Part shown: one piece after another, positions 1 to 56,957 of the stretch
How the letters are laid out: every line of letters begins with the position of its first letter
How positions within the stretch are numbered: position 1 is the first letter of the stretch
Program-made: the position numbers and the translations under genes
The notes under the pieces: generated by a model
The model's input: the letters and a program-made list of their open reading frames with translations, nothing else
The model's database searches: none
What the model was told of the DNA's origin: nothing
Origin: Clostridia bacterium
GTDB taxonomy: Bacteria > Bacillota > Clostridia > Oscillospirales > CAG-272
NCBI GenBank assembly: GCA_017938885.1
Contig: JAGBAS010000066.1
Span: forward strand, 1 to 56,957
Reading direction: 5' to 3'
Length of the DNA stretch: 56,957 bases

Positions 1-84
1 AGCACTATAAAGCACTATCAGGAAAGGTTTTTATATGGAGGAAAGCAGATCATTTCCCTTCGGGAAATGTCCATTTATCGGCTA

Positions 85-164
85 CTCATCCACCGCTTCG
101 CGGTCCCCCTTCCCTCACAAGGGAAGGCTCACGAGGAAACCCACCGCTAAACTCCAATTTGAAA
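85..164. repeat. REP-like double-hairpin repeat arm with terminal AAACTCCAATTTG
   Basis: CTCATCCACCGC-TTC-GCGGTCCCCCTTCCC...GGGAAGGCTCACGAGGAAA...CAATTTGAAA closely matches the reverse complement of 15656-15742 and the arms at 22948-23263. Confidence 0.8.
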
Positions 165-226
165 CTGAGCCGATCCTTCACCATTAATCTTCACCAAAAA
201 TTCACCACTTTCTACGCCTCACCCCC

Positions 227-255
227 TTGCATTTTTTTCGGAAATATTATATAAT
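227..255 (+). promoter_or_regulatory. sigma-A promoter
   Basis: TTGCAT-17 bp-TATAAT upstream of the AGGAGG RBS and ATG 289. Confidence 0.65.
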
Positions 256-288
256 ATAAGCTGTATTTTTATAGGCAGGAGGCGGAAC

Positions 289-1425
289 ATGAAAAAAACG
301 CGAATCGGACTCGTTGGCATTGGCTTTATGGGCAAGACTCATTTGTGGTCGGTGCGGAATCTGCCCTTCTTCTATAAGACCGCCGATCTGGACTTTACCG
401 CCGAGGTTGTGGCGGTGTGCGCTTCCTCCCTCGCGAGAGCCGAGGTCTTTGCCGCCGAGTATGGGATCCCCCGGGCGGCGGCCTCTCCCGAGGAGCTGAT
501 CGCCGATCCCGAGATCGACGTGATCGACATATGCACCCCCAATCCCCTCCACTACCGGGTAGCTAAGGCGGCGATCCTTTCCGGGAAGTCGGTGCTGTGC
601 GAGAAGCCCTTGACCATGACCGCCGCCGAGGCCTTGGAGCTGGCGAGGCTGGCCGAGGAGCAAGGCGTGGTCTGTGGGACGGTGTTCAACAACCGCTTTC
701 TGGCTCCCATCATGCGGGCGCGACAGCTCATCGACGAGGGCAGGCTGGGGCGGATATTGTCCTTTGCGTTTACCTACAAGCATAATTCCTGCATCGACCC
801 CGACCGCCGCGTGGGGTGGAAGCAGACCGCCGAGGCGGGGGGCGGGACCTGGTACGATCTCGGCCCTCACGTATTGGATCTCTGCCACTACCTGTGCGGA
901 GAGCTCTCCTTCGTGCTGGGCAAGTCCCAGATCGCCTATCCTACCCATTTGAAGGTGGACGGTTCGGTGTGGGAGACCGACGCCGACGAGGCCTTTTACG
1001 TCATCTGCGGCACACGCGAGGGGGCTATGGGGACCGTGACCGTCTCCAAGCTGACTCAGGGGGCTAACGACGAGCTGAGCTTCTCGGTGAACGGGGAGCG
1101 CGGTTCCCTGTCCTTCTCCCTGATGGATCCCAACTATCTGGACTTCTACGATGCCACCGCCGTGGGTGCTCCCATGGGCGGGGTGCGGGGGTATACCCGC
1201 ATCGAGTGCGTGGGGCGGTATCCCTCCCCCGCCTCGGGCTTCCCCGCTATCAAGGCTCCCCAGGGCTGGCTGCGCGGGCATATCGGTTGCATGGTGAATT
1301 TTCTGTCTGCCGTGGCGAATGGAACTCCCTGCGAGCCGTCCTTTTCGGATGGAGCCTACGTGCAGATGATCCTGGAGGCCGCTTTGGAGAGTGACCGCAC
1401 CGGGCGGGAGGTGTCGCTATGCTGA
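289..1425 (+). CDS. Gfo/Idh/MocA family oxidoreductase
   Basis: N-terminal GxGxxG (GIGFMG), CEKP motif, DLGPH motif; AGGAGG RBS. Confidence 0.9.
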   Translation: MKKTRIGLVGIGFMGKTHLWSVRNLPFFYKTADLDFTAEVVAVCASSLARAEVFAAEYGIPRAAASPEELIADPEIDVIDICTPNPLHYRVAKAAILSGKSVLCEKPLTMTAAEALELARLAEEQGVVCGTVFNNRFLAPIMRARQLIDEGRLGRILSFAFTYKHNSCIDPDRRVGWKQTAEAGGGTWYDLGPHVLDLCHYLCGELSFVLGKSQIAYPTHLKVDGSVWETDADEAFYVICGTREGAMGTVTVSKLTQGANDELSFSVNGERGSLSFSLMDPNYLDFYDATAVGAPMGGVRGYTRIECVGRYPSPASGFPAIKAPQGWLRGHIGCMVNFLSAVANGTPCEPSFSDGAYVQMILEAALESDRTGREVSLC

Positions 1426-2024
1426 CGATCGGACTGACCGGACCCAGCGGGGCAGGAAAGGGTGTCATGGCTTCCCTGTTCGCGGAATTCGGGGTTCCCT
1501 CCATTGATACGGACCAGGTGTACCATGATCTGCTGATCCCGCCTTCCGCTTGTCTCGGCGAGCTGGCGGGGCGGTTCGGGTCGGGTATTCTCCATCCCGA
1601 CGGGACGCTTGACCGAAAGGCTTTGGCCAACCTGGTCTTTGCAGAGGGTCATGAAAAGGATCTCGCCGATCTCAACGCTATTACCCACCGTTATATTTTG
1701 AAGCAAGTTCGTATCCTGCTGGCAGGCTATGAGAGCAAGGGCGTTCCCGCTGTGCTGGTGGATGCGCCCCAGCTCTTTGAGTCGGGGTTTGACGCCGAGT
1801 GCGGATTCATCCTGTCGGTACTGGCACCCTTTGAGGTCAGGCTTGCCCGCATTATGGCGCGGGACGGCTTGGACGAGAACCGTGCGCGGTCGCGGCTGGC
1901 AGCATCCCATGACGACGAATTCTTTAGGGAGCGGTCGGATGCCGTGATCCTGAATGGCGGCGATTTGCCTGCTTTGGAGAACGACGTGCGGCGTCTGCTT
2001 GCCTTGTGGGGGGTGCTTTCATGA
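1419..2024 (+). CDS. coaE: dephospho-CoA kinase
   Basis: IGLTGPSGAGK P-loop, IDTD, LDRKALA, VDAPQLFES, RIMARDG motifs. Confidence 0.93.
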   Translation: MLTIGLTGPSGAGKGVMASLFAEFGVPSIDTDQVYHDLLIPPSACLGELAGRFGSGILHPDGTLDRKALANLVFAEGHEKDLADLNAITHRYILKQVRILLAGYESKGVPAVLVDAPQLFESGFDAECGFILSVLAPFEVRLARIMARDGLDENRARSRLAASHDDEFFRERSDAVILNGGDLPALENDVRRLLALWGVLS

Positions 2025-2599
2025 AGATCGACTGGAAGAACCCGCCCCGCGCCCTGATGATCGCTCTCCTGGCGGTCATCGCCATCGGTCTGGGTTTTCT
2101 GGCGGATTTTATCATCACCTGCTTGGAAAAGAATGCCTACCCGAGAGAATACGCCGAATACGTGGAGGTCTACGCCGAGCAATACGGTGTACCCGAGGCT
2201 CTGGTCTTCGCCGTGATCCGCACCGAGAGCTCCTTTGATTCGGGGGCGGTTTCGGGTGCAGGAGCGGTGGGGCTCATGCAACTCATGCCCTCTACCTTTG
2301 AGTGGCTCACCGACGATATGCTCTTCGAGCATTTGGAGAGCGGGATGCTTTACGATCCCGAGACCAACATCAAGTACGGCACCTACTGCCTGTCCTATCT
2401 CTACGATCGCTACGGCGATTGGGAGCTGGCCCTCGCCGCCTACAACGGAGGGCTGGGCAACGTGGACGAGTGGCTGGAGAACGACCGCTATGCCGACGGC
2501 GAGGGGGGGCTGAAAAAGATCCCCTTCAAAGAGACGAGGCAGTTCGTGGCGAGGGTCACGGATGCGTGGGAAATGTATGACAGGCTATATGCCAAATAA
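2021..2599 (+). CDS. lytic transglycosylase (SLT domain), membrane anchored
   Basis: AVIRTESSF catalytic Glu, GAVGLMQLMP, AAYNGG, ETRQFV; ATGA overlap with coaE. Confidence 0.92.
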   Translation: MKIDWKNPPRALMIALLAVIAIGLGFLADFIITCLEKNAYPREYAEYVEVYAEQYGVPEALVFAVIRTESSFDSGAVSGAGAVGLMQLMPSTFEWLTDDMLFEHLESGMLYDPETNIKYGTYCLSYLYDRYGDWELALAAYNGGLGNVDEWLENDRYADGEGGLKKIPFKETRQFVARVTDAWEMYDRLYAK

Positions 2600-2677
2600 G
2601 ATAATATACAAGATATGAGATACAAGATATGACCGTATCCCGTAATCTTGTATCTCGTATCTTGTAACTTGTATCTC
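2598..2677. repeat. inverted heptamer (GTATCTY) arrays forming a long hairpin
   Basis: 2607-2628 TACAAGATATGAGATACAAGAT pairs with 2645-2666 (one G-U); tandem GTATCTC/GTATCTT units. Confidence 0.8.
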
Positions 2678-2715
2678 AATCATTCAAAATATTCATGAAA
2701 CGAGGTTTGTTTACT

Positions 2716-4116
2716 ATGTCTGATAAGATCACTGCGACCGAGCTGGAGGCAAAGCTGGGTTACAAGAAGGCTAATTTCTACGAGAAGGCCGACGAGGCCG
2801 CCATCAAGGCCGTTTACGATTACGCCCCCGGCTACATGGCCTACCTGGACGCCGCCAAGACCGAGCGGGAGGCTGTGACCGTGACCATTGAAATGGCCGA
2901 AAAGGAGGGCTACATTCCCTACACCCTGGGCATGCCCCTGACGGTTGGCGGGAAATACTACTACAACAATCGAGGCCGCAACCTGTATCTGTTCCGTATC
3001 GGCTCCGAGCCCATTAATCAAGGTATCCGCATCGTGGCCTCCCACGTGGACGTGCCCCGTATCGACGTCAAGCAGTCCCCCCTCTACGAGGACGGCGGCA
3101 TGGCCTTCTTCAAGACCCACTACTACGGCGGTATCCGCAAGTACCAGTGGGTGACCATTCCTCTCGCCCTCCACGGCGTTGTGGTGAAGGCTGACGGCTC
3201 CGTAGTGAACGTCTGCATTGGCGAGGATCCCACCGATCCCGTGATCTACATCAACGATCTGCTCCCCCACCTGGCCAAGGATCAGTCCGCAAAGCCCCTG
3301 GGCTCTGCCATCCCCGCTGAGGGATTGAATCTTCTGATGGGCTCCCGTCCCTACCCCGGCTGTGAGGGCGGCGACGCCATCCGTCTCAACATTCTGGCTC
3401 TGCTCAACGAGAAGTACGGCATCACCGAGGAGGATTTCCTCTCCGCCGATCTCTCCGCCGTTCCCGCTGACAAGGCACGGGACGTGGGTCTGGATCGCTC
3501 TCTGATCGGCGCCTACGGTCACGACGACCGCGTGTGTGCCTATCCTTCTCTCACCGCTCTGTTCGGCACCGATGATGCTATCCATACCGCTATGGTCATC
3601 CTGGCCGACAAGGAGGAGATCGGCTCTGAGGGCAACACGGGTATGCAGACCGAGCTGCTGACCGATCTCATTGCTGAGATCACCGCCGCCCTGGGCGGTA
3701 ACTTTTCCACCGTGAAAGCCAATTCCAAGTGTCTGTCCTCCGACGTGGCGGCTTGCTTTGATCCCAACTTCGCCGAGGTCTTTGAGCGCCGCAACACCGC
3801 CCTGCTTAACTGTGGCGTAGCCATGTCCAAGTACACGGGTCACGGCGGAAAGTCGGGCACCAACGATGCTCCCGCTGAATTCGTGGCGTGGGTGCGCAGG
3901 ATCCTGGCCGATGCCGGTGTCGTCTGGCAGGCAGGCGAGCTGGGCAAGGCGGATCAGGGCGGCGGCGGTACCGTAGCCAAGTTCATTGCCAAGCACAACA
4001 TCGAAACCGTTGACCTCGGTGTGCCTGTGATCGCCATGCACGCGCCCTACGAGGTGGTCTCCAAGGCCGATCTCTATACCGCGCATCAGGCGTTTGAGGC
4101 GTTCTTTAAGGCGTAA
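2716..4116 (+). CDS. M18 family aminopeptidase
   Basis: SHVDVPRIDVK, YYGGIRKYQW, HDDRVC, DKEEIGS, AMHAP motifs; GAGG RBS favours ATG 2716. Confidence 0.92.
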   Translation: MSDKITATELEAKLGYKKANFYEKADEAAIKAVYDYAPGYMAYLDAAKTEREAVTVTIEMAEKEGYIPYTLGMPLTVGGKYYYNNRGRNLYLFRIGSEPINQGIRIVASHVDVPRIDVKQSPLYEDGGMAFFKTHYYGGIRKYQWVTIPLALHGVVVKADGSVVNVCIGEDPTDPVIYINDLLPHLAKDQSAKPLGSAIPAEGLNLLMGSRPYPGCEGGDAIRLNILALLNEKYGITEEDFLSADLSAVPADKARDVGLDRSLIGAYGHDDRVCAYPSLTALFGTDDAIHTAMVILADKEEIGSEGNTGMQTELLTDLIAEITAALGGNFSTVKANSKCLSSDVAACFDPNFAEVFERRNTALLNCGVAMSKYTGHGGKSGTNDAPAEFVAWVRRILADAGVVWQAGELGKADQGGGGTVAKFIAKHNIETVDLGVPVIAMHAPYEVVSKADLYTAHQAFEAFFKA

Positions 4117-4140
4117 GAGCGAGAGAGCAGCCTCCGGCGG

Positions 4141-4169
4141 CTCAAACCTTTTTTGGAAAAAGGTTTGAG
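4141..4169. repeat. 13-bp perfect palindrome between the aminopeptidase and prfA
   Basis: CTCAAACCTTTTT-TGG-AAAAAGGTTTGAG. Confidence 0.7.
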
Positions 4170-4198
4170 AATCCCAAAAACTTCAAAAGGATTCAACT

Positions 4199-5275
4199 AT
4201 GTTCGAAAAACTCATTCCCATTGCCGCCAAATACGAGGACATCGAGTTCCGTCTCTCCCTTCCCGAGACGGCGGCTGATCCCGCTGTGTACACGGCACTC
4301 ATCAAGGAATACCATAATTTAACCCCCTTGGTAGAGGCCTACCGCCTGTACAGGGGGCTGGAGAATGCCCGTGCCGAGGCTTTGGAACTGGCCTCTATGG
4401 GTGACGACCCCGAGCTGAAGGCACTGGCCGAGGACGAGGCCGAGATGCTCAAGGGCAAGCTGGCCGAGGCCGCTGACGAGCTGCAAAAGCTGCTTATCCC
4501 TAAGGATCCCGAGGACGATTGCTCGGTCATCATGGAGCTTCGCGCCGGAACGGGCGGTGAGGAGGCCGCGCTGTTCGCAGCGGATCTCTTCCGTATGTAC
4601 AGTATGTATGCCCAAAGCAACGGCTTCAAGGTCAGCGTGACCTCGGTGAATGAGACCGAGCTGGGAGGCTACCGAGAAATCACCTTCCTGGTAGAAGGCA
4701 AGGGCGCGTATTCCCGTTTCAAGTTTGAGTCGGGTGGACACCGTGTTCAACGGGTTCCCGTGACCGAATCCCAGGGACGCATCCAGACCTCGGCGGCTAC
4801 GGTTGCGGTGCTGCCCGAGGTGAGGGACGTGGAGATCGAGATCAAGGACTCTGATCTGGTTTTCGAGTCCTGCAAATCCAGCGGTGCGGGCGGTCAGCAT
4901 ATCAACAAAACCGAGTCGGCGGTGCGGCTGACACACAAGCCTACAGGTATTGTGATCGAGTGTCAGCAGGAGCGTTCGCAGTTCCAGAACAAGGACAAGG
5001 CTCTGGAAATGCTGAAGGCCAAGCTCTACCACATCAAGAAGACCGAGCAGGACGAGGCGAGAGCCTCTGCGCGTAAGTCCCAGGTGGGCTCAGGCGACCG
5101 AAGCGAAAAAATACGCACCTACAACTACCCCCAGAGCCGTGTGACCGATCACCGCATCGGGTTATCCATTTTTGACCTGGATGGGTTCATGAACGGGAAT
5201 ATTGGCTCCATGATCGAGGCTCTGACCGCCGCAGATACGGCTGAAAAGCTGAAAGAGCAGGAGGAAACCCTCTGA
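4199..5275 (+). CDS. prfA: peptide chain release factor 1
   Basis: GAGGQHIN (GGQ), PVT stop-codon recognition tripeptide, GTGGEEAALFA, RTYNYPQ. Confidence 0.97.
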   Translation: MFEKLIPIAAKYEDIEFRLSLPETAADPAVYTALIKEYHNLTPLVEAYRLYRGLENARAEALELASMGDDPELKALAEDEAEMLKGKLAEAADELQKLLIPKDPEDDCSVIMELRAGTGGEEAALFAADLFRMYSMYAQSNGFKVSVTSVNETELGGYREITFLVEGKGAYSRFKFESGGHRVQRVPVTESQGRIQTSAATVAVLPEVRDVEIEIKDSDLVFESCKSSGAGGQHINKTESAVRLTHKPTGIVIECQQERSQFQNKDKALEMLKAKLYHIKKTEQDEARASARKSQVGSGDRSEKIRTYNYPQSRVTDHRIGLSIFDLDGFMNGNIGSMIEALTAADTAEKLKEQEETL

Positions 5276-6573
5276 TGAAATACCGTTATTTTGATACGGA
5301 GACCGTACTGACCTTTACGGTCATGCCTCCCCTGTATCGGCCCTATTACAACGGCTGGGGCTCCAATGTCTACGCTACCTACGATCCCTTCTGTCAGGAT
5401 CCCTTCACCATCAATGCCAGCAGTACCTCGGGCTCACCCGTTATTTTGGCCTGTCATAAATTTTTCGGATTCATGAACCAGGTAGGCGGTAGCTTTTCCT
5501 ATGACGGTGCTTACCGTCTAACCGTCACCTGCCCTGCGGGACAGGGGCTTTGGGTCAACGAGGACTGCGAGCCCTTCTCCGAGTGGCTCGCCTATAACGA
5601 GGCTGTCCTGGCTACGCTTCCCCCTACGCAAAAGCCCGAAGATTTCTGGAGCGGGTTGGAATACTGTACCTGGGTGGATCAAAAGAACCGCGCCGTATCC
5701 TTGGGCTATTCTGAGGTGCAAAAGGCCATTACTTCCGATTTCGTGTATGAGTATATGCGCCGCGTGGACAAGCTGAAGCTTCCCAGGGGTAAGCTGACCA
5801 TCGATGACGGTTGGGACGTGCGCGACAAGGCTCCCGACGGTAAGCCCTGCTTTGGGAACTGGATCGTGGATCGGGAAAAATTCCCCAATATGCGCGGGCT
5901 TGTATCCGACATGAAAAACGAGGGCTTTATTCCCGGTCTTTGGTTCGCTCCCTTCACGGTCACCCCGAACTGTGAGCTGATTCGTAAGTATCCCCGGCTT
6001 TTGGGTAAGTATTTTCCCTGCGGTGCGGAGTTGGAGGAGAGCCGCAAGCTGTCCTTTCTGCTTCCCGATCCCGTTCTGGAGGACTACTACCGCAGCATAT
6101 TCGAGCCCTATATCGACATGGGCTTCAAGAAATTTAAGATGGATATGTCCTACGGCAACAAGCGGGAGATGCAGGAGCTCATGCGCTTGATGCACAAGGT
6201 CATCAAGAGCCTGGACTCCACGGTGGAGATCGAGGGACATATCGGCGATCTCTTCGCCTCACGCTACTGCGACACCGTCCGCATCAACGACGTCAATTTC
6301 AACATCCGCGATTGGCGTGCCGTCACCACCGAGCACTACAAGGTCTGTCGCTATTCCTCCCATGACAAGGTGCTGAATTTCGACCATATCGGTACCAATA
6401 CCCCCATGCCCCGCGAGGAGGATTATCTGGATCACGCGCGGATGCTCTGCCGCATGGAGGGTGGCTTCCCCTGCGTATCCCTCCTCCCAGACGTGTTTCG
6501 TGTCCATGCCGCCGACGTCCTGCGGGGGGAGCTTTTGGAATGGGAGCAGGAGAGACGCATTCGTGGCAAATGA
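5275..6573 (+). CDS. glycoside hydrolase, clan-D/GH36-like TIM barrel (alpha-galactosidase-like)
   Basis: TIDDGW, GNWIVDREKFP, GLWFAPF, FKMD (nucleophile-like), RINDV (acid/base-like); TGATG coupling to prfA. Confidence 0.7.
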   Translation: MKYRYFDTETVLTFTVMPPLYRPYYNGWGSNVYATYDPFCQDPFTINASSTSGSPVILACHKFFGFMNQVGGSFSYDGAYRLTVTCPAGQGLWVNEDCEPFSEWLAYNEAVLATLPPTQKPEDFWSGLEYCTWVDQKNRAVSLGYSEVQKAITSDFVYEYMRRVDKLKLPRGKLTIDDGWDVRDKAPDGKPCFGNWIVDREKFPNMRGLVSDMKNEGFIPGLWFAPFTVTPNCELIRKYPRLLGKYFPCGAELEESRKLSFLLPDPVLEDYYRSIFEPYIDMGFKKFKMDMSYGNKREMQELMRLMHKVIKSLDSTVEIEGHIGDLFASRYCDTVRINDVNFNIRDWRAVTTEHYKVCRYSSHDKVLNFDHIGTNTPMPREEDYLDHARMLCRMEGGFPCVSLLPDVFRVHAADVLRGELLEWEQERRIRGK

Positions 6574-6624
6574 AATCTCCTTTTCTATCAACACTTTTAA
6601 AATTTCACCACATCGGAGGCTGTT

Positions 6625-7674
6625 TTGCATACCGAAATCATTCACATAACCGACCTTACCGGCTCTTCTGCTGAGATCAGTCTTGCCGCCGCCGTTATAC
6701 GCGCCGGTGGATTGGTGGTCTTCCCCACCGAGACGGTGTATGGCCTGGGGGGAAACGGTCTGGACGCCGAGGCTTCCCGAAAGATTTATGCCGCCAAGGG
6801 TCGTCCTTCGAATAACCCGCTCATCATTCATATTCACGACCCTGCCGAGGCGGATAAATACGCCTACACGGGAAATCTGTACAACCGTCTGGCGGCGGCC
6901 TTTATGCCGGGGCCTCTGACGGTCATCCTTCCCAAGCGGGAGTGCATTCCCTACGCCACCACGGGAGGACTGGATACCGTGGCGGTGCGCTGTCCCGATC
7001 ATCCCATCGCTCACGCCCTTCTCAAAGAGTGCGGTGACGTCCCCGTGGCCGCTCCCTCGGCCAATCTGTCGGGCAAGCCCTCTCCCACCGTGGCCGAGCA
7101 CGTCATTGCCGATCTGTCGGGTCGGGTGGATATCATCATCGACGGCGGAGAGAGTGACATCGGTCTGGAATCCACCATCGTGAGCATCGGCCACGATCAT
7201 GAGGGCGAATACCTGACCCTGCTCCGTCCCGGTGCCGTTACCGCCGATGCTTTGACCTGCGTCTGCGAGCGGGTGGTCATCGCCCCCGCCGTGCTGGAGC
7301 AGATGAAGGAGGGGGAGCGCCCCCTGTCCCCCGGTATGATGTACAAGCATTATGCCCCCGCCACCCCTCTGGTGCTGTTGGACGGCGCCCCCGAGGACGT
7401 ACTGGCGTTCCTGCAACGGGAGCAGGCGGAGAGGTCTTGCGCCATCCTCTGCTATCTGGAGGAGATGCCCTTTCTCAAAAACGAAAATCTTTTCCCCGTC
7501 GGAGGCAAGGACGATCTCGCCACCCAAGCCCACTGTCTCTTCTCCCTCCTGCGCGAGGCTGACAAGGCGGAGGCCTCGGTCATGTACGCCCATCTGCCCG
7601 ACAAGAGCGGGCTGGGGCTTGCGCTCTACAACCGCATGATCCGCGCCGCCGCACATACCATTCGTCGTGTTTGA
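6625..7674 (+). CDS. tsaC: L-threonylcarbamoyladenylate synthase (Sua5, YrdC + Sua5 C-terminal domain)
   Basis: FPTETVYGLG, KGRPSNNPLIIH, PGPLT, APSANLSGKPSPT, SPGMMYKHYAP; TTG start with GGAGG RBS. Confidence 0.95.
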   Translation: MHTEIIHITDLTGSSAEISLAAAVIRAGGLVVFPTETVYGLGGNGLDAEASRKIYAAKGRPSNNPLIIHIHDPAEADKYAYTGNLYNRLAAAFMPGPLTVILPKRECIPYATTGGLDTVAVRCPDHPIAHALLKECGDVPVAAPSANLSGKPSPTVAEHVIADLSGRVDIIIDGGESDIGLESTIVSIGHDHEGEYLTLLRPGAVTADALTCVCERVVIAPAVLEQMKEGERPLSPGMMYKHYAPATPLVLLDGAPEDVLAFLQREQAERSCAILCYLEEMPFLKNENLFPVGGKDDLATQAHCLFSLLREADKAEASVMYAHLPDKSGLGLALYNRMIRAAAHTIRRV

Positions 7675-7771
7675 CGCGCCGAATGGAGTGAAATTCCCGC
7701 ACGGCGGGGGTGAAATCCGCTTCGCGAAAGCCTGTTTTGAATTGAAAATAAAAGAATAGGATATAGATTAT

Positions 7772-10018
7772 ATGGCAAAGAAAAAGAAAGATCCCGTAAT
7801 TGAAGAATTACCCCCCGCGCCCATCCGGTACCAGCCCATTACCGAGACGCTGGAGACCAACTATATGCCTTACGTCATGACGGTCATCGTCTCCCGCGCC
7901 ATCCCCGAGATCGACGGCTTCAAGCCCTCTCACCGCAAGCTCCTGTACACCATGTACAAGATGGGACTCATGAACGGCCCCCGTATGAAATCCGCTACCA
8001 TCGCGGGCCGTACCATGGCCATCCATCCCCACGGCGACACGGGTATCTATGAGACCATGGTGCGTCTGACTCGGGACTACGAGGCCCTGCTCCACCCCTT
8101 CGTGGACTCCAAGGGTGCCTTCGGTAAGCAGTATTCCTCCAACATGAAGGCCTCGGCTCCCCGTTACACTGAGGCGCGGCTGGAGTCCTTCTGTACCGAG
8201 ATCTTCAAGGGCATCGACAAGGATGCCGTGGACATGGTGGACAACTACGACGGCACCATGCAGGAGCCTGTCCTGCTCCCCACCACCTTCCCCAACGTCT
8301 TGGTGACTCCCAACATGGGTATTGCCGTTGGTATGGCATCCAACATCTGCTCCTTTAACCTGGCTGAGGTCTGCGACGGTACCATCGCCATGCTTAAAAA
8401 GCCGAGCATCACCACCGAGCGTCTTATGGAGCTCATCAAGGGGCCCGATTTCCCCGGGGGCGGTCTGCTCCTTTATGACGCCGCCCAAATGCGGCAGATC
8501 TTTGAGACGGGTGTTGGCCCCGTGCGTCTGCGCGCCCGCTACCGCTACGACAAGGACGCCAACTGCATCGATATCCTCCAGATCCCCTACTCCACCACCA
8601 TTGAGCAGATCATCGACAAGATCGCCGATCTGGTCAAGTCGGGCTCCCTCAAGGAGATCACCGATTTCCGCGACGAGATCGATATCTCGGGCTTCAAGCT
8701 GACCCTTGATCTGCGCCGAGGGGTTGACCCGGACAAGCTCATGGCCAAGCTCTTCAAGGTAACGCCTCTGGAGGACTCCTTCAAGTGCAACTTCAACATC
8801 CTCATCGACTCGGTGCCGCGGCAGATGGGCATTGCCGAGATCCTGCGGGAATGGATCGTCTTCCGCATGGGCTGTGTCCGCCGCGAGCTGACCTTTGAGT
8901 TGAACAAGAAGAAGGAAAAGCTTCACCTGCTGGAAGCGTTGGCCAAGGTTCTTTTGGACATCGATCTGGCCATCCACATCATCCGTAAGACCGAAAAGGA
9001 GGCTGAAGTCATTCCCGCTCTGATGGAGGGCTTTGACATTGATGAGGTACAGGCCAACTACATCGCCGAGATCAAGCTTCGTGCCCTCAACCGCGAGTAC
9101 ATCCTCAACCGTATTGCGGAAATGGAGAATCTGCGAAAGGAGATCGCCGAGCTGGAGGCCATTCTGGGTGACGATCTCAAGATCAAGGCCTATATCGCCG
9201 CTCAGCTCACCGAGATCAAGAAAAAATACGGCAAACCCCGTCTCACCCAGATCATGGATGCGGGAGACGCCAAGACGTTCAACGAAGAGGACGCCGTGGA
9301 GAATTATCCCGTCAAGCTGCTCATGACCCGCGAGGGTTACTTCAAAAAGATCGCCATCACCCCCAGAACCCAGTTCTCGGTGGAGGATCAGAAGATGAAG
9401 GACGGAGATATCGTCAAGACAGTGCTGGATGCCGAGAATCGGGACGAGCTGGTGTTCTTTACCGACAGATGCCAGGTCTACCGCGCCGCCGTGGATGACT
9501 TCGACTGTCTGAGGGCCGCCAATATGGGCGATTACCTCAACACCAAGCTGAAAATGGACGAGGGAGAGAAGCCCATCTACATGGAGGTCCGCAAGAATTA
9601 CCCTGAGGGCGAGAACTATATCTTCGTCTTTGAAAACGGCAAGGCGGTCCGCGTTCCCGTTACCGCTTACGTCACAAAGGGTACCCGCCGCAAGCTGACG
9701 GGTGCTTACTCGGACACCTCCCCCATTGTCTCTGTCTTTACCGATACCGACAAGAAGCCCATCGACATTCTCATGATCTCCTCTCTGGATCGCGCCATTC
9801 TGGTAAAATCCACCCTGATTCCCATCAAAACCACCCGCACGTCGGGCGGCGTTCAGATCATGACCCTGAAGAAGGGGCATCTGGCCAAGGCTACAGCGGA
9901 TTTCGGGGACAACTACCAGAACGTTAAATCCTACCGCAAGCTGAAGGTGCCCGCCTCGGGGACTCTGCTTGAGGAAAAGAACGTGGAGATCCAGCAGATC
10001 AAGATCGATACCGATTGA
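7772..10018 (+). CDS. type IIA DNA topoisomerase subunit A (GyrA/ParC family)
   Basis: RAIPEIDGFKPSHR, HPHGD, PRYTEARL catalytic Tyr, GIAVGMA, GPDFPGGG; no GyrA-box recognised. Confidence 0.9.
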   Translation: MAKKKKDPVIEELPPAPIRYQPITETLETNYMPYVMTVIVSRAIPEIDGFKPSHRKLLYTMYKMGLMNGPRMKSATIAGRTMAIHPHGDTGIYETMVRLTRDYEALLHPFVDSKGAFGKQYSSNMKASAPRYTEARLESFCTEIFKGIDKDAVDMVDNYDGTMQEPVLLPTTFPNVLVTPNMGIAVGMASNICSFNLAEVCDGTIAMLKKPSITTERLMELIKGPDFPGGGLLLYDAAQMRQIFETGVGPVRLRARYRYDKDANCIDILQIPYSTTIEQIIDKIADLVKSGSLKEITDFRDEIDISGFKLTLDLRRGVDPDKLMAKLFKVTPLEDSFKCNFNILIDSVPRQMGIAEILREWIVFRMGCVRRELTFELNKKKEKLHLLEALAKVLLDIDLAIHIIRKTEKEAEVIPALMEGFDIDEVQANYIAEIKLRALNREYILNRIAEMENLRKEIAELEAILGDDLKIKAYIAAQLTEIKKKYGKPRLTQIMDAGDAKTFNEEDAVENYPVKLLMTREGYFKKIAITPRTQFSVEDQKMKDGDIVKTVLDAENRDELVFFTDRCQVYRAAVDDFDCLRAANMGDYLNTKLKMDEGEKPIYMEVRKNYPEGENYIFVFENGKAVRVPVTAYVTKGTRRKLTGAYSDTSPIVSVFTDTDKKPIDILMISSLDRAILVKSTLIPIKTTRTSGGVQIMTLKKGHLAKATADFGDNYQNVKSYRKLKVPASGTLLEEKNVEIQQIKIDTD

Positions 10019-10026
10019 TTCGGTCA

Positions 10027-10066
10027 AACGGGGACGGGAGGCCTTCCTTCCGTCCTTGGTTTTTTG
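10027..10066 (+). terminator. intrinsic terminator
   Basis: GGACGGGAGG...CCTTCCGTCC hairpin followed by a T run. Confidence 0.6.
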
Positions 10067-10121
10067 ATGGTATCCTCTCAGGGATTCCGGCATAAACTAT
10101 ATCGAAAGGAGCAGCCCCGCC

Positions 10122-11198
10122 ATGACCATTCACATTCCCCCCGAATACGACGGCCGACTCCTGCGCTCCTATCTCAAGCTCACCCTCGGCTTGTCCACAG
10201 CGGTGCTGGCAAATCTCAAGAACCATGAGCGGGGGATCCTCGTCAACGGTCAGAGGGTGACGGTGCGGTACGTACTGCGCGCGGGGGACGTATTGGAGCT
10301 TTTCGATCGGGACACCGAGGCCAACGCCTCCGAAACCGTCATCCCCTGCGAGCATCCGCTGGATATTCTCTACGAGGATGATTTCATCATTGCCCTGAAC
10401 AAGCCCCCCTTCATGCCGACCCATCCCTCCCACGGGCATCTGACCGACACGCTGGGGAATGCCCTGGCCTTCCGCTATGCCGCAGCTTCCGAGCCCTTCG
10501 TGTTCCGTCCCCTGGGGCGGCTGGATCGCAACACCAGCGGCGTGGTGGTAGCGGGCAAAACACGCGCCGCCTCGGGGTGCTTGTCCCGTTCTCTGCAAAA
10601 GGGGGAGGTCACCAAGCGGTACGTAGCGGTTACGGTGGGCGAAATGCCTATCGATGACGCCGTACACACCGTGAAAGCCCCTATTTATCGCATCGCGGAG
10701 CCTGTGGAAGGCGGATTCATCGGTATCAAACGGGCGGTGGGAGATGCGGATCGGGACGGAGCGGTATATGCCGAGACCCGCTTTCGGGTGCTGGCGGCCG
10801 GGGGCGGGCATTCCCTTGTGCTCTGCGAGCCCGTGACGGGGCGGACCCATCAATTGCGGGTACATCTCTCTCATCTGGGCTATCCCATTCTGGGAGACGA
10901 TCTGTACGGTGAGATTTCGCCCCGCATGGATCGGCACGCCCTTCACGCCCTGTCCTTGTCGGTCCCTATGCCCTTCTCGCGTATGAGGGAGGACGTGCAT
11001 ACAGCAGTGATCCCCTTTTCAGGATGCAGGGAGGACAGCCCTCTGAATCTTCCCTCTCCCGACGGATTTCTTCACGTCCTGGCGGGTCTGCCTGCTGACA
11101 TGGCCGCCGTTGTGGGTGAGCTGTTTCCCGGTATCTCTTTGCTCCGAAGCCCACCTACGGTAGGTCTGCTCCGCGCTTTGACCCTGTCCGAGGCTTGA
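10122..11198 (+). CDS. RluA family pseudouridine synthase
   Basis: LNKPPFMPTHPS, GRLDRNTSG catalytic Asp, TGRTHQLRVH, PILGDDLYG. Confidence 0.93.
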   Translation: MTIHIPPEYDGRLLRSYLKLTLGLSTAVLANLKNHERGILVNGQRVTVRYVLRAGDVLELFDRDTEANASETVIPCEHPLDILYEDDFIIALNKPPFMPTHPSHGHLTDTLGNALAFRYAAASEPFVFRPLGRLDRNTSGVVVAGKTRAASGCLSRSLQKGEVTKRYVAVTVGEMPIDDAVHTVKAPIYRIAEPVEGGFIGIKRAVGDADRDGAVYAETRFRVLAAGGGHSLVLCEPVTGRTHQLRVHLSHLGYPILGDDLYGEISPRMDRHALHALSLSVPMPFSRMREDVHTAVIPFSGCREDSPLNLPSPDGFLHVLAGLPADMAAVVGELFPGISLLRSPPTVGLLRALTLSEA

Positions 11199-11251
11199 CA
11201 AGGCTGTCCGGCCTGCCACCGTTTCGCCAAACGAAAGGACTTTGATATTCT

Positions 11252-12349
11252 ATGAAAACCCAAAACAAATACGAACGCCTGCCGCCCGTCTGCCTGGTTC
11301 TGTACGGGCTGGCAGCGGTGAGTCTGATCCTGTACGTAGTCATGATGAACAGCGTCTCCTTTGCCGATTGGTTCAATGAGACGGTCTCGGCGGCTCTGCG
11401 CTCGGTGTTCGCAATACTGACTAATTGGATCCCCTTTTCCATGGGAGAGGCTGTGATCCTGCTCTCCCCCCTCATTCTGTTCCTGGTTCTCCGTCACGCC
11501 ATTTTGCACCGTTGCGGCTCCTGGAAAGCGGCTTTCGCCTACATCGGCATTCTGCTTTCTTGCGTGGCGACCCTGTTTTCGGTGTTCACCCTGAACTTCG
11601 CAGCGGGCTACCGCGGCTCGACGCTGGACCAAAAGCTGGAGCTGGATCGGGCGAAGGTCTCGGCGCAGGAGCTTTACGATACCGCTTCCATCCTCATTGA
11701 GAGCATCAACCGTGAGACCGATGGAGTGGATTTCGGGAAGAGCGGATTCTCCTCCATGCCCTACACGCTGGACGAAATGAATGACAAATTGGCTACTGCT
11801 TACCGTGATTTCTCGGAGGAGCACGACTTCATCACCCATGTGAACAGCCGTGTCAAGCCCGTCCTTGTCAGCGAGGTCATGTCCTATATGCACATCACGG
11901 GGGTCTACTCCTTCTTTACGGGTGAAGCCAACATCAACGTGAATTTTCCCGACTACACCATCCCCTACACCGCCGCCCACGAGCTGGCACACCAGCGGGG
12001 GATCGCCCGCGAGGACGAGGCCAACTTCGTGGCCTTCCTGGTCTGCATCGGCTCCGACGATCCCTATATCCGCTATTGCGGCTACCTCAACGCCTACGAG
12101 TACGTGGCCTCCGCCCTGTACCGCGCGGATCAAGAGCTGTACTATAAGGCCTCCGCCCGACTGAACGGCGAGGTCAAGGCCGAGATGGCGGCTTACAACG
12201 AGTTCTACGACAAATACCGGGAGTCCACGGTCAGCGAGGTCTCGGGCACCATCAACAACTCCTACCTGCAAAGCCAGGGCACCCCCGGCACCGTCAGCTA
12301 CGGTATGGTGGTGGATCTGGCGGTTGCCTACTATAAGGCGCAAAAATAA
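11252..12349 (+). CDS. membrane-anchored zincin-like protein (DUF3810-like)
   Basis: N-terminal TM segments; FTGEANIN, HELAH zinc motif, REDEANF. Confidence 0.75.
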   Translation: MKTQNKYERLPPVCLVLYGLAAVSLILYVVMMNSVSFADWFNETVSAALRSVFAILTNWIPFSMGEAVILLSPLILFLVLRHAILHRCGSWKAAFAYIGILLSCVATLFSVFTLNFAAGYRGSTLDQKLELDRAKVSAQELYDTASILIESINRETDGVDFGKSGFSSMPYTLDEMNDKLATAYRDFSEEHDFITHVNSRVKPVLVSEVMSYMHITGVYSFFTGEANINVNFPDYTIPYTAAHELAHQRGIAREDEANFVAFLVCIGSDDPYIRYCGYLNAYEYVASALYRADQELYYKASARLNGEVKAEMAAYNEFYDKYRESTVSEVSGTINNSYLQSQGTPGTVSYGMVVDLAVAYYKAQK

Positions 12350-12357
12350 GGAAGCAC

Positions 12358-12401
12358 GATCCGATCGATTCGCCCCGACGGGCTTGATTCGATCGGATTT
12401 T
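12358..12401 (+). terminator. intrinsic terminator
   Basis: ATCCGATCGA...TCGATCGGAT stem followed by TTT. Confidence 0.6.
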
Positions 12402-12451
12402 CCTACCCTTGATTGTTATGTAAATTATTTGTTAACTGTACGCAGTTATAC

Positions 12452-12480
12452 TTGTCAAAATTGTGCAAATGTGATATGAT
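12452..12480 (+). promoter_or_regulatory. sigma-A promoter of murA
   Basis: TTGTCA-17 bp-TATGAT with extended TG. Confidence 0.55.
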
Positions 12481-12558
12481 ATTATTGATATAGCAAGACC
12501 TACCACCCTGCTTCTGCCCGATGCCCGTCCTTCGCGGCGGGTACGGTACATATATACC

Positions 12559-13860
12559 ATGGATAAATTATTGATTCGCGGCGGCCGTCGGCTGAACGGC
12601 ACCATTGAGATCAGCGGCATGAAGAACGCCGCCCTTCCCATCCTCTTCGCCTGCGCCCTCAACACCGAGACCTGTATTCTGCATAACGTTCCCGAGGTCA
12701 GCGACGTGGACACCACCCTGGAGATCCTGTCCGGGATGGGCTGCATCATCCAGCGTCTTTCTCCCACCACCGTAGCCATCAACGGCGTGGGATTCAAGGC
12801 CGGCACCTCCTCGGAGGCTTTGGTCAGCTCCATTCGCGCCTCCTCCTACCTCATGGGCGTGGAGCTCGGCCGCTTTGGCTTTACCAAGATCGCCTTCCCC
12901 GGCGGTTGTAAGTTCGGCGTAGCCCGTCCTCTGGATTACCATACCCGTGCCTTTGAGATCATGGGTGCTGAAATGGAGACCACGGGCCAAGGCTTTCGAG
13001 GAGAAGCCCCCAACGGGCTTCACGAGGGAAAGATCATTCTGGACATGGCATCGGTCGGTGCTACCGTCAATATCATCCTGGCCGCTGCCTTGACCCCCGG
13101 CACCACCATCATCGGCAACGCTGCCAGAGAGCCCCACATCGTGGCTCTGGCTAACTTCCTGAATATGTGCGGAGGCCGTGTCCTTGGCGCGGGCACATCC
13201 GAAATTCGCATTGATGGCGTTAGTAAATTGCACTCTTGCACCTACACGGTCATTCCCGATATGATCGAGGCGGGCACCTATATGTGCGCCGTCGCGGGAA
13301 CCGGCGGACGGGTCACTCTCACAAACGTGATCCCCAAGCATTTGGAATCCATCATCAGCAAGCTCACCGAGATGGGCGTGTCCATCGAGGAGGGAGAGGA
13401 TTGGGTCACCGTGACCTCCTCGGGCAGACTGAAGGGTGCCGCTATCACCACCGCCGTTTATCCCGGCTTCCCAACGGATATGCAGCCCCAGTTCGGCGTG
13501 CTTCTCTGCGTCGCCCAGGGCATGAGCACCATCAATGAAAAGATCTGGGACAACCGCTTCGCCTACCTGGACGAGATTATCCGTATGGGCATCACGGTCA
13601 CCCGTTCCTCCAACACCGCCTGGTTCCCCGGGAATCAGAAGCTCTACGGCTCCTCCGTCGCCGCTACCGATCTTCGCGGAGGCGCGGCTATGGTCATCGC
13701 GGGTCTCATGGCCGAGGGTGTCACCGAGATCTCCAACCCTCACTTCATCGACCGTGGCTACGACGACCTGATCGGCAAGCTCCGTATGCTGGGTGCCGCC
13801 ATTGACCGCCGCGAGGTTTTTCCTGAAAGCACTCCAGTCTCCGTCAATGCCCGGTCGTGA
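12559..13860 (+). CDS. murA: UDP-N-acetylglucosamine 1-carboxyvinyltransferase
   Basis: SGMKNAALP, RAS, PGGC (active-site Cys), SVGAT, PGFPTDMQ, ATDLRGG. Confidence 0.95.
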   Translation: MDKLLIRGGRRLNGTIEISGMKNAALPILFACALNTETCILHNVPEVSDVDTTLEILSGMGCIIQRLSPTTVAINGVGFKAGTSSEALVSSIRASSYLMGVELGRFGFTKIAFPGGCKFGVARPLDYHTRAFEIMGAEMETTGQGFRGEAPNGLHEGKIILDMASVGATVNIILAAALTPGTTIIGNAAREPHIVALANFLNMCGGRVLGAGTSEIRIDGVSKLHSCTYTVIPDMIEAGTYMCAVAGTGGRVTLTNVIPKHLESIISKLTEMGVSIEEGEDWVTVTSSGRLKGAAITTAVYPGFPTDMQPQFGVLLCVAQGMSTINEKIWDNRFAYLDEIIRMGITVTRSSNTAWFPGNQKLYGSSVAATDLRGGAAMVIAGLMAEGVTEISNPHFIDRGYDDLIGKLRMLGAAIDRREVFPESTPVSVNARS

Positions 13861-13957
13861 GTGCCGACTGCCAAAAACCGCAAAGCTCAGGACCGTTCAT
13901 AGACAAAATCACCAACTCCACTCCCGTTCACCCCAATAATTGAACCAAACGGGAGTA

Positions 13958-13999
13958 AAAAGCACCGCAAAACCGAGTTTTCGGGGATGCGGTGCTTTT
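13958..13999. terminator. bidirectional terminator after murA
   Basis: AAAAGCACCGCA...TGCGGTGCTTTT. Confidence 0.75.
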
Positions 14000-14369
14000 C
14001 CTTTCTCTTCTTGTATATAAATTTTGATATGCCCAATTTTCGGCATATCATTTTTCATATATCTAAAATCCGACATATTATTTTTGATATATGACTGTTT
14101 TGAGGTCGTTTTATGAAAAGTCAAGGCGGAAAATCTGCCCCAAAACCGTTGGCAGGCAGGACCGTTTGGCTCGGGAAAGGGGGAAATTTGCACAAAAAAG
14201 GATACCTCCGCAGAAGCATCCTTACTTGTATTCTGTTTGTTTTTCTGCCATGGGGAGTAGCTTCACAGTGGGAATGTGAAAGTTGATGACGCTATTATCC
14301 GATAGCCTAAAAGAGGGCAAGGCGACGTGCGCAACATACGGGTGGCAGGCTTGCGCACGTAGTCCTTTC

Positions 14370-14957
14370 CTACGGCACGTAGAGGATCATGCCCATGACT
14401 GCCGAGAGCAGGATGAGGAAAATGGGGGACACGGGCTTTTTGGTGAGCTTGCGGATCGACAAGGCAACGAGCGCCAGAATGACCAAAATCACGGCTCCTC
14501 GGAGATCCGGGGCGGTCAGTCCCACCTCCCGTAGGGTGGAGAGGTCACCGAAGCCTCCCACACGGCTCAGGAGCATGGTGACGGCGGTGGCCAGGATCAG
14601 GCCCACCACGCAGGGGCGGATGCCGCCGAGGAAGGCCTTGACCCCCGCGTACTTCATGAGCCCCCGCAGGGCCATGGCGATGATGAGGATGATGATAAAG
14701 GAGGGCAGGACCACTCCCAGGGTGGCGATGGCCGCGCCGAGGACACCGCCTTGGGAGGAGCCCACGAAGGTGGCCATGTTGACGGCAATGGGGCCGGGGG
14801 TGGATTCCGCCACGGCGATCATATTGAGGAGGGCATCCTCGGTGAGCCAACCGTGGGCCAGGGCCTCCTCGCGGATGAGGGAGATCATGCCGTAGCCGCC
14901 GCCGAAGGAAAAGGCACCGATCCGCAGAAAGGTCAGAAACAGCTCAAGATAGATCAT
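14370..14957 (-). CDS. short-chain chromate transporter (CHR family), second subunit
   Basis: FSFGGGY, AESTPGPIAVN, LPSF motifs; ATGA overlap with the upstream paralog. Confidence 0.9.
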   Translation of the reverse strand: MIYLELFLTFLRIGAFSFGGGYGMISLIREEALAHGWLTEDALLNMIAVAESTPGPIAVNMATFVGSSQGGVLGAAIATLGVVLPSFIIILIIAMALRGLMKYAGVKAFLGGIRPCVVGLILATAVTMLLSRVGGFGDLSTLREVGLTAPDLRGAVILVILALVALSIRKLTKKPVSPIFLILLSAVMGMILYVP

Positions 14958-15538
14958 GCTTCCCCTCCCTTCTTCCCATGGCGCAGGCGGCGGATCAACC
15001 ACAGAGCCACGCCCGCCACACCTCCAGCCAGTATGTAGACAATCGTGGAGAGCTTCACCGACAGAAGGGTGAGGGTGACCATACCGATCAGGGTGAGAAG
15101 GAGGACGGCCCACGAAAAGGGGGTCTTTTCCATCTTCTTCAGCATCCGCAGGCCTGCCGACAGGATGAGGTAGAGCACCGCGATCTGGATGCCCCGAAAG
15201 GCGCAGGCCACCGCCGTAAGGGACAGGAAGGCGTCGAAGAACAGCGAGATGGCGTAGATGATGCAGAAGGAGGGGAGGGTCATGCCCAGGGTGGCCACGA
15301 CCGAGCCGAGGATGCCCGCCTGCTTGAAACCTATGTAGGTGGCGGAATTGATGGCGATGGGGCCGGGGGTGGACTCGGCGATGGCCGCCACGTCCAGAAA
15401 TTCCTCCTGCTCCAGCCATCTCCGTTTGGTGACGAACTCGTTTTCCAGCAGGGCGATCATGGCGTAGCCGCCGCCAAAGGTGAAGAGTCCGATCTTCAGC
15501 ATGGTGAAGAAGAGGGTCGGTATGGTCTTGGATTTCAT
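14954..15538 (-). CDS. short-chain chromate transporter (CHR family), first subunit
   Basis: FTFGGGY, AESTPGPIAIN, LPSF motifs; start MKSKT with GGAG RBS. Confidence 0.9.
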   Translation of the reverse strand: MKSKTIPTLFFTMLKIGLFTFGGGYAMIALLENEFVTKRRWLEQEEFLDVAAIAESTPGPIAINSATYIGFKQAGILGSVVATLGMTLPSFCIIYAISLFFDAFLSLTAVACAFRGIQIAVLYLILSAGLRMLKKMEKTPFSWAVLLLTLIGMVTLTLLSVKLSTIVYILAGGVAGVALWLIRRLRHGKKGGEA

Positions 15539-15569
15539 GGTATACTCCGTTCTTGGGGGATCACGGATT

Positions 15570-15598
15570 ATTATAGCACAGAGGGGCAGGGTTGTCAA
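15570..15598 (-). promoter_or_regulatory. sigma-A promoter of the CHR pair
   Basis: perfect TTGACA-17 bp-TATAAT with extended TG on the minus strand. Confidence 0.8.
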
Positions 15599-15657
15599 TG
15601 GGGGAGGGGCGGTTTGGTGGATATGAAGTAAGGGGATAATGTGATGCAACCAGTATT

Positions 15658-15918
15658 TCAAATTGAGGTTTTTCGGGCTGTTGGCTTTCCTCGTGAGCCT
15701 TCTCCAGCGGAGAAGGGGGACCGCGATAGCGGTGGATGAGGAGAGCCGCATAAGTTTTGGTTATTGGTCTGGAAAACGCTTTTCATATATAGCCATTTTA
15801 AATTGGACACCAGTTAGAATATCTTAATCCGCTCTCCTCATCCACCACCTGCGGTGGTCCCCCGCATCCGCTTGCGGATGGCACCGCATGGGGAAGGCAA
15901 AGATAAACCCAAATTTGA
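15658..15918. mobile_element. bipartite REP/MITE-like non-autonomous element
   Basis: terminal IRs CAAATTGAGGTTT / AAACCCAAATTTG; two inverted CTCCTCATCCACC..GGTCCCCC..GAAGGC arms around an AT-rich spacer. Confidence 0.7.
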
Positions 15919-15993
15919 TTTCCCTGGACCCAACACCAAAATGCCCGCCAAGGTGGAAGACCTCCTTTGACGGGCATTGGATTTTTCAAGGGA

Positions 15994-18387
15994 TCACAGA
16001 TCCAGCATAGACCGCTGCTCGGTCAGCTCGCCGTTCTTGTACAGCAGGGTCTTGACCTCGAACTTACCGAAGGACAGGTCAAGGGACTTATCGAAGACGG
16101 TGCAGGTGCAGGTCTTGTCTCCGTCTACGCCGTTGAAGAGGCGCACCATGTAGGTCTCGGCATCGGTCTTGCGGAAGCAGGAGAGGGCGACCGTCTCGTC
16201 GGAGAGGGTGACGGCAGGGGTTTCGCGGCGCGCACCTGTGCCGTGAGGATAGAAGTTGAGGGCGTAGGGCTTTTGGGTGAAGGCGGCGGCCTTGCGTTCC
16301 AGGTCGGTCTTACGGCAAAGCTCCAGGCGGAAGGTGAACTCGTGGCGGCCCAGATCAATATAGCGTTGGAAACGGTCTTCGTCGATAATGGGAAGATCGC
16401 CGATGGGATGGGCGCAGTAGACCGAGCCGTTCAAGAGATCGAGGTAGAGCACCCCGTCCTCCAGAGAACAGCCGTAGGTGCCGTCCTTGAAGACTGTCAG
16501 CACCCCGTCGCCGTTTTCAATGCCCACGAAACGCTGGGAGCATTCCTCCAGATTCTCGGTATAGGTTTGGATGCCGAAGGCTGTCTGGCCGATGAATGTC
16601 CCGATATCCGCCACGGGAATGGCCAGCTTCAGCCCTTTGCCCTCGTCGTTCCAGTAGGCGTTGACCGTGACGTCGACGTAGTCGGAATCCTTGTACAGCG
16701 TGTAGGCCACGCGGATATCCGATTTGCCCGTGTCATAGAGGCTCTCTACGGTGGTAAGGAGGTCGCCCCGTTCGATGACACGAAGGGAGGTCTTGCAGGG
16801 GACCGGAGTGTAGTTCTTCCCTACCGTTCTCATGTACCAACCCCAGGGGTCGGGGTTGTCGTCGTAGACAATCGGGGTAAAGGCACTGCCCTTGAGGTAT
16901 TCCATGCCATCCACCGTAAAGGAGGTCAGCGCACCCGTGGCGACGTCGAAGGTGGCCTTGGTTCCCTGCTTCGTGGTGAACTCGGTCTGGGGAGTACGAT
17001 CCAAGAGCTTCTTGGTACTGCGGCACACCTCCACGTCGAAGCGGGTCATGGACAGAGGATTGAGGGTGGTATTGATGGCCATGCGCTTACTGCGGTCCAG
17101 GTTGATGCAGGAGGATTCCTTGACGAGCTGGAAGGGGACGGGTTCTCCGTCTCGCTTGACGGTAAACTCGTAGCCTTCAGTCTCGGAGCAGATGCCGTCC
17201 AGAAGGAAGAAGTCGGCTGTGAAGATGGACTCCTCGGCGTAGGGATTGGGGTTGTAGACGAAGATGGGGTACTTCAGGGGGACGGCCTTTTCATAGTCGC
17301 GGCACAGGGCCATGAAAGCCTTGGTGAACTCCTTATCCAAAAGCTCCAGGGCGTAGTCCATCTTCTGCATACTGCTCTTCTCTCCCTCGATGATGCAAGT
17401 GCCCGACAGGACATCATGGAACTGCACCATGGCCATGCGCTTCTGGGCGTCGTCGAAGGCGACGAAGTTGTAGTCGTACAAGCCCTCAGCATCGGCGTAG
17501 GCGCAGATCTTCTCAGTCATGAGGAGCTTGTTCTCCAGCTCGGCGTAGCGACGCTTGAGGCGGGCGATGGAGGTATAGCACTTGACGAAGCAGGGCTGGA
17601 GGGCGGCGTCCCACTCCGCTTTGGGAGCGGAGGCGGCGAAGAAGGCCTCGGGGGTGGAGTGGAAGATCTCCACGCCCTCGGTTTTCTGCTCCTCCATGAA
17701 GACGGCCAACTCGGAAAGGTCCTTGCGAGAGGCACCGCCGCCGTGGTTACCCACGCCCCAGAGGGCAAAGGCGATCTCCTCGCCCTGCTCGAACCAAGGC
17801 TCCATCTTGCGCTTGACCGCCGCCACCGCGTCGCCCAGGCCGTTGGTGTAGATGGTCAGATCGTCGAAGCGGGCGGTCTTGACCGAGCTGCCGTCAAAGC
17901 CCTTCCAGTCGACGTAGTTGGCGGGCAGCTCCATGAATGCAGGCATGGGACGGCAGCAGATGTAGCCGCTGTAGCCGCACTTGGAGAGGATCTGGACCAG
18001 GCCCCGGGTGTGGCCGAAGGAGTCGAAGTTGACCGCTGCCGTGGGGATCACGCCGAACTTCTCCTTGAAGTAGGTAAGTCCCGACTCGATCTGACGGACA
18101 AAGCCCTCGCCGGAGGGGATATTGCAGTCGGGCTGGACGTACCAGCCGCCCATGATATGCCACTTGCCCGCCTTGACCAGGCCTTTGATGCGTGCAAAGA
18201 GGGCGGGGTCGTAGGTCTCCACAAACTCGTAGAGGAGGGCTTCGTTGTGGCAGAAGATGTAATCGTACTCCTCGGCGATTTCACAGGCGGCGTAGAAGGT
18301 GGCCAGGGCGGCGGTGGCGCCCTCGTTCCAGTCCCATTGCCAGACAGGGTCGAGGTGTGCGTTGCAGATGAGGTGAAGCTGTTTCAT
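15994..18387 (-). CDS. alpha-mannosidase, GH38
   Basis: NAHLDPVWQW, GGWYVQPDCN, DSFGH nucleophile motif, GVGNHGGG, QFHDVLSG. Confidence 0.92.
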   Translation of the reverse strand: MKQLHLICNAHLDPVWQWDWNEGATAALATFYAACEIAEEYDYIFCHNEALLYEFVETYDPALFARIKGLVKAGKWHIMGGWYVQPDCNIPSGEGFVRQIESGLTYFKEKFGVIPTAAVNFDSFGHTRGLVQILSKCGYSGYICCRPMPAFMELPANYVDWKGFDGSSVKTARFDDLTIYTNGLGDAVAAVKRKMEPWFEQGEEIAFALWGVGNHGGGASRKDLSELAVFMEEQKTEGVEIFHSTPEAFFAASAPKAEWDAALQPCFVKCYTSIARLKRRYAELENKLLMTEKICAYADAEGLYDYNFVAFDDAQKRMAMVQFHDVLSGTCIIEGEKSSMQKMDYALELLDKEFTKAFMALCRDYEKAVPLKYPIFVYNPNPYAEESIFTADFFLLDGICSETEGYEFTVKRDGEPVPFQLVKESSCINLDRSKRMAINTTLNPLSMTRFDVEVCRSTKKLLDRTPQTEFTTKQGTKATFDVATGALTSFTVDGMEYLKGSAFTPIVYDDNPDPWGWYMRTVGKNYTPVPCKTSLRVIERGDLLTTVESLYDTGKSDIRVAYTLYKDSDYVDVTVNAYWNDEGKGLKLAIPVADIGTFIGQTAFGIQTYTENLEECSQRFVGIENGDGVLTVFKDGTYGCSLEDGVLYLDLLNGSVYCAHPIGDLPIIDEDRFQRYIDLGRHEFTFRLELCRKTDLERKAAAFTQKPYALNFYPHGTGARRETPAVTLSDETVALSCFRKTDAETYMVRLFNGVDGDKTCTCTVFDKSLDLSFGKFEVKTLLYKNGELTEQRSMLDL

Positions 18388-18428
18388 GGGTTGCATCTCC
18401 TTTTTCGGATTTTCGTGCTTACAGAAAT

Positions 18429-18457
18429 ATTATAACGGGGAATGCTGCATTTGTCAA
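18429..18457 (-). promoter_or_regulatory. sigma-A promoter of the GH38 gene
   Basis: TTGACA-17 bp-TATAAT on the minus strand. Confidence 0.8.
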
Positions 18458-18489
18458 GAACTTCCCTCTTGATTATTTTCGGAAATTGT

Positions 18490-18935
18490 GATACAATGGT
18501 AATGATATCCAAATTATGTAGCTTATCAGCCGGTATGACACCGATGAGTTGAACGATGACGGAAAGGTAGAGGTCAGTTTTCGTGGAACACTGCGGATGC
18601 TTCTGTTTTCGGAGAGTGCGAAGGAATCCTTGAACAGATTAATGGTGCGTTCCACGGTAACACAGTGCCTATAGAGATCATCCCCACGTGCTGTATTTCG
18701 CGGAACACCGGGACAGAGACGGAAATCCTTGCCCGGATAGGTATAGACACACCGCCCATAGGAAGAATCTGTGCAGGGTGTCTCACAAGCGACATCGGAT
18801 TCTCAGAGACATCGACCTTCTTGGAGTTTCTCGGATTCATGTAATAACCGCCCGAGCAACGCCAAACTTGTTTTGATCATAGAATAGATGTCTTAGGAAT
18901 CGAATGCCGCATCGCCGAGAAAGGCGTAGGGGTGC
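18490..18935 (-). pseudogene. decayed DDE transposase fragment (IS4/IS5/ISNCY-type)
   Basis: minus-strand pieces across frames: AFLGDAAFDS*DIY, MNPRNSKK, PCTDSSYGRCVYTYPGKDFRLCPGVPR, VERTINLFKDSF, TDLYLSVIVQLIGVIPADKLH; internal stop and frameshifts. Confidence 0.75.
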
Positions 18936-18970
18936 ATTCGGTAAAAAAATTAAAAAGGAGATCTACAACC

Positions 18971-19864
18971 ATGAAAAACATGAATTACTCGTTTGACAAG
19001 CATCCCACCCCCGTATTCGGTGACGAGACCACGGGCACCGTGTTCGATGCCTATGTCTGGGAGCAGAACGGCAGACTGCGTATGGATTTTTCCTGGAGAC
19101 CCCGAAAGGCTCTGGGCGTGACCTTCTCGGATGACGGCATACACTGGGAGGAGCCTGTGGTCACGCTGGACCTCTCCGAAGCCAATGCGTGGGAAAATAA
19201 TCTCAACCGCAACTGCGTCATCCCCGACCCCAAGGGCGATGGCTACCTGATGTGGTACACCGGCCAATGGTGGGACGAGAGAGGTGGATCTTCCAAGATC
19301 GGCCTGGCCCGCTCGGAGGACGGCATCCACTTTTTGCGTTGCAGCATGGAGCCCGTCATGATCCCCGAGGCAGACTTCGAGGGTGCGTCTGTGATGAACC
19401 CCTTCGTGATGTACGAGGATGGCAAGTTCCGTATGTGGTACGCCGCAGGCGAGACATACGAGCCCAACGTCATCTGCTACGCCGAGTCGGAGGACGGCAT
19501 CCACTGGGAGAAGTATGCCCAAAATCCCATCTTCAGCTGTAACCCCGAAAAGGAGTACGAGCAGAATCGCATCGGTGCCTGCCAGGTGCTTCATGAGGAG
19601 GGTGGCTACCTCATGTTCTACATTGGCTATCGGGACATCCATACTGCCTGCGTCTGCGCCGCCCGCTCGAAGGACGGCATCACGGGCTGGGAGAGAGTTC
19701 CCGAGAATCCCCTGGTCATGCCTACCCCCGGCTCATGGGACGAGTTATCCTGCTATAAGCCCACCGTCATCCGCGACGAGGATGGCAGTTACCGCCTGTG
19801 GTACAACGGACGGAACAATCGCGTCGAATACATCGGCTACGCCAGCGGTAAGCTGGATAAGTGA
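18971..19864 (+). CDS. five-bladed beta-propeller glycoside hydrolase (GH43/32/130-like)
   Basis: repeated MWYTG/MWYAA/MFYIG/LWYNG blades and repeated SxDGIHW Asp-boxes; AAGGAG RBS. Confidence 0.8.
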   Translation: MKNMNYSFDKHPTPVFGDETTGTVFDAYVWEQNGRLRMDFSWRPRKALGVTFSDDGIHWEEPVVTLDLSEANAWENNLNRNCVIPDPKGDGYLMWYTGQWWDERGGSSKIGLARSEDGIHFLRCSMEPVMIPEADFEGASVMNPFVMYEDGKFRMWYAAGETYEPNVICYAESEDGIHWEKYAQNPIFSCNPEKEYEQNRIGACQVLHEEGGYLMFYIGYRDIHTACVCAARSKDGITGWERVPENPLVMPTPGSWDELSCYKPTVIRDEDGSYRLWYNGRNNRVEYIGYASGKLDK

Positions 19865-19934
19865 CCCATACATTAGGCGATTGTAAATTGGTCAGTTTAG
19901 ACGTATAGACCCGTTTGAAAGTGCTGACTTTTCA

Positions 19935-20099
19935 ACGCGCATTCTCCCTCATCCACTTCGCGGGAACTCCCCCCCTGAGGGAGCCTTAAATGCTTGACTC
20001 ACGGAAATACTTTTTCCGACAAGTATTTTTTGCCCGCGCCCCAAAAGCCTCCTCCGGAAGGAGGCTCCGCCCGCAGGCGATGGAGGAGGATGCGTGCGT
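19935..20099. repeat. degenerate pair of REP-like arms
   Basis: ACGCGCATTCTCCCTCATCCAC..CTCCCCCCCTGAGGGAGCC and an inverted GCCTCCTCCGGAAGGAGGC..GGAGGATGCGTGCGT. Confidence 0.55.
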
Positions 20100-20217
20100 A
20101 AGGATAGGATTTTCTTACTGGATAAAATGAGTTTTTTGACCCGCTAAATACTTTATACGTCAATGCTTTTTGCGTTTTGCAATTGCCTCACATCCCAATA
20201 TCCAAAGGAGGCTTTCC

Positions 20218-22296
20218 ATGCGTATCTGCACAGACACCGGCATGATCCTATCCGTGGACTTTTCTGCGGGACATATCACGTCCCTGCTCATAAACGGTAC
20301 GGAGCGTGTCATCGCTCACACCCCCTTGTTCCGTGTCCGTCTCCGTGACGGGGCGGGACAAGCCTACCACTGCACCGCCTATGAGGCAGGCACCCGCGCC
20401 GAGACCGAGTTTGGCGGTCTTTACTGCGATTTCCCCGCTCCCTTTGAAGAGCTGACCGTCACCGTGACCCTATCCGAGGCGGATGGCGGTGCCTGCTGGG
20501 GCATTTCGGCAACCCCCAACACCAAGGATGCCTTTGTCGAGTGGGTGGACTTCCCCCGTGTGACCCTTCCCGATCTCAAGCGGGAAAATCCCAAGACGGG
20601 CGGTGAGATACTGCTCCCCTACAACGAGGGCATTCTGGTCTCCAGCCATCTCGAGCGTGACTGCACCGACTTCCGCTTCTGGGAGCCTGAGTACCCCTCC
20701 ATCGGGTGCTACTCCCTGTTTCCCAACATGATCTCCTCCCAGATGATGGCCTACCTGTGGAAGGACGCGGGACTTTATATCGGTATTCACGATCCCGAGC
20801 GTGGCGTCAAATCATTGGATTTCTTCCGTGACGGTGACGGCACCACCATGCAGCCTCGGCTGTTCTGCGGCATAGATTTCGGCGAGACCTTTACCACCGA
20901 TTATCCCGTGGTCTGGAAGGCCACCGACGGGCGGTGGGAGTCTGCCGCCGAGATCTACCGCGCGTGGTTCGAGGGGCATCTGCCTCCCAAGGCGAAAAAG
21001 GTCGTGGAGGATGCAACCCTGCCCGCGTGGTACGAGGATTCCCCGCTGATCGTGACCTACCCTGTTCGTGGGTGGCATGATACCGACGTCATGGATCCCA
21101 ATCCCATGTTCCCCTACACCAATGCCCTGCCCGTGCTGGACAGCATCCGTAAGGCCACTGAGAGCCGTCTCATGGTGATCCTCATGCACTGGGAGGGGAC
21201 CGCTCCCTGGGCGCCCCCCTTCGTCTGGCCTCCCTACGGCGGAGCGGAGAGCTTCACCCAATTCAGAGATGCTCTCCACGGTCAAGGGGATATGCTGGGC
21301 GTGTACTGCTCGGGCTTCGGCTACACTACGAAGAGCCGTTTGGTGGATGACTACGCTCCCGTGGACTACTATGAGAAGAACGGCCTGGCGGCGGGCATGT
21401 GCTCGGGGCCCGACGGTAAGGTGGCCATCAGTAAAATTTGCACCGCCCAGCGCGAGGGCTACGACGTCTGCCCCGCCTCCCCCGTGGGGCGCAAGCTGCT
21501 GGACGAGGCCTACGCCCCCCTCTTTGAGGAGAGCGGGCTGGATTACGTGCAGATTTTGGATCAGAATCACGGCGGCGGGCAGTATTTCTGCTACGCCAAG
21601 GATCACGGCCATCCCCCCGCGCCCGGGGCGTGGATGACGGGGGCCATGCAGGATATGCTGAGCGGCTGGAACGAGAAGGCTCCCTCCATGCTCTTCGGCT
21701 GTGAGTCGGCAGCGGCGGAGCCCTTTATCGGGAACCTCCGCTTCAGCGACAACCGTTTCGAGCTGAACTACTTCACGGGCCGTCCCGTACCGCTCTACGC
21801 CTATCTCTACCACGAATACCTCCGCAACTTCATGGGTAACCAGGTCTGCGGAGACCTGCGGGGCGAGTACGAAACGCTGACCCACCGCATCGCCTACTCC
21901 TTCTCGGCCGGGGATTGTATGACCCTGGTCCTCTCTCCCGACGGGCGCATCCAGTCCTACTGGGGTCAACGTGACCTGTCCGACCTTCCCGACGAGGGGA
22001 AGGTGCTGACCCTCATTCGAAACCTCACCCGATTCTATCGTGAGGAAGGCAAGCCCTACCTCTACGCAGGACGCATGATCCCTGCCCTTCCCGTGGATTG
22101 CGGCGAACGTGCCTTCATCGGCAACTGGGGAACCCGTTCCTTCACCATGCCCTTCCTCCATTCCACGGCGTGGGAGGCGGGCGACGGACGGCGGGCGCAG
22201 ATCGTGGTCAATCCAGAGGATCGCGATATGAACTGCCGCGTAGGGGATGCGGAGGTGACCGTACCTGCTCTGGGGGCGTTGCTGGTTGAGCTTTGA
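20218..22296 (+). CDS. putative glycoside hydrolase-like protein (DUF6259-like)
   Basis: 692-aa ORF with AAGGAGG RBS; aromatic-rich; YVQILDQ and GCESAAAEP candidate catalytic motifs; family assignment from memory. Confidence 0.55.
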   Translation: MRICTDTGMILSVDFSAGHITSLLINGTERVIAHTPLFRVRLRDGAGQAYHCTAYEAGTRAETEFGGLYCDFPAPFEELTVTVTLSEADGGACWGISATPNTKDAFVEWVDFPRVTLPDLKRENPKTGGEILLPYNEGILVSSHLERDCTDFRFWEPEYPSIGCYSLFPNMISSQMMAYLWKDAGLYIGIHDPERGVKSLDFFRDGDGTTMQPRLFCGIDFGETFTTDYPVVWKATDGRWESAAEIYRAWFEGHLPPKAKKVVEDATLPAWYEDSPLIVTYPVRGWHDTDVMDPNPMFPYTNALPVLDSIRKATESRLMVILMHWEGTAPWAPPFVWPPYGGAESFTQFRDALHGQGDMLGVYCSGFGYTTKSRLVDDYAPVDYYEKNGLAAGMCSGPDGKVAISKICTAQREGYDVCPASPVGRKLLDEAYAPLFEESGLDYVQILDQNHGGGQYFCYAKDHGHPPAPGAWMTGAMQDMLSGWNEKAPSMLFGCESAAAEPFIGNLRFSDNRFELNYFTGRPVPLYAYLYHEYLRNFMGNQVCGDLRGEYETLTHRIAYSFSAGDCMTLVLSPDGRIQSYWGQRDLSDLPDEGKVLTLIRNLTRFYREEGKPYLYAGRMIPALPVDCGERAFIGNWGTRSFTMPFLHSTAWEAGDGRRAQIVVNPEDRDMNCRVGDAEVTVPALGALLVEL

Positions 22297-22317
22297 TCTG
22301 CATTGTTTTAACGAAAA

Positions 22318-22347
22318 AAAGAGAGGCTGTACCGATGGCCTCTCTTT
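22318..22347. terminator. bidirectional terminator (hairpin A)
   Basis: AAAGAGAGGC...GCCTCTCTTT between convergent genes. Confidence 0.75.
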
Positions 22348-22375
22348 CGTTTGGGTATTTCTCTCTGTACGCGCG

Positions 22376-22666
22376 TTATGTAATCTGCATGGAATCCCGT
22401 TCCCTTACCGTGTCCTCGGCCATGGCCGCGCCCAAGGCGTACCCTGCGCGAAAGGCGGCGATCTCAGAGGCCTCGGAGAGCTTCATCTCGGCGGTCTCCA
22501 TCTCGTGGAACAAACGGCGGGTCTCCTCGTCGGTGATGCGGCCCTCCAGCTCCTTTCGGAGCTTCGACCAAGCATCGACCAGCTTTTGATTCTCGGGATT
22601 ACGGAGTAAGAAGCTTTCAGAGGGACGAAGCTTACCGTACCAGAGGGCGTTCAATGCGGGTTCCAT
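22376..22666 (-). CDS. small helical protein (DUF6809-like)
   Basis: 96 aa; MEPALNALWYGKLRPSE N-terminus and AFRAGYALGAAM C-terminus; AAAAGGAG RBS. Confidence 0.7.
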   Translation of the reverse strand: MEPALNALWYGKLRPSESFLLRNPENQKLVDAWSKLRKELEGRITDEETRRLFHEMETAEMKLSEASEIAAFRAGYALGAAMAEDTVRERDSMQIT

Positions 22667-22702
22667 AGAGTATCTCCTTTTCATATGAAATAGGAGCGCA
22701 AT

Positions 22703-22733
22703 AAAAAAGTGCGCCCTGCAACGCAGAACGCAC
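22703..22733 (-). terminator. intrinsic terminator inside the 5' leader
   Basis: GUGCGUUCUGC-GUU-GCAGGGCGCAC followed by U6 on the minus strand. Confidence 0.8.
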
Positions 22734-22754
22734 CCAACAGTACTTCCACATTGC

Positions 22755-22895
22755 TGCGACACAATTTCATACATGCTTCCAAGGCAACGATTCGCATAGC
22801 GAAAAGAGTCTGTCCACACATACTAGTGAAAGTACATGCTGGCAAACTGACATTGCCTTATAAAAAAGCATATAGAGATATGAAATTGTGTCGCA
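22755..22895 (-). ncRNA. candidate structured leader/sRNA
   Basis: perfect 17-bp closing stem, further G-U-containing stems and two apical hairpins; begins at the predicted TSS. Confidence 0.65.
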
Positions 22896-22900
22896 AGGGT

Positions 22901-22929
22901 ATTGTACCACAAATACGGGCGGTTGTCAA
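22901..22929 (-). promoter_or_regulatory. sigma-A promoter driving the structured leader
   Basis: TTGACA-17 bp-TACAAT with extended TG. Confidence 0.8.
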
Positions 22930-22947
22930 GGGGTTTGGGGGGATTTT

Positions 22948-23263
22948 CAAATTTGGGTTTGTCGGGGCGTTCTTTTGCCTTCCCCAGCGGGGAAGGGGGA
23001 CCGCGAAGCGGTGGATGAGGAGAGCATTTGTAGACCAGCTTTCTGGGTGAGAGGCTAACCTTCATACCGCTTTTTTCGTTTCCGAAAATTAAAAAGATAA
23101 CCGCATCAACCGTTTTGTTACCTCCAACCGCATGGTTGTAGGAACGTAATTATACACCCGATAGGTGGACCTTCATCCGATCTCCTCATCCACCGCCTCG
23201 CGGTCCCCCTTCTCCGCTGGAGAAGGCAAGGGAGCGGTCAACTCACCTACAAACCCCAATTTG
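22948..23263. mobile_element. bipartite REP/MITE-like non-autonomous element
   Basis: 15-bp terminal IRs (14/15 match) CAAATTTGGGTTTGT / ACAAACCCCAATTTG; inverted double-hairpin arms. Confidence 0.75.
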
Positions 23264-23284
23264 CAGGTCTCATTCTATCAACCC

Positions 23285-23317
23285 AGAAAAGAGAGGCCAC
23301 AATGACCTCTCTTTTCT
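23285..23317. terminator. terminator hairpin B (direct repeat of 24262-24292)
   Basis: GAAAAGAGAGG-CCACAATGA-CCTCTCTTTTC. Confidence 0.75.
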
Positions 23318-23330
23318 GTATGCAATCGAT

Positions 23331-23555
23331 TTATTTGTGAGCATTCTCGATACGCTTCATAAGCTCCGAAGCAGGCATATCCAACGCCTCGGCAATTTTG
23401 AAAAAGGTCTCCAAGGTAGGCTTGCGAACCCCTCGCTCAATGGCACTCAAATGAGTACGCCCGATCCCCGCCAGACCACTGACCACCTCTTGGGAGAGTC
23501 CCTTTTCCTCGCGGACGGCTTGGATCACGGTCCCTACCTTGTTTGTCTCTGCCAT
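23331..23555 (-). CDS. XRE-family HTH transcriptional regulator
   Basis: REEKGLSQE...IGRTHLSAIERGVRKPTLETFFKIAEALD; AAGGAG RBS. Confidence 0.92.
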   Translation of the reverse strand: MAETNKVGTVIQAVREEKGLSQEVVSGLAGIGRTHLSAIERGVRKPTLETFFKIAEALDMPASELMKRIENAHK

Positions 23556-23613
23556 ATCGTACTCCTTTTTTCTTGATTATACTATACCCAAGAAAAAACG
23601 CTGAATACATATG

Positions 23614-23642
23614 TTGACAAACGAACACAAATGTGTTATAAT
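23614..23642 (+). promoter_or_regulatory. sigma-A promoter with overlapping palindromic operator
   Basis: TTGACA-17 bp-TATAAT; AACACA-AA-TGTGTT palindrome at 23624-23637. Confidence 0.75.
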
Positions 23643-23671
23643 GAATCAGAAAGAACCGTTTGGAGGCTTAT

Positions 23672-24241
23672 ATGTTTAAGATCATAATTGGGGTAGTATT
23701 TACTATTGCCATCGTTGTTGGTGCTTGCATATTGTGTGTAAGGCTTGAAAAGAAAGCATCGGAGGAGGCAGCACAAAAGAAGCAGATGGTAGAAAGAGAG
23801 CGATCAGCACGGGTAAAACGCATATTGAATAATCCCGCTTTTCAAAAAATGATGGATCACTGTGTGCGTATCTTTTTTGATGATTTGTTGTTTTGCGAAC
23901 AAAGAAGAGACAGTGTTTTTTGGGTTCGCATATATGTATACGGTAATAGAATTGAAGTACATCATTCATATAAAAATAGGGAAATTACATTCCGGCAATA
24001 TGATATGGAAAATATAAAAGAATTGGATATTCTATTTGCATTTATGGAGTCAGCAAAGCAATATTTGCCCCAAAAAATTATAACAGAATTAGAGAATCGA
24101 GGGTTCCATAACTGCACTTGTACTGTAACATGGGAAAGGAAAACAGAAAGAGACCTGGGCAACGATGATAAATGGCATGAGTATACTTTCAATAAGATCG
24201 ATGTTACATGCAAGTTTATTTATGAATTAAATCAATGGTAA
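23672..24241 (+). CDS. AT-rich hypothetical protein with N-terminal TM anchor
   Basis: GGAGG RBS, hydrophobic N-terminus, visibly AT-rich relative to the host genes. Confidence 0.75.
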   Translation: MFKIIIGVVFTIAIVVGACILCVRLEKKASEEAAQKKQMVERERSARVKRILNNPAFQKMMDHCVRIFFDDLLFCEQRRDSVFWVRIYVYGNRIEVHHSYKNREITFRQYDMENIKELDILFAFMESAKQYLPQKIITELENRGFHNCTCTVTWERKTERDLGNDDKWHEYTFNKIDVTCKFIYELNQW

Positions 24242-24261
24242 TAGAAATAGTGTTCATATAC

Positions 24262-24292
24262 GAAAAGAGAGGCCGCAACGACCTCTCTTTTC
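24262..24292. terminator. bidirectional terminator of groEL (hairpin C)
   Basis: GAAAAGAGAGG-CCGCAACGA-CCTCTCTTTTC between convergent genes. Confidence 0.8.
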
Positions 24293-24323
24293 CTTATGCG
24301 GTAAAGTGTTCCGAAGACACGTT

Positions 24324-24357
24324 GTATCTTGTATCTTGTATCTCCGTATCTCGTATC

Positions 24358-24359
<2 letters not shown>
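24324..24359. repeat. tandem GTATCTY heptamer array abutting the groEL stop
   Basis: GTATCTT GTATCTT GTATCTCC GTATCTC GTATCTT. Confidence 0.8.
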
Positions 24360-26001
<1,642 letters not shown>

Positions 26002-26028
26002 TTACCTCCAAAAATGTGCTTTGCGGAA

Positions 26029-26316
26029 TCAGTCCACGACTGCGAGGATATCATCCTCGGAAAGAATGGTGTACTCGGTACCGTCCAGCTTGACGGCGGT
26101 GCCTGCGTACTTGCTGGCGATGACCTTATCGCCGACCTTGACGGTCATGGGGGCCAGCGCGCCGTTGTCGGTGACCTTACCGGGGCCGATGGCGATAACC
26201 TCGGCTACCTGGGGCTTCTCCTGGGCGGCGGCCGTCAGAAAGATGCCGCCCGAGGTCTTCTCCTCCGCCTCGACGAACTTGATGACGACACGGTTGGAAA
26301 GGGGATTGAGCTTCAT
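26029..26316 (-). CDS. groES: co-chaperonin GroES
   Basis: [18 protein letters not shown] mobile loop, [15 protein letters not shown]; AGGAGG RBS. Confidence 0.97.
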
Positions 26317-26393
26317 AGTTGATTGCCTCCTATACTGTGCGAATGTCGCATTTTTTACATATTTTGCCCCCCTAACGGGGCTTTTGTCGGGTT

Positions 26394-26420
26394 TTAGCAC
26401 TCTTTTGTTTCGAGTGCCAA
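26394..26420. promoter_or_regulatory. CIRCE element (HrcA operator)
   Basis: TTAGCACTC-N9-GAGTGCCAA, one mismatch to consensus, upstream of groES. Confidence 0.92.
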
Positions 26421-26569
26421 CCACATACCATATTGTACACCATTTCCCAAAAAAATCAAGGGCTTTGGCCGATAATTCACAAAATATTAACAGACGAAAA
26501 AGTGGTTCATAATTCCTTTTTTCTATGAAAACTCCCCCCGAGCAAAGCCGAGGGGAGTGCTATTCGGAA

Positions 26570-28990
26570 TCAGCTCAAAGCCCGATACAGGATACCCAGA
26601 TCGTTCTCATCCGTGATCTCGCTGTCGGCAATGACCACCAGGCCGTCGGGAGTCACGGTGATGGCCTTGCCCGCGCTCTTCACGAGGTCGGTGGCCTTGA
26701 CGTAGGGAATACCGTAGTGGTCGTAGGCGGTCTCACCCGAAGCGTCGATGTCCAAAGCCGATTTCAGAAAGTCTACGGGGAGCCAGATGTCGCCGCCCGA
26801 GGCCAGGAGCACGCCGTTTGTGTTGTCCTCCACCAGTCTGACCTGCTTCCCTCCCACGAAGGCGTTGTAGGAACGGGATTTGAGAACCACCATGGAAGAC
26901 AGATCGCCTTTCAGCTCAGTGGGGTACTTGACTGCCTGCTCGGTAAGGGTATAGCGATAGGTATACCGTCCGTTGGGAGCGGCATCTCCCTGATCCAAAA
27001 ACTCCATGATCTGACCCGTGGGGGTAGAGTTGTCCGCCCACTTGAAGTCCAGAGTATCGGAAAAGCCGATCATGGCCTTGGGGAGCTTGACCTGCATGAC
27101 GTTGCCGTCGCGGGTATATGTTGCCGCTCCAACGGTTTCGAACGCCCAAGTATCCACACCCGTAAACTTCTCCACAAGAACGGCGTTATCGGTGCGATTG
27201 CGGTTGATGAGGTAATCGAAGCCATACCAGCCCGTGGAGTCGTCGCAGTCGGCATTGATGAACAGGTTCATCCAGTTGCTTCCTTCGGGGTCGGTGATGG
27301 TATCGGCGCATTCGACGTAGAAGTAGAGGTGATCGGTGTCGCTCGATACCTTTGCGGTGACGATGTCGTTTCGTCCGCTGTTGTTCATGTAAAAGCCATA
27401 CTCATTACCACCCACGTGGCCGGGGGAGAGGCGGTGGGTCACGTCGCCCTCGTAGTCGCGGTACTCGGGACCGACGGCGTACCATTGACCCACAGAGCCC
27501 TCGATATCGATGGCCCACTGACCGAAGGCGGTCTCAATGCTGCGGGAGCCCTTGTATTCGCGGACACGCTCGGCCATCTGGTAGAGATAATTGTCGCCAA
27601 ATCCGCCCTTCATGGGCTCGATATCACGGGAATACTCGGGGTTGAAGGAATCCACGAAGTAGGTCGTCTCGCGGTCGCCGGGGGTAGCCGAGACGGTATA
27701 CTGCCCTGCGATGACCTGACCGCCGGCACCCGCGCCTGCGCCCACGTTGTCCCAACGGCCCGTGATCCACTCGTTCCAGCCCGTAATCATGATGAGGGGC
27801 GGGTCACGGTCGATGGCTTTATCGAAATGCTGGCCAAACATAAGGCCCTTGGAGGTATATTCCTCCATGAGAGGAAATCCAAAATCCCAAGGAGTCCCTC
27901 TCTCCAGGCGGGGCATACTGTTTCGGTAGAGGCTACGGCCAACCGTTGCGCCCGAGCCGCACATGACGACGGTCTGCTCCAGATCGTCACGGCTGTCTCC
28001 GTAGCCGGGAAGCTGAGGCCAAGAGGCGTTCCAGGGCCAGCATTTGATGCCCTTGCGGTCACCGTACCAGTTGGTCACGCCAACCGCCCAGGAATAACGC
28101 AGGGTAAAGAAATCTCTGGCTTCATCCGACATGGGAAAATCGCCCGTGACCAGTACCAGGGGCTTGCCCTCCCAGTAGTACCAGAGATCCTCGTAGAGTC
28201 CCTTCTTGTATATGGTGTTGTACAGCTCGGCAAACTCCGCCTCGTAGCTGCCCACCATGAAGCAGATCTTAGGCACCTCATAGCCCTCCTGTCTGACCTC
28301 CTCCCAAACCTTCAAAAGGGCCATGTGAGAGACGGTATGGAGGTTATTGTTGGTGGTATCGAAGAAAACGAAGTCCACACCCGCCTCGGCCAGCATATAA
28401 GCGTGCTTGCGAAGGACCCATTCGTCGTTGGAGGAATAGTAGCCGAAGTAGGGCTCCGCCCAGTAGTGGGGGTGGCCCTCGCCGCCCTCCATCATGCAGT
28501 CCCAGAGGGCTTCCTCGCCACCCTCCAGCCAAGCGGCGTAGTGATCCGAGGGGGAGATGGGTGAGACGCTGTCCTGGTCGCGGTCACGCCACAGGAAGTA
28601 GAAGATGCCCACCTGGCGGTTGGTGGGGGCACGGGTATCCGCAGCGGAGGGCATGGAGCGGTCGGCACCGTCGGTGCCCGTCCAGGTATCCGCCCAGACG
28701 TCGCGGGTGGCAGGGAGGATGCCGTTGTTATCCGTGCTGTCCACGGCGTAGGTGTAGTCGGGGATCACCAGATCGGTGGTGGTGGTGTAGTTCCCTGTTT
28801 TGGGGATATCGGAGGGGCTTTGCACCGTGGGGGCGTCGGTCTCCCCCTCGGTGTCGGCGGGGGTGTCCACGGTGGTATCCTCGGTATCGTCGGGCGTCCC
28901 CGCAGGGGTACAGGCGGCGAGGACCGAGAGGAGCATCAGGAGCGCGAGAGTCAGAGAGCCGAAGCGGCGGAGTCTGTTATGGTTCTTCAT
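26570..28990 (-). CDS. lipoprotein glycoside hydrolase, GH99/GH71-like
   Basis: lipobox LAAC plus T/D-rich linker; VGIFYFLW, WAEPYFGYY, AGVDFVFFD, ITGWNEW, SRDIEP motifs. Confidence 0.72.
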   Translation of the reverse strand: MKNHNRLRRFGSLTLALLMLLSVLAACTPAGTPDDTEDTTVDTPADTEGETDAPTVQSPSDIPKTGNYTTTTDLVIPDYTYAVDSTDNNGILPATRDVWADTWTGTDGADRSMPSAADTRAPTNRQVGIFYFLWRDRDQDSVSPISPSDHYAAWLEGGEEALWDCMMEGGEGHPHYWAEPYFGYYSSNDEWVLRKHAYMLAEAGVDFVFFDTTNNNLHTVSHMALLKVWEEVRQEGYEVPKICFMVGSYEAEFAELYNTIYKKGLYEDLWYYWEGKPLVLVTGDFPMSDEARDFFTLRYSWAVGVTNWYGDRKGIKCWPWNASWPQLPGYGDSRDDLEQTVVMCGSGATVGRSLYRNSMPRLERGTPWDFGFPLMEEYTSKGLMFGQHFDKAIDRDPPLIMITGWNEWITGRWDNVGAGAGAGGQVIAGQYTVSATPGDRETTYFVDSFNPEYSRDIEPMKGGFGDNYLYQMAERVREYKGSRSIETAFGQWAIDIEGSVGQWYAVGPEYRDYEGDVTHRLSPGHVGGNEYGFYMNNSGRNDIVTAKVSSDTDHLYFYVECADTITDPEGSNWMNLFINADCDDSTGWYGFDYLINRNRTDNAVLVEKFTGVDTWAFETVGAATYTRDGNVMQVKLPKAMIGFSDTLDFKWADNSTPTGQIMEFLDQGDAAPNGRYTYRYTLTEQAVKYPTELKGDLSSMVVLKSRSYNAFVGGKQVRLVEDNTNGVLLASGGDIWLPVDFLKSALDIDASGETAYDHYGIPYVKATDLVKSAGKAITVTPDGLVVIADSEITDENDLGILYRALS

Positions 28991-29020
28991 GTACAGTTCC
29001 TTCCTTTCGTAGAGTGCCGC

Positions 29021-32000
29021 TTACAGGCGGTCGCGCTTCTTGCCAAAGGTCACAGCGACGGCAAGAAGGATGAGGGTGATGAGCCCCATGGACAGAGACG
29101 AGCGGCATCCCTTTTTGGCAGGCTCGGTCGTGTCGGCGGGGTCATCGGTCACGGCGGGGACGCCCGTCTCCGGGTCATCGACACCGTCCTCCGAGGGGAG
29201 GGGCGGGACGTCGGGGACGTCGCTCTCGGCGGCGGGGGTGTAGACCGCGTTGATCGTGATATCGGCGTTTTGCAGGGTGTAGGGCTCCCACGCGCCGATC
29301 ATGCCGGGGAGGATGGGGACCACGGGCTCCTCCAGGGTGGTGTCACCCTCGCGGAACTCCACCCTGTAGAGGGGCTTGCCCTCCACCACAAAGGTGGCGG
29401 TGTAGGTGGCTCGCTCGGTGGGGAGGGTGTGGAGGTAGACCGAGGCCTCGTCGACGGTCTCGAAGAAGGCGATATACTCCACATCCAGGGTGGCGGTACT
29501 GCCCAGGCTGCTTTCGGAATGGAGGAAGTCGAAGCGGAGGTAGTTGACCTTGTCGGTATCGGCGTCGTAGTCGGCGGCCTTACGGAGGTCGATGATGGCG
29601 GTATGCCACTCGCCGTCGGATATATACTTGTAGGTCACACGGTCGGAGCGGCCGTTGGGATTGGTTTGCACCGAGCCCACAAAGATCTCACCGCCTACGT
29701 TGCGGGTAGTGGTGCGGTAGCGGATCGCCATGAAGGGGGCGATCTCGGTAGACTCGCGGTAGAGGTAGAAGGAGGGATCGCTTCCCTTAGCGGTGTAGGT
29801 GATGAAGCCCTGCCCGTAGCTGTAGGCAGCCTCCTGCATCTGGGTACCGCCCGTTACGTTGAGGCTTTCACCCTCCATAAGGATAACGGGCTTGACCGTA
29901 GCGGGATCGAGGGGACGGAGGGGGGGCTTGACCACGGTCTTGCCGTCCTCCTCTGTATACTCGGTGGCGGCGTACTCCTGCGCGGCCTTGGCGTTTGCGA
30001 AGAACTTGATATAGGCCACGTCGATGGTCTCCCCTGCGCCCTCGGGCTTCTCCAAGGGGTCGAAGCGGAGATTTTGCAGGGTCACACCGTAGACGTTACC
30101 CCAGACAGCAGAGGCGTCGATCACGGCGATCTGCCACTCTCCGTCGGCCTTCCAGTCCCAGATCACGTTGCTCTTCTCATAGGGCTGGCCCCACTTGACG
30201 CCGTCGGAGCGCTCCACGAAGAGCTCGCCGCTCTTGGCGGTGGACTCGGTGCGGTACTTGATGACGATGTGATCCATGAGGTTGGAGGTCACGGTGGGTT
30301 GGATCCCGAAGGAGAAGAAGGGGTCGTTCTGCTGGGCTTGGATATGGAGATAGCCCCGGTCGCAGAGGTCGGTAACGCTGACCCCCGAGAGATTGGCCAG
30401 GCCAAAGGTCTCGGTGACGCTGTCGTAGTGCTTGGTGAAGTCGTATTTGAAGGTGACCTCCGAGCCGTACTCGGTGCCCACGTCCACCAGGCCCTCGCCG
30501 GCGGTGAGGTAGCCCGCTACCAGCTGGGCATCATTGACGGCACCGTTGCGGAAGGAGACCGTCCCCTCGGTGGCCTTGCCGCCGGCGGTATTGAAGCCGG
30601 TATAGGCCTTGTCCCCGGGGGTGGTCATCTTGACCTCGAAGCAGTATTCCCCCGCTGGTAGCTCGTCCAAGGTAATGACCAGATCCTCGCCGTCCTTGAG
30701 GTTCTTGAGGTCTTGGGTGTAGAGGGGCTCGCCCGATACGGTGGTCTTGTAGTCCTTGCTCCATTTGAAGAGCTTGAAGTAGCCGCTGTTGTTGTTCGGG
30801 TCCGCTCCCCAGGTGGCGTGACCGGGGATGATGATGCCGCGCACGGGGCTCACGGCGGTGAACTTCTGCCCCATGGACTGGCCGCCGCTACAGAAGGGGG
30901 AGCCCAGGGTGGGGTCGGTGACGTTGTAGACGGGGACGTTGGTGGCGCCCAAGACGTACTGATGGTCGGTGAGGGTACCGGGATAGACGTACTTATGGGT
31001 ATACTCGGCCTTGGCAAAGAAGCCGATGTAGGCGAGATCCACCCAGCCCTCGGGGAGGGTCAGAGTCAAGCTATCTATGGGGGCATCAACCGATGCGATG
31101 GGAAGCTCCACCGTAACGAGGTGCCAGTAGCCGTCGGAGGGAATGGATATGCTTCCCTCGGCGGCGGTCTCGCCCTGCTTAGCGGTGATGGCGATCCCCT
31201 CGGTGACGGCGGGCGTCTCGGTACGGGCGGCCAAAGTCAGATAGCGGAAAGCAGGATCAACGGTAAGACCGCTGAGTGTGACGGCGGCGGCCGTATCGGC
31301 AGACAGGCGGGTGAAGTCTGCCTCGGTATAGACCGTGACAGCCTCCCCGACAGTCATGCCCGGGACGCGGGAGCCTGCACCCAAGTCGATGATCTCGGAA
31401 CCATCGGCCACCAGGAGAGCTTCATCCTCCTTGATGGCGACCTCACGGTCGGCGGCGTAGGACTGGGCGTAGAGCTTGTCTCCGAAGAACTTGATGGAGG
31501 CCACGTCGATGGAGTCCCCCGCCTTGGCCCCCGAGATCAGGGGATCGAAGCGGAAGGCATAGAGCTCGTCGTTGGGGTCGTTTCCCCAGACGTTTGAAGC
31601 ATCCACCACAACCGTGTGCCACTCACCGTCGGGGATATAATCCCAGGTGACGTAGGCGTTGGGATCCCCCCAATGGGCACCGCTTCGGCGGTTGGTGAAG
31701 AACTCGCCCGCGCCGATGGCCGCGTCGGTGCGGTACTCGATGACGGCGTAGGCCAGCTCCGAGGTCTTGGGAGTGGGCTGGTAGTTGTCGGCGAAGCGGA
31801 AGTAGGGGTCGTCACCCTCGGCGGTGAAGGTGACGTAGCCCTGCTTGTTCTCGATCTTGATCTGGTTCTTCTGGTTCACGTCCGCGCCGTCGGTCAAACC
31901 CTTGGAAAAGTCGTAGACGAAGGTGACCTTGGAGGAGGCGGACTTGTTCTCCATGTCGCAGACCGTGATGTTACAGGCGAAGGGGCTTGCGGGGTTGCCG

Positions 32001-32542
32001 CCCAGATAGGCCTGCATATCGGTGACCACGCCGTCAATGGGGTCAATGAGACCGCCCTCGGCGTTCCAGGGGGTGTAGGCGGTTCCCTCCAGGCAGATGA
32101 CTTCAAAGTAGAGAGGGCCTGTGGCCTTGTAGTCGGCGGGGATCTCCAGTGTAAGATCCGAATGATCGGTGTGGTTGATGATATCCCGCGCCGCGATGGG
32201 CCGCGCCGCGATGGGCCCCGCCGCCACGGTAGAATTACGGTCGCCCTTCCACTCATAGAGCTTGAAAGTACCCAAATTCGTATTATTTGAGTAGGTAGCG
32301 AAATCAGGGATGGTGATCTCCAGGAGCCGCACCTCGGGGTCCAGGGTGAAGGCGTAGCCCACGGGGTTATTCAACCCGCTCATGTAGGGGGTGCCGCCCA
32401 CGCCGTTTCGGGCGAATTCGATCTCGCGGATCCCGCTTAGGTCCTCCTCGGCGGCGGCGGTGAGGGTCAGGCATGAGAAAAGACCCGTCAGAGTGGACAG
32501 GAGAAAGAGGGCGGTGAGGGCCAGGGATAGTAGCTTTTTCAT
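29021..32542 (-). CDS. large secreted multi-module surface protein (repeated putative carbohydrate-binding beta-sandwiches) with C-terminal GC-TM-basic anchor
   Basis: signal peptide MKKLLSLAL; repeated DPxF..YRT..GE.F..DGEW..RFD..DVxxIxFF modules; tail KKGCRSS-TM-KKRDRL. Confidence 0.8.
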   Translation of the reverse strand: MKKLLSLALTALFLLSTLTGLFSCLTLTAAAEEDLSGIREIEFARNGVGGTPYMSGLNNPVGYAFTLDPEVRLLEITIPDFATYSNNTNLGTFKLYEWKGDRNSTVAAGPIAARPIAARDIINHTDHSDLTLEIPADYKATGPLYFEVICLEGTAYTPWNAEGGLIDPIDGVVTDMQAYLGGNPASPFACNITVCDMENKSASSKVTFVYDFSKGLTDGADVNQKNQIKIENKQGYVTFTAEGDDPYFRFADNYQPTPKTSELAYAVIEYRTDAAIGAGEFFTNRRSGAHWGDPNAYVTWDYIPDGEWHTVVVDASNVWGNDPNDELYAFRFDPLISGAKAGDSIDVASIKFFGDKLYAQSYAADREVAIKEDEALLVADGSEIIDLGAGSRVPGMTVGEAVTVYTEADFTRLSADTAAAVTLSGLTVDPAFRYLTLAARTETPAVTEGIAITAKQGETAAEGSISIPSDGYWHLVTVELPIASVDAPIDSLTLTLPEGWVDLAYIGFFAKAEYTHKYVYPGTLTDHQYVLGATNVPVYNVTDPTLGSPFCSGGQSMGQKFTAVSPVRGIIIPGHATWGADPNNNSGYFKLFKWSKDYKTTVSGEPLYTQDLKNLKDGEDLVITLDELPAGEYCFEVKMTTPGDKAYTGFNTAGGKATEGTVSFRNGAVNDAQLVAGYLTAGEGLVDVGTEYGSEVTFKYDFTKHYDSVTETFGLANLSGVSVTDLCDRGYLHIQAQQNDPFFSFGIQPTVTSNLMDHIVIKYRTESTAKSGELFVERSDGVKWGQPYEKSNVIWDWKADGEWQIAVIDASAVWGNVYGVTLQNLRFDPLEKPEGAGETIDVAYIKFFANAKAAQEYAATEYTEEDGKTVVKPPLRPLDPATVKPVILMEGESLNVTGGTQMQEAAYSYGQGFITYTAKGSDPSFYLYRESTEIAPFMAIRYRTTTRNVGGEIFVGSVQTNPNGRSDRVTYKYISDGEWHTAIIDLRKAADYDADTDKVNYLRFDFLHSESSLGSTATLDVEYIAFFETVDEASVYLHTLPTERATYTATFVVEGKPLYRVEFREGDTTLEEPVVPILPGMIGAWEPYTLQNADITINAVYTPAAESDVPDVPPLPSEDGVDDPETGVPAVTDDPADTTEPAKKGCRSSLSMGLITLILLAVAVTFGKKRDRL

Positions 32543-32571
32543 GGGGTGATCTCCTTTGAATGGGTAACGTC

Positions 32572-33486
32572 TCAACTCAAAAAGTCCAGGATATCCGCCA
32601 CCACGCGGTCGTGGCTGGCGTCGTTGAGGATCTCGTGGCGGTAGCCGTCGTAGAGGCGGCAAGTGACGGGGTGGCCTGCCTTTTGGAGTTTGGCACAAAC
32701 CGTCTCCACGCCCTTACCGAAGTCTCCCACGGGGTCGTCGCGGCCCGATACCAGCAGGATGGGCAGGCCTTCAGAGAGGGACTTGAACCAGGCGCTTCGG
32801 TTGGAATTCTTGGTGAGACGGATGAGGTCGCCCATGGCGGACACGGTAAATTTATAGTTACAGAAAGGATCGTTTGCGTACTTCTCCCGCACGCCGCCGT
32901 CCTTAGTGAGCCAGGCGCGAGGGTCGCTGTCGCCGTCGTCGAACTTTTTATTGTAGCCTCCGAAGGCCATCTTGTCGATGAAAGGGGAGATGTGGCGGGG
33001 GCCCTTGCAGGCCTTGATGATGCCGATGAGGGCCAGCCCCACCCCCGCGATGGGGTTGGGGCCGCCCGTGCCCATGATGATGAGCTTATGGGGCTTCACG
33101 TACTTCTCGGCGGCCAGGCGGGCGATGAAAGAGCCCATGCTGTGGCCCATGAGGATGTAGGGGAGGTTCCCTCCGTACTCGGCGCGGACGGCATCCGAAA
33201 AGGCTTTGACATCGCGAAGCAGGAGATCGTGGCCTCCCGTTTCAGCGATGAAGCCCAGCTCGGAGAGGGCGTTTGCGGTGTTTCCATGACCTAAATGGTC
33301 ATAACCGCAGACGAGATAGCCCGCCTCAGCCATCTCCCGCATGAATACGTCGTAGCGGGCGATGTGCTCGGTCATGCCGTGAAGGACGTGGAGGATACCG
33401 ACGGGGGCTCTGTCGGGTATGTAGACCTTCCCCGCAAGATGATGTATTCCGTCGGATGATGGAACGCTGTAATCACGAATCTGCAT
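32572..33486 (-). CDS. alpha/beta hydrolase (lysophospholipase/monoglyceride lipase-like)
   Basis: HGMTEH, DHLGHG, GHSMG nucleophile, DDPVG, RHEILN. Confidence 0.9.
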
Positions 33487-34990
33487 ACGAACCTCCTGAA
33501 AAAGCGCGGCAGGCGGCGACGGCTCTGTGCCAGCCATCCAGCAGACGGGCACGGTCATCCTCGCTCATAGTGGGTGTATAGGTCGTACCACCCTCACCGC
33601 CGCAGAGAGTCTCAGCGGGGGTCTTGAAGAATCCTACGGCCAATCCTGCCAGCGCGGCGGCCCCCCAGGCGGTGGCTTCGGCGGTGGCCGGACGGCGGAC
33701 GGAAAGGCTTGATATATCGCTCTGGAACTGCATGAGGAGCTTGTTATTGGAAGCACCGCCATCAGCCTTCAGGGAGGTGATAGTACCCACCCCCGAGACC
33801 TTCATATCAGCCTGCATAGCGGAAATGACGTCCTCGGTCTGGTAAGCGATGGACTCCAGGGCGGCGCGAATGATGTGATCCCGTCCGCTCCCTCGCGTAA
33901 GACCCAGGATACTCCCCCGGGCGTTCATGTCCCAGTAGGGTGCGCCCAGACCCGTGAAGGCGGGGACGACGTAGACACCTCCGCTATCCTCCACCTTAGA
34001 AGCGAAATACTCGCTGTCGCGGGAATCGTTGATGAGCTTCATTTCGTCGCGGAGCCATTGCACGACAGCACCGCCCACGAATACGCTTCCCTCCAGGGCG
34101 TATTGCAAAGCCTCGCCCTTACGGGTAGCCGCCACCGTTGTCAGCAGGTCGTAGGCACTCATGACGGGTTCGCCGCCCGTGTGGGTCAGAAGGAAGCAGC
34201 CCGTACCGTAGGTGTTCTTGGCCTGGCCGCGCGCCAAACAGCCCTGACCGTACAGAGCCGCCTGCTGATCGCCCGCGATCCCCGCAATGGGAATTTCGGC
34301 TCCCATGATATTGGCATAGCCATAGACCTCGGAGGAGGACTTGATCTCGGGAAGCATGGCGCGGGGAATATCCAGAAGGGCAAGCATTTCCTCGTCCCAT
34401 TCTCCGGTTCGGAGGTTCATGAGCATGGTGCGGGAGGCGTTGGTGACGTCGGTGGCGTGAATTTCACCACCCGTCAGCTTCCAGGTGATCCAGGTATCCA
34501 CGGTGCCGAACAACAGGTCTCCCGCCTCGGCTTTTGCGCGAACTCCGTCGATATTGTCCAGGATCCATCTGAGCTTAGTACCACTGAAGTAGGGGTCAAG
34601 GCGCAGACCCGTGCGCTCTCGGATAAGGTCGGCATATCCGTCCCGCTCCAGAGCGGCACAGAGGTCAGCGGTACGGCGGCATTGCCAGACGATGGCATTG
34701 CAGACGGGCTTACCCGTGTGCTGATTCCAGACCACCACCGTCTCCCGCTGATTGGTCAGACCGATGGCGGCGATCTCGTGAGGGTCAATGCCGCTCCCCG
34801 CCACGCACTCGGTCATAGCGGCGTACTGGGCGGCGTAAATGGCCATAGGGTCCTGCTCCACCCAGCCCGCTTGGGGGTAGATCTGAGGGAACTCATGCTG
34901 GGCCATGGCGACGATGCGGCCGTTTCGGTCAAAAAGGATGGCTCTGGCCGAGGTGGTTCCCTCGTCCAGGGCGAGAATGTATTTCTTCAC
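33473..34990 (-). CDS. glpK: glycerol kinase
   Basis: [38 protein letters not shown]; GTG start with AAGGAGG RBS. Confidence 0.96.
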
Positions 34991-35163
34991 GGTAGGCCTC
35001 CTTTCGGGATGGTCGTTTTTATATATTATACAATAAAATATATTAAATTTCAAGACATTTACTGAACTTTTTACCAACATCCCTTCAAAAGCACACCGAA
35101 ACGTACAATCCGTCATACCGTATGGGCATAAAATAAGACCCGACACCCCAAGGCATCGGATCT

Positions 35164-35871
35164 TTATACCTGCGACAGAAACTCATACGCCACCTCGGCT
35201 GCCTCGATATCGGGGCGGCAGGTGAGGGTGAAGGCGGGGACATCCCGCACGGTCGCGCCGACCAGGGCGGCCATTTGGTCCTGTCCCACCTTATCGGGGG
35301 GCAGTACCGTAGCCTCCAGGAGGCGGGCGGCGGTATCAGCAGCAGAAGCGACGGTGACGCGGTTGTCGGTTCCCTGCTCCAAAAAGCAAACAGCGGTCAG
35401 AGGACACTTGCGGTTGACCTGCTTCCCTTCCTTGCCGCACCAGGGCGTGCCGTAGGCCCAGAAGCGGCCGTCGGGGGCACGGCGGATGAGGGGCTTATCG
35501 CCGTTGATGACGATTGCTCTTCCCTTGAAGTGGGTCTGCCACAGCTCGGTGTGGGTGGATTTACCCGTTCCGCGCCGCGCCGAGAAGGCGTAGCCCCGTC
35601 CGTCCATTTCCACCACGGCGGCGTGAAGGAGATAGACACCGTAGCGGGGCATTTTCTCGCAGATTCGGCGGTAGATCAAGTAGCTTTCGGCCTCGGGGAG
35701 GGTTACGGGACGTCCGCAGGAGGCTCGGTAGCTTTCCGTGTCGGCGGTGGAGACCGCTACGCGAAAGGCAGGAGTACTGTCAAAGCACAGATAGTCTACG
35801 CATTGCTCAAAAACGTAGTTATGACGGTTGTCGATCTCCACGGTGATCCCTGCCAGGCGAATACGGAACAT
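35164..35871 (-). CDS. HPr-kinase-related P-loop protein (ScmC-like)
   Basis: [19 protein letters not shown]-loop, [16 protein letters not shown]. Confidence 0.7.
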
Positions 35872-35978
35872 ACGAATCCCTCCTTTCCGAATTTGTCGTT
35901 TTCATGCACACAAGGCGAACAGAAAGCCCGATGATCTCGGCGGCCTCCGTTCGCCTGTGTGTATGGCAGAAGCCCCGA

Positions 35979-36407
35979 TTACAGGTACTTCTTGAGATTC
36001 TCGGTCAGATCGGCAGGATCCACCGAGACGGTGATGGTGACGTTGATGTTTGCGTCGCGGATGATCTTCTCCAGATCGGAGATGAACTTCTCCAGGTCAG
36101 CCAGGAGTTGAGCCATCTCGACCTTCTCGTAGCCGAAGATCTTGCGGGTACCGTCGATGAACAGGTCGGTCACATCGCCGTTGCCTGCCAGAATACCGGC
36201 GACCATGCCGCCCAGAGCGACGCCGCCCTCGATGAGGTAATCGTCTGTATTGACAAGGCGCACCTTGTAGCTGATCTCATGGCGAAGGGTCGCGCCCTTC
36301 TCAATGCACACCACGTAGCCCTTGGAGGTCTCCAGAGCCTGGTTCACAGCCGCAATCAGGGTCTTGGTCTTACCGGTACCCTTAACGCCAACAAGTAACT
36401 TAATCAT
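35979..36407 (-). CDS. small conserved P-loop protein of unknown function
   Basis: MIKLLVGVKGTGKT Walker A, LFIDG Walker-B-like; GAAAGGA RBS. Confidence 0.75.
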   Translation of the reverse strand: MIKLLVGVKGTGKTKTLIAAVNQALETSKGYVVCIEKGATLRHEISYKVRLVNTDDYLIEGGVALGGMVAGILAGNGDVTDLFIDGTRKIFGYEKVEMAQLLADLEKFISDLEKIIRDANINVTITVSVDPADLTENLKKYL

Positions 36408-36577
36408 ATCTATGTACTTCCTTTCTCTCTGCATCTCCCCCCGCGTATCGGGAAAAGACTTCCGCAGATTAGTTGTTTGATTATTATACCATATTTTTTG
36501 CAAAATTGCAAGGGGTTTTGAAGAGTTTTTCGTGAAAAATCACATTTACCACAGGCGAGAACAAAGGCAAGGAAATA

Positions 36578-38041
36578 TCACTCGGCGTTCCGCTCATCCA
36601 AGAAGTCCGTCACCTTACTGATCTCCTTCAGTGCCACTCGCTCGTAACCCTTAAACGTAGAGGCGATACCGATACCTCCCTTTTTGTCCAGGAAAGCCTT
36701 CGTGATGGGGAAGCGCAGGCTCTCAAACCAAATGGTATCCCCCAGATCCACCGACAAGGTAGAGAGAATGATCTTCATCATATCCACCGAATCGGGGTCT
36801 CGGACGTACTGGGCGGTGAGGGCCTGGTCGTAGTAGGCCTTATAGACGGTTCCGTAGGAGTAGTAAGCCAAAGCCTGCATGATAACGCTTGTGCGCTCTG
36901 GGTTCTTGGTGTTGGTGGGCACGCAATGGAGCCAGGCATCACCGCAGCGGGAGACGTAATCCTCCTGCAATTCGTCGTACATGGGCCAAGGAAGAACACC
37001 GTAATCCAGCTCGGTGGCCTTGAGCTTGGACAGTTCACCGATACCCGTGGATAAAAAGAGCGCGTTCCCCTCCATGAAGGTCTGTAGACGCTTCTCGTCA
37101 GCTCCATAGACATCGAAAGCCTCGGTGGCGAACTGAGCAGCAGCCTCCTGCATGATGTCGATCATACGCTCATTGCCGTGGGCGGTATACACGGGGAGGT
37201 CATTTTCATCCTTAAAAATGAGCTTTTCGCCCGTACTGACCCAAAAGCAAGGGATGGTACGGTCGTAGTTTCCGATCAAACCCAGGACGTCCTCACCGAA
37301 GCGAATGCTTCCGTCTCCATTGGTGTCGCCCGTAGCCTCCGCTGCCAGCGTATAGAGACGGTCAAAGGTCCATTTTCGGTTCCGGACGTCGTCATAGAGA
37401 TTCCCCATGTTCTGCTCAGCAACGATCTCCTTGTTGTAGAAGAGGGCCGAGGACAGGGAGAATACGTTGATGTTTTCGGAACCGTAGGCAAAGAAGGTAT
37501 TGTTTCCGATCGTAAACTGGCTATTGATGTCCTCAAAGTAGTATTCCTTATCGGTGTCCACATAGGGAAGTCGGTCATAGTTGATGAGGAGATTGCGCAG
37601 AGCAGCACTGAAGGCGTTCCGGCTGATAAGCATAATCAGGTCATAGCCATCATCTCCCGAACCCGCCATGACCTGTTTTTCCATAGTGACATAGTTGGCG
37701 GTAATATCGGAGGTCTCGCATTGGAATTCAATATCGTACTCGTTTTCGATCCTGCGGTTGCGTTCATAGATCGAGTCGTTGACGGCTTCTCCCGTGAGCT
37801 TACCGGGATCAAGTGCAGTATAATGGGTCTCGCTGGCAATGCTGCAAACCCGGAAGACATAACCGTCGTAACTTACGTTGGGGTTTTCCAAGGTAGCGCG
37901 GGGATCCTCCTCAGTAGCGGTCTCGCCGGCAGAGCCGCTGACTGCTGTATCCTCTCCTATATCGGGTGAAGAACAGGAAACGGCTGTCAAACATCCGAGA
38001 AGCAAGCAAAGGGAAAGCAAAATAGATAGTATACGCCACAT
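36578..38041 (-). CDS. extracellular solute-binding lipoprotein (sugar-binding family-like)
   Basis: lipobox AVSC, IYERNRRIE, WTFD, DTNGDG loop, YGVLPWP. Confidence 0.8.
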   Translation of the reverse strand: MWRILSILLSLCLLLGCLTAVSCSSPDIGEDTAVSGSAGETATEEDPRATLENPNVSYDGYVFRVCSIASETHYTALDPGKLTGEAVNDSIYERNRRIENEYDIEFQCETSDITANYVTMEKQVMAGSGDDGYDLIMLISRNAFSAALRNLLINYDRLPYVDTDKEYYFEDINSQFTIGNNTFFAYGSENINVFSLSSALFYNKEIVAEQNMGNLYDDVRNRKWTFDRLYTLAAEATGDTNGDGSIRFGEDVLGLIGNYDRTIPCFWVSTGEKLIFKDENDLPVYTAHGNERMIDIMQEAAAQFATEAFDVYGADEKRLQTFMEGNALFLSTGIGELSKLKATELDYGVLPWPMYDELQEDYVSRCGDAWLHCVPTNTKNPERTSVIMQALAYYSYGTVYKAYYDQALTAQYVRDPDSVDMMKIILSTLSVDLGDTIWFESLRFPITKAFLDKKGGIGIASTFKGYERVALKEISKVTDFLDERNAE

Positions 38042-38093
38042 ATTATTTTTCACGACTTGATATTTATTCCGGTAAGCACTGAATTGTATAGAC

Positions 38094-39431
38094 TCAGCCA
38101 AGGCGTGCTTCCAGCTCGGCGCGCATATCCTCATAGCCGGGCTTACCTAACAGGGCGAACATATTCTTCTTATAGGCCTCCACACCGGGCTGGTTGAAGG
38201 GATTGACCCCCAGGATGTAGCCCGAGATGGCGCAGGCCAGCTCGAAGAAGTAGATGAGGTATCCAAGCGAGTAGGCAGACTTGTCGTGAAGCTCAATGAG
38301 CATATTGGGCACTCCGCCATCCACGTGAGCCAGGAGAGTGGCCTGCATAGCGGTCTTCTTGACCAGATTCAGATCCATACCCGACAGGAAATTCAGCCCG
38401 TCGATATTGGCGGGGTCGTTCGGAATGGGATAGATCACGGGGGACTCCTCAATGGCGATCACCGTCTCAAAGAGGTTGCGGTTTCCGTCCTGGATGTACT
38501 GGCCCAGAGAGTGGAGGTCGGTGGAGAAGATCACGGATGCGGGGAAGATACCGCGCTGATCCTTGCCCTCGCTCTCGCCGTAGAGCTGCTTCCACCACTC
38601 GTTGAGCATGGTCTGGTAGGGCTCGTAGCCAACCAGGATCTCGGTGGTCTTACCCTTGCGGTAGAGAATGTTGCGGATGGCGGCGTACTTGTAGCAATCG
38701 TTGGCGTTCAGATCGGGGTTCTTGTAGGCCTCCATGGCGGCGGCGGCTCCCTGCATGAGGCCGTCGATATCGATACCGGCAACGGCAATGGGAAGCAGTC
38801 CCACGGCAGTCAGCACCGAGAAGCGGCCGCCCACGTCGTCGGGCACCACGAAAGTCTCGTAGCCGGCCTCGTCGGAGAAGTGCTTCAGCGTACCTCTGGC
38901 CTTATCGGTGGTGACGAAGATGCGCTCGCGGGCTCCCTCCACGCCGTACTTCTGCTCCAGCAGAGCGCGGAATACCCGGAAGGCCACGGCGGGCTCGGTG
39001 GTGGTACCCGACTTGGAGATGACGTTGATGCAGATATCCTTGCCCTCGCAGATCTTCAGAAGCTCGTCAATGGCGAAGGCGGAGATGTTGTTGCCTGCGT
39101 AGTAGATATCGGGGGTGTCCTTTTTCGTATTGTTGTACAGGGGAGACTTGACGAATTCAATCACGGCGCGGGCTCCGAGGTAAGAGCCGCCGATACCGAT
39201 GGCGATGAAGATATCGCAGGACTTCTGGATCTTCGCAGCGGCAGCCTTGATGCGGGCGAACTCCTCCTTGTCGTAGTCCACGGGGAGGGTGGTCCATCCC
39301 AGGAAGTCGTTTCCGGCCCCCGCGCGGGAGGTCAGGAGATCATGAGCCAGGGTGACCTGGGGCTGGATGTTGGTCAGCTCCTCGGCGGACACAAAGGAGG
39401 AAAGGTAATTGGCGTTGAGGCGAACGGACAT
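38094..39431 (-). CDS. pgi: glucose-6-phosphate isomerase
   Basis: [42 protein letters not shown]. Confidence 0.97.
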
Positions 39432-39519
39432 AGATATATACCTACCTTTTCAAAAATTTTATTGCTTGTATTATACACGATTTCGGGAATTTTTTCAAGA
39501 GGATTTTCAAAAAAACATC

Positions 39520-40953
39520 TCACTTCAAGGGCTGTGGCACGACCTGCACCTTCAGCACGTCGGTGGTACCGCTCTCGCCGGTACCGCCTGCGGTAACCAC
39601 CACGCGGTCCCCCGCCTTGACATAGCCAAAACGCTTGGCACAATCCACGGCGTGGGTCACGAGGACGTTGGTATCGGGCTGGTAGATGGCGGGGATGGGG
39701 TACACGCCCCAGCAGAGAGCGAGCTGATTGTAGGTCTTCTCGTCGGGGGTGGCAGCCACGATGGGCTCCACGGGACGGAACTTGGAGAGGTGCTGGGCGG
39801 TATAGCCCGAGCGGGTGACGGTGAGGATGGCGGCGGCACCGAGGTCGCGGGCGGTGGTGCAGGCGGCGTCGCAGATGGCGTCGGTGGCGTCACCGGGATA
39901 ACGCTCGTGGCCCGCGATAGCGCGGTAGGCACCGATCTCAAAGGCATCCTTCTCGGCCTGGGCGGCGATCTTGCCCATGACCTTCACCACGCGAGCGGGG
40001 TGGTCGCCCATGGCGGTCTCACCCGACAGCATGACCGCCGATGTGCCGTCGAACACGGCGTTGGCCACGTCTGTGATCTCGGCTCTCGTGGGGGTGGTAT
40101 TGTGGATCATGGACTCCAGCATCTGAGTGGCGGTGATGACCACCTTACCCGACTGGTAGCAACGGCGGATAAACCGCTTTTGCAGACCCGGGAGCCGCTC
40201 GTAGTCCACCTCCACGCCCATATCGCCGCGAGCTACCATGATACCGTTGGCGGCCTCCAGGATGGACTCGAAGTTCTCAATGCCCTCGGCGTTCTCGATC
40301 TTGGCCAGTATGCGGATATTGTGGCCGCCGTAGTAGTCCAGATAGTTGCGCATGGCATACACGTCGTCGGCGGAGCGGACAAAGGATGCGGCGATGTAGT
40401 CCACGTCCATCTCCACGCCAAAGCGAAGATCGGCCATGTCCTGCTCGGAGAGGTAAGGGATATCCAGGTGTACGCCGGGAAGGTTGACCCCCTTGCGGTT
40501 GGTAACGTCTCCCCCGATGACCACCACGCAAGTGATGTCGGTTTCTGTCAAGTCGGTGACCCGAAGCTCCAGGCGGCCGTCGTCGATCAGCACGCGGTCA
40601 CCGACCTTGAGGCAGGCCGGCAGGTCCGTATAGGTGACCGACACGCGGGTGTTGTCCCCCTCGATCTCTTCGGTAGTGAGGATGAAGGTGCTTCCCTCCG
40701 CCAGCGTGGTACCGCCATCCTTAAAGGTACGGAGGCGCACCTCAGGGCCCTTGGTGTCCAGCATGATGGCGGCTGGGACGCCCAGACGGCCACGGGCGCG
40801 GCGGAAGGTTTCGATCATCTCACGGTGGTATTCGTGATCCCCATGGGAGAAGTTGAGGCGGGCGACGTTCATACCCGCTTTGAGCATTTCGGTCATGACC
40901 TTTTCGGATCGGGAGGCGGGACCGAGGGTGCAGACGATTTTCGTTTTGAGCAT
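39520..40953 (-). CDS. pyk: pyruvate kinase
   Basis: KTKIVCTLGP, RLNFSHG, DTKGPE, AKIEN, MVARGDMG, ATQMLESM, MLSGETA. Confidence 0.97.
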   Translation of the reverse strand: MLKTKIVCTLGPASRSEKVMTEMLKAGMNVARLNFSHGDHEYHREMIETFRRARGRLGVPAAIMLDTKGPEVRLRTFKDGGTTLAEGSTFILTTEEIEGDNTRVSVTYTDLPACLKVGDRVLIDDGRLELRVTDLTETDITCVVVIGGDVTNRKGVNLPGVHLDIPYLSEQDMADLRFGVEMDVDYIAASFVRSADDVYAMRNYLDYYGGHNIRILAKIENAEGIENFESILEAANGIMVARGDMGVEVDYERLPGLQKRFIRRCYQSGKVVITATQMLESMIHNTTPTRAEITDVANAVFDGTSAVMLSGETAMGDHPARVVKVMGKIAAQAEKDAFEIGAYRAIAGHERYPGDATDAICDAACTTARDLGAAAILTVTRSGYTAQHLSKFRPVEPIVAATPDEKTYNQLALCWGVYPIPAIYQPDTNVLVTHAVDCAKRFGYVKAGDRVVVTAGGTGESGTTDVLKVQVVPQPLK

Positions 40954-41147
40954 ATGCAAGCTCCTTGGAAGTAGTATTTCAGGATTATTATACCACATTT
41001 CTTTGGATTTGTATATAGCCAAAAAAATATTTCGATAATTTTTCAAAAGAACGTAATATTCCGGTGTTTTTTTGTGTCTTATAAGGTGAGAAGTCGTTCC
41101 ACCGTCTCTCCTTGGGATGATCGGTCGCATTTTGGGATGTTCGGTTG

Positions 41148-41176
41148 TTGACAGGAGGAGAGGGATGTAGTATAAT
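41148..41176 (+). promoter_or_regulatory. sigma-A promoter of the LRR pair
   Basis: perfect TTGACA-17 bp-TATAAT. Confidence 0.8.
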
Positions 41177-41205
41177 GGTATCAAACCTAAAGAAACGAGG
41201 TACAT

Positions 41206-42300
41206 ATGATGGACAACGAAAAGAACAGGGCATTCGAAACGGCCGCTGCTCCCGCCGTTCAGCCCGCCAAGGGCTTGGCTCTGGCCAGCTTTCTGTGCGG
41301 ACTGAGCTCTGTGGTGTGCTGTATGGGCGTGCCTGCCTCGGTGGTGGGGCTTGTGCTGGGAAGCGTAGCCAAGAAAAAGGGTAACCGTTCCGCCCTACGC
41401 AAGGTAGGCACGGTGTTCAGCATCATTGGTATCGTTTTCCACGTGCTTCTCATGGTGCTCGCCGCTACGGTGATGCCCGCTATTCTGGACGAGATCGCTC
41501 CCGGAATGTTCAGTGACGGATCCATGGAGAGCGTCACGAATTCCTCCGCTCATATTCCCGAGGAGGAGACCACCCGCGAGCTGACGGCGGTGGAGATGCT
41601 GGTCTACACGGCCAACGGGGACGGCACCTACGCGGTGTCGGTCCAAAGCGGCATGACCCTTCCCCAGGAGGTGGCCATCCCCGCCCGCTACAACGGCGGC
41701 ACTGTCACCGAGATCGCCCCGTCGGGGTTCATGGGACAGACCCGCCTGCGTAGGATCAGTCTTCCCGATACCATCACCGCCATCGGCGGAGCGGCCTTCC
41801 AGGGGTGCCGCAATCTGACCGGGATCGACCTTCCCAAGAGTGTGGCCTCCATCGGTCCCTTGGCCTTCTCCGAGTGTCGGAGCCTGGAGCGGATCAAGAT
41901 TCCCGAGGGCATCACCGAGATCCCCGACTCCTGCTTCGCGGGGTGTGTTTCTCTGGTCGAGGTACAGCTTCCCTCCACCCTGACCCGGGTCTCGGACTAC
42001 GCGTTTCTGGAATGCAAGCAGCTGATCGGCATGGTTCTGCCCGATTCCATCACCTATATCGGCGAGGGGGCCTTCCGTGAGATCACGGAGCCTCACTTCA
42101 CCCTGCCCGCCTCGGTGGAATACATCGGACGTGAGGGGCTGGCTATCCGCGAGCTGACCGCCATCGTCTACCCCGGTACTCTGGAGGAGTGGGAGAACAA
42201 GGTGGTCAAGGAGGAGGATTGGTACCGTCCCGTGCTGGATGGCGATAAGCTCCTCTACATTATCTGTGTAGACGGGACCATCGATCTGCGGGACAAATGA
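41206..42300 (+). CDS. membrane protein with DUF4190-like two-TM N-terminus and BspA-type leucine-rich repeats
   Basis: two TM segments, then repeats such as ISLPDTITAIGGAAFQGC and IDLPKSVASIGPLAFSEC. Confidence 0.85.
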   Translation: MMDNEKNRAFETAAAPAVQPAKGLALASFLCGLSSVVCCMGVPASVVGLVLGSVAKKKGNRSALRKVGTVFSIIGIVFHVLLMVLAATVMPAILDEIAPGMFSDGSMESVTNSSAHIPEEETTRELTAVEMLVYTANGDGTYAVSVQSGMTLPQEVAIPARYNGGTVTEIAPSGFMGQTRLRRISLPDTITAIGGAAFQGCRNLTGIDLPKSVASIGPLAFSECRSLERIKIPEGITEIPDSCFAGCVSLVEVQLPSTLTRVSDYAFLECKQLIGMVLPDSITYIGEGAFREITEPHFTLPASVEYIGREGLAIRELTAIVYPGTLEEWENKVVKEEDWYRPVLDGDKLLYIICVDGTIDLRDK

Positions 42301-42330
42301 CGCAAGCGAATGAATGAAAGAGGTACGACT

Positions 42331-43107
42331 ATGAATGACGATCGTTTCATCAACCCCAAGGTGCCCCCCGTGCCCCAGCATCAGCCCGCCAAGGGGCTGG
42401 CTCTGGGCAGCTTTCTGTGCGGTCTGGGCTCCCTCGTCTGCTGTATGCCCCCCGCCTCTGTCGTAGGATTGATCCTGGGCGGGATCGCCAAAAAGAAGGG
42501 CAACCGCTCGGGCCTGCGGAGAGCGGGTGTGGTTTGCAGTATCATGGGCTTGATCCTGACGGTGGCTGTGACCGTACTGGGCGTATTCGCGGTGATGGAC
42601 TACATGGAGACAGCCCATCTCACCTTCTCCAAGGCCGAGGGCGGTTGGGCGGTCTGCGTCAAGGCGGGTGAGTATCCCGAGCATATGGAGCTTCCCGCCA
42701 AATACAACGGCATCCCCGTGGTCGCCATCGGAGAAAACGCCTTTACCGACGCCGAGGGGATCGTGACCGTCACCATTCCCGACACCGTGACCGTCATTGA
42801 AGAAAACGCCTTTACCCATTCAGAAAAGCTGAAGGAGATCGTCATTCCCGAGGGTGTAACCGTCATTGAGAATTTCGCCTTCCGTGACTGTCCCAAGTTG
42901 ACCTCAATCGATCTGCCCGCCAGCCTGGAGAGCATCGGTGCCGCCGCGTTTTTTACGGATTCGAATCTGAAATCCATCCGCTACCACGGTACCATGGCCC
43001 AGTGGAAGCGGATTCGCAAAGCCCGCAACTGGTACGAACGGACGCAGTACGGATCCCTTGACATCATCTGCGAGGACGGAACCATTACCCTGACAGAGGG
43101 TTTCTGA
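42331..43107 (+). CDS. paralogous DUF4190-like + BspA-type LRR protein (fewer repeats)
   Basis: shared QPAKGLAL.SFLCGL...CCM...AKKKGNRS N-terminus; IPDTVTVIEENAF repeats. Confidence 0.85.
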   Translation: MNDDRFINPKVPPVPQHQPAKGLALGSFLCGLGSLVCCMPPASVVGLILGGIAKKKGNRSGLRRAGVVCSIMGLILTVAVTVLGVFAVMDYMETAHLTFSKAEGGWAVCVKAGEYPEHMELPAKYNGIPVVAIGENAFTDAEGIVTVTIPDTVTVIEENAFTHSEKLKEIVIPEGVTVIENFAFRDCPKLTSIDLPASLESIGAAAFFTDSNLKSIRYHGTMAQWKRIRKARNWYERTQYGSLDIICEDGTITLTEGF

Positions 43108-43123
43108 TTCCGAAAGCTTCCAA

Positions 43124-43152
43124 AAAGCCCCGCCGAGCTTCGGCGGGGCTTT
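43124..43152. terminator. bidirectional terminator
   Basis: AAAGCCCCGCCGA-GCT-TCGGCGGGGCTTT between convergent genes. Confidence 0.85.
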
Positions 43153-43171
43153 GCGTTGCGGCCTTGGAGGA

Positions 43172-44500
43172 TCAGGAAAAGTCCTCTTCCTCGGCCCGAT
43201 ATGCATAGGCGGGGGTGAATACCATGACCTCATCGGCGTTCAACGGCAAAATATCCAGCGTGTCGCGGGTAACGGTCAGAGACTTCACGGTTCGACCGTT
43301 TCCCGTGATTCGAAAGAGGGTATCACCCGCCCGTATAAACAGGGCGTTTCCTCCGAAGCAGAGGGAGGAGGCGTCTCCTGCTTTCAAGATGGGGTGCTCG
43401 CCCGAAAGCTCCAGACGGTATTCTTCCCGTGCGTTTCGGTCGTAGACCGTCAGCACCGAGGCGGTCAGCTCTTCGGTCGCGGAGGCTAATACGGCTATAG
43501 TCCCCCATCCAATGGCGGCCAAGGCGGGAACACTTCCGGAAAAGATGGTTTCCCCCGTTACGGTGGCGTCCCCATCAAAAACCATAAGGCGATCCGAAAG
43601 GAGAACCGCGAAGCGGTCGTCCGTGACGAATCCGCAGGTGCTCCCCAGCGAACCCGATATGACCGCAGAGCTTTCGGTGATCCGATTACCGATGCGAATA
43701 ACCGTGATCTTTGTGACCCAAATACCGTTCTGCGCCTCGGCTGAGACAACACCCAGGCGGTCTCCCTCGGCATTCATGGCCAAGCCCGTTACGTAGCCGT
43801 TCAGGTGATAATCGGCCAGCCGCTCCATATTGCCGTCATAGAGCAGTACCTCGGAGGTATAGTCCCGCGAGCGGGTGACCACCGCAAAGCTTCCGTTTCC
43901 GCCTGCGGCGGCATCATAGATCGGGAACTCCGTGGTCTCGGCATGAACCCGGACAAAGGCGTTATACACGGCGAATGAGGACTCTCCCCGACCGAAGGTG
44001 ATGCAAAAGCGGTCGCCCGCCACGATGCACGGATCGGCATACGCCACGTTATCCGACAAGGTCTGCCGTCCCGAGCCGCTCATGACCGTAACGACCTCGC
44101 TGCCGGCAATCGCGATCCCGCCCCGAAACAGGGCGAAATCCCCTTCGGCTGAGGATATAGGATAGCTGATATGATCCGCCTCGGAATGGGCGGTAAGGGT
44201 TGACGCCCCGATGTCCTTAGCCAGATAGTACAGATTTTCGTAGGTGATGAGCCTGTGATTGCTGACCACCGTCACCACCACAAAAACCAAGAGCACCATG
44301 TACAGCACCACTCGGGCAAAGCTCATGCGGGCGGCCAGGCTTTCGTAGTAGGGGATGGAGGGGGATGAAAAGTCGATGGGCTCCCCCGAAAGCACCTCGT
44401 CGGTCTGCCTGCCGAAGCCGCGAACCGAGCTGTAGGCGCGTTCGTAGAGCTCTCTGAATAGCCGCTTCAGGCGGGGTATGGGATTGGCGGGCGGTTTCAC
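43172..44500 (-). CDS. membrane-anchored beta-propeller-like protein (DUF5711-like)
   Basis: single N-terminal TM followed by beta-strand-rich repeats; GTG start with AGGAG RBS; family from memory. Confidence 0.6.
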   Translation of the reverse strand: MKPPANPIPRLKRLFRELYERAYSSVRGFGRQTDEVLSGEPIDFSSPSIPYYESLAARMSFARVVLYMVLLVFVVVTVVSNHRLITYENLYYLAKDIGASTLTAHSEADHISYPISSAEGDFALFRGGIAIAGSEVVTVMSGSGRQTLSDNVAYADPCIVAGDRFCITFGRGESSFAVYNAFVRVHAETTEFPIYDAAAGGNGSFAVVTRSRDYTSEVLLYDGNMERLADYHLNGYVTGLAMNAEGDRLGVVSAEAQNGIWVTKITVIRIGNRITESSAVISGSLGSTCGFVTDDRFAVLLSDRLMVFDGDATVTGETIFSGSVPALAAIGWGTIAVLASATEELTASVLTVYDRNAREEYRLELSGEHPILKAGDASSLCFGGNALFIRAGDTLFRITGNGRTVKSLTVTRDTLDILPLNADEVMVFTPAYAYRAEEEDFS

Positions 44501-44512
44501 GGTACCCCTCCT

Positions 44513-45319
44513 TTACAGTGGAATGGTTGGATGGTATCCCTCTTTCTCGGGATGGTTATAGAACACCCGATCCAGGTACAGGCCATCGGCAGGTGCGGTG
44601 CGTCCGAGCCGGCCGCGATCCAAGGAGGCCAGACGGGCGGGAATGGAATCGGGATCAAGCTTGCCTTCCCCGACCTCGGCAAGGGTGCCCACCATGATGC
44701 GTACCATGTTATACAGGAATCCGTCGGCACGGACACGGAAGAGAAGGAAATCGCCCTCTCGGGTCAAAGATGCCGAAAACACGGTGCGGGTGGTATCCGC
44801 CACCTTGGAGCCCGAGGCCATACAAGCGGCGAAATCCCGTTTCCCTACGAAGGCGGCGGCGGCTTGTTGCATGGCGGCGAAGCCCGTCTCGCTGATGGGG
44901 CGGGGATAATGCCAGGCGCGGCCGGAATAGAAGGGATCGCGGTTCTGGGTATTCAGAATGCGGTACAGGTACTCCTTGGATGTCACCGAATAGCGCGCGT
45001 GGAAATCTTCGGGTGCCCAAAGAGCCGCGTAGGCGGCAACGGCCTCGGGTAGGTGAATATTCAGAGCGCGCGGAAGACGGTCGAGGGGGATCGTCGTATC
45101 CAGGCAATCCTCGCCGCGTGCGGTAACGGTGGCGCAGAACATATTGGCATGTACACCGCTGTCGGTGCGTGAACAGCCCGTAATATCGCAGGGATAGCCG
45201 AATAGGGCTTCAGTTCCCTCATTGAGGGCTTGCTGGACGGAGTAACCGTTCTTCTGAGCCTGGTAGCCGCAAAAGTGGCTTCCGTCATAGCGGAGATAGA
45301 GAAGTAGCTTACGGGGCAC
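44513..45319 (-). CDS. truA: tRNA pseudouridine(38-40) synthase
   Basis: YDGSHFCGYQ, SRTDSGVHA, FHARYS, GFLYNMVRIMVG, APADGLYL. Confidence 0.96.
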   Translation of the reverse strand: MPRKLLLYLRYDGSHFCGYQAQKNGYSVQQALNEGTEALFGYPCDITGCSRTDSGVHANMFCATVTARGEDCLDTTIPLDRLPRALNIHLPEAVAAYAALWAPEDFHARYSVTSKEYLYRILNTQNRDPFYSGRAWHYPRPISETGFAAMQQAAAAFVGKRDFAACMASGSKVADTTRTVFSASLTREGDFLLFRVRADGFLYNMVRIMVGTLAEVGEGKLDPDSIPARLASLDRGRLGRTAPADGLYLDRVFYNHPEKEGYHPTIPL

Positions 45320-45411
45320 GGAGGCTCTCCTTTCGGTCGTTCTTTCATGCGGAAAGTTCTATCAGTATACCATATTCCCCATGAAATGTCAAGAGCGGCC
45401 AAGGCCTTTTC

Positions 45412-46314
45412 TCAGTCACCCATAAAATCCGGGGTATAGGCCTTGGTGGCGGCATCCTTCCCTTGGCTGAAGCCCGTAAGCCCCAGGCGGTCGGCCTCCT
45501 CCAGCACCGAGGTATATTCAAACTCGGTCACACGGCGGCGAAGATTCTTGTGGGGGCAATCCATAGCGAAGTCAGGCGTGTACTGGCGCATGACCGACAC
45601 ACGGATCCCGCTCGGCGGAAGGAGGCCGGCGACGTGGCGAAGGACGGCTATGGAATCATTGCGGCAGCCCGGGAGAACCAGATGTCGGATCAAGACTCCC
45701 CTCTTTGCCAGGTGATCCTCTTCCCGGTACGCGCCCGTCTGGCGGTACATTTCCAGCAGAGCCTCGGTGGCTCTTTGGGGATAATCGGGAGCCGCAGAAT
45801 AGGCGGCGGCCAGATCGGCTGAGAGGTACTTGAAATCGGGAAGGTACACGTCCACCAAGCCCTCCAGTTGCCGCAGGGACTCGGTCGATTCATAGCCACC
45901 GCTGTTCCAGACCACGGGGATATGCAGACGGGGCTTGAGCTTCTCGAGCAGGCTCGCAAGGGGTGCGGTATAGTGAGTCGGCGTGACAAGGTTGATATTG
46001 TGTACTCCTTGCTCCTGTAGCCCGAGGATGGCATCGGTCAACTCGTCCTCGGATATCGTGCGCCCTCTTCCCTCTCGGCTGATCTCGCGGTTCTGGCAGA
46101 ATATACAGCGAAAATTACAGCCGGAAAAGAAAACAGTGCCCGAGCCCCGTTCTCCGCTGATAGGAGGCTCCTCCCACAAATGCGGGGCTATGCGGGCGAC
46201 GCGGTATGCGGCGGCTTCACCGCAAAAGCCCACCTGCCCGGCGGCGCGGTCGATCCCACAGCGGCGGGGGCAAAGAGTACAGGCAGTCATGGGAGTATTG
46301 TCCACAGGGTTCAT
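45412..46314 (-). CDS. radical SAM protein, PflX-like
   Basis: N-terminal CTLCPRRC, EEPPISG, CNFRCIFC (CxxxCxxC), DVYLPDFKY, RHLVLPG. Confidence 0.88.
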   Translation of the reverse strand: MNPVDNTPMTACTLCPRRCGIDRAAGQVGFCGEAAAYRVARIAPHLWEEPPISGERGSGTVFFSGCNFRCIFCQNREISREGRGRTISEDELTDAILGLQEQGVHNINLVTPTHYTAPLASLLEKLKPRLHIPVVWNSGGYESTESLRQLEGLVDVYLPDFKYLSADLAAAYSAAPDYPQRATEALLEMYRQTGAYREEDHLAKRGVLIRHLVLPGCRNDSIAVLRHVAGLLPPSGIRVSVMRQYTPDFAMDCPHKNLRRRVTEFEYTSVLEEADRLGLTGFSQGKDAATKAYTPDFMGD

Positions 46315-46504
46315 GATGATCTCCTCGGCATCTTTCGTATTGCTCTATTGATTTATTATACAACAAATCGGGACAGATTGCAAGTTTTTTGTGATTATTT
46401 TTAGTTTACAAATTGCCCTTCCCGTGGTATAATAGTATTTGGTTTATTGTATCCGCATACGGGTATAGTTCTCCTTCCGATGAAAGGATGCCCTCGGGCG
46501 CACG

Positions 46505-47806
46505 GTGATCTTCATGGCCTCATTCGATACCCGTAATCGTACAGCTCCCATCCGCACGGCCGAAATACTCTGCGTGGGGACCGAGCTTTTGTTGGGTGAT
46601 ATCGTCAATACCAACGCCGCGTTTCTTTCCAAGGGGCTGGCTTCCCTGGGAATCGCGGTCTACCACCAGGCCGTGGTCGGAGACAGTTCCGAGCGGCTTC
46701 GCGTGGCTCTTGCGGATGCATTTGAAGGGCACGGGCGGCCTGCCGCCGATCTGGTGATCCTCAGCGGCGGCTTGGGACCGACCTACGACGACCTGACCAA
46801 GGAGACCGTTGCCGCCTATTTCGGGCGAGCTATGGAGCTCCACGAGGAATCCCTCGCCCGTATCCGTGATTTCTTTACCCGCACGGGTCGGGTCATGACC
46901 CCGAACAACGAAAAGCAAGCCATGATGCCCGAGGGCTGTGTGGTCTTTCCCAATGACTACGGTACCGCCCCCGCCTTGGCCATCGGCGACGGGACCCGCA
47001 CGGCGATCCTGCTTCCGGGACCTCCCGCCGAGCTGATCCCGCTCTTCAACGAGCAGGCGGTCCCCTTCCTGCGCCGCTTTACTGAAGGGATCCTCATCAG
47101 CCGCAATATCCATATCATGGGACTGGGCGAATCTACCGTGGAAGCCATGCTGCACGATCTCATGGTTTCCTCCGAGAATCCCACGGTCGCGCCCTACTGC
47201 AAATCCGGCGAGGTGCGCCTGCGCATCACCGCCCGCGCCGCTGACGAGAGCTCTGCGCGGGAGCTGTGCGACGGGCTCGTCTCACAGATCCTTCAGGATC
47301 CCCGCCTCGCTCCCTATATCTACGGGGTGGATTGCGACAACATTGAGACGGCTCTGGTACGGCTCTTGACCGATCGGGGAATGACGCTGGCTACTGCCGA
47401 ATCCTGCACGGGCGGAATGCTGGGACAGCGGCTCACCGCGATCCCCGGCGCATCGGCCGTCTATACGGGAGGTTTCATTACCTATACGAACGAACAAAAG
47501 ATCGTGCTTCTGGGCGTTGATCCCTCTACCATCTCAGCGCATACCGAGGTATCCGCCGAAGCCGCCGCCGAAATGGCGCAGGGAGCTCGCACCCGGCTGG
47601 GAACGGACATCGGCCTCTCTACCACGGGCTATGCCGGCCCCGGGGGCGGCACAGACGTAAATCCCGTCGGTACGGTCTATATCGGGATCGCCACAAAAGA
47701 CAATGTCGTCACCCACCGCCTGTACTTCCCCAACAAATCCCGCGATTACGTCCGCGAAGCCGCCGCTTCCCGCGTTCTGAGGGAGGCTGTCCACGCCGTG
47801 CTGTGA
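46505..47806 (+). CDS. cinA: competence/damage-inducible protein A (MoCF-biosynthesis-like + NMN deamidase domains)
   Basis: VGTELLLG, GGLGPTYDDLT, LPGPP, TAESCTGG, TGYAGPGG; start may be ATG 46514. Confidence 0.93.
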   Translation: MIFMASFDTRNRTAPIRTAEILCVGTELLLGDIVNTNAAFLSKGLASLGIAVYHQAVVGDSSERLRVALADAFEGHGRPAADLVILSGGLGPTYDDLTKETVAAYFGRAMELHEESLARIRDFFTRTGRVMTPNNEKQAMMPEGCVVFPNDYGTAPALAIGDGTRTAILLPGPPAELIPLFNEQAVPFLRRFTEGILISRNIHIMGLGESTVEAMLHDLMVSSENPTVAPYCKSGEVRLRITARAADESSARELCDGLVSQILQDPRLAPYIYGVDCDNIETALVRLLTDRGMTLATAESCTGGMLGQRLTAIPGASAVYTGGFITYTNEQKIVLLGVDPSTISAHTEVSAEAAAEMAQGARTRLGTDIGLSTTGYAGPGGGTDVNPVGTVYIGIATKDNVVTHRLYFPNKSRDYVREAAASRVLREAVHAVL

Positions 47807-47909
47807 TCCACGTTCTGCGTCTTTCGTTTTTTCACCAAACTAAAATTTTAAAAATACTATAACAAAAAGAACGCTATCCCGTTCGGAAACGGATAGCAGG
47901 AGGTTTTTC

Positions 47910-49025
47910 ATGGCAAATTTCAGAAGAATCGGTATCCTTTCCTCGGGCGGCGATGCCCCCGGTATGAACGCGGCCATCCGCGCTGCTACCCGCCGCGCTC
48001 TCAGCCAAGGTCTGGAGGTCGTAGGTATTCTGGGCGGTTATTCCGGCCTTCTCAGCGCGGCTGACGAGCCGGATCCCGAGATCGTTCGCCAAAAGTATCT
48101 GCGTCCCTTCAACTCCGCCAGTGTATCCAACATCGTGACCCGAGGCGGCACCATCCTCTATTCCAGCCGCTGTCCCGAGTTCGCCACGCCCGCCGGAATG
48201 GACAAGGCTCTCCGCGCCTGCGAGAAATACCAGATCGACGCGGTCATCGCCATCGGCGGTGACGGTACCTTCCGCGGTGCCACCGATCTGACCAACCACG
48301 GCATTCCCTCCATCGGCATCCCCGCCACCATTGATAACGATATCTCTGCCACCGAGCAGACCATCGGCTTCGATACTGCGCTGAATACCGCGCTGGGGCT
48401 CTTCGATGCTCTCCGCGATACCGCAGAGTCCCACGCCCGTTGCATCGTCACCGAGGTCATGGGCAACAAGTGCGGCTTCCTGTCCCTGTACCTGGCCCTG
48501 GCTACGGGTGCTATTTCGGTAGCCATTCCCGAGGTGTCCTTCGACCGCGAGTACGCCATCAAGAAGATCCGCGAGGCCAGAGAGGTCAACGGCAAGCGGG
48601 GCATCATCGCCATTTGCAGCGAGGGTATGCCCAAGGTAGGCGGCAAGAATTACGGCGAGGATTTCAAGGATGAGATCATCCGGGAGACCGGCATCGACAC
48701 CCGCTTCACCAATCTGGGTCACACCATCCGTGGCGGTAACCCCACCCTGCGCGACCGTCTGACCGCTACCCAGATGGGTGTGGAAGCCGTCAACCATCTG
48801 CTGGAGAACAAAAGCAATCTGGTCATGTGCGTCCACGAGAACCGCATTACCTCCTGCGACATCAATTATGCGCTGACTTTGGATCATATGTACAAGGACA
48901 ACATCCAGGACGGTGAGTTGGATCGCTTTACGGGCTTTGAGATCGCTCAGATGAAGGCTCATTGTTTCGCCAGACGTGCCAAGGTCGAACGTCTGTATCA
49001 CATGGCTTACGACATTTGTATGTAA
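47910..49025 (+). CDS. pfkA: 6-phosphofructokinase (PfkA family, divergent)
   Basis: SGGDAPGMNAAIR, IGGDGT, TIDND, GFDTA, LGH..RGG. Confidence 0.88.
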   Translation: MANFRRIGILSSGGDAPGMNAAIRAATRRALSQGLEVVGILGGYSGLLSAADEPDPEIVRQKYLRPFNSASVSNIVTRGGTILYSSRCPEFATPAGMDKALRACEKYQIDAVIAIGGDGTFRGATDLTNHGIPSIGIPATIDNDISATEQTIGFDTALNTALGLFDALRDTAESHARCIVTEVMGNKCGFLSLYLALATGAISVAIPEVSFDREYAIKKIREAREVNGKRGIIAICSEGMPKVGGKNYGEDFKDEIIRETGIDTRFTNLGHTIRGGNPTLRDRLTATQMGVEAVNHLLENKSNLVMCVHENRITSCDINYALTLDHMYKDNIQDGELDRFTGFEIAQMKAHCFARRAKVERLYHMAYDICM

Positions 49026-49167
49026 AAACGAAAAAAATTTACAACTCCCGAGGCTTTTTTCCCTGCGGGAGTTCTTTTCTGCTCTTGCTTTTTTTTGAAA
49101 TATATGGTATAATTAAAGGGCATGGCCATATTCAAATGGCATAAATACTTTATGAGGAGGTTTTTTC

Positions 49168-50664
49168 ATGACGAAAAAATTACTTTGCGTGTTCCTGGCT
49201 GCCTTTATGCTGGTCGGCACGCTCGCTTCCTGCGGCACAGGCGATCAGGGTACTGAGACCACCACCGCCGGAAACAACGGCGACAGCAACGTCGAGAGCG
49301 ATACCCGCGAGACTCTGGATATTCCCGACACCCGTTTCGACGGGGAAGAAATCTGTTTTTTGACACGAGATGAATCTGAGTGGTCCACCCTGGAGATCTT
49401 CGCTGAGAATCAGACCTCTGAATCCGACAATATCAGCAACGCTGTGTTTGAGCGGAATGACCGTATCCTCCAGGCCTACGGTGTCACCATTACGGAGCTT
49501 AAGAAAGTCACCACCGAACATCACGGTGCTCTGACCAACGAGGTCTCTGCTCCTACGGGTGACTTCCAGGCTGTTGTCACCAACACATCGAACTCCGCTT
49601 CCTTTGCCACCAACGGTTTCCTCTGGAATCTGAATTCCGACGAGGTAGAATTCATGGATTTCACCAAGCCCTGGTGGGATATCAACATGGCTGAGGGTAT
49701 GTCCATCGATGACCGTCTGTACTTCGCGACCGGCGATCTGCTGACCTCCGACAACGACGCTACCTTCGTCATTCTCTTCAACAAGAAGATCGTGGTGGAC
49801 TGCCAGATCCCCGACCTCTATTCTCTGGTCTCCAACAATCAGTGGACCATGGATAAGTTCTACGAGTTCGAGCAGCTCGCCGTCCAGGATAAGAACGGCG
49901 ACGGTAAGCTCACCTACGATTCCGACGTGTGCGGCTTTGCCTACACCGGAGACGTTCCCTACTGTATGCTCTTCGGCGGCGGTATCACCATGTGTACCAA
50001 GGATTCGGATGACATCCCCGTGTACGAGCTGAACGTGGAGCTGGCCCAGAACATCGCCGACAAGGGCAAGCTCATCTTCTCCAAGGATCACACCGTCGAT
50101 CTTAACGCCGCCGTCAATGCAGGCGGTATCACCATGTACGAGGTTGGCCAGAAGGCCTTCGGTGAGAACCACGCCCTGTTCATGGGTGAGGTCATGCAGT
50201 GCGTTACCCGTCTGCGCGGCTTTGAGGCTGATTTCGGTATCCTTCCCTACCCCATGTACAACGAGCAGCAGGGCTCCTACTATTCCATGATGCACCTGAC
50301 TGCCTCCTGCGTATCCATCCCCAAGAGCATCAGCGGTGACGACCTGGCCATGGTCAACTCCATGATCGAGGCGATGGCTTACCACTCCATGGATACACTG
50401 ACCGAGCAGTACTACGAGATCAACCTGAAGACCAAGGGTGCCAAAGATGAGCAGTCCGGCCCCATGATCGACATGATCCTCTCCAGCCGTGTTTGCGACC
50501 TGTCCTACTACTATCAGTGGGGTTCCAACGCTTTCGGTTCTCTGGCTTCTTGCCTGTTGCCCGGCAGTAATAAGGGTATTGCCTCCCAGACCAAGCGTTT
50601 CCAGTCCTCCATTGAGAGAAGCATCGCTCAGCTCCAGAGGGCTATGGACAAGTTCGATCAGTAA
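49168..50664 (+). CDS. extracellular solute-binding lipoprotein
   Basis: lipobox LASC, AVFERN, KPWWD, WTMD, DKNGDG loop, FGILPYP. Confidence 0.82.
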   Translation: MTKKLLCVFLAAFMLVGTLASCGTGDQGTETTTAGNNGDSNVESDTRETLDIPDTRFDGEEICFLTRDESEWSTLEIFAENQTSESDNISNAVFERNDRILQAYGVTITELKKVTTEHHGALTNEVSAPTGDFQAVVTNTSNSASFATNGFLWNLNSDEVEFMDFTKPWWDINMAEGMSIDDRLYFATGDLLTSDNDATFVILFNKKIVVDCQIPDLYSLVSNNQWTMDKFYEFEQLAVQDKNGDGKLTYDSDVCGFAYTGDVPYCMLFGGGITMCTKDSDDIPVYELNVELAQNIADKGKLIFSKDHTVDLNAAVNAGGITMYEVGQKAFGENHALFMGEVMQCVTRLRGFEADFGILPYPMYNEQQGSYYSMMHLTASCVSIPKSISGDDLAMVNSMIEAMAYHSMDTLTEQYYEINLKTKGAKDEQSGPMIDMILSSRVCDLSYYYQWGSNAFGSLASCLLPGSNKGIASQTKRFQSSIERSIAQLQRAMDKFDQ

Positions 50665-50766
50665 TCCCCCTACATTTCCCCGTCTCCCTAAGGCGGGGTT
50701 TTTGGATGGTTTGAAGCTCTTCGAAGCACATCCTTATATAAAATATTCTATGTGGAGGTCGATTTC

Positions 50767-52263
50767 ATGAAAAAATTCCTTTGTATGCTTTTGGCCGCTC
50801 TGATGTTGATCGGTACGATGACCGCCTGCGGAACGGGCGAGTCCGGCATCGAATCCACCGGTCCCGATTCAGGCGCGGCAACCGATCCCGAGGCCGACAC
50901 CCGCGAAACCCTGGATATTCCCGACACCCGTTACGACGATACCGAGCTGTGCTTCCTCACCCGCGACGGCGAGGATCAGTTTTCCTGGGCCACCATCGAG
51001 GTCTTTGCCGAGAACCAAACCTCGGAATCCGACAACATCAGCAATGCGGTATTTGAGCGCAACGACCGCATTTTCCAGGATTACGGCGTGACCATCACTG
51101 AGATCCGCAAGATCGCCAATGAACATCACACCACTGTCAGCAATGAGGTTGCGGCACCTACGGGAGATTTTCTGGCCATCACCACCGATGTCGGCAACGC
51201 CACTACCTTCTCCTCCAACGGGTTTCTGTGGGATCTGAATTCCTTTGAGATAGAGTACATGGACTTTACCAAGCCCTGGTGGGACGTCAATATGGCTGAG
51301 GGTATGTCCATCGACAATCGTCTCTTCTTTGCTACAGGTGACATCATGACCCTGGATAACGACGCGACCTTCATCGTCGTTTTCAACAAGCAGATCGTGG
51401 TGGACTGCGGCCTACCCGATATGTATACCCTGGTAGAAAACGGTGAGTGGACGCTCGACAAATTCTATGAGTTTGAGCAGGTGGCCGTGCAGGACAAGAA
51501 CGGCGACGGTAAGCTCTCCTTTGACACCGACGTCTGTGGCTACGCCTACACCCAGGACGTTCCTTACTGCGTGCTCTTTGGCGGCGGTATCACCCTCTGC
51601 AAGAAGGATGCAGATGATTATCCCATCTACAACTTTGACGTAGATCGCGCCCAGAGCATCGCCGACATCGGAAAGCTCATCTTCGCCAATGATCTCGCCA
51701 TCAACATGAGCGCAATTGCTCTGAGCACAGGCCCCGACATGGTGACCCTAAACCAGACCACCTTTGGCGAGAATCACGCCCTGTACATGAGTGAGGTCAT
51801 GCAATGTGTGACCCGACTGCGCGGCTTTACAGCGGATTTCGGCATCCTGCCCTTCCCCAAGTATAATGCCAGCCAGCCGGATTATTGCAGCATGATGCAC
51901 CCCACCGCCTCCTGCGTTGCCATTCCCCGCAGCGTGAACGGTAACGATCTGGTCATGGTCAACTCCATGATGGAGGCCATGGCTTACCACTCCGTGGATA
52001 CCCTGACCGAGCAGTACTACGAGATCAACCTGAAGACCAAGGGAGCACGCGATGAGCAGTCCGGCCCCATGATCGACAAGATTCTCTCCTCTCGCGTGTG
52101 CGATCTGGCCTACTACTATGGCTGGGGCGGTGCGTTTGGCTCTTTGGCAGGTTGCCTGCTTCCCAACAGCAATACGGCGGTCTCCTCCCAGAGCAGAAGC
52201 TTCAAGAATAGCATCGGGCGAAGCATCGAGAAGCTTATGAAGTCTCTCAACGAGCTTGACTGA
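50767..52263 (+). CDS. tandem paralog solute-binding lipoprotein
   Basis: lipobox MTAC; identical peptides ENQTSESDNISNAVFERNDRI and DTLTEQYYEINLKTKGA shared with the upstream gene. Confidence 0.82.
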   Translation: MKKFLCMLLAALMLIGTMTACGTGESGIESTGPDSGAATDPEADTRETLDIPDTRYDDTELCFLTRDGEDQFSWATIEVFAENQTSESDNISNAVFERNDRIFQDYGVTITEIRKIANEHHTTVSNEVAAPTGDFLAITTDVGNATTFSSNGFLWDLNSFEIEYMDFTKPWWDVNMAEGMSIDNRLFFATGDIMTLDNDATFIVVFNKQIVVDCGLPDMYTLVENGEWTLDKFYEFEQVAVQDKNGDGKLSFDTDVCGYAYTQDVPYCVLFGGGITLCKKDADDYPIYNFDVDRAQSIADIGKLIFANDLAINMSAIALSTGPDMVTLNQTTFGENHALYMSEVMQCVTRLRGFTADFGILPFPKYNASQPDYCSMMHPTASCVAIPRSVNGNDLVMVNSMMEAMAYHSVDTLTEQYYEINLKTKGARDEQSGPMIDKILSSRVCDLAYYYGWGGAFGSLAGCLLPNSNTAVSSQSRSFKNSIGRSIEKLMKSLNELD

Positions 52264-52410
52264 CCATACGATCCCACCTCTCCCCCTCTCCGCCGAGGAG
52301 GGGGGGAGTTCTCTTTGAAAAACGGAATGCATTCTCTGTTGTCTTCGGTGATGAACGGAAATAACCGTGCAAAAATTCCGATTTTTCTTCAAAATTCTTT
52401 CAAAAACCTC

Positions 52411-52439
52411 TTGACAAACCGAATCGGATATGGTATAAT
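52411..52439 (+). promoter_or_regulatory. strong sigma-A promoter of tRNA-Glu
   Basis: TTGACA-17 bp-TATAAT with extended TG and an AT-rich upstream region. Confidence 0.85.
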
Positions 52440-52457
52440 AATCAAGTCGCAAGGCAA

Positions 52458-52532
52458 GGCCCGTTGGTCAAGCGGTCAAGACGCTAGCCTCTCACGCTGG
52501 AAACATGGGTTCGATTCCCGTACGGGTCACCA
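52458..52532 (+). tRNA. tRNA-Glu (anticodon CTC)
   Basis: acceptor GGCCCGT/ACGGGTC, anticodon arm CTAGC-CTCTCAC-GCTGG, GGTTCGATTCC T-arm, encoded CCA. Confidence 0.96.
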
Positions 52533-52535
52533 CTC

Positions 52536-52572
52536 ACAACCTAAATCGAATGATTCGGTTTAGGTTGTTTTT
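52536..52572 (+). terminator. terminator hairpin after the tRNA
   Basis: ACAACCTAAATCGAA-TGA-TTCGGTTTAGGTTGT followed by Ts. Confidence 0.8.
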
Positions 52573-52592
52573 CTTTTTGTCTCAATGCGTTT

Positions 52593-52976
52593 TCAGATGG
52601 TGATCGTAAGCCGTATATTCTTCCGTCTCAGCTCATAGGAGTTCTGAATATGCGCCGGTATGGTCGTTTCCCTGTCACAACCAGAAAGGCCCTGACTTGC
52701 GTCAGGACCCGTCTGTAAGGGGCTATTGAAGTAGATGTGTTATTTATAGTAGTATGTACGCTCGCCCTGCTTGGTCTTACCACATTCGCCACTCATATTC
52801 TCGCCGCAGTAGCCGCACTTCATTTTTTGACGGAGTAGGTAGACCTCTGCGTTACTGTGCTTTCCTATTTTGTTGCATGACACCTTGGCTCGGACTTTGG
52901 CGAAGATCTCCGGATCCACAATGGGCGGATAGATCTTATCCACCACCTCGTCACCGTGCATATAAGTCCCCGAGTA
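52593..52976 (-). pseudogene. remnant of a large serine recombinase (recombinase/zinc-ribbon part fused to the C-terminal tail)
   Basis: YSGTY..YPPIVDPEIFAKV..YLLRQKMKCGYCGENMSG..YYYK, a stop codon, then in-frame HIYFNSPLQTGPDASQG; catalytic domain absent. Confidence 0.8.
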
Positions 52977-53465
52977 GCATACCGAAATGTGATTGTCAAC
53001 TTACGGAACTGGCCGATTTTAATGATCTACTGGACAGATTTCACACGAAGACTGACGGGCATGATACGCGGGCTGACGATCTCACCCGGCGGTGCTCCAA
53101 CAAACGTCCAAAAATGAAATCTATCCAAAAAGCCGCCGAGCGTGATCGCGGATGTACGCCCAAGCGGCTCAGCGGGCGACTCCGCGACCGCTCGGCTTTG
53201 GATTTTTCTTTTTCGTTTGTTTGCGGTGCGGGCGTGTGCTTGTCTCGGCGAGCGCAGCGAGCCGACTTGTATAAGACAAGCACACGTCACGGTGCCAAAG
53301 GGCCAGATAGGATACCTCGATTGTTTGATATAACTTGCAAATTGTTCAAATAATTCAACCGTCAGTTAAAATCATGTTGCCTATGCTTCGCTTGCATTTC
53401 TTGGATTATGTGCTATAATAGAATCAGAAACGGGCCTGTTTACTTAACAAACAAGGAGAATCATT

Positions 53466-54533
53466 ATGGAACTGAATATTGGAATGAATATCAAACGCCT
53501 GCGCCTTGCCAGAGGGATGACACAGGAGCAGCTTGCAGAGCTTTTGACGATCTCAACGGCGGCGATAAGCAAATGGGAGGCTAAAAACACATACCCCGAT
53601 ATTACGATGCTGTTTCCTCTTGCAGAGATATTCGGCGTTACCATTGACGAGCTTTTGGGATATGACGAAGCAAAAGCCAAGGCAGATGTAGACAAAATTC
53701 TTGCTGAATATCAGCGGTTGTACGTAGATGGAAGATTCAGCGAAGGCAAGGAACTAATCGTTAATGCACGAAAGAAATATCCCCACGACTACCGCATTAT
53801 GAACACGTATATGTGGAATTTAGCAGGAGGAAGTGCAGGAAACGACCCTAAAATCTTGCTCAAGAACAAGGACGAAATAACACAGCTATGCGATTGCATT
53901 TTGGAAGGCTGTAAAGAGGAAGACCTTCGTGTCGAGGCGATCCATATGAAAGCAAAGCTTCTTCACGCGTCGGGTAATACCGAAGCGGCTCTTGAAATTC
54001 TTTCTAGGCTCCCTTCTTGGTATGCGCCAATCGTTAAAGAATGTCTTTTCGGCAAGGATACCGCCGAATTTCGGTATTGGAACAAAAAGAATTGTTTCGG
54101 TCTTATGGACGTACTGGCTGTCAAGCTCGCGCGGATCATTCGTTTTGATCCCTCGCTTTCTGTTGCGGAGAAGATCGAACGCATCGAATCAATGGCAGAA
54201 GCTTTTGGGGAAATGAGCAAACGGAAAGATCTTGAATTTTTCTGTATCGGAGAGAAAACCCTATATGAGACCTTTGTAGGCATGCTTACAGCGGACAACG
54301 CCCCCATCGAAGACGTGATCCGCATCAGAGAAAAACAATTTGCCGCCGTGGAGCGAGTAATGGCTTTCGCCGAAAACGACGATGTTCATAAAGAGCAAAT
54401 CAGGACTACCTATAAAACCGATGACCTAATTTCCTGGCACTTGAACCGTTTGCTGTATTCACCACATCCTCAATTTGCGAAGCTGAGAAAAAATCCGAAG
54501 TATATGGAAATGCTGAATAAGTGGGCAAGATAA
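53466..54533 (+). CDS. XRE-family HTH regulator with helical (TPR-like) C-terminal domain
   Basis: IKRLRLARGMTQEQLAELLTISTAAISKWE..YPDITML..IFGVTIDELLG; AAGGAG RBS. Confidence 0.85.
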   Translation: MELNIGMNIKRLRLARGMTQEQLAELLTISTAAISKWEAKNTYPDITMLFPLAEIFGVTIDELLGYDEAKAKADVDKILAEYQRLYVDGRFSEGKELIVNARKKYPHDYRIMNTYMWNLAGGSAGNDPKILLKNKDEITQLCDCILEGCKEEDLRVEAIHMKAKLLHASGNTEAALEILSRLPSWYAPIVKECLFGKDTAEFRYWNKKNCFGLMDVLAVKLARIIRFDPSLSVAEKIERIESMAEAFGEMSKRKDLEFFCIGEKTLYETFVGMLTADNAPIEDVIRIREKQFAAVERVMAFAENDDVHKEQIRTTYKTDDLISWHLNRLLYSPHPQFAKLRKNPKYMEMLNKWAR

Positions 54534-54597
54534 ACGAATGCCGCCGAGAGCGACCAATTACGGTTACTCTCGGCGGTTCTGTTATTTATGAGTTGAA

Positions 54598-55236
54598 TCA
54601 GCCTTGCATGACCACATACCGCAGGTACTTCTTCTGTATGCTCTTTCTGCGACGCCAAACAGTCGTATTATTGACATTCTGCATCTGTGCAATGGCTACG
54701 AAACCAAGTCCGGCCATGTAGTAATTCAAGGTTTCTTCTTCAGCAATGGTCAAACGCATTTGATGGATGATGGTATCGACCTTGGTGTAGTCCTCGATCT
54801 CATACTGGGTCTCGAAGTCAATCGAAGCATCGGCGGGTGAGCATTCTTCAATACTGATTGTCTTATAACCGGAAAGATACTCCTTTTCGATATACCGCAG
54901 GGCGTGTCTGTAGCAAGCAAAGCGGACAGTCAGCAGTTCACCTTTACGGTTCTGACAGGCAAGGTCGTCCAGATTGTGTCCGATGTTGTGGCAGAGTAAG
55001 CAGATCACCTCGGATGCAAGATCGTAACCGTCCGAGAAGGTCGTGCCGTAGCCGTAGTTGCCGTAGATATCCTCGACCAATCCGGCATACAGCTTGTCCA
55101 GAGACCGCGGATGGTGTGCAAATCGCATCATTTTCTTGATGGCAGACAGCGCGATGCACTCACCGATATGCTGGACGTTTTCAGCGGTGATCCTGACGTT
55201 TTCGTTGGTGATTCTTACTTGGTTTTGGGTTTTCAT
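54598..55236 (-). CDS. sigma-70 region 4/LuxR-like HTH protein
   Basis: C-terminal LTIAEEETLNYYMAGLGFVAIAQMQNVNNTTVWRRRKSIQKKY; GGAGGT RBS. Confidence 0.65.
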   Translation of the reverse strand: MKTQNQVRITNENVRITAENVQHIGECIALSAIKKMMRFAHHPRSLDKLYAGLVEDIYGNYGYGTTFSDGYDLASEVICLLCHNIGHNLDDLACQNRKGELLTVRFACYRHALRYIEKEYLSGYKTISIEECSPADASIDFETQYEIEDYTKVDTIIHQMRLTIAEEETLNYYMAGLGFVAIAQMQNVNNTTVWRRRKSIQKKYLRYVVMQG

Positions 55237-55692
55237 TTTCTATACCTCCCGATTTTCTGAACAGCTTCGCTGTTCGCAGGCCATTTCGGCAGGGTCGGGG
55301 GAGCATAGGTCGGGAGGGATTCGGGCTCATTCCGAGTGAGGTGTGCAGATGTCAACGAGAGGTATAGATTGCTTTCAGTACACGAAAAAATATTGCGTGG
55401 GGATAAAGAAAAAGCCAAGTATTGCTACTTGACTTTCTCGGTTGTATTTCATTTTTGGGTTATATTTTTTCGCGTTGACAGCTGCGAGAGCTATGCTACA
55501 CTGGACCAGGACGAAAGGCAAAAATCGGGAAGTAAAAATATGTGCATTTAATATTTTCCGCAGAGTGATAGAACACCTTTAAATATTAAGGGATTTAGTA
55601 AAGCGAATAAGGCCGCCTCCGCAAGGGGGCGGCTGATGAGCAACAGCCTATGAGGCATAATGACGAAATAATGAGGCACCCTGCTTGGAGGC

Positions 55693-55721
55693 TTGACATA
55701 ATATAACGTATATGGTATAAT
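55693..55721 (+). promoter_or_regulatory. sigma-A promoter of the Rhs-type gene
   Basis: TTGACA-17 bp-TATAAT with extended TG. Confidence 0.8.
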
Positions 55722-55842
55722 ATGGATAAGTGAATGGGTATCTGTTCACTTCACGAAATATACGAGAGGAGGGAGAGTCCAATGGCTCATTTAACTGTTT
55801 CGTTGCAGATTACAAACCGTGACAACATAAAGGAAATCTCAT

Positions 55843-56898
55843 ATGAAAAGCGAAAGCACTCGCTTGGTAAGCCGTGCGTGGGCTCCGTGGCTCAAGCTGT
55901 TGGCCTGCCTTCTTTCCGTGTTGCTGGTTCTGTATGCGGTTCCGACCAGCGTATATGCCGAACTGATTGAAACCGTTGAATCAGCCCTTGACCAAGATAA
56001 TGAAGCCACCGCAAATGCGGCTGACGATGACAGGGATGCTGTATTTGAAATTACGGACCGCCGCGAAGAAACCGTAAAACACTTCCGCACAGAAGACGGC
56101 TCCTTTACCGCCGTTCAGTACAATATGCCCGTTCATGAAAAGGACGAGAACGGTGAATGGCAGGATATTGATAATACCCTGTCTGAATCGGGTAGTGAAT
56201 ATGCTACACCCAATGCTAAAATCAAGTTCACCAAAAAGATCCCGGGCAATGAAGGCATTTTCACACTCCACGACGGAAACCGCAAGATCACCATGAGCCT
56301 GTCCGGTGCCAACAAGAAGGTAGCAGGTCAGGTCACCAACACCCAGACCGAGTTCCCCGAGAATGCCACCCAGCTTCAGAAGATGATGACCCTGGATAAG
56401 CTGTCCTCCAAAATCCTGTACCCCGAAATTCTGGACGGCGTCGATCTTGAATACGTGGTGAATTCCTGCAACATTAAGGAAAACATCATCGTTAAGGAAC
56501 GTGCTGATTCCTACAGCTACACCTTTGAGATCCAGCTGAACAATCTGGAAGCCATGCTCTGTGAGGACGGTTCTGTTGCAATTTCGGATCCCGACATGGA
56601 CGAAGTTGTTTATACCATCCCCAAGGGTTATATGTATGATGCTACCGGTGAGTATTCCGATGCTGTGGAATATACCTTGACCAATGGCGGGAACGGTAAA
56701 TACTCCCTGACCGTGACGGCGGATGCGGAGTGGATCAATGCTGAAGAGAGAGTTTTCCCGGTAACCATTGATCCTCCTATCACGGTTAATTCCAATTCGC
56801 AAATGACCGATACCTATTTGCTGTTTGCTCAGATGAAACGAAGAGCATTGCCTACTTTGTTTGCATCGACAACAAACTGTACTCTGCATCAGAAATGA
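55843..56898 (+). pseudogene. truncated N-terminus of a secreted Rhs/WapA-type (DNRLRE-domain) protein
   Basis: signal peptide; REETVKHF..DGSFTAVQY..PVH...W.DIDNTL, IKENIIVK, W.NAEERVFPVTIDP; similarity stops right after MTDTY. Confidence 0.7.
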
Positions 56899-56957
56899 TC
56901 AGGCTGAGCTATGCAGTCAGTTTGGAAACATCCGCCTTTTGGAAGCACTTTTTCCCT

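What the first reader, a model, noticed from the sequence alone, without database searches (positions are those of the whole stretch)
22376..22929. Candidate new RNA-regulated module: promoter, 140-nt structured RNA, terminator, sequestered SD, small DUF6809-like gene
Seen (minus strand): a near-consensus promoter whose predicted TSS (~22895) coincides with a perfect 17-bp stem (22879-22895 with 22755-22771). The stem continues through AUAUGCUUUU/GGAAGCAUGU and AAGGCAAUG/CGUUGCCUU into a junction with two hairpins (CAUGUACU/AGUAUGUG; UUCGC/GCGAA). Many imperfect pairs are G-U on this strand, as expected for a functional RNA. An 11-bp terminator with U6 follows (22703-22733), then a hairpin CUCCU-UUUCA/UGAAA-AGGAG (22674-22696) that buries the SD. 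The terminator 3' arm (GGGCGCA) could instead pair with UGCGCUC, which overlaps the anti-SD, giving mutually exclusive folds. Known: such multilayer silencing occurs in riboswitches/attenuators, type I toxin mRNAs and phage c4/CI antisense leaders; I do not recognise this sequence as any of them. Inference: an undescribed cis-regulatory RNA or sRNA-small protein system.
Basis: partly seen in the sequence, partly recalled or inferred. Interest (0 to 1): 0.85.

Follow-up and report, generated by a model that had tools for sequence, protein, structure and literature searches.

The report
Widespread leader RNA switch in gut Clostridia
The structured RNA in front of this small gene is real, and it is one copy of a large family of terminator/antiterminator leader RNAs, absent from the RNA family catalogue searched, that precede many surface-protein genes in an order of gut Clostridia.

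Summary
The fold z-score is -8.1.

The RNA is not specific to DUF6809. A covariance model (R1) built from relatives matches the window copy at 59 bits. It finds the family in 89 of 151 genomes of the same family and in 55 of 151 genomes across the order, with up to 13 copies per genome. Each copy starts 5 nt after an extended -10 box and ends in a terminator just before a gene. Those genes are mostly BspA-type LRR proteins, lipoproteins, zinc-ribbon proteins, XRE regulators or small proteins.

Across 95 copies, covariation supports two mutually exclusive folds:
- apical hairpin plus antiterminator;
- a long-range pairing of the hairpin with the segment after P1, plus the terminator.

The window copy keeps this logic with the partner strand swapped. 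It adds a translational layer: the terminator 3' arm, the anti-SD and the SD.

There was no Rfam match and no paper. MITE, inverton, leader-peptide, LoaP and obligatory-DUF6809 readings were tested and not supported. The effector is unknown.

Verdict: a real, apparently undescribed cis-regulatory attenuator family.

The parts
22901..22929 (-). Sigma-A type promoter: -35 TTGACA (22929-22924), 17-nt spacer, extended -10 TGgTACAAT (22909-22901). The inferred start is at or next to 22895/22894.
   Evidence: 11 of 12 positions, with TG. In 121 family copies the -10 box ends 5 nt before P1 in 100, a TG extension is present in 104 and the spacer is 17 nt in 95.
22879..22895 (-). P1 5' arm, UGCGACACAAUUUCAUA, at the 5' end of the transcript.
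   Evidence: pair I2. The 13 modelled P1 pairs are 96.6% paired in 95 copies, and 8 pairs show changes on both sides.
22755..22771 (-). P1 3' arm, UAUGAAAUUGUGUCGCA, followed by the conserved linker GCAAU (22754-22750).
22772..22878 (-). Interior of the 141-nt domain. It holds the extended stem (P1b/P2), the apical hairpin H (CAUGUACU 22838-22831 with AGUAUGUG 22824-22817), the conserved CUCUUUUCG stretch and the small hairpin UUCGC/GCGAA.
   Evidence: Minimum-energy fold, alignment with relatives and folds of the four subgroup members.
22826..22842 (-). H5 segment, CCAGCAUGUACUUUCAC: the 5' strand plus loop of hairpin H. It can pair with the H 3' strand or with segment D.
   Evidence: Duplex energies: H5:D -23.2 kcal/mol, H5:H3 -10.7. 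This is the best interior partner of D in 4 of 4 subgroup members, with compensating changes in L011.
22734..22749 (-). Segment D, GUGGAAGUACUGUUGG, between P1 and the terminator. It pairs either with H5 (anti-antiterminator) or with the terminator 5' arm (antiterminator).
   Evidence: antiterminator -12.6 to -13.4 kcal/mol in three members, -9.8 in L011. In the main type, the H3:D and D:T5' helices covary.
22703..22735 (-). Intrinsic terminator: 5' arm 22735-22723, loop 22722-22720, 3' arm 22719-22709, U6 tract 22708-22703.
   Evidence: The family terminator helix is 99.4% paired, and 7 of 9 pairs show changes on both sides.
22674..22700 (-). Translational layer, seen in this subgroup only. 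UGCGCUC (22700-22694) can pair with the terminator 3' arm. The anti-SD CUCCU (22696-22692) pairs with the SD AGGAG (22678-22674).
   Evidence: SD hairpin in 4 of 4 members; T3':anti-SD -12.6 to -13.7 kcal/mol. The four members are close relatives.
22376..22666 (-). DUF6809 gene, 96 aa. The model is a helical hairpin; function unknown.
   Evidence: Pfam. AlphaFold2 mean pLDDT 84.9, helices 24-43 and 47-94.
22312..22347 (-). Terminator-like hairpin after the gene (AAAGAGAGGC...GCCUCUCUUU plus a U run).
   Evidence: (pair I8).

Best explanation
Shown:
- The 22895-22703 RNA is one member of a large family of 5' leader RNAs. The family occurs across an order of Clostridia whose named carrier MAGs are labelled Oscillospiraceae, Acutalibacteraceae, Ruminococcaceae, Monoglobus and similar.
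- Each copy has an extended -10 promoter placed so that P1 should begin at about +1 (no transcription start was mapped), a long P1/P2 rod with an apical hairpin H, a short segment D, an intrinsic terminator T and then a gene.
- Covariation supports four helices that cannot all form at once.

Inferred: the family works as a two-state transcription attenuator built from a chain of alternative helices.
- ON state: H is closed. D pairs with the terminator 5' arm as an antiterminator, and transcription reads through.
- OFF state: D invades H and forms a long-range pairing with one H strand, acting as an anti-antiterminator. The terminator forms and a roughly 190-nt RNA is released.

The window copy (shown by energy calculation, inferred as function):
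- D pairs with the H 5' strand plus loop. In most family members D pairs with the H 3' strand plus GCUC.
- Two more links are added. When the antiterminator holds the terminator 5' arm, the freed 3' arm can pair with the anti-SD and expose the SD. Otherwise the anti-SD:SD hairpin hides the SD. Termination and translation would therefore switch together.

The input is not known. I infer that a global trans-acting signal, a small ligand or a protein, stabilises or opens the apical hairpin with its conserved loop and bulge. The reasons are that the copies share no neighbouring regulator and that the helix sequences differ between copies in one genome.

The genes under this leader are mainly surface and secreted proteins. 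DUF6809 is one of many cargo genes.
For: Family and reach:
- The window copy scores 59.3 bits, E 2e-11, over the whole model R1.
- Two more, divergent copies lie in the same genome.
- R1 hits 89 of 151 genomes and 62 of 97 genera in the family, with up to 13 copies per genome.
- R1 hits 55 of 151 genomes and 19 of 30 families in the order.

Fixed architecture:
- In 121 copies the -10 box ends 5 nt before P1 in 100, and TG is present in 104.
- 81 of 91 copies have an ORF with an SD just after the terminator, by my ORF rule.

Two folds, counted on 95 model-aligned copies. The D columns were not fitted to any structure.
- OFF structure: 93.9% of cells paired against 82.6% in shuffles, 0 of 500 shuffles as high; slid controls 34-57%.
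- H3:D helix: 14 pairs, 92.1% paired, 9 pairs changed on both sides.
- ON structure: 90.3% paired.
- H: 11 pairs, 88.6% paired, 10 changed on both sides.
- Antiterminator: 11 pairs, 88.3% paired, 6 changed on both sides.

Alignment-free test, own partner against partners taken from other copies:
- H5:H3 -12.2 vs -7.4 kcal/mol, own partner better in 91 of 95.
- H3:D -16.5 vs -11.0, 93 of 95.
- D:T5' -13.1 vs -10.7, 82 of 95.
- T -17.9 vs -14.2, 91 of 95.
- Negative controls: H5:D 49 of 95, H5:T5' 57 of 95.

Window subgroup: H5:D -22 to -23.8, antiterminator -9.8 to -13.4, T -20.4, T3':anti-SD -12.6 to -13.7 kcal/mol in 4 of 4 members.

Strand: G-U pairs are common, for example P1 pair 8 is U-G in 24 of 95 copies.

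Cargo: of 82 downstream proteins, 13 are BspA LRR_5, 5 DUF6809, 4 XRE HTH and 3 zinc ribbon. SLH, WG repeat, ChW and an M4 peptidase also occur. Lipoprotein-like N-termini are frequent.

Weak hint of expression: short metatranscriptome contigs from two studies lie on 22596-22914 only, and two stop at 22700/22701.
Against: - No experiment: no mapped 5' or 3' ends, no termination assay, no effector.
- Contigs from RNA libraries can hold DNA and cannot show ends. One contig (X1) runs about 20 nt upstream of the inferred start.
- Support for the antiterminator is weaker than for the other helices. Part of it could follow from the chain of constraints on D and T.
- The long-range H:D pairing lies across a 30-36 bp rod. 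Whether it forms while P1/P2 stand was not modelled.
- By duplex energies the OFF pair of helices is more stable, about -34 against -25 kcal/mol on family means. By kinetics the local antiterminator could win. The default state and the sign of regulation are therefore open.
- Most of the 95 aligned copies were collected with a 15-mer from the P1 3' arm, so the sequence conservation of P1 is inflated. Hits found by the model alone show P1 variants.
- 10 of 91 copies have no ORF by my rule.
- The translational layer rests on four closely related sequences.
Confidence: 0.72

Rival explanations
1. It is a stand-alone small RNA of about 190 nt that acts in trans. The downstream genes are expressed only by leak through its terminator, and the alternative pairings serve folding or turnover, not control.
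For: There is a strong promoter, a strong terminator and a very stable fold. 10 of 91 copies have no ORF close by under my rule. Tandem arrays of copies exist.
Against: 81 of 91 copies have an SD and a start codon within tens of nt of the U tract, with no room for a promoter of their own. The antiterminator D:T5' covaries. Helix sequences differ between copies in one genome, which fits cis action better than a shared trans target.
Confidence: 0.1
2. It is a constitutive 5' UTR element, for example a 5' stem that protects the mRNA or an RNase III site, followed by a leaky terminator. No signal is sensed.
For: P1 should start at about the inferred +1 and is a long duplex of 13-17 bp. No effector was found.
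Against: A stabiliser needs neither a terminator nor two mutually exclusive helices that covary. In this copy the chain also extends to the SD.
Confidence: 0.08
3. It is a MITE-like mobile element, or a mobile promoter cassette, whose terminal inverted repeats are the P1 arms.
For: It is multi-copy, up to 13 per genome. The ends are inverted repeats, the length is 135-216 nt, and it sits in unrelated gene contexts.
Against: - BLAST finds only one copy in the window's genome.
- Copies within one genome differ widely.
- Conservation and covariation reach outside the repeat, into the promoter, D and T.
- Position and orientation relative to the downstream gene are fixed.
- No recurrent transposase or recombinase lies nearby.
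Confidence: 0.04
4. It is a DNA inverton in a 5' UTR, flipped between the 17-bp repeats, like the cwpV and flgB switches of Clostridioides difficile (recalled from memory, not from a call).
For: A 107-bp segment between perfect repeats lies between a promoter and a gene.
Against: - All 95 aligned copies have the same orientation, and D is complementary to the interior only in that orientation.
- G-U pairs are strand-specific.
- Contigs from 4 runs are collinear, and no strand-change joint was listed in 22755-22895.
- No recurrent recombinase lies nearby.
Confidence: 0.02

Closest known systems
Multi-hairpin attenuators with an anti-antiterminator, such as the PyrR-controlled pyr leaders and the trp leader (mechanisms recalled from memory).
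   Same: There is a chain of overlapping helices in which an upstream helix decides whether an antiterminator or an intrinsic terminator forms. The leader lies directly before the regulated gene.
   Different: - No PyrR-binding-site or other Rfam match.
- No conserved leader ORF: the AUG inside H3 is ACG in about 20 of 95 copies (column 206).
- The anti-antiterminator is a long-range pairing into the tip of a closed rod.
- The chain has four links in the family and six in the window copy.
- The cargo genes are surface proteins, not a biosynthetic pathway.
Riboswitches that act on a terminator, such as S-box/SAM-I with anti-antiterminator, antiterminator and terminator (recalled from memory).
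   Same: A structured sensor domain closed by P1, followed by an expression platform with competing antiterminator and terminator. Conserved unpaired nucleotides lie in loops and a bulge.
   Different: No ligand is known. P2 varies in length and in extra branches. The competing strand is not the P1 3' arm but a strand of the apical hairpin. No Rfam family matches.
c-di-GMP-I riboswitches (RF01051), which control surface proteins in Clostridia (their role is recalled from memory).
   Same: Many copies per genome in front of surface, adhesion and secreted-protein genes.
   Different: The structures are unrelated. RF01051 is not found in the window's genome. It occurs in 39 of 151 genomes of the family, 20 of which also carry this RNA by my hand tally, so the two are neither exclusive nor linked.
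T-box leaders
   Same: A long leader with a terminator/antiterminator choice, in Firmicutes.
   Different: No Rfam T-box match. The downstream genes are not aminoacyl-tRNA synthetase or amino-acid genes.
Correia-type MITEs that carry promoters and fold into hairpins in mRNAs (recalled from memory).
   Same: Short multi-copy units with inverted-repeat ends, located upstream of genes.
   Different: The conserved unit extends beyond the repeats. Copies are diverged and show compensating changes. Orientation is fixed.

Membership tests
Any Rfam 15 family | A covariance-model match at or near the family's gathering score. | tested here: not met
   (window 22000-23700, E up to 10): on the leader only sau-6072, at 21.4 bits against a gathering score of 50, lying on the terminator. 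(20 relatives' loci, E up to 0.1): 6 matches, none on the element.
Intrinsic-terminator attenuator (the general kind) | A G+C-rich hairpin followed by a U tract, between the promoter and the gene. | tested here: met
   The family helix is 99.4% paired, with 7 of 9 pairs changed on both sides.
Intrinsic-terminator attenuator (the general kind) | An alternative helix that sequesters a terminator arm (an antiterminator). | tested here: met
   D:T5' has 11 pairs, 88.3% paired, 6 changed on both sides. The cognate partner is better in 82 of 95 copies. In the window copy it is -12.6 to -13.4 kcal/mol.
Intrinsic-terminator attenuator (the general kind) | Termination that responds to a signal. | not testable with these tools
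   Needs termination assays or Term-seq under different conditions.
Riboswitch | Direct, specific binding of a small ligand by the RNA. | not testable with these tools
   No ligand candidate. The cargo genes point to no metabolite.
T-box leader | Stem I with a specifier loop, the T-box sequence in the antiterminator bulge, and aminoacyl-tRNA synthetase or amino-acid genes downstream. | tested here: not met
   No Rfam T-box match. The downstream genes are unrelated.
c-di-GMP-I riboswitch (RF01051) | A match to the RF01051 model. | tested here: not met
   No match in the window region and none in genome G000.
LoaP-dependent leader | A LoaP (specialised NusG paralogue) gene in the genome. | tested here: not met
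   NF033641 passes its cut-off in 1 of 151 genomes (G187), which has no R1 match. Nearly all the others show a single NusG-like match below the cut-off.
MITE | A unit bounded by terminal inverted repeats, with near-identical copies in random contexts and orientations. | tested here: not met
   One BLAST copy in the window's genome. Conservation reaches beyond the repeats. Orientation is fixed. Target-site duplications were not examined.
DNA inverton | Both orientations of the repeat-flanked segment occur. | tested here: not met
   95 of 95 aligned copies share one orientation. Contigs from 4 runs are collinear. Raw reads of a single strain were not available.
Type I toxin-antitoxin | A small hydrophobic membrane peptide and an antisense RNA. 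| tested here: not met
   The 96-aa product is charged and is modelled as a soluble helical hairpin. One search lists no plus-strand promoter-like site within 22376-22929. No transmembrane predictor was run.
PF20648 DUF6809 (the gene) | A Pfam match above the gathering score. | tested here: met
   52.3 bits against 27, E 1.1e-13, residues 1-83.

The most novel reading that the evidence does not exclude
This would be a new class of riboswitch or factor-dependent riboregulator. It would sense one global signal and so coordinate much of the variable cell-surface and secreted proteome (BspA-type LRR proteins, lipoproteins, small Cys-rich peptides) across an order of gut Clostridia. The mechanism would be an unusually long strand-exchange chain in which a long-range pairing into the tip of a closed rod serves as the anti-antiterminator. 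In some lineages the chain extends to the SD, so that termination and translation flip together.
Probability: 0.3. Interest if true: 0.9.

Novelty: new variant of a known kind. Interest (0 to 1): 0.78.

Why it matters
The carriers are abundant, mostly uncultured gut Clostridia whose gene regulation is hardly known. One leader RNA present in more than half of the sampled genomes of a family, at up to 13 copies per genome, defines a large regulon of surface and secreted proteins. It also points to a signal that has not yet been identified.

The finding gives a concrete, testable model of an orphan riboregulator, with helices that can be mutated and compensated. It also gives a covariance model that can annotate hundreds of leaders. 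If a ligand or protein is found, it would show how these bacteria switch their surface.

Tried and rejected
Rfam: no family matched.

Papers:
- 'DUF6809': 0 papers.
- Four strings from the P1 arms: 32 papers; all 20 listed look unrelated by title and abstract, mostly animal, plant or fungal studies (search listing only).
- Two keyword searches on Oscillospirales, riboswitch, Ruminococcaceae and attenuator returned nothing on this RNA (listings only).
- Supplementary files were not consulted, and subscription journals are not in the library, so 'not in print' holds only for these searches.

MITE: rejected.

Inverton: rejected.

Leader peptide: considered because AUG and SD-like strings occur in H3 and D. 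Rejected because the H3 AUG is not conserved and the spacing to the SD-like strings is 0-2 nt (read).

LoaP or another NusG paralogue as the factor: not supported.

c-di-GMP link: RF01051 is neither exclusive with nor tied to the RNA (hand tally).

DUF6809 as an obligatory partner. My hand tally over 151 genomes:
- RNA and DUF6809 both present: 54
- RNA only: 35
- DUF6809 only: 18
- neither: 44
This is a positive but non-obligatory association among related genomes. G089 has 13 RNA copies and no DUF6809 match.

Conserved neighbouring regulator: all-against-all clustering of 639 ORFs around 127 copies gave only the BspA LRR cluster as a recurrent first downstream gene, in 9 copies.

DUF6809 function:
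- Only 'hypothetical' names among 26 close homologues.
- 29 representatives at E up to 0.001.
- No significant PDB sequence match; best E 0.27.
- No PHROG match.
- Foldseek against PDB: nothing at E up to 0.001.
- VIA-align wide: best Z 6.5, generic long helices only.

RNA runs:
- Parts of the window without cover (the gene body 22376-22595, and upstream of 22914 apart from the repeat) are not evidence.
- Depth was not used to rank anything.

RNAalifold on the raw MAFFT alignment found only P1 and T, because the variable region was misaligned. I therefore defined the helices by hand and re-aligned with the model.

I added it and sent the same report again.
Full report
OBSERVATION

- The promoter is TTGACA, 17 nt, TACAAT, with a TG extension, at 22929-22901; it matches 11 of 12 consensus positions.
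- Five nt after the -10 box, a perfect 17-bp stem begins: 22895-22879 with 22771-22755.
- The minimum-energy fold of 22900-22650 holds the extended stem, two apical hairpins, the terminator and the SD hairpin. Its energy is -103.1 kcal/mol against -64.4 +/- 4.8 for shuffles, z = -8.12, and 0 of 200 shuffles fold as well.
- The terminator has 13 pairs and a U6 tract.
- The gene 22666-22376 matches DUF6809 at E 1.1e-13.
- Rfam gives nothing near a gathering score.

THE ELEMENT IS NOT PRIVATE TO THIS GENE

BLAST finds only this copy in the window's own genome, so it is not a recent repeat.

Relatives in the same genus carry the same layout before DUF6809-like genes. Both P1 arms are conserved and the interior varies.

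A 15-mer from the P1 3' arm plus the linker GCAAU, allowing up to 1 mismatch, occurs in 108 of 401 genomes and 51 of 97 genera of the same family. This is far above the reversed-pattern control.

- 66 of these loci hold 67 full elements.
- 54 loci are chance hits in unrelated phyla.
- The named carriers are MAGs labelled Oscillospiraceae, Acutalibacteraceae, Ruminococcaceae, Ruminococcus, Ruminiclostridium, Monoglobus, Oscillibacter, Ructibacterium, 'Eubacteriales' and 'Clostridia'. One is labelled Lachnospiraceae and one Collinsella.

Twenty of the relatives' loci gave no Rfam match on the element.

MODEL AND REACH

From 50 copies I built covariance model R1, with 161 positions and 40 pairs.
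- The window copy scores 59.3 bits over the full model; the reverse strand scores 22.8 bits.
- The window's genome has two further, divergent copies. One is at C33:115-277, next to another DUF6809-like gene that lies upstream of it. The other is at C18:5204-5341, before a membrane protein.
- R1 finds the family in 89 of 151 genomes and 62 of 97 genera of the family, with up to 13 copies in one 1.3-Mb genome.
- R1 finds it in 55 of 151 genomes and 19 of 30 families of the order.

ANATOMY

In 121 copies the -10 box ends 5 nt before P1 in 100, a TG extension is present in 104, and the spacer is 17 nt in 95. P1 should therefore begin at about +1.

The main-type consensus runs, from 5' to 3':
- P1 (UGCGACACAA...);
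- an AAUA/GAAA internal loop;
- a variable P2;
- the apical hairpin H (GUGUAUUUUUA, loop, UAAAAAUGCAU);
- a conserved bulge (GCUCUnUUUUCGnAU);
- the P2 and P1 3' strands;
- the linker GCAAU;
- segment D (CGGAGCUAUGCAUUUUUCGG);
- terminator T (GUGCGyrGC-UUCG-GCyGCGCAC) and a U tract;
- the SD and start codon after a median of about 20 nt.

TWO FOLDS

D is complementary to the H 3' strand plus GCUC. D is also complementary to the terminator 5' arm plus its loop. This gives a chain of alternative helices: H5:H3, H3:D, D:T5', T5':T3'.

I tested the chain on 95 copies aligned to R1. The D columns in that alignment were placed by sequence only, not fitted to any structure.

OFF structure, that is P1, P3, H3:D and T:
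- 93.9% of cells are paired against 82.6% in shuffles, and 0 of 500 shuffles reach that value.
- Slid controls give 34-57%.
- H3:D is 92.1% paired, with 9 of 14 pairs changed on both sides.

ON structure, that is P1, P3, H and D:T5':
- 90.3% of cells are paired.
- H is 88.6% paired, with 10 of 11 pairs changed on both sides.
- The antiterminator is 88.3% paired, with 6 of 11 pairs changed on both sides.

An alignment-free control compared each copy's own partner with partners taken from other copies.
- Own partners are better in 91 of 95 copies for H, 93 of 95 for H3:D, 82 of 95 for D:T5' and 91 of 95 for T.
- Two non-pairs used as negative controls give 49 and 57 of 95.

Caveats:
- The sequences are related.
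- Most were collected with the P1 15-mer, so the sequence conservation of P1 is inflated.
- Copies found by the model alone show P1 variants with compensating changes, such as GCCAAACAA/UUGUUUGGC.

THE WINDOW COPY

In the window and its three closest relatives (L009-L011), the best interior partner of D is the 5' strand plus loop of H, at -22 to -23.8 kcal/mol. L011 changes both sides together.

D also forms an antiterminator with the terminator 5' arm, at -9.8 to -13.4 kcal/mol. The terminator is -20.4 kcal/mol.

After the terminator, UGCGCUC can pair with the terminator 3' arm at -12.6 to -13.7 kcal/mol, or its CUCCU can pair with the SD.

The chain in this copy is therefore H3:H5, H5:D, D:T5', T5':T3', T3':anti-SD and anti-SD:SD. 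One register gives termination and a hidden SD. The other gives read-through and a free SD.

The first three links and the family context are new here. The translational layer is seen only in this subgroup of four close relatives.

WHAT IT CONTROLS

Pfam on 82 downstream proteins gives:
- 13 BspA-type LRR proteins;
- 5 DUF6809;
- 4 XRE HTH regulators;
- 3 zinc-ribbon proteins;
- 2 each with SLH and WG repeats, and single ChW and M4 peptidase proteins.

Many products start with lipoprotein-like signal peptides. In two genomes examined copy by copy, 4 of 15 downstream products are Cys-rich peptides of 55-72 aa, and most of the rest are lipoproteins.

Clustering of 639 neighbouring ORFs around 127 copies found no recurrent regulator.

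WHAT TRIGGERS IT

This is unknown.
- LoaP or other NusG paralogues are not there: 1 of 151 genomes passes the cut-off, and that genome lacks the RNA.
- c-di-GMP-I riboswitches occur in 39 of 151 genomes, independent of this RNA.
- DUF6809 is associated but not required. My hand tally gives 54 genomes with both, 35 with the RNA only, 18 with DUF6809 only and 44 with neither.

Helix sequences differ between copies in one genome, while the loop, the bulge and the A5/U5 runs are kept. I therefore infer a global factor, a ligand or a protein, that reads the shape of the apical region. A base-pairing RNA is less likely.

The default state is open.
- By duplex energy the OFF pair of helices is the more stable.
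- By kinetics the local antiterminator may form first.

EXPRESSION

Metatranscriptome contigs from two studies, 151-312 nt long and 97-98% identical, lie only on 22596-22914. Two of them stop at 22700/22701, at the end of the U tract. They are collinear with the window. This is a weak hint only, because contigs cannot show ends and RNA libraries can hold DNA.

THE PROTEIN

DUF6809 is modelled as a helical hairpin with mean pLDDT 84.9. It has no informative sequence or fold match. Its function stays unknown. In this reading it is a cargo gene.

RIVALS

A trans-acting sRNA, a constitutive 5' stabiliser, a MITE and an inverton were considered. The last two fail direct tests.

VERDICT

What is there is a member of a large leader-RNA family with a terminator/antiterminator switch. 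I found no match for it in Rfam and no paper describing it in the searches named above. Its effector is unknown.

Noticed in passing
window 22968-23023 and 23181-23236: The 56-nt inverted arms between the XRE gene and the leader promoter are copies of a dispersed repeat of about 50-58 nt. There are 109 matches in the window's own genome, many at contig ends and many as inverted pairs 130-210 nt apart. Depth in the metatranscriptome contigs is very high, up to several thousand. It looks REP- or MITE-like and is not part of the leader.
   Followed up: partly
L203, L205, L206 (G022), L213 (G089), L187: A recurrent Cys-rich small protein of 55-72 aa (motif CLGNGEQGFECCCDECDYF) is encoded directly after leader copies. 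It has no PHROG match. No Pfam scan of it was run.
   Followed up: partly
L110 4748-5371; G062:C88:12437-13024; G200:C125:5792-6496; G489:C186:278-832: Three leader copies stand in tandem within about 600-700 nt. Whether each has its own promoter or small ORF was not examined.
   Followed up: no
G000:C33:460-711, C33:1928-2182, C103:13114-13362, C104:31308-31559: The window's genome has five DUF6809 paralogues in all. Only the window copy directly follows a leader. The C33:460-711 gene lies just upstream of a divergent leader copy.
   Followed up: partly
window 23331-23555 (-) and 23284-23318: A 74-aa XRE-type HTH gene lies on the same strand upstream of the leader. It is followed by a 16-bp palindrome that looks like a terminator (pair I3).
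   Followed up: no
window 23614-23642 (+) and 23660-24241 (+): A perfect consensus promoter, 12 of 12 positions with TG, precedes a 193-aa ORF that has no Pfam family and a hydrophobic N-terminus.
   Followed up: no
window 24358-25995 (-) and 20170-22296 (+): The locus lies between a 545-aa ORF that reads like the chaperonin GroEL and a 708-aa protein with a DUF6259 domain, so it appears to be chromosomal, not on a mobile element. The GroEL name comes from reading the translation, not from a family scan.
   Followed up: no
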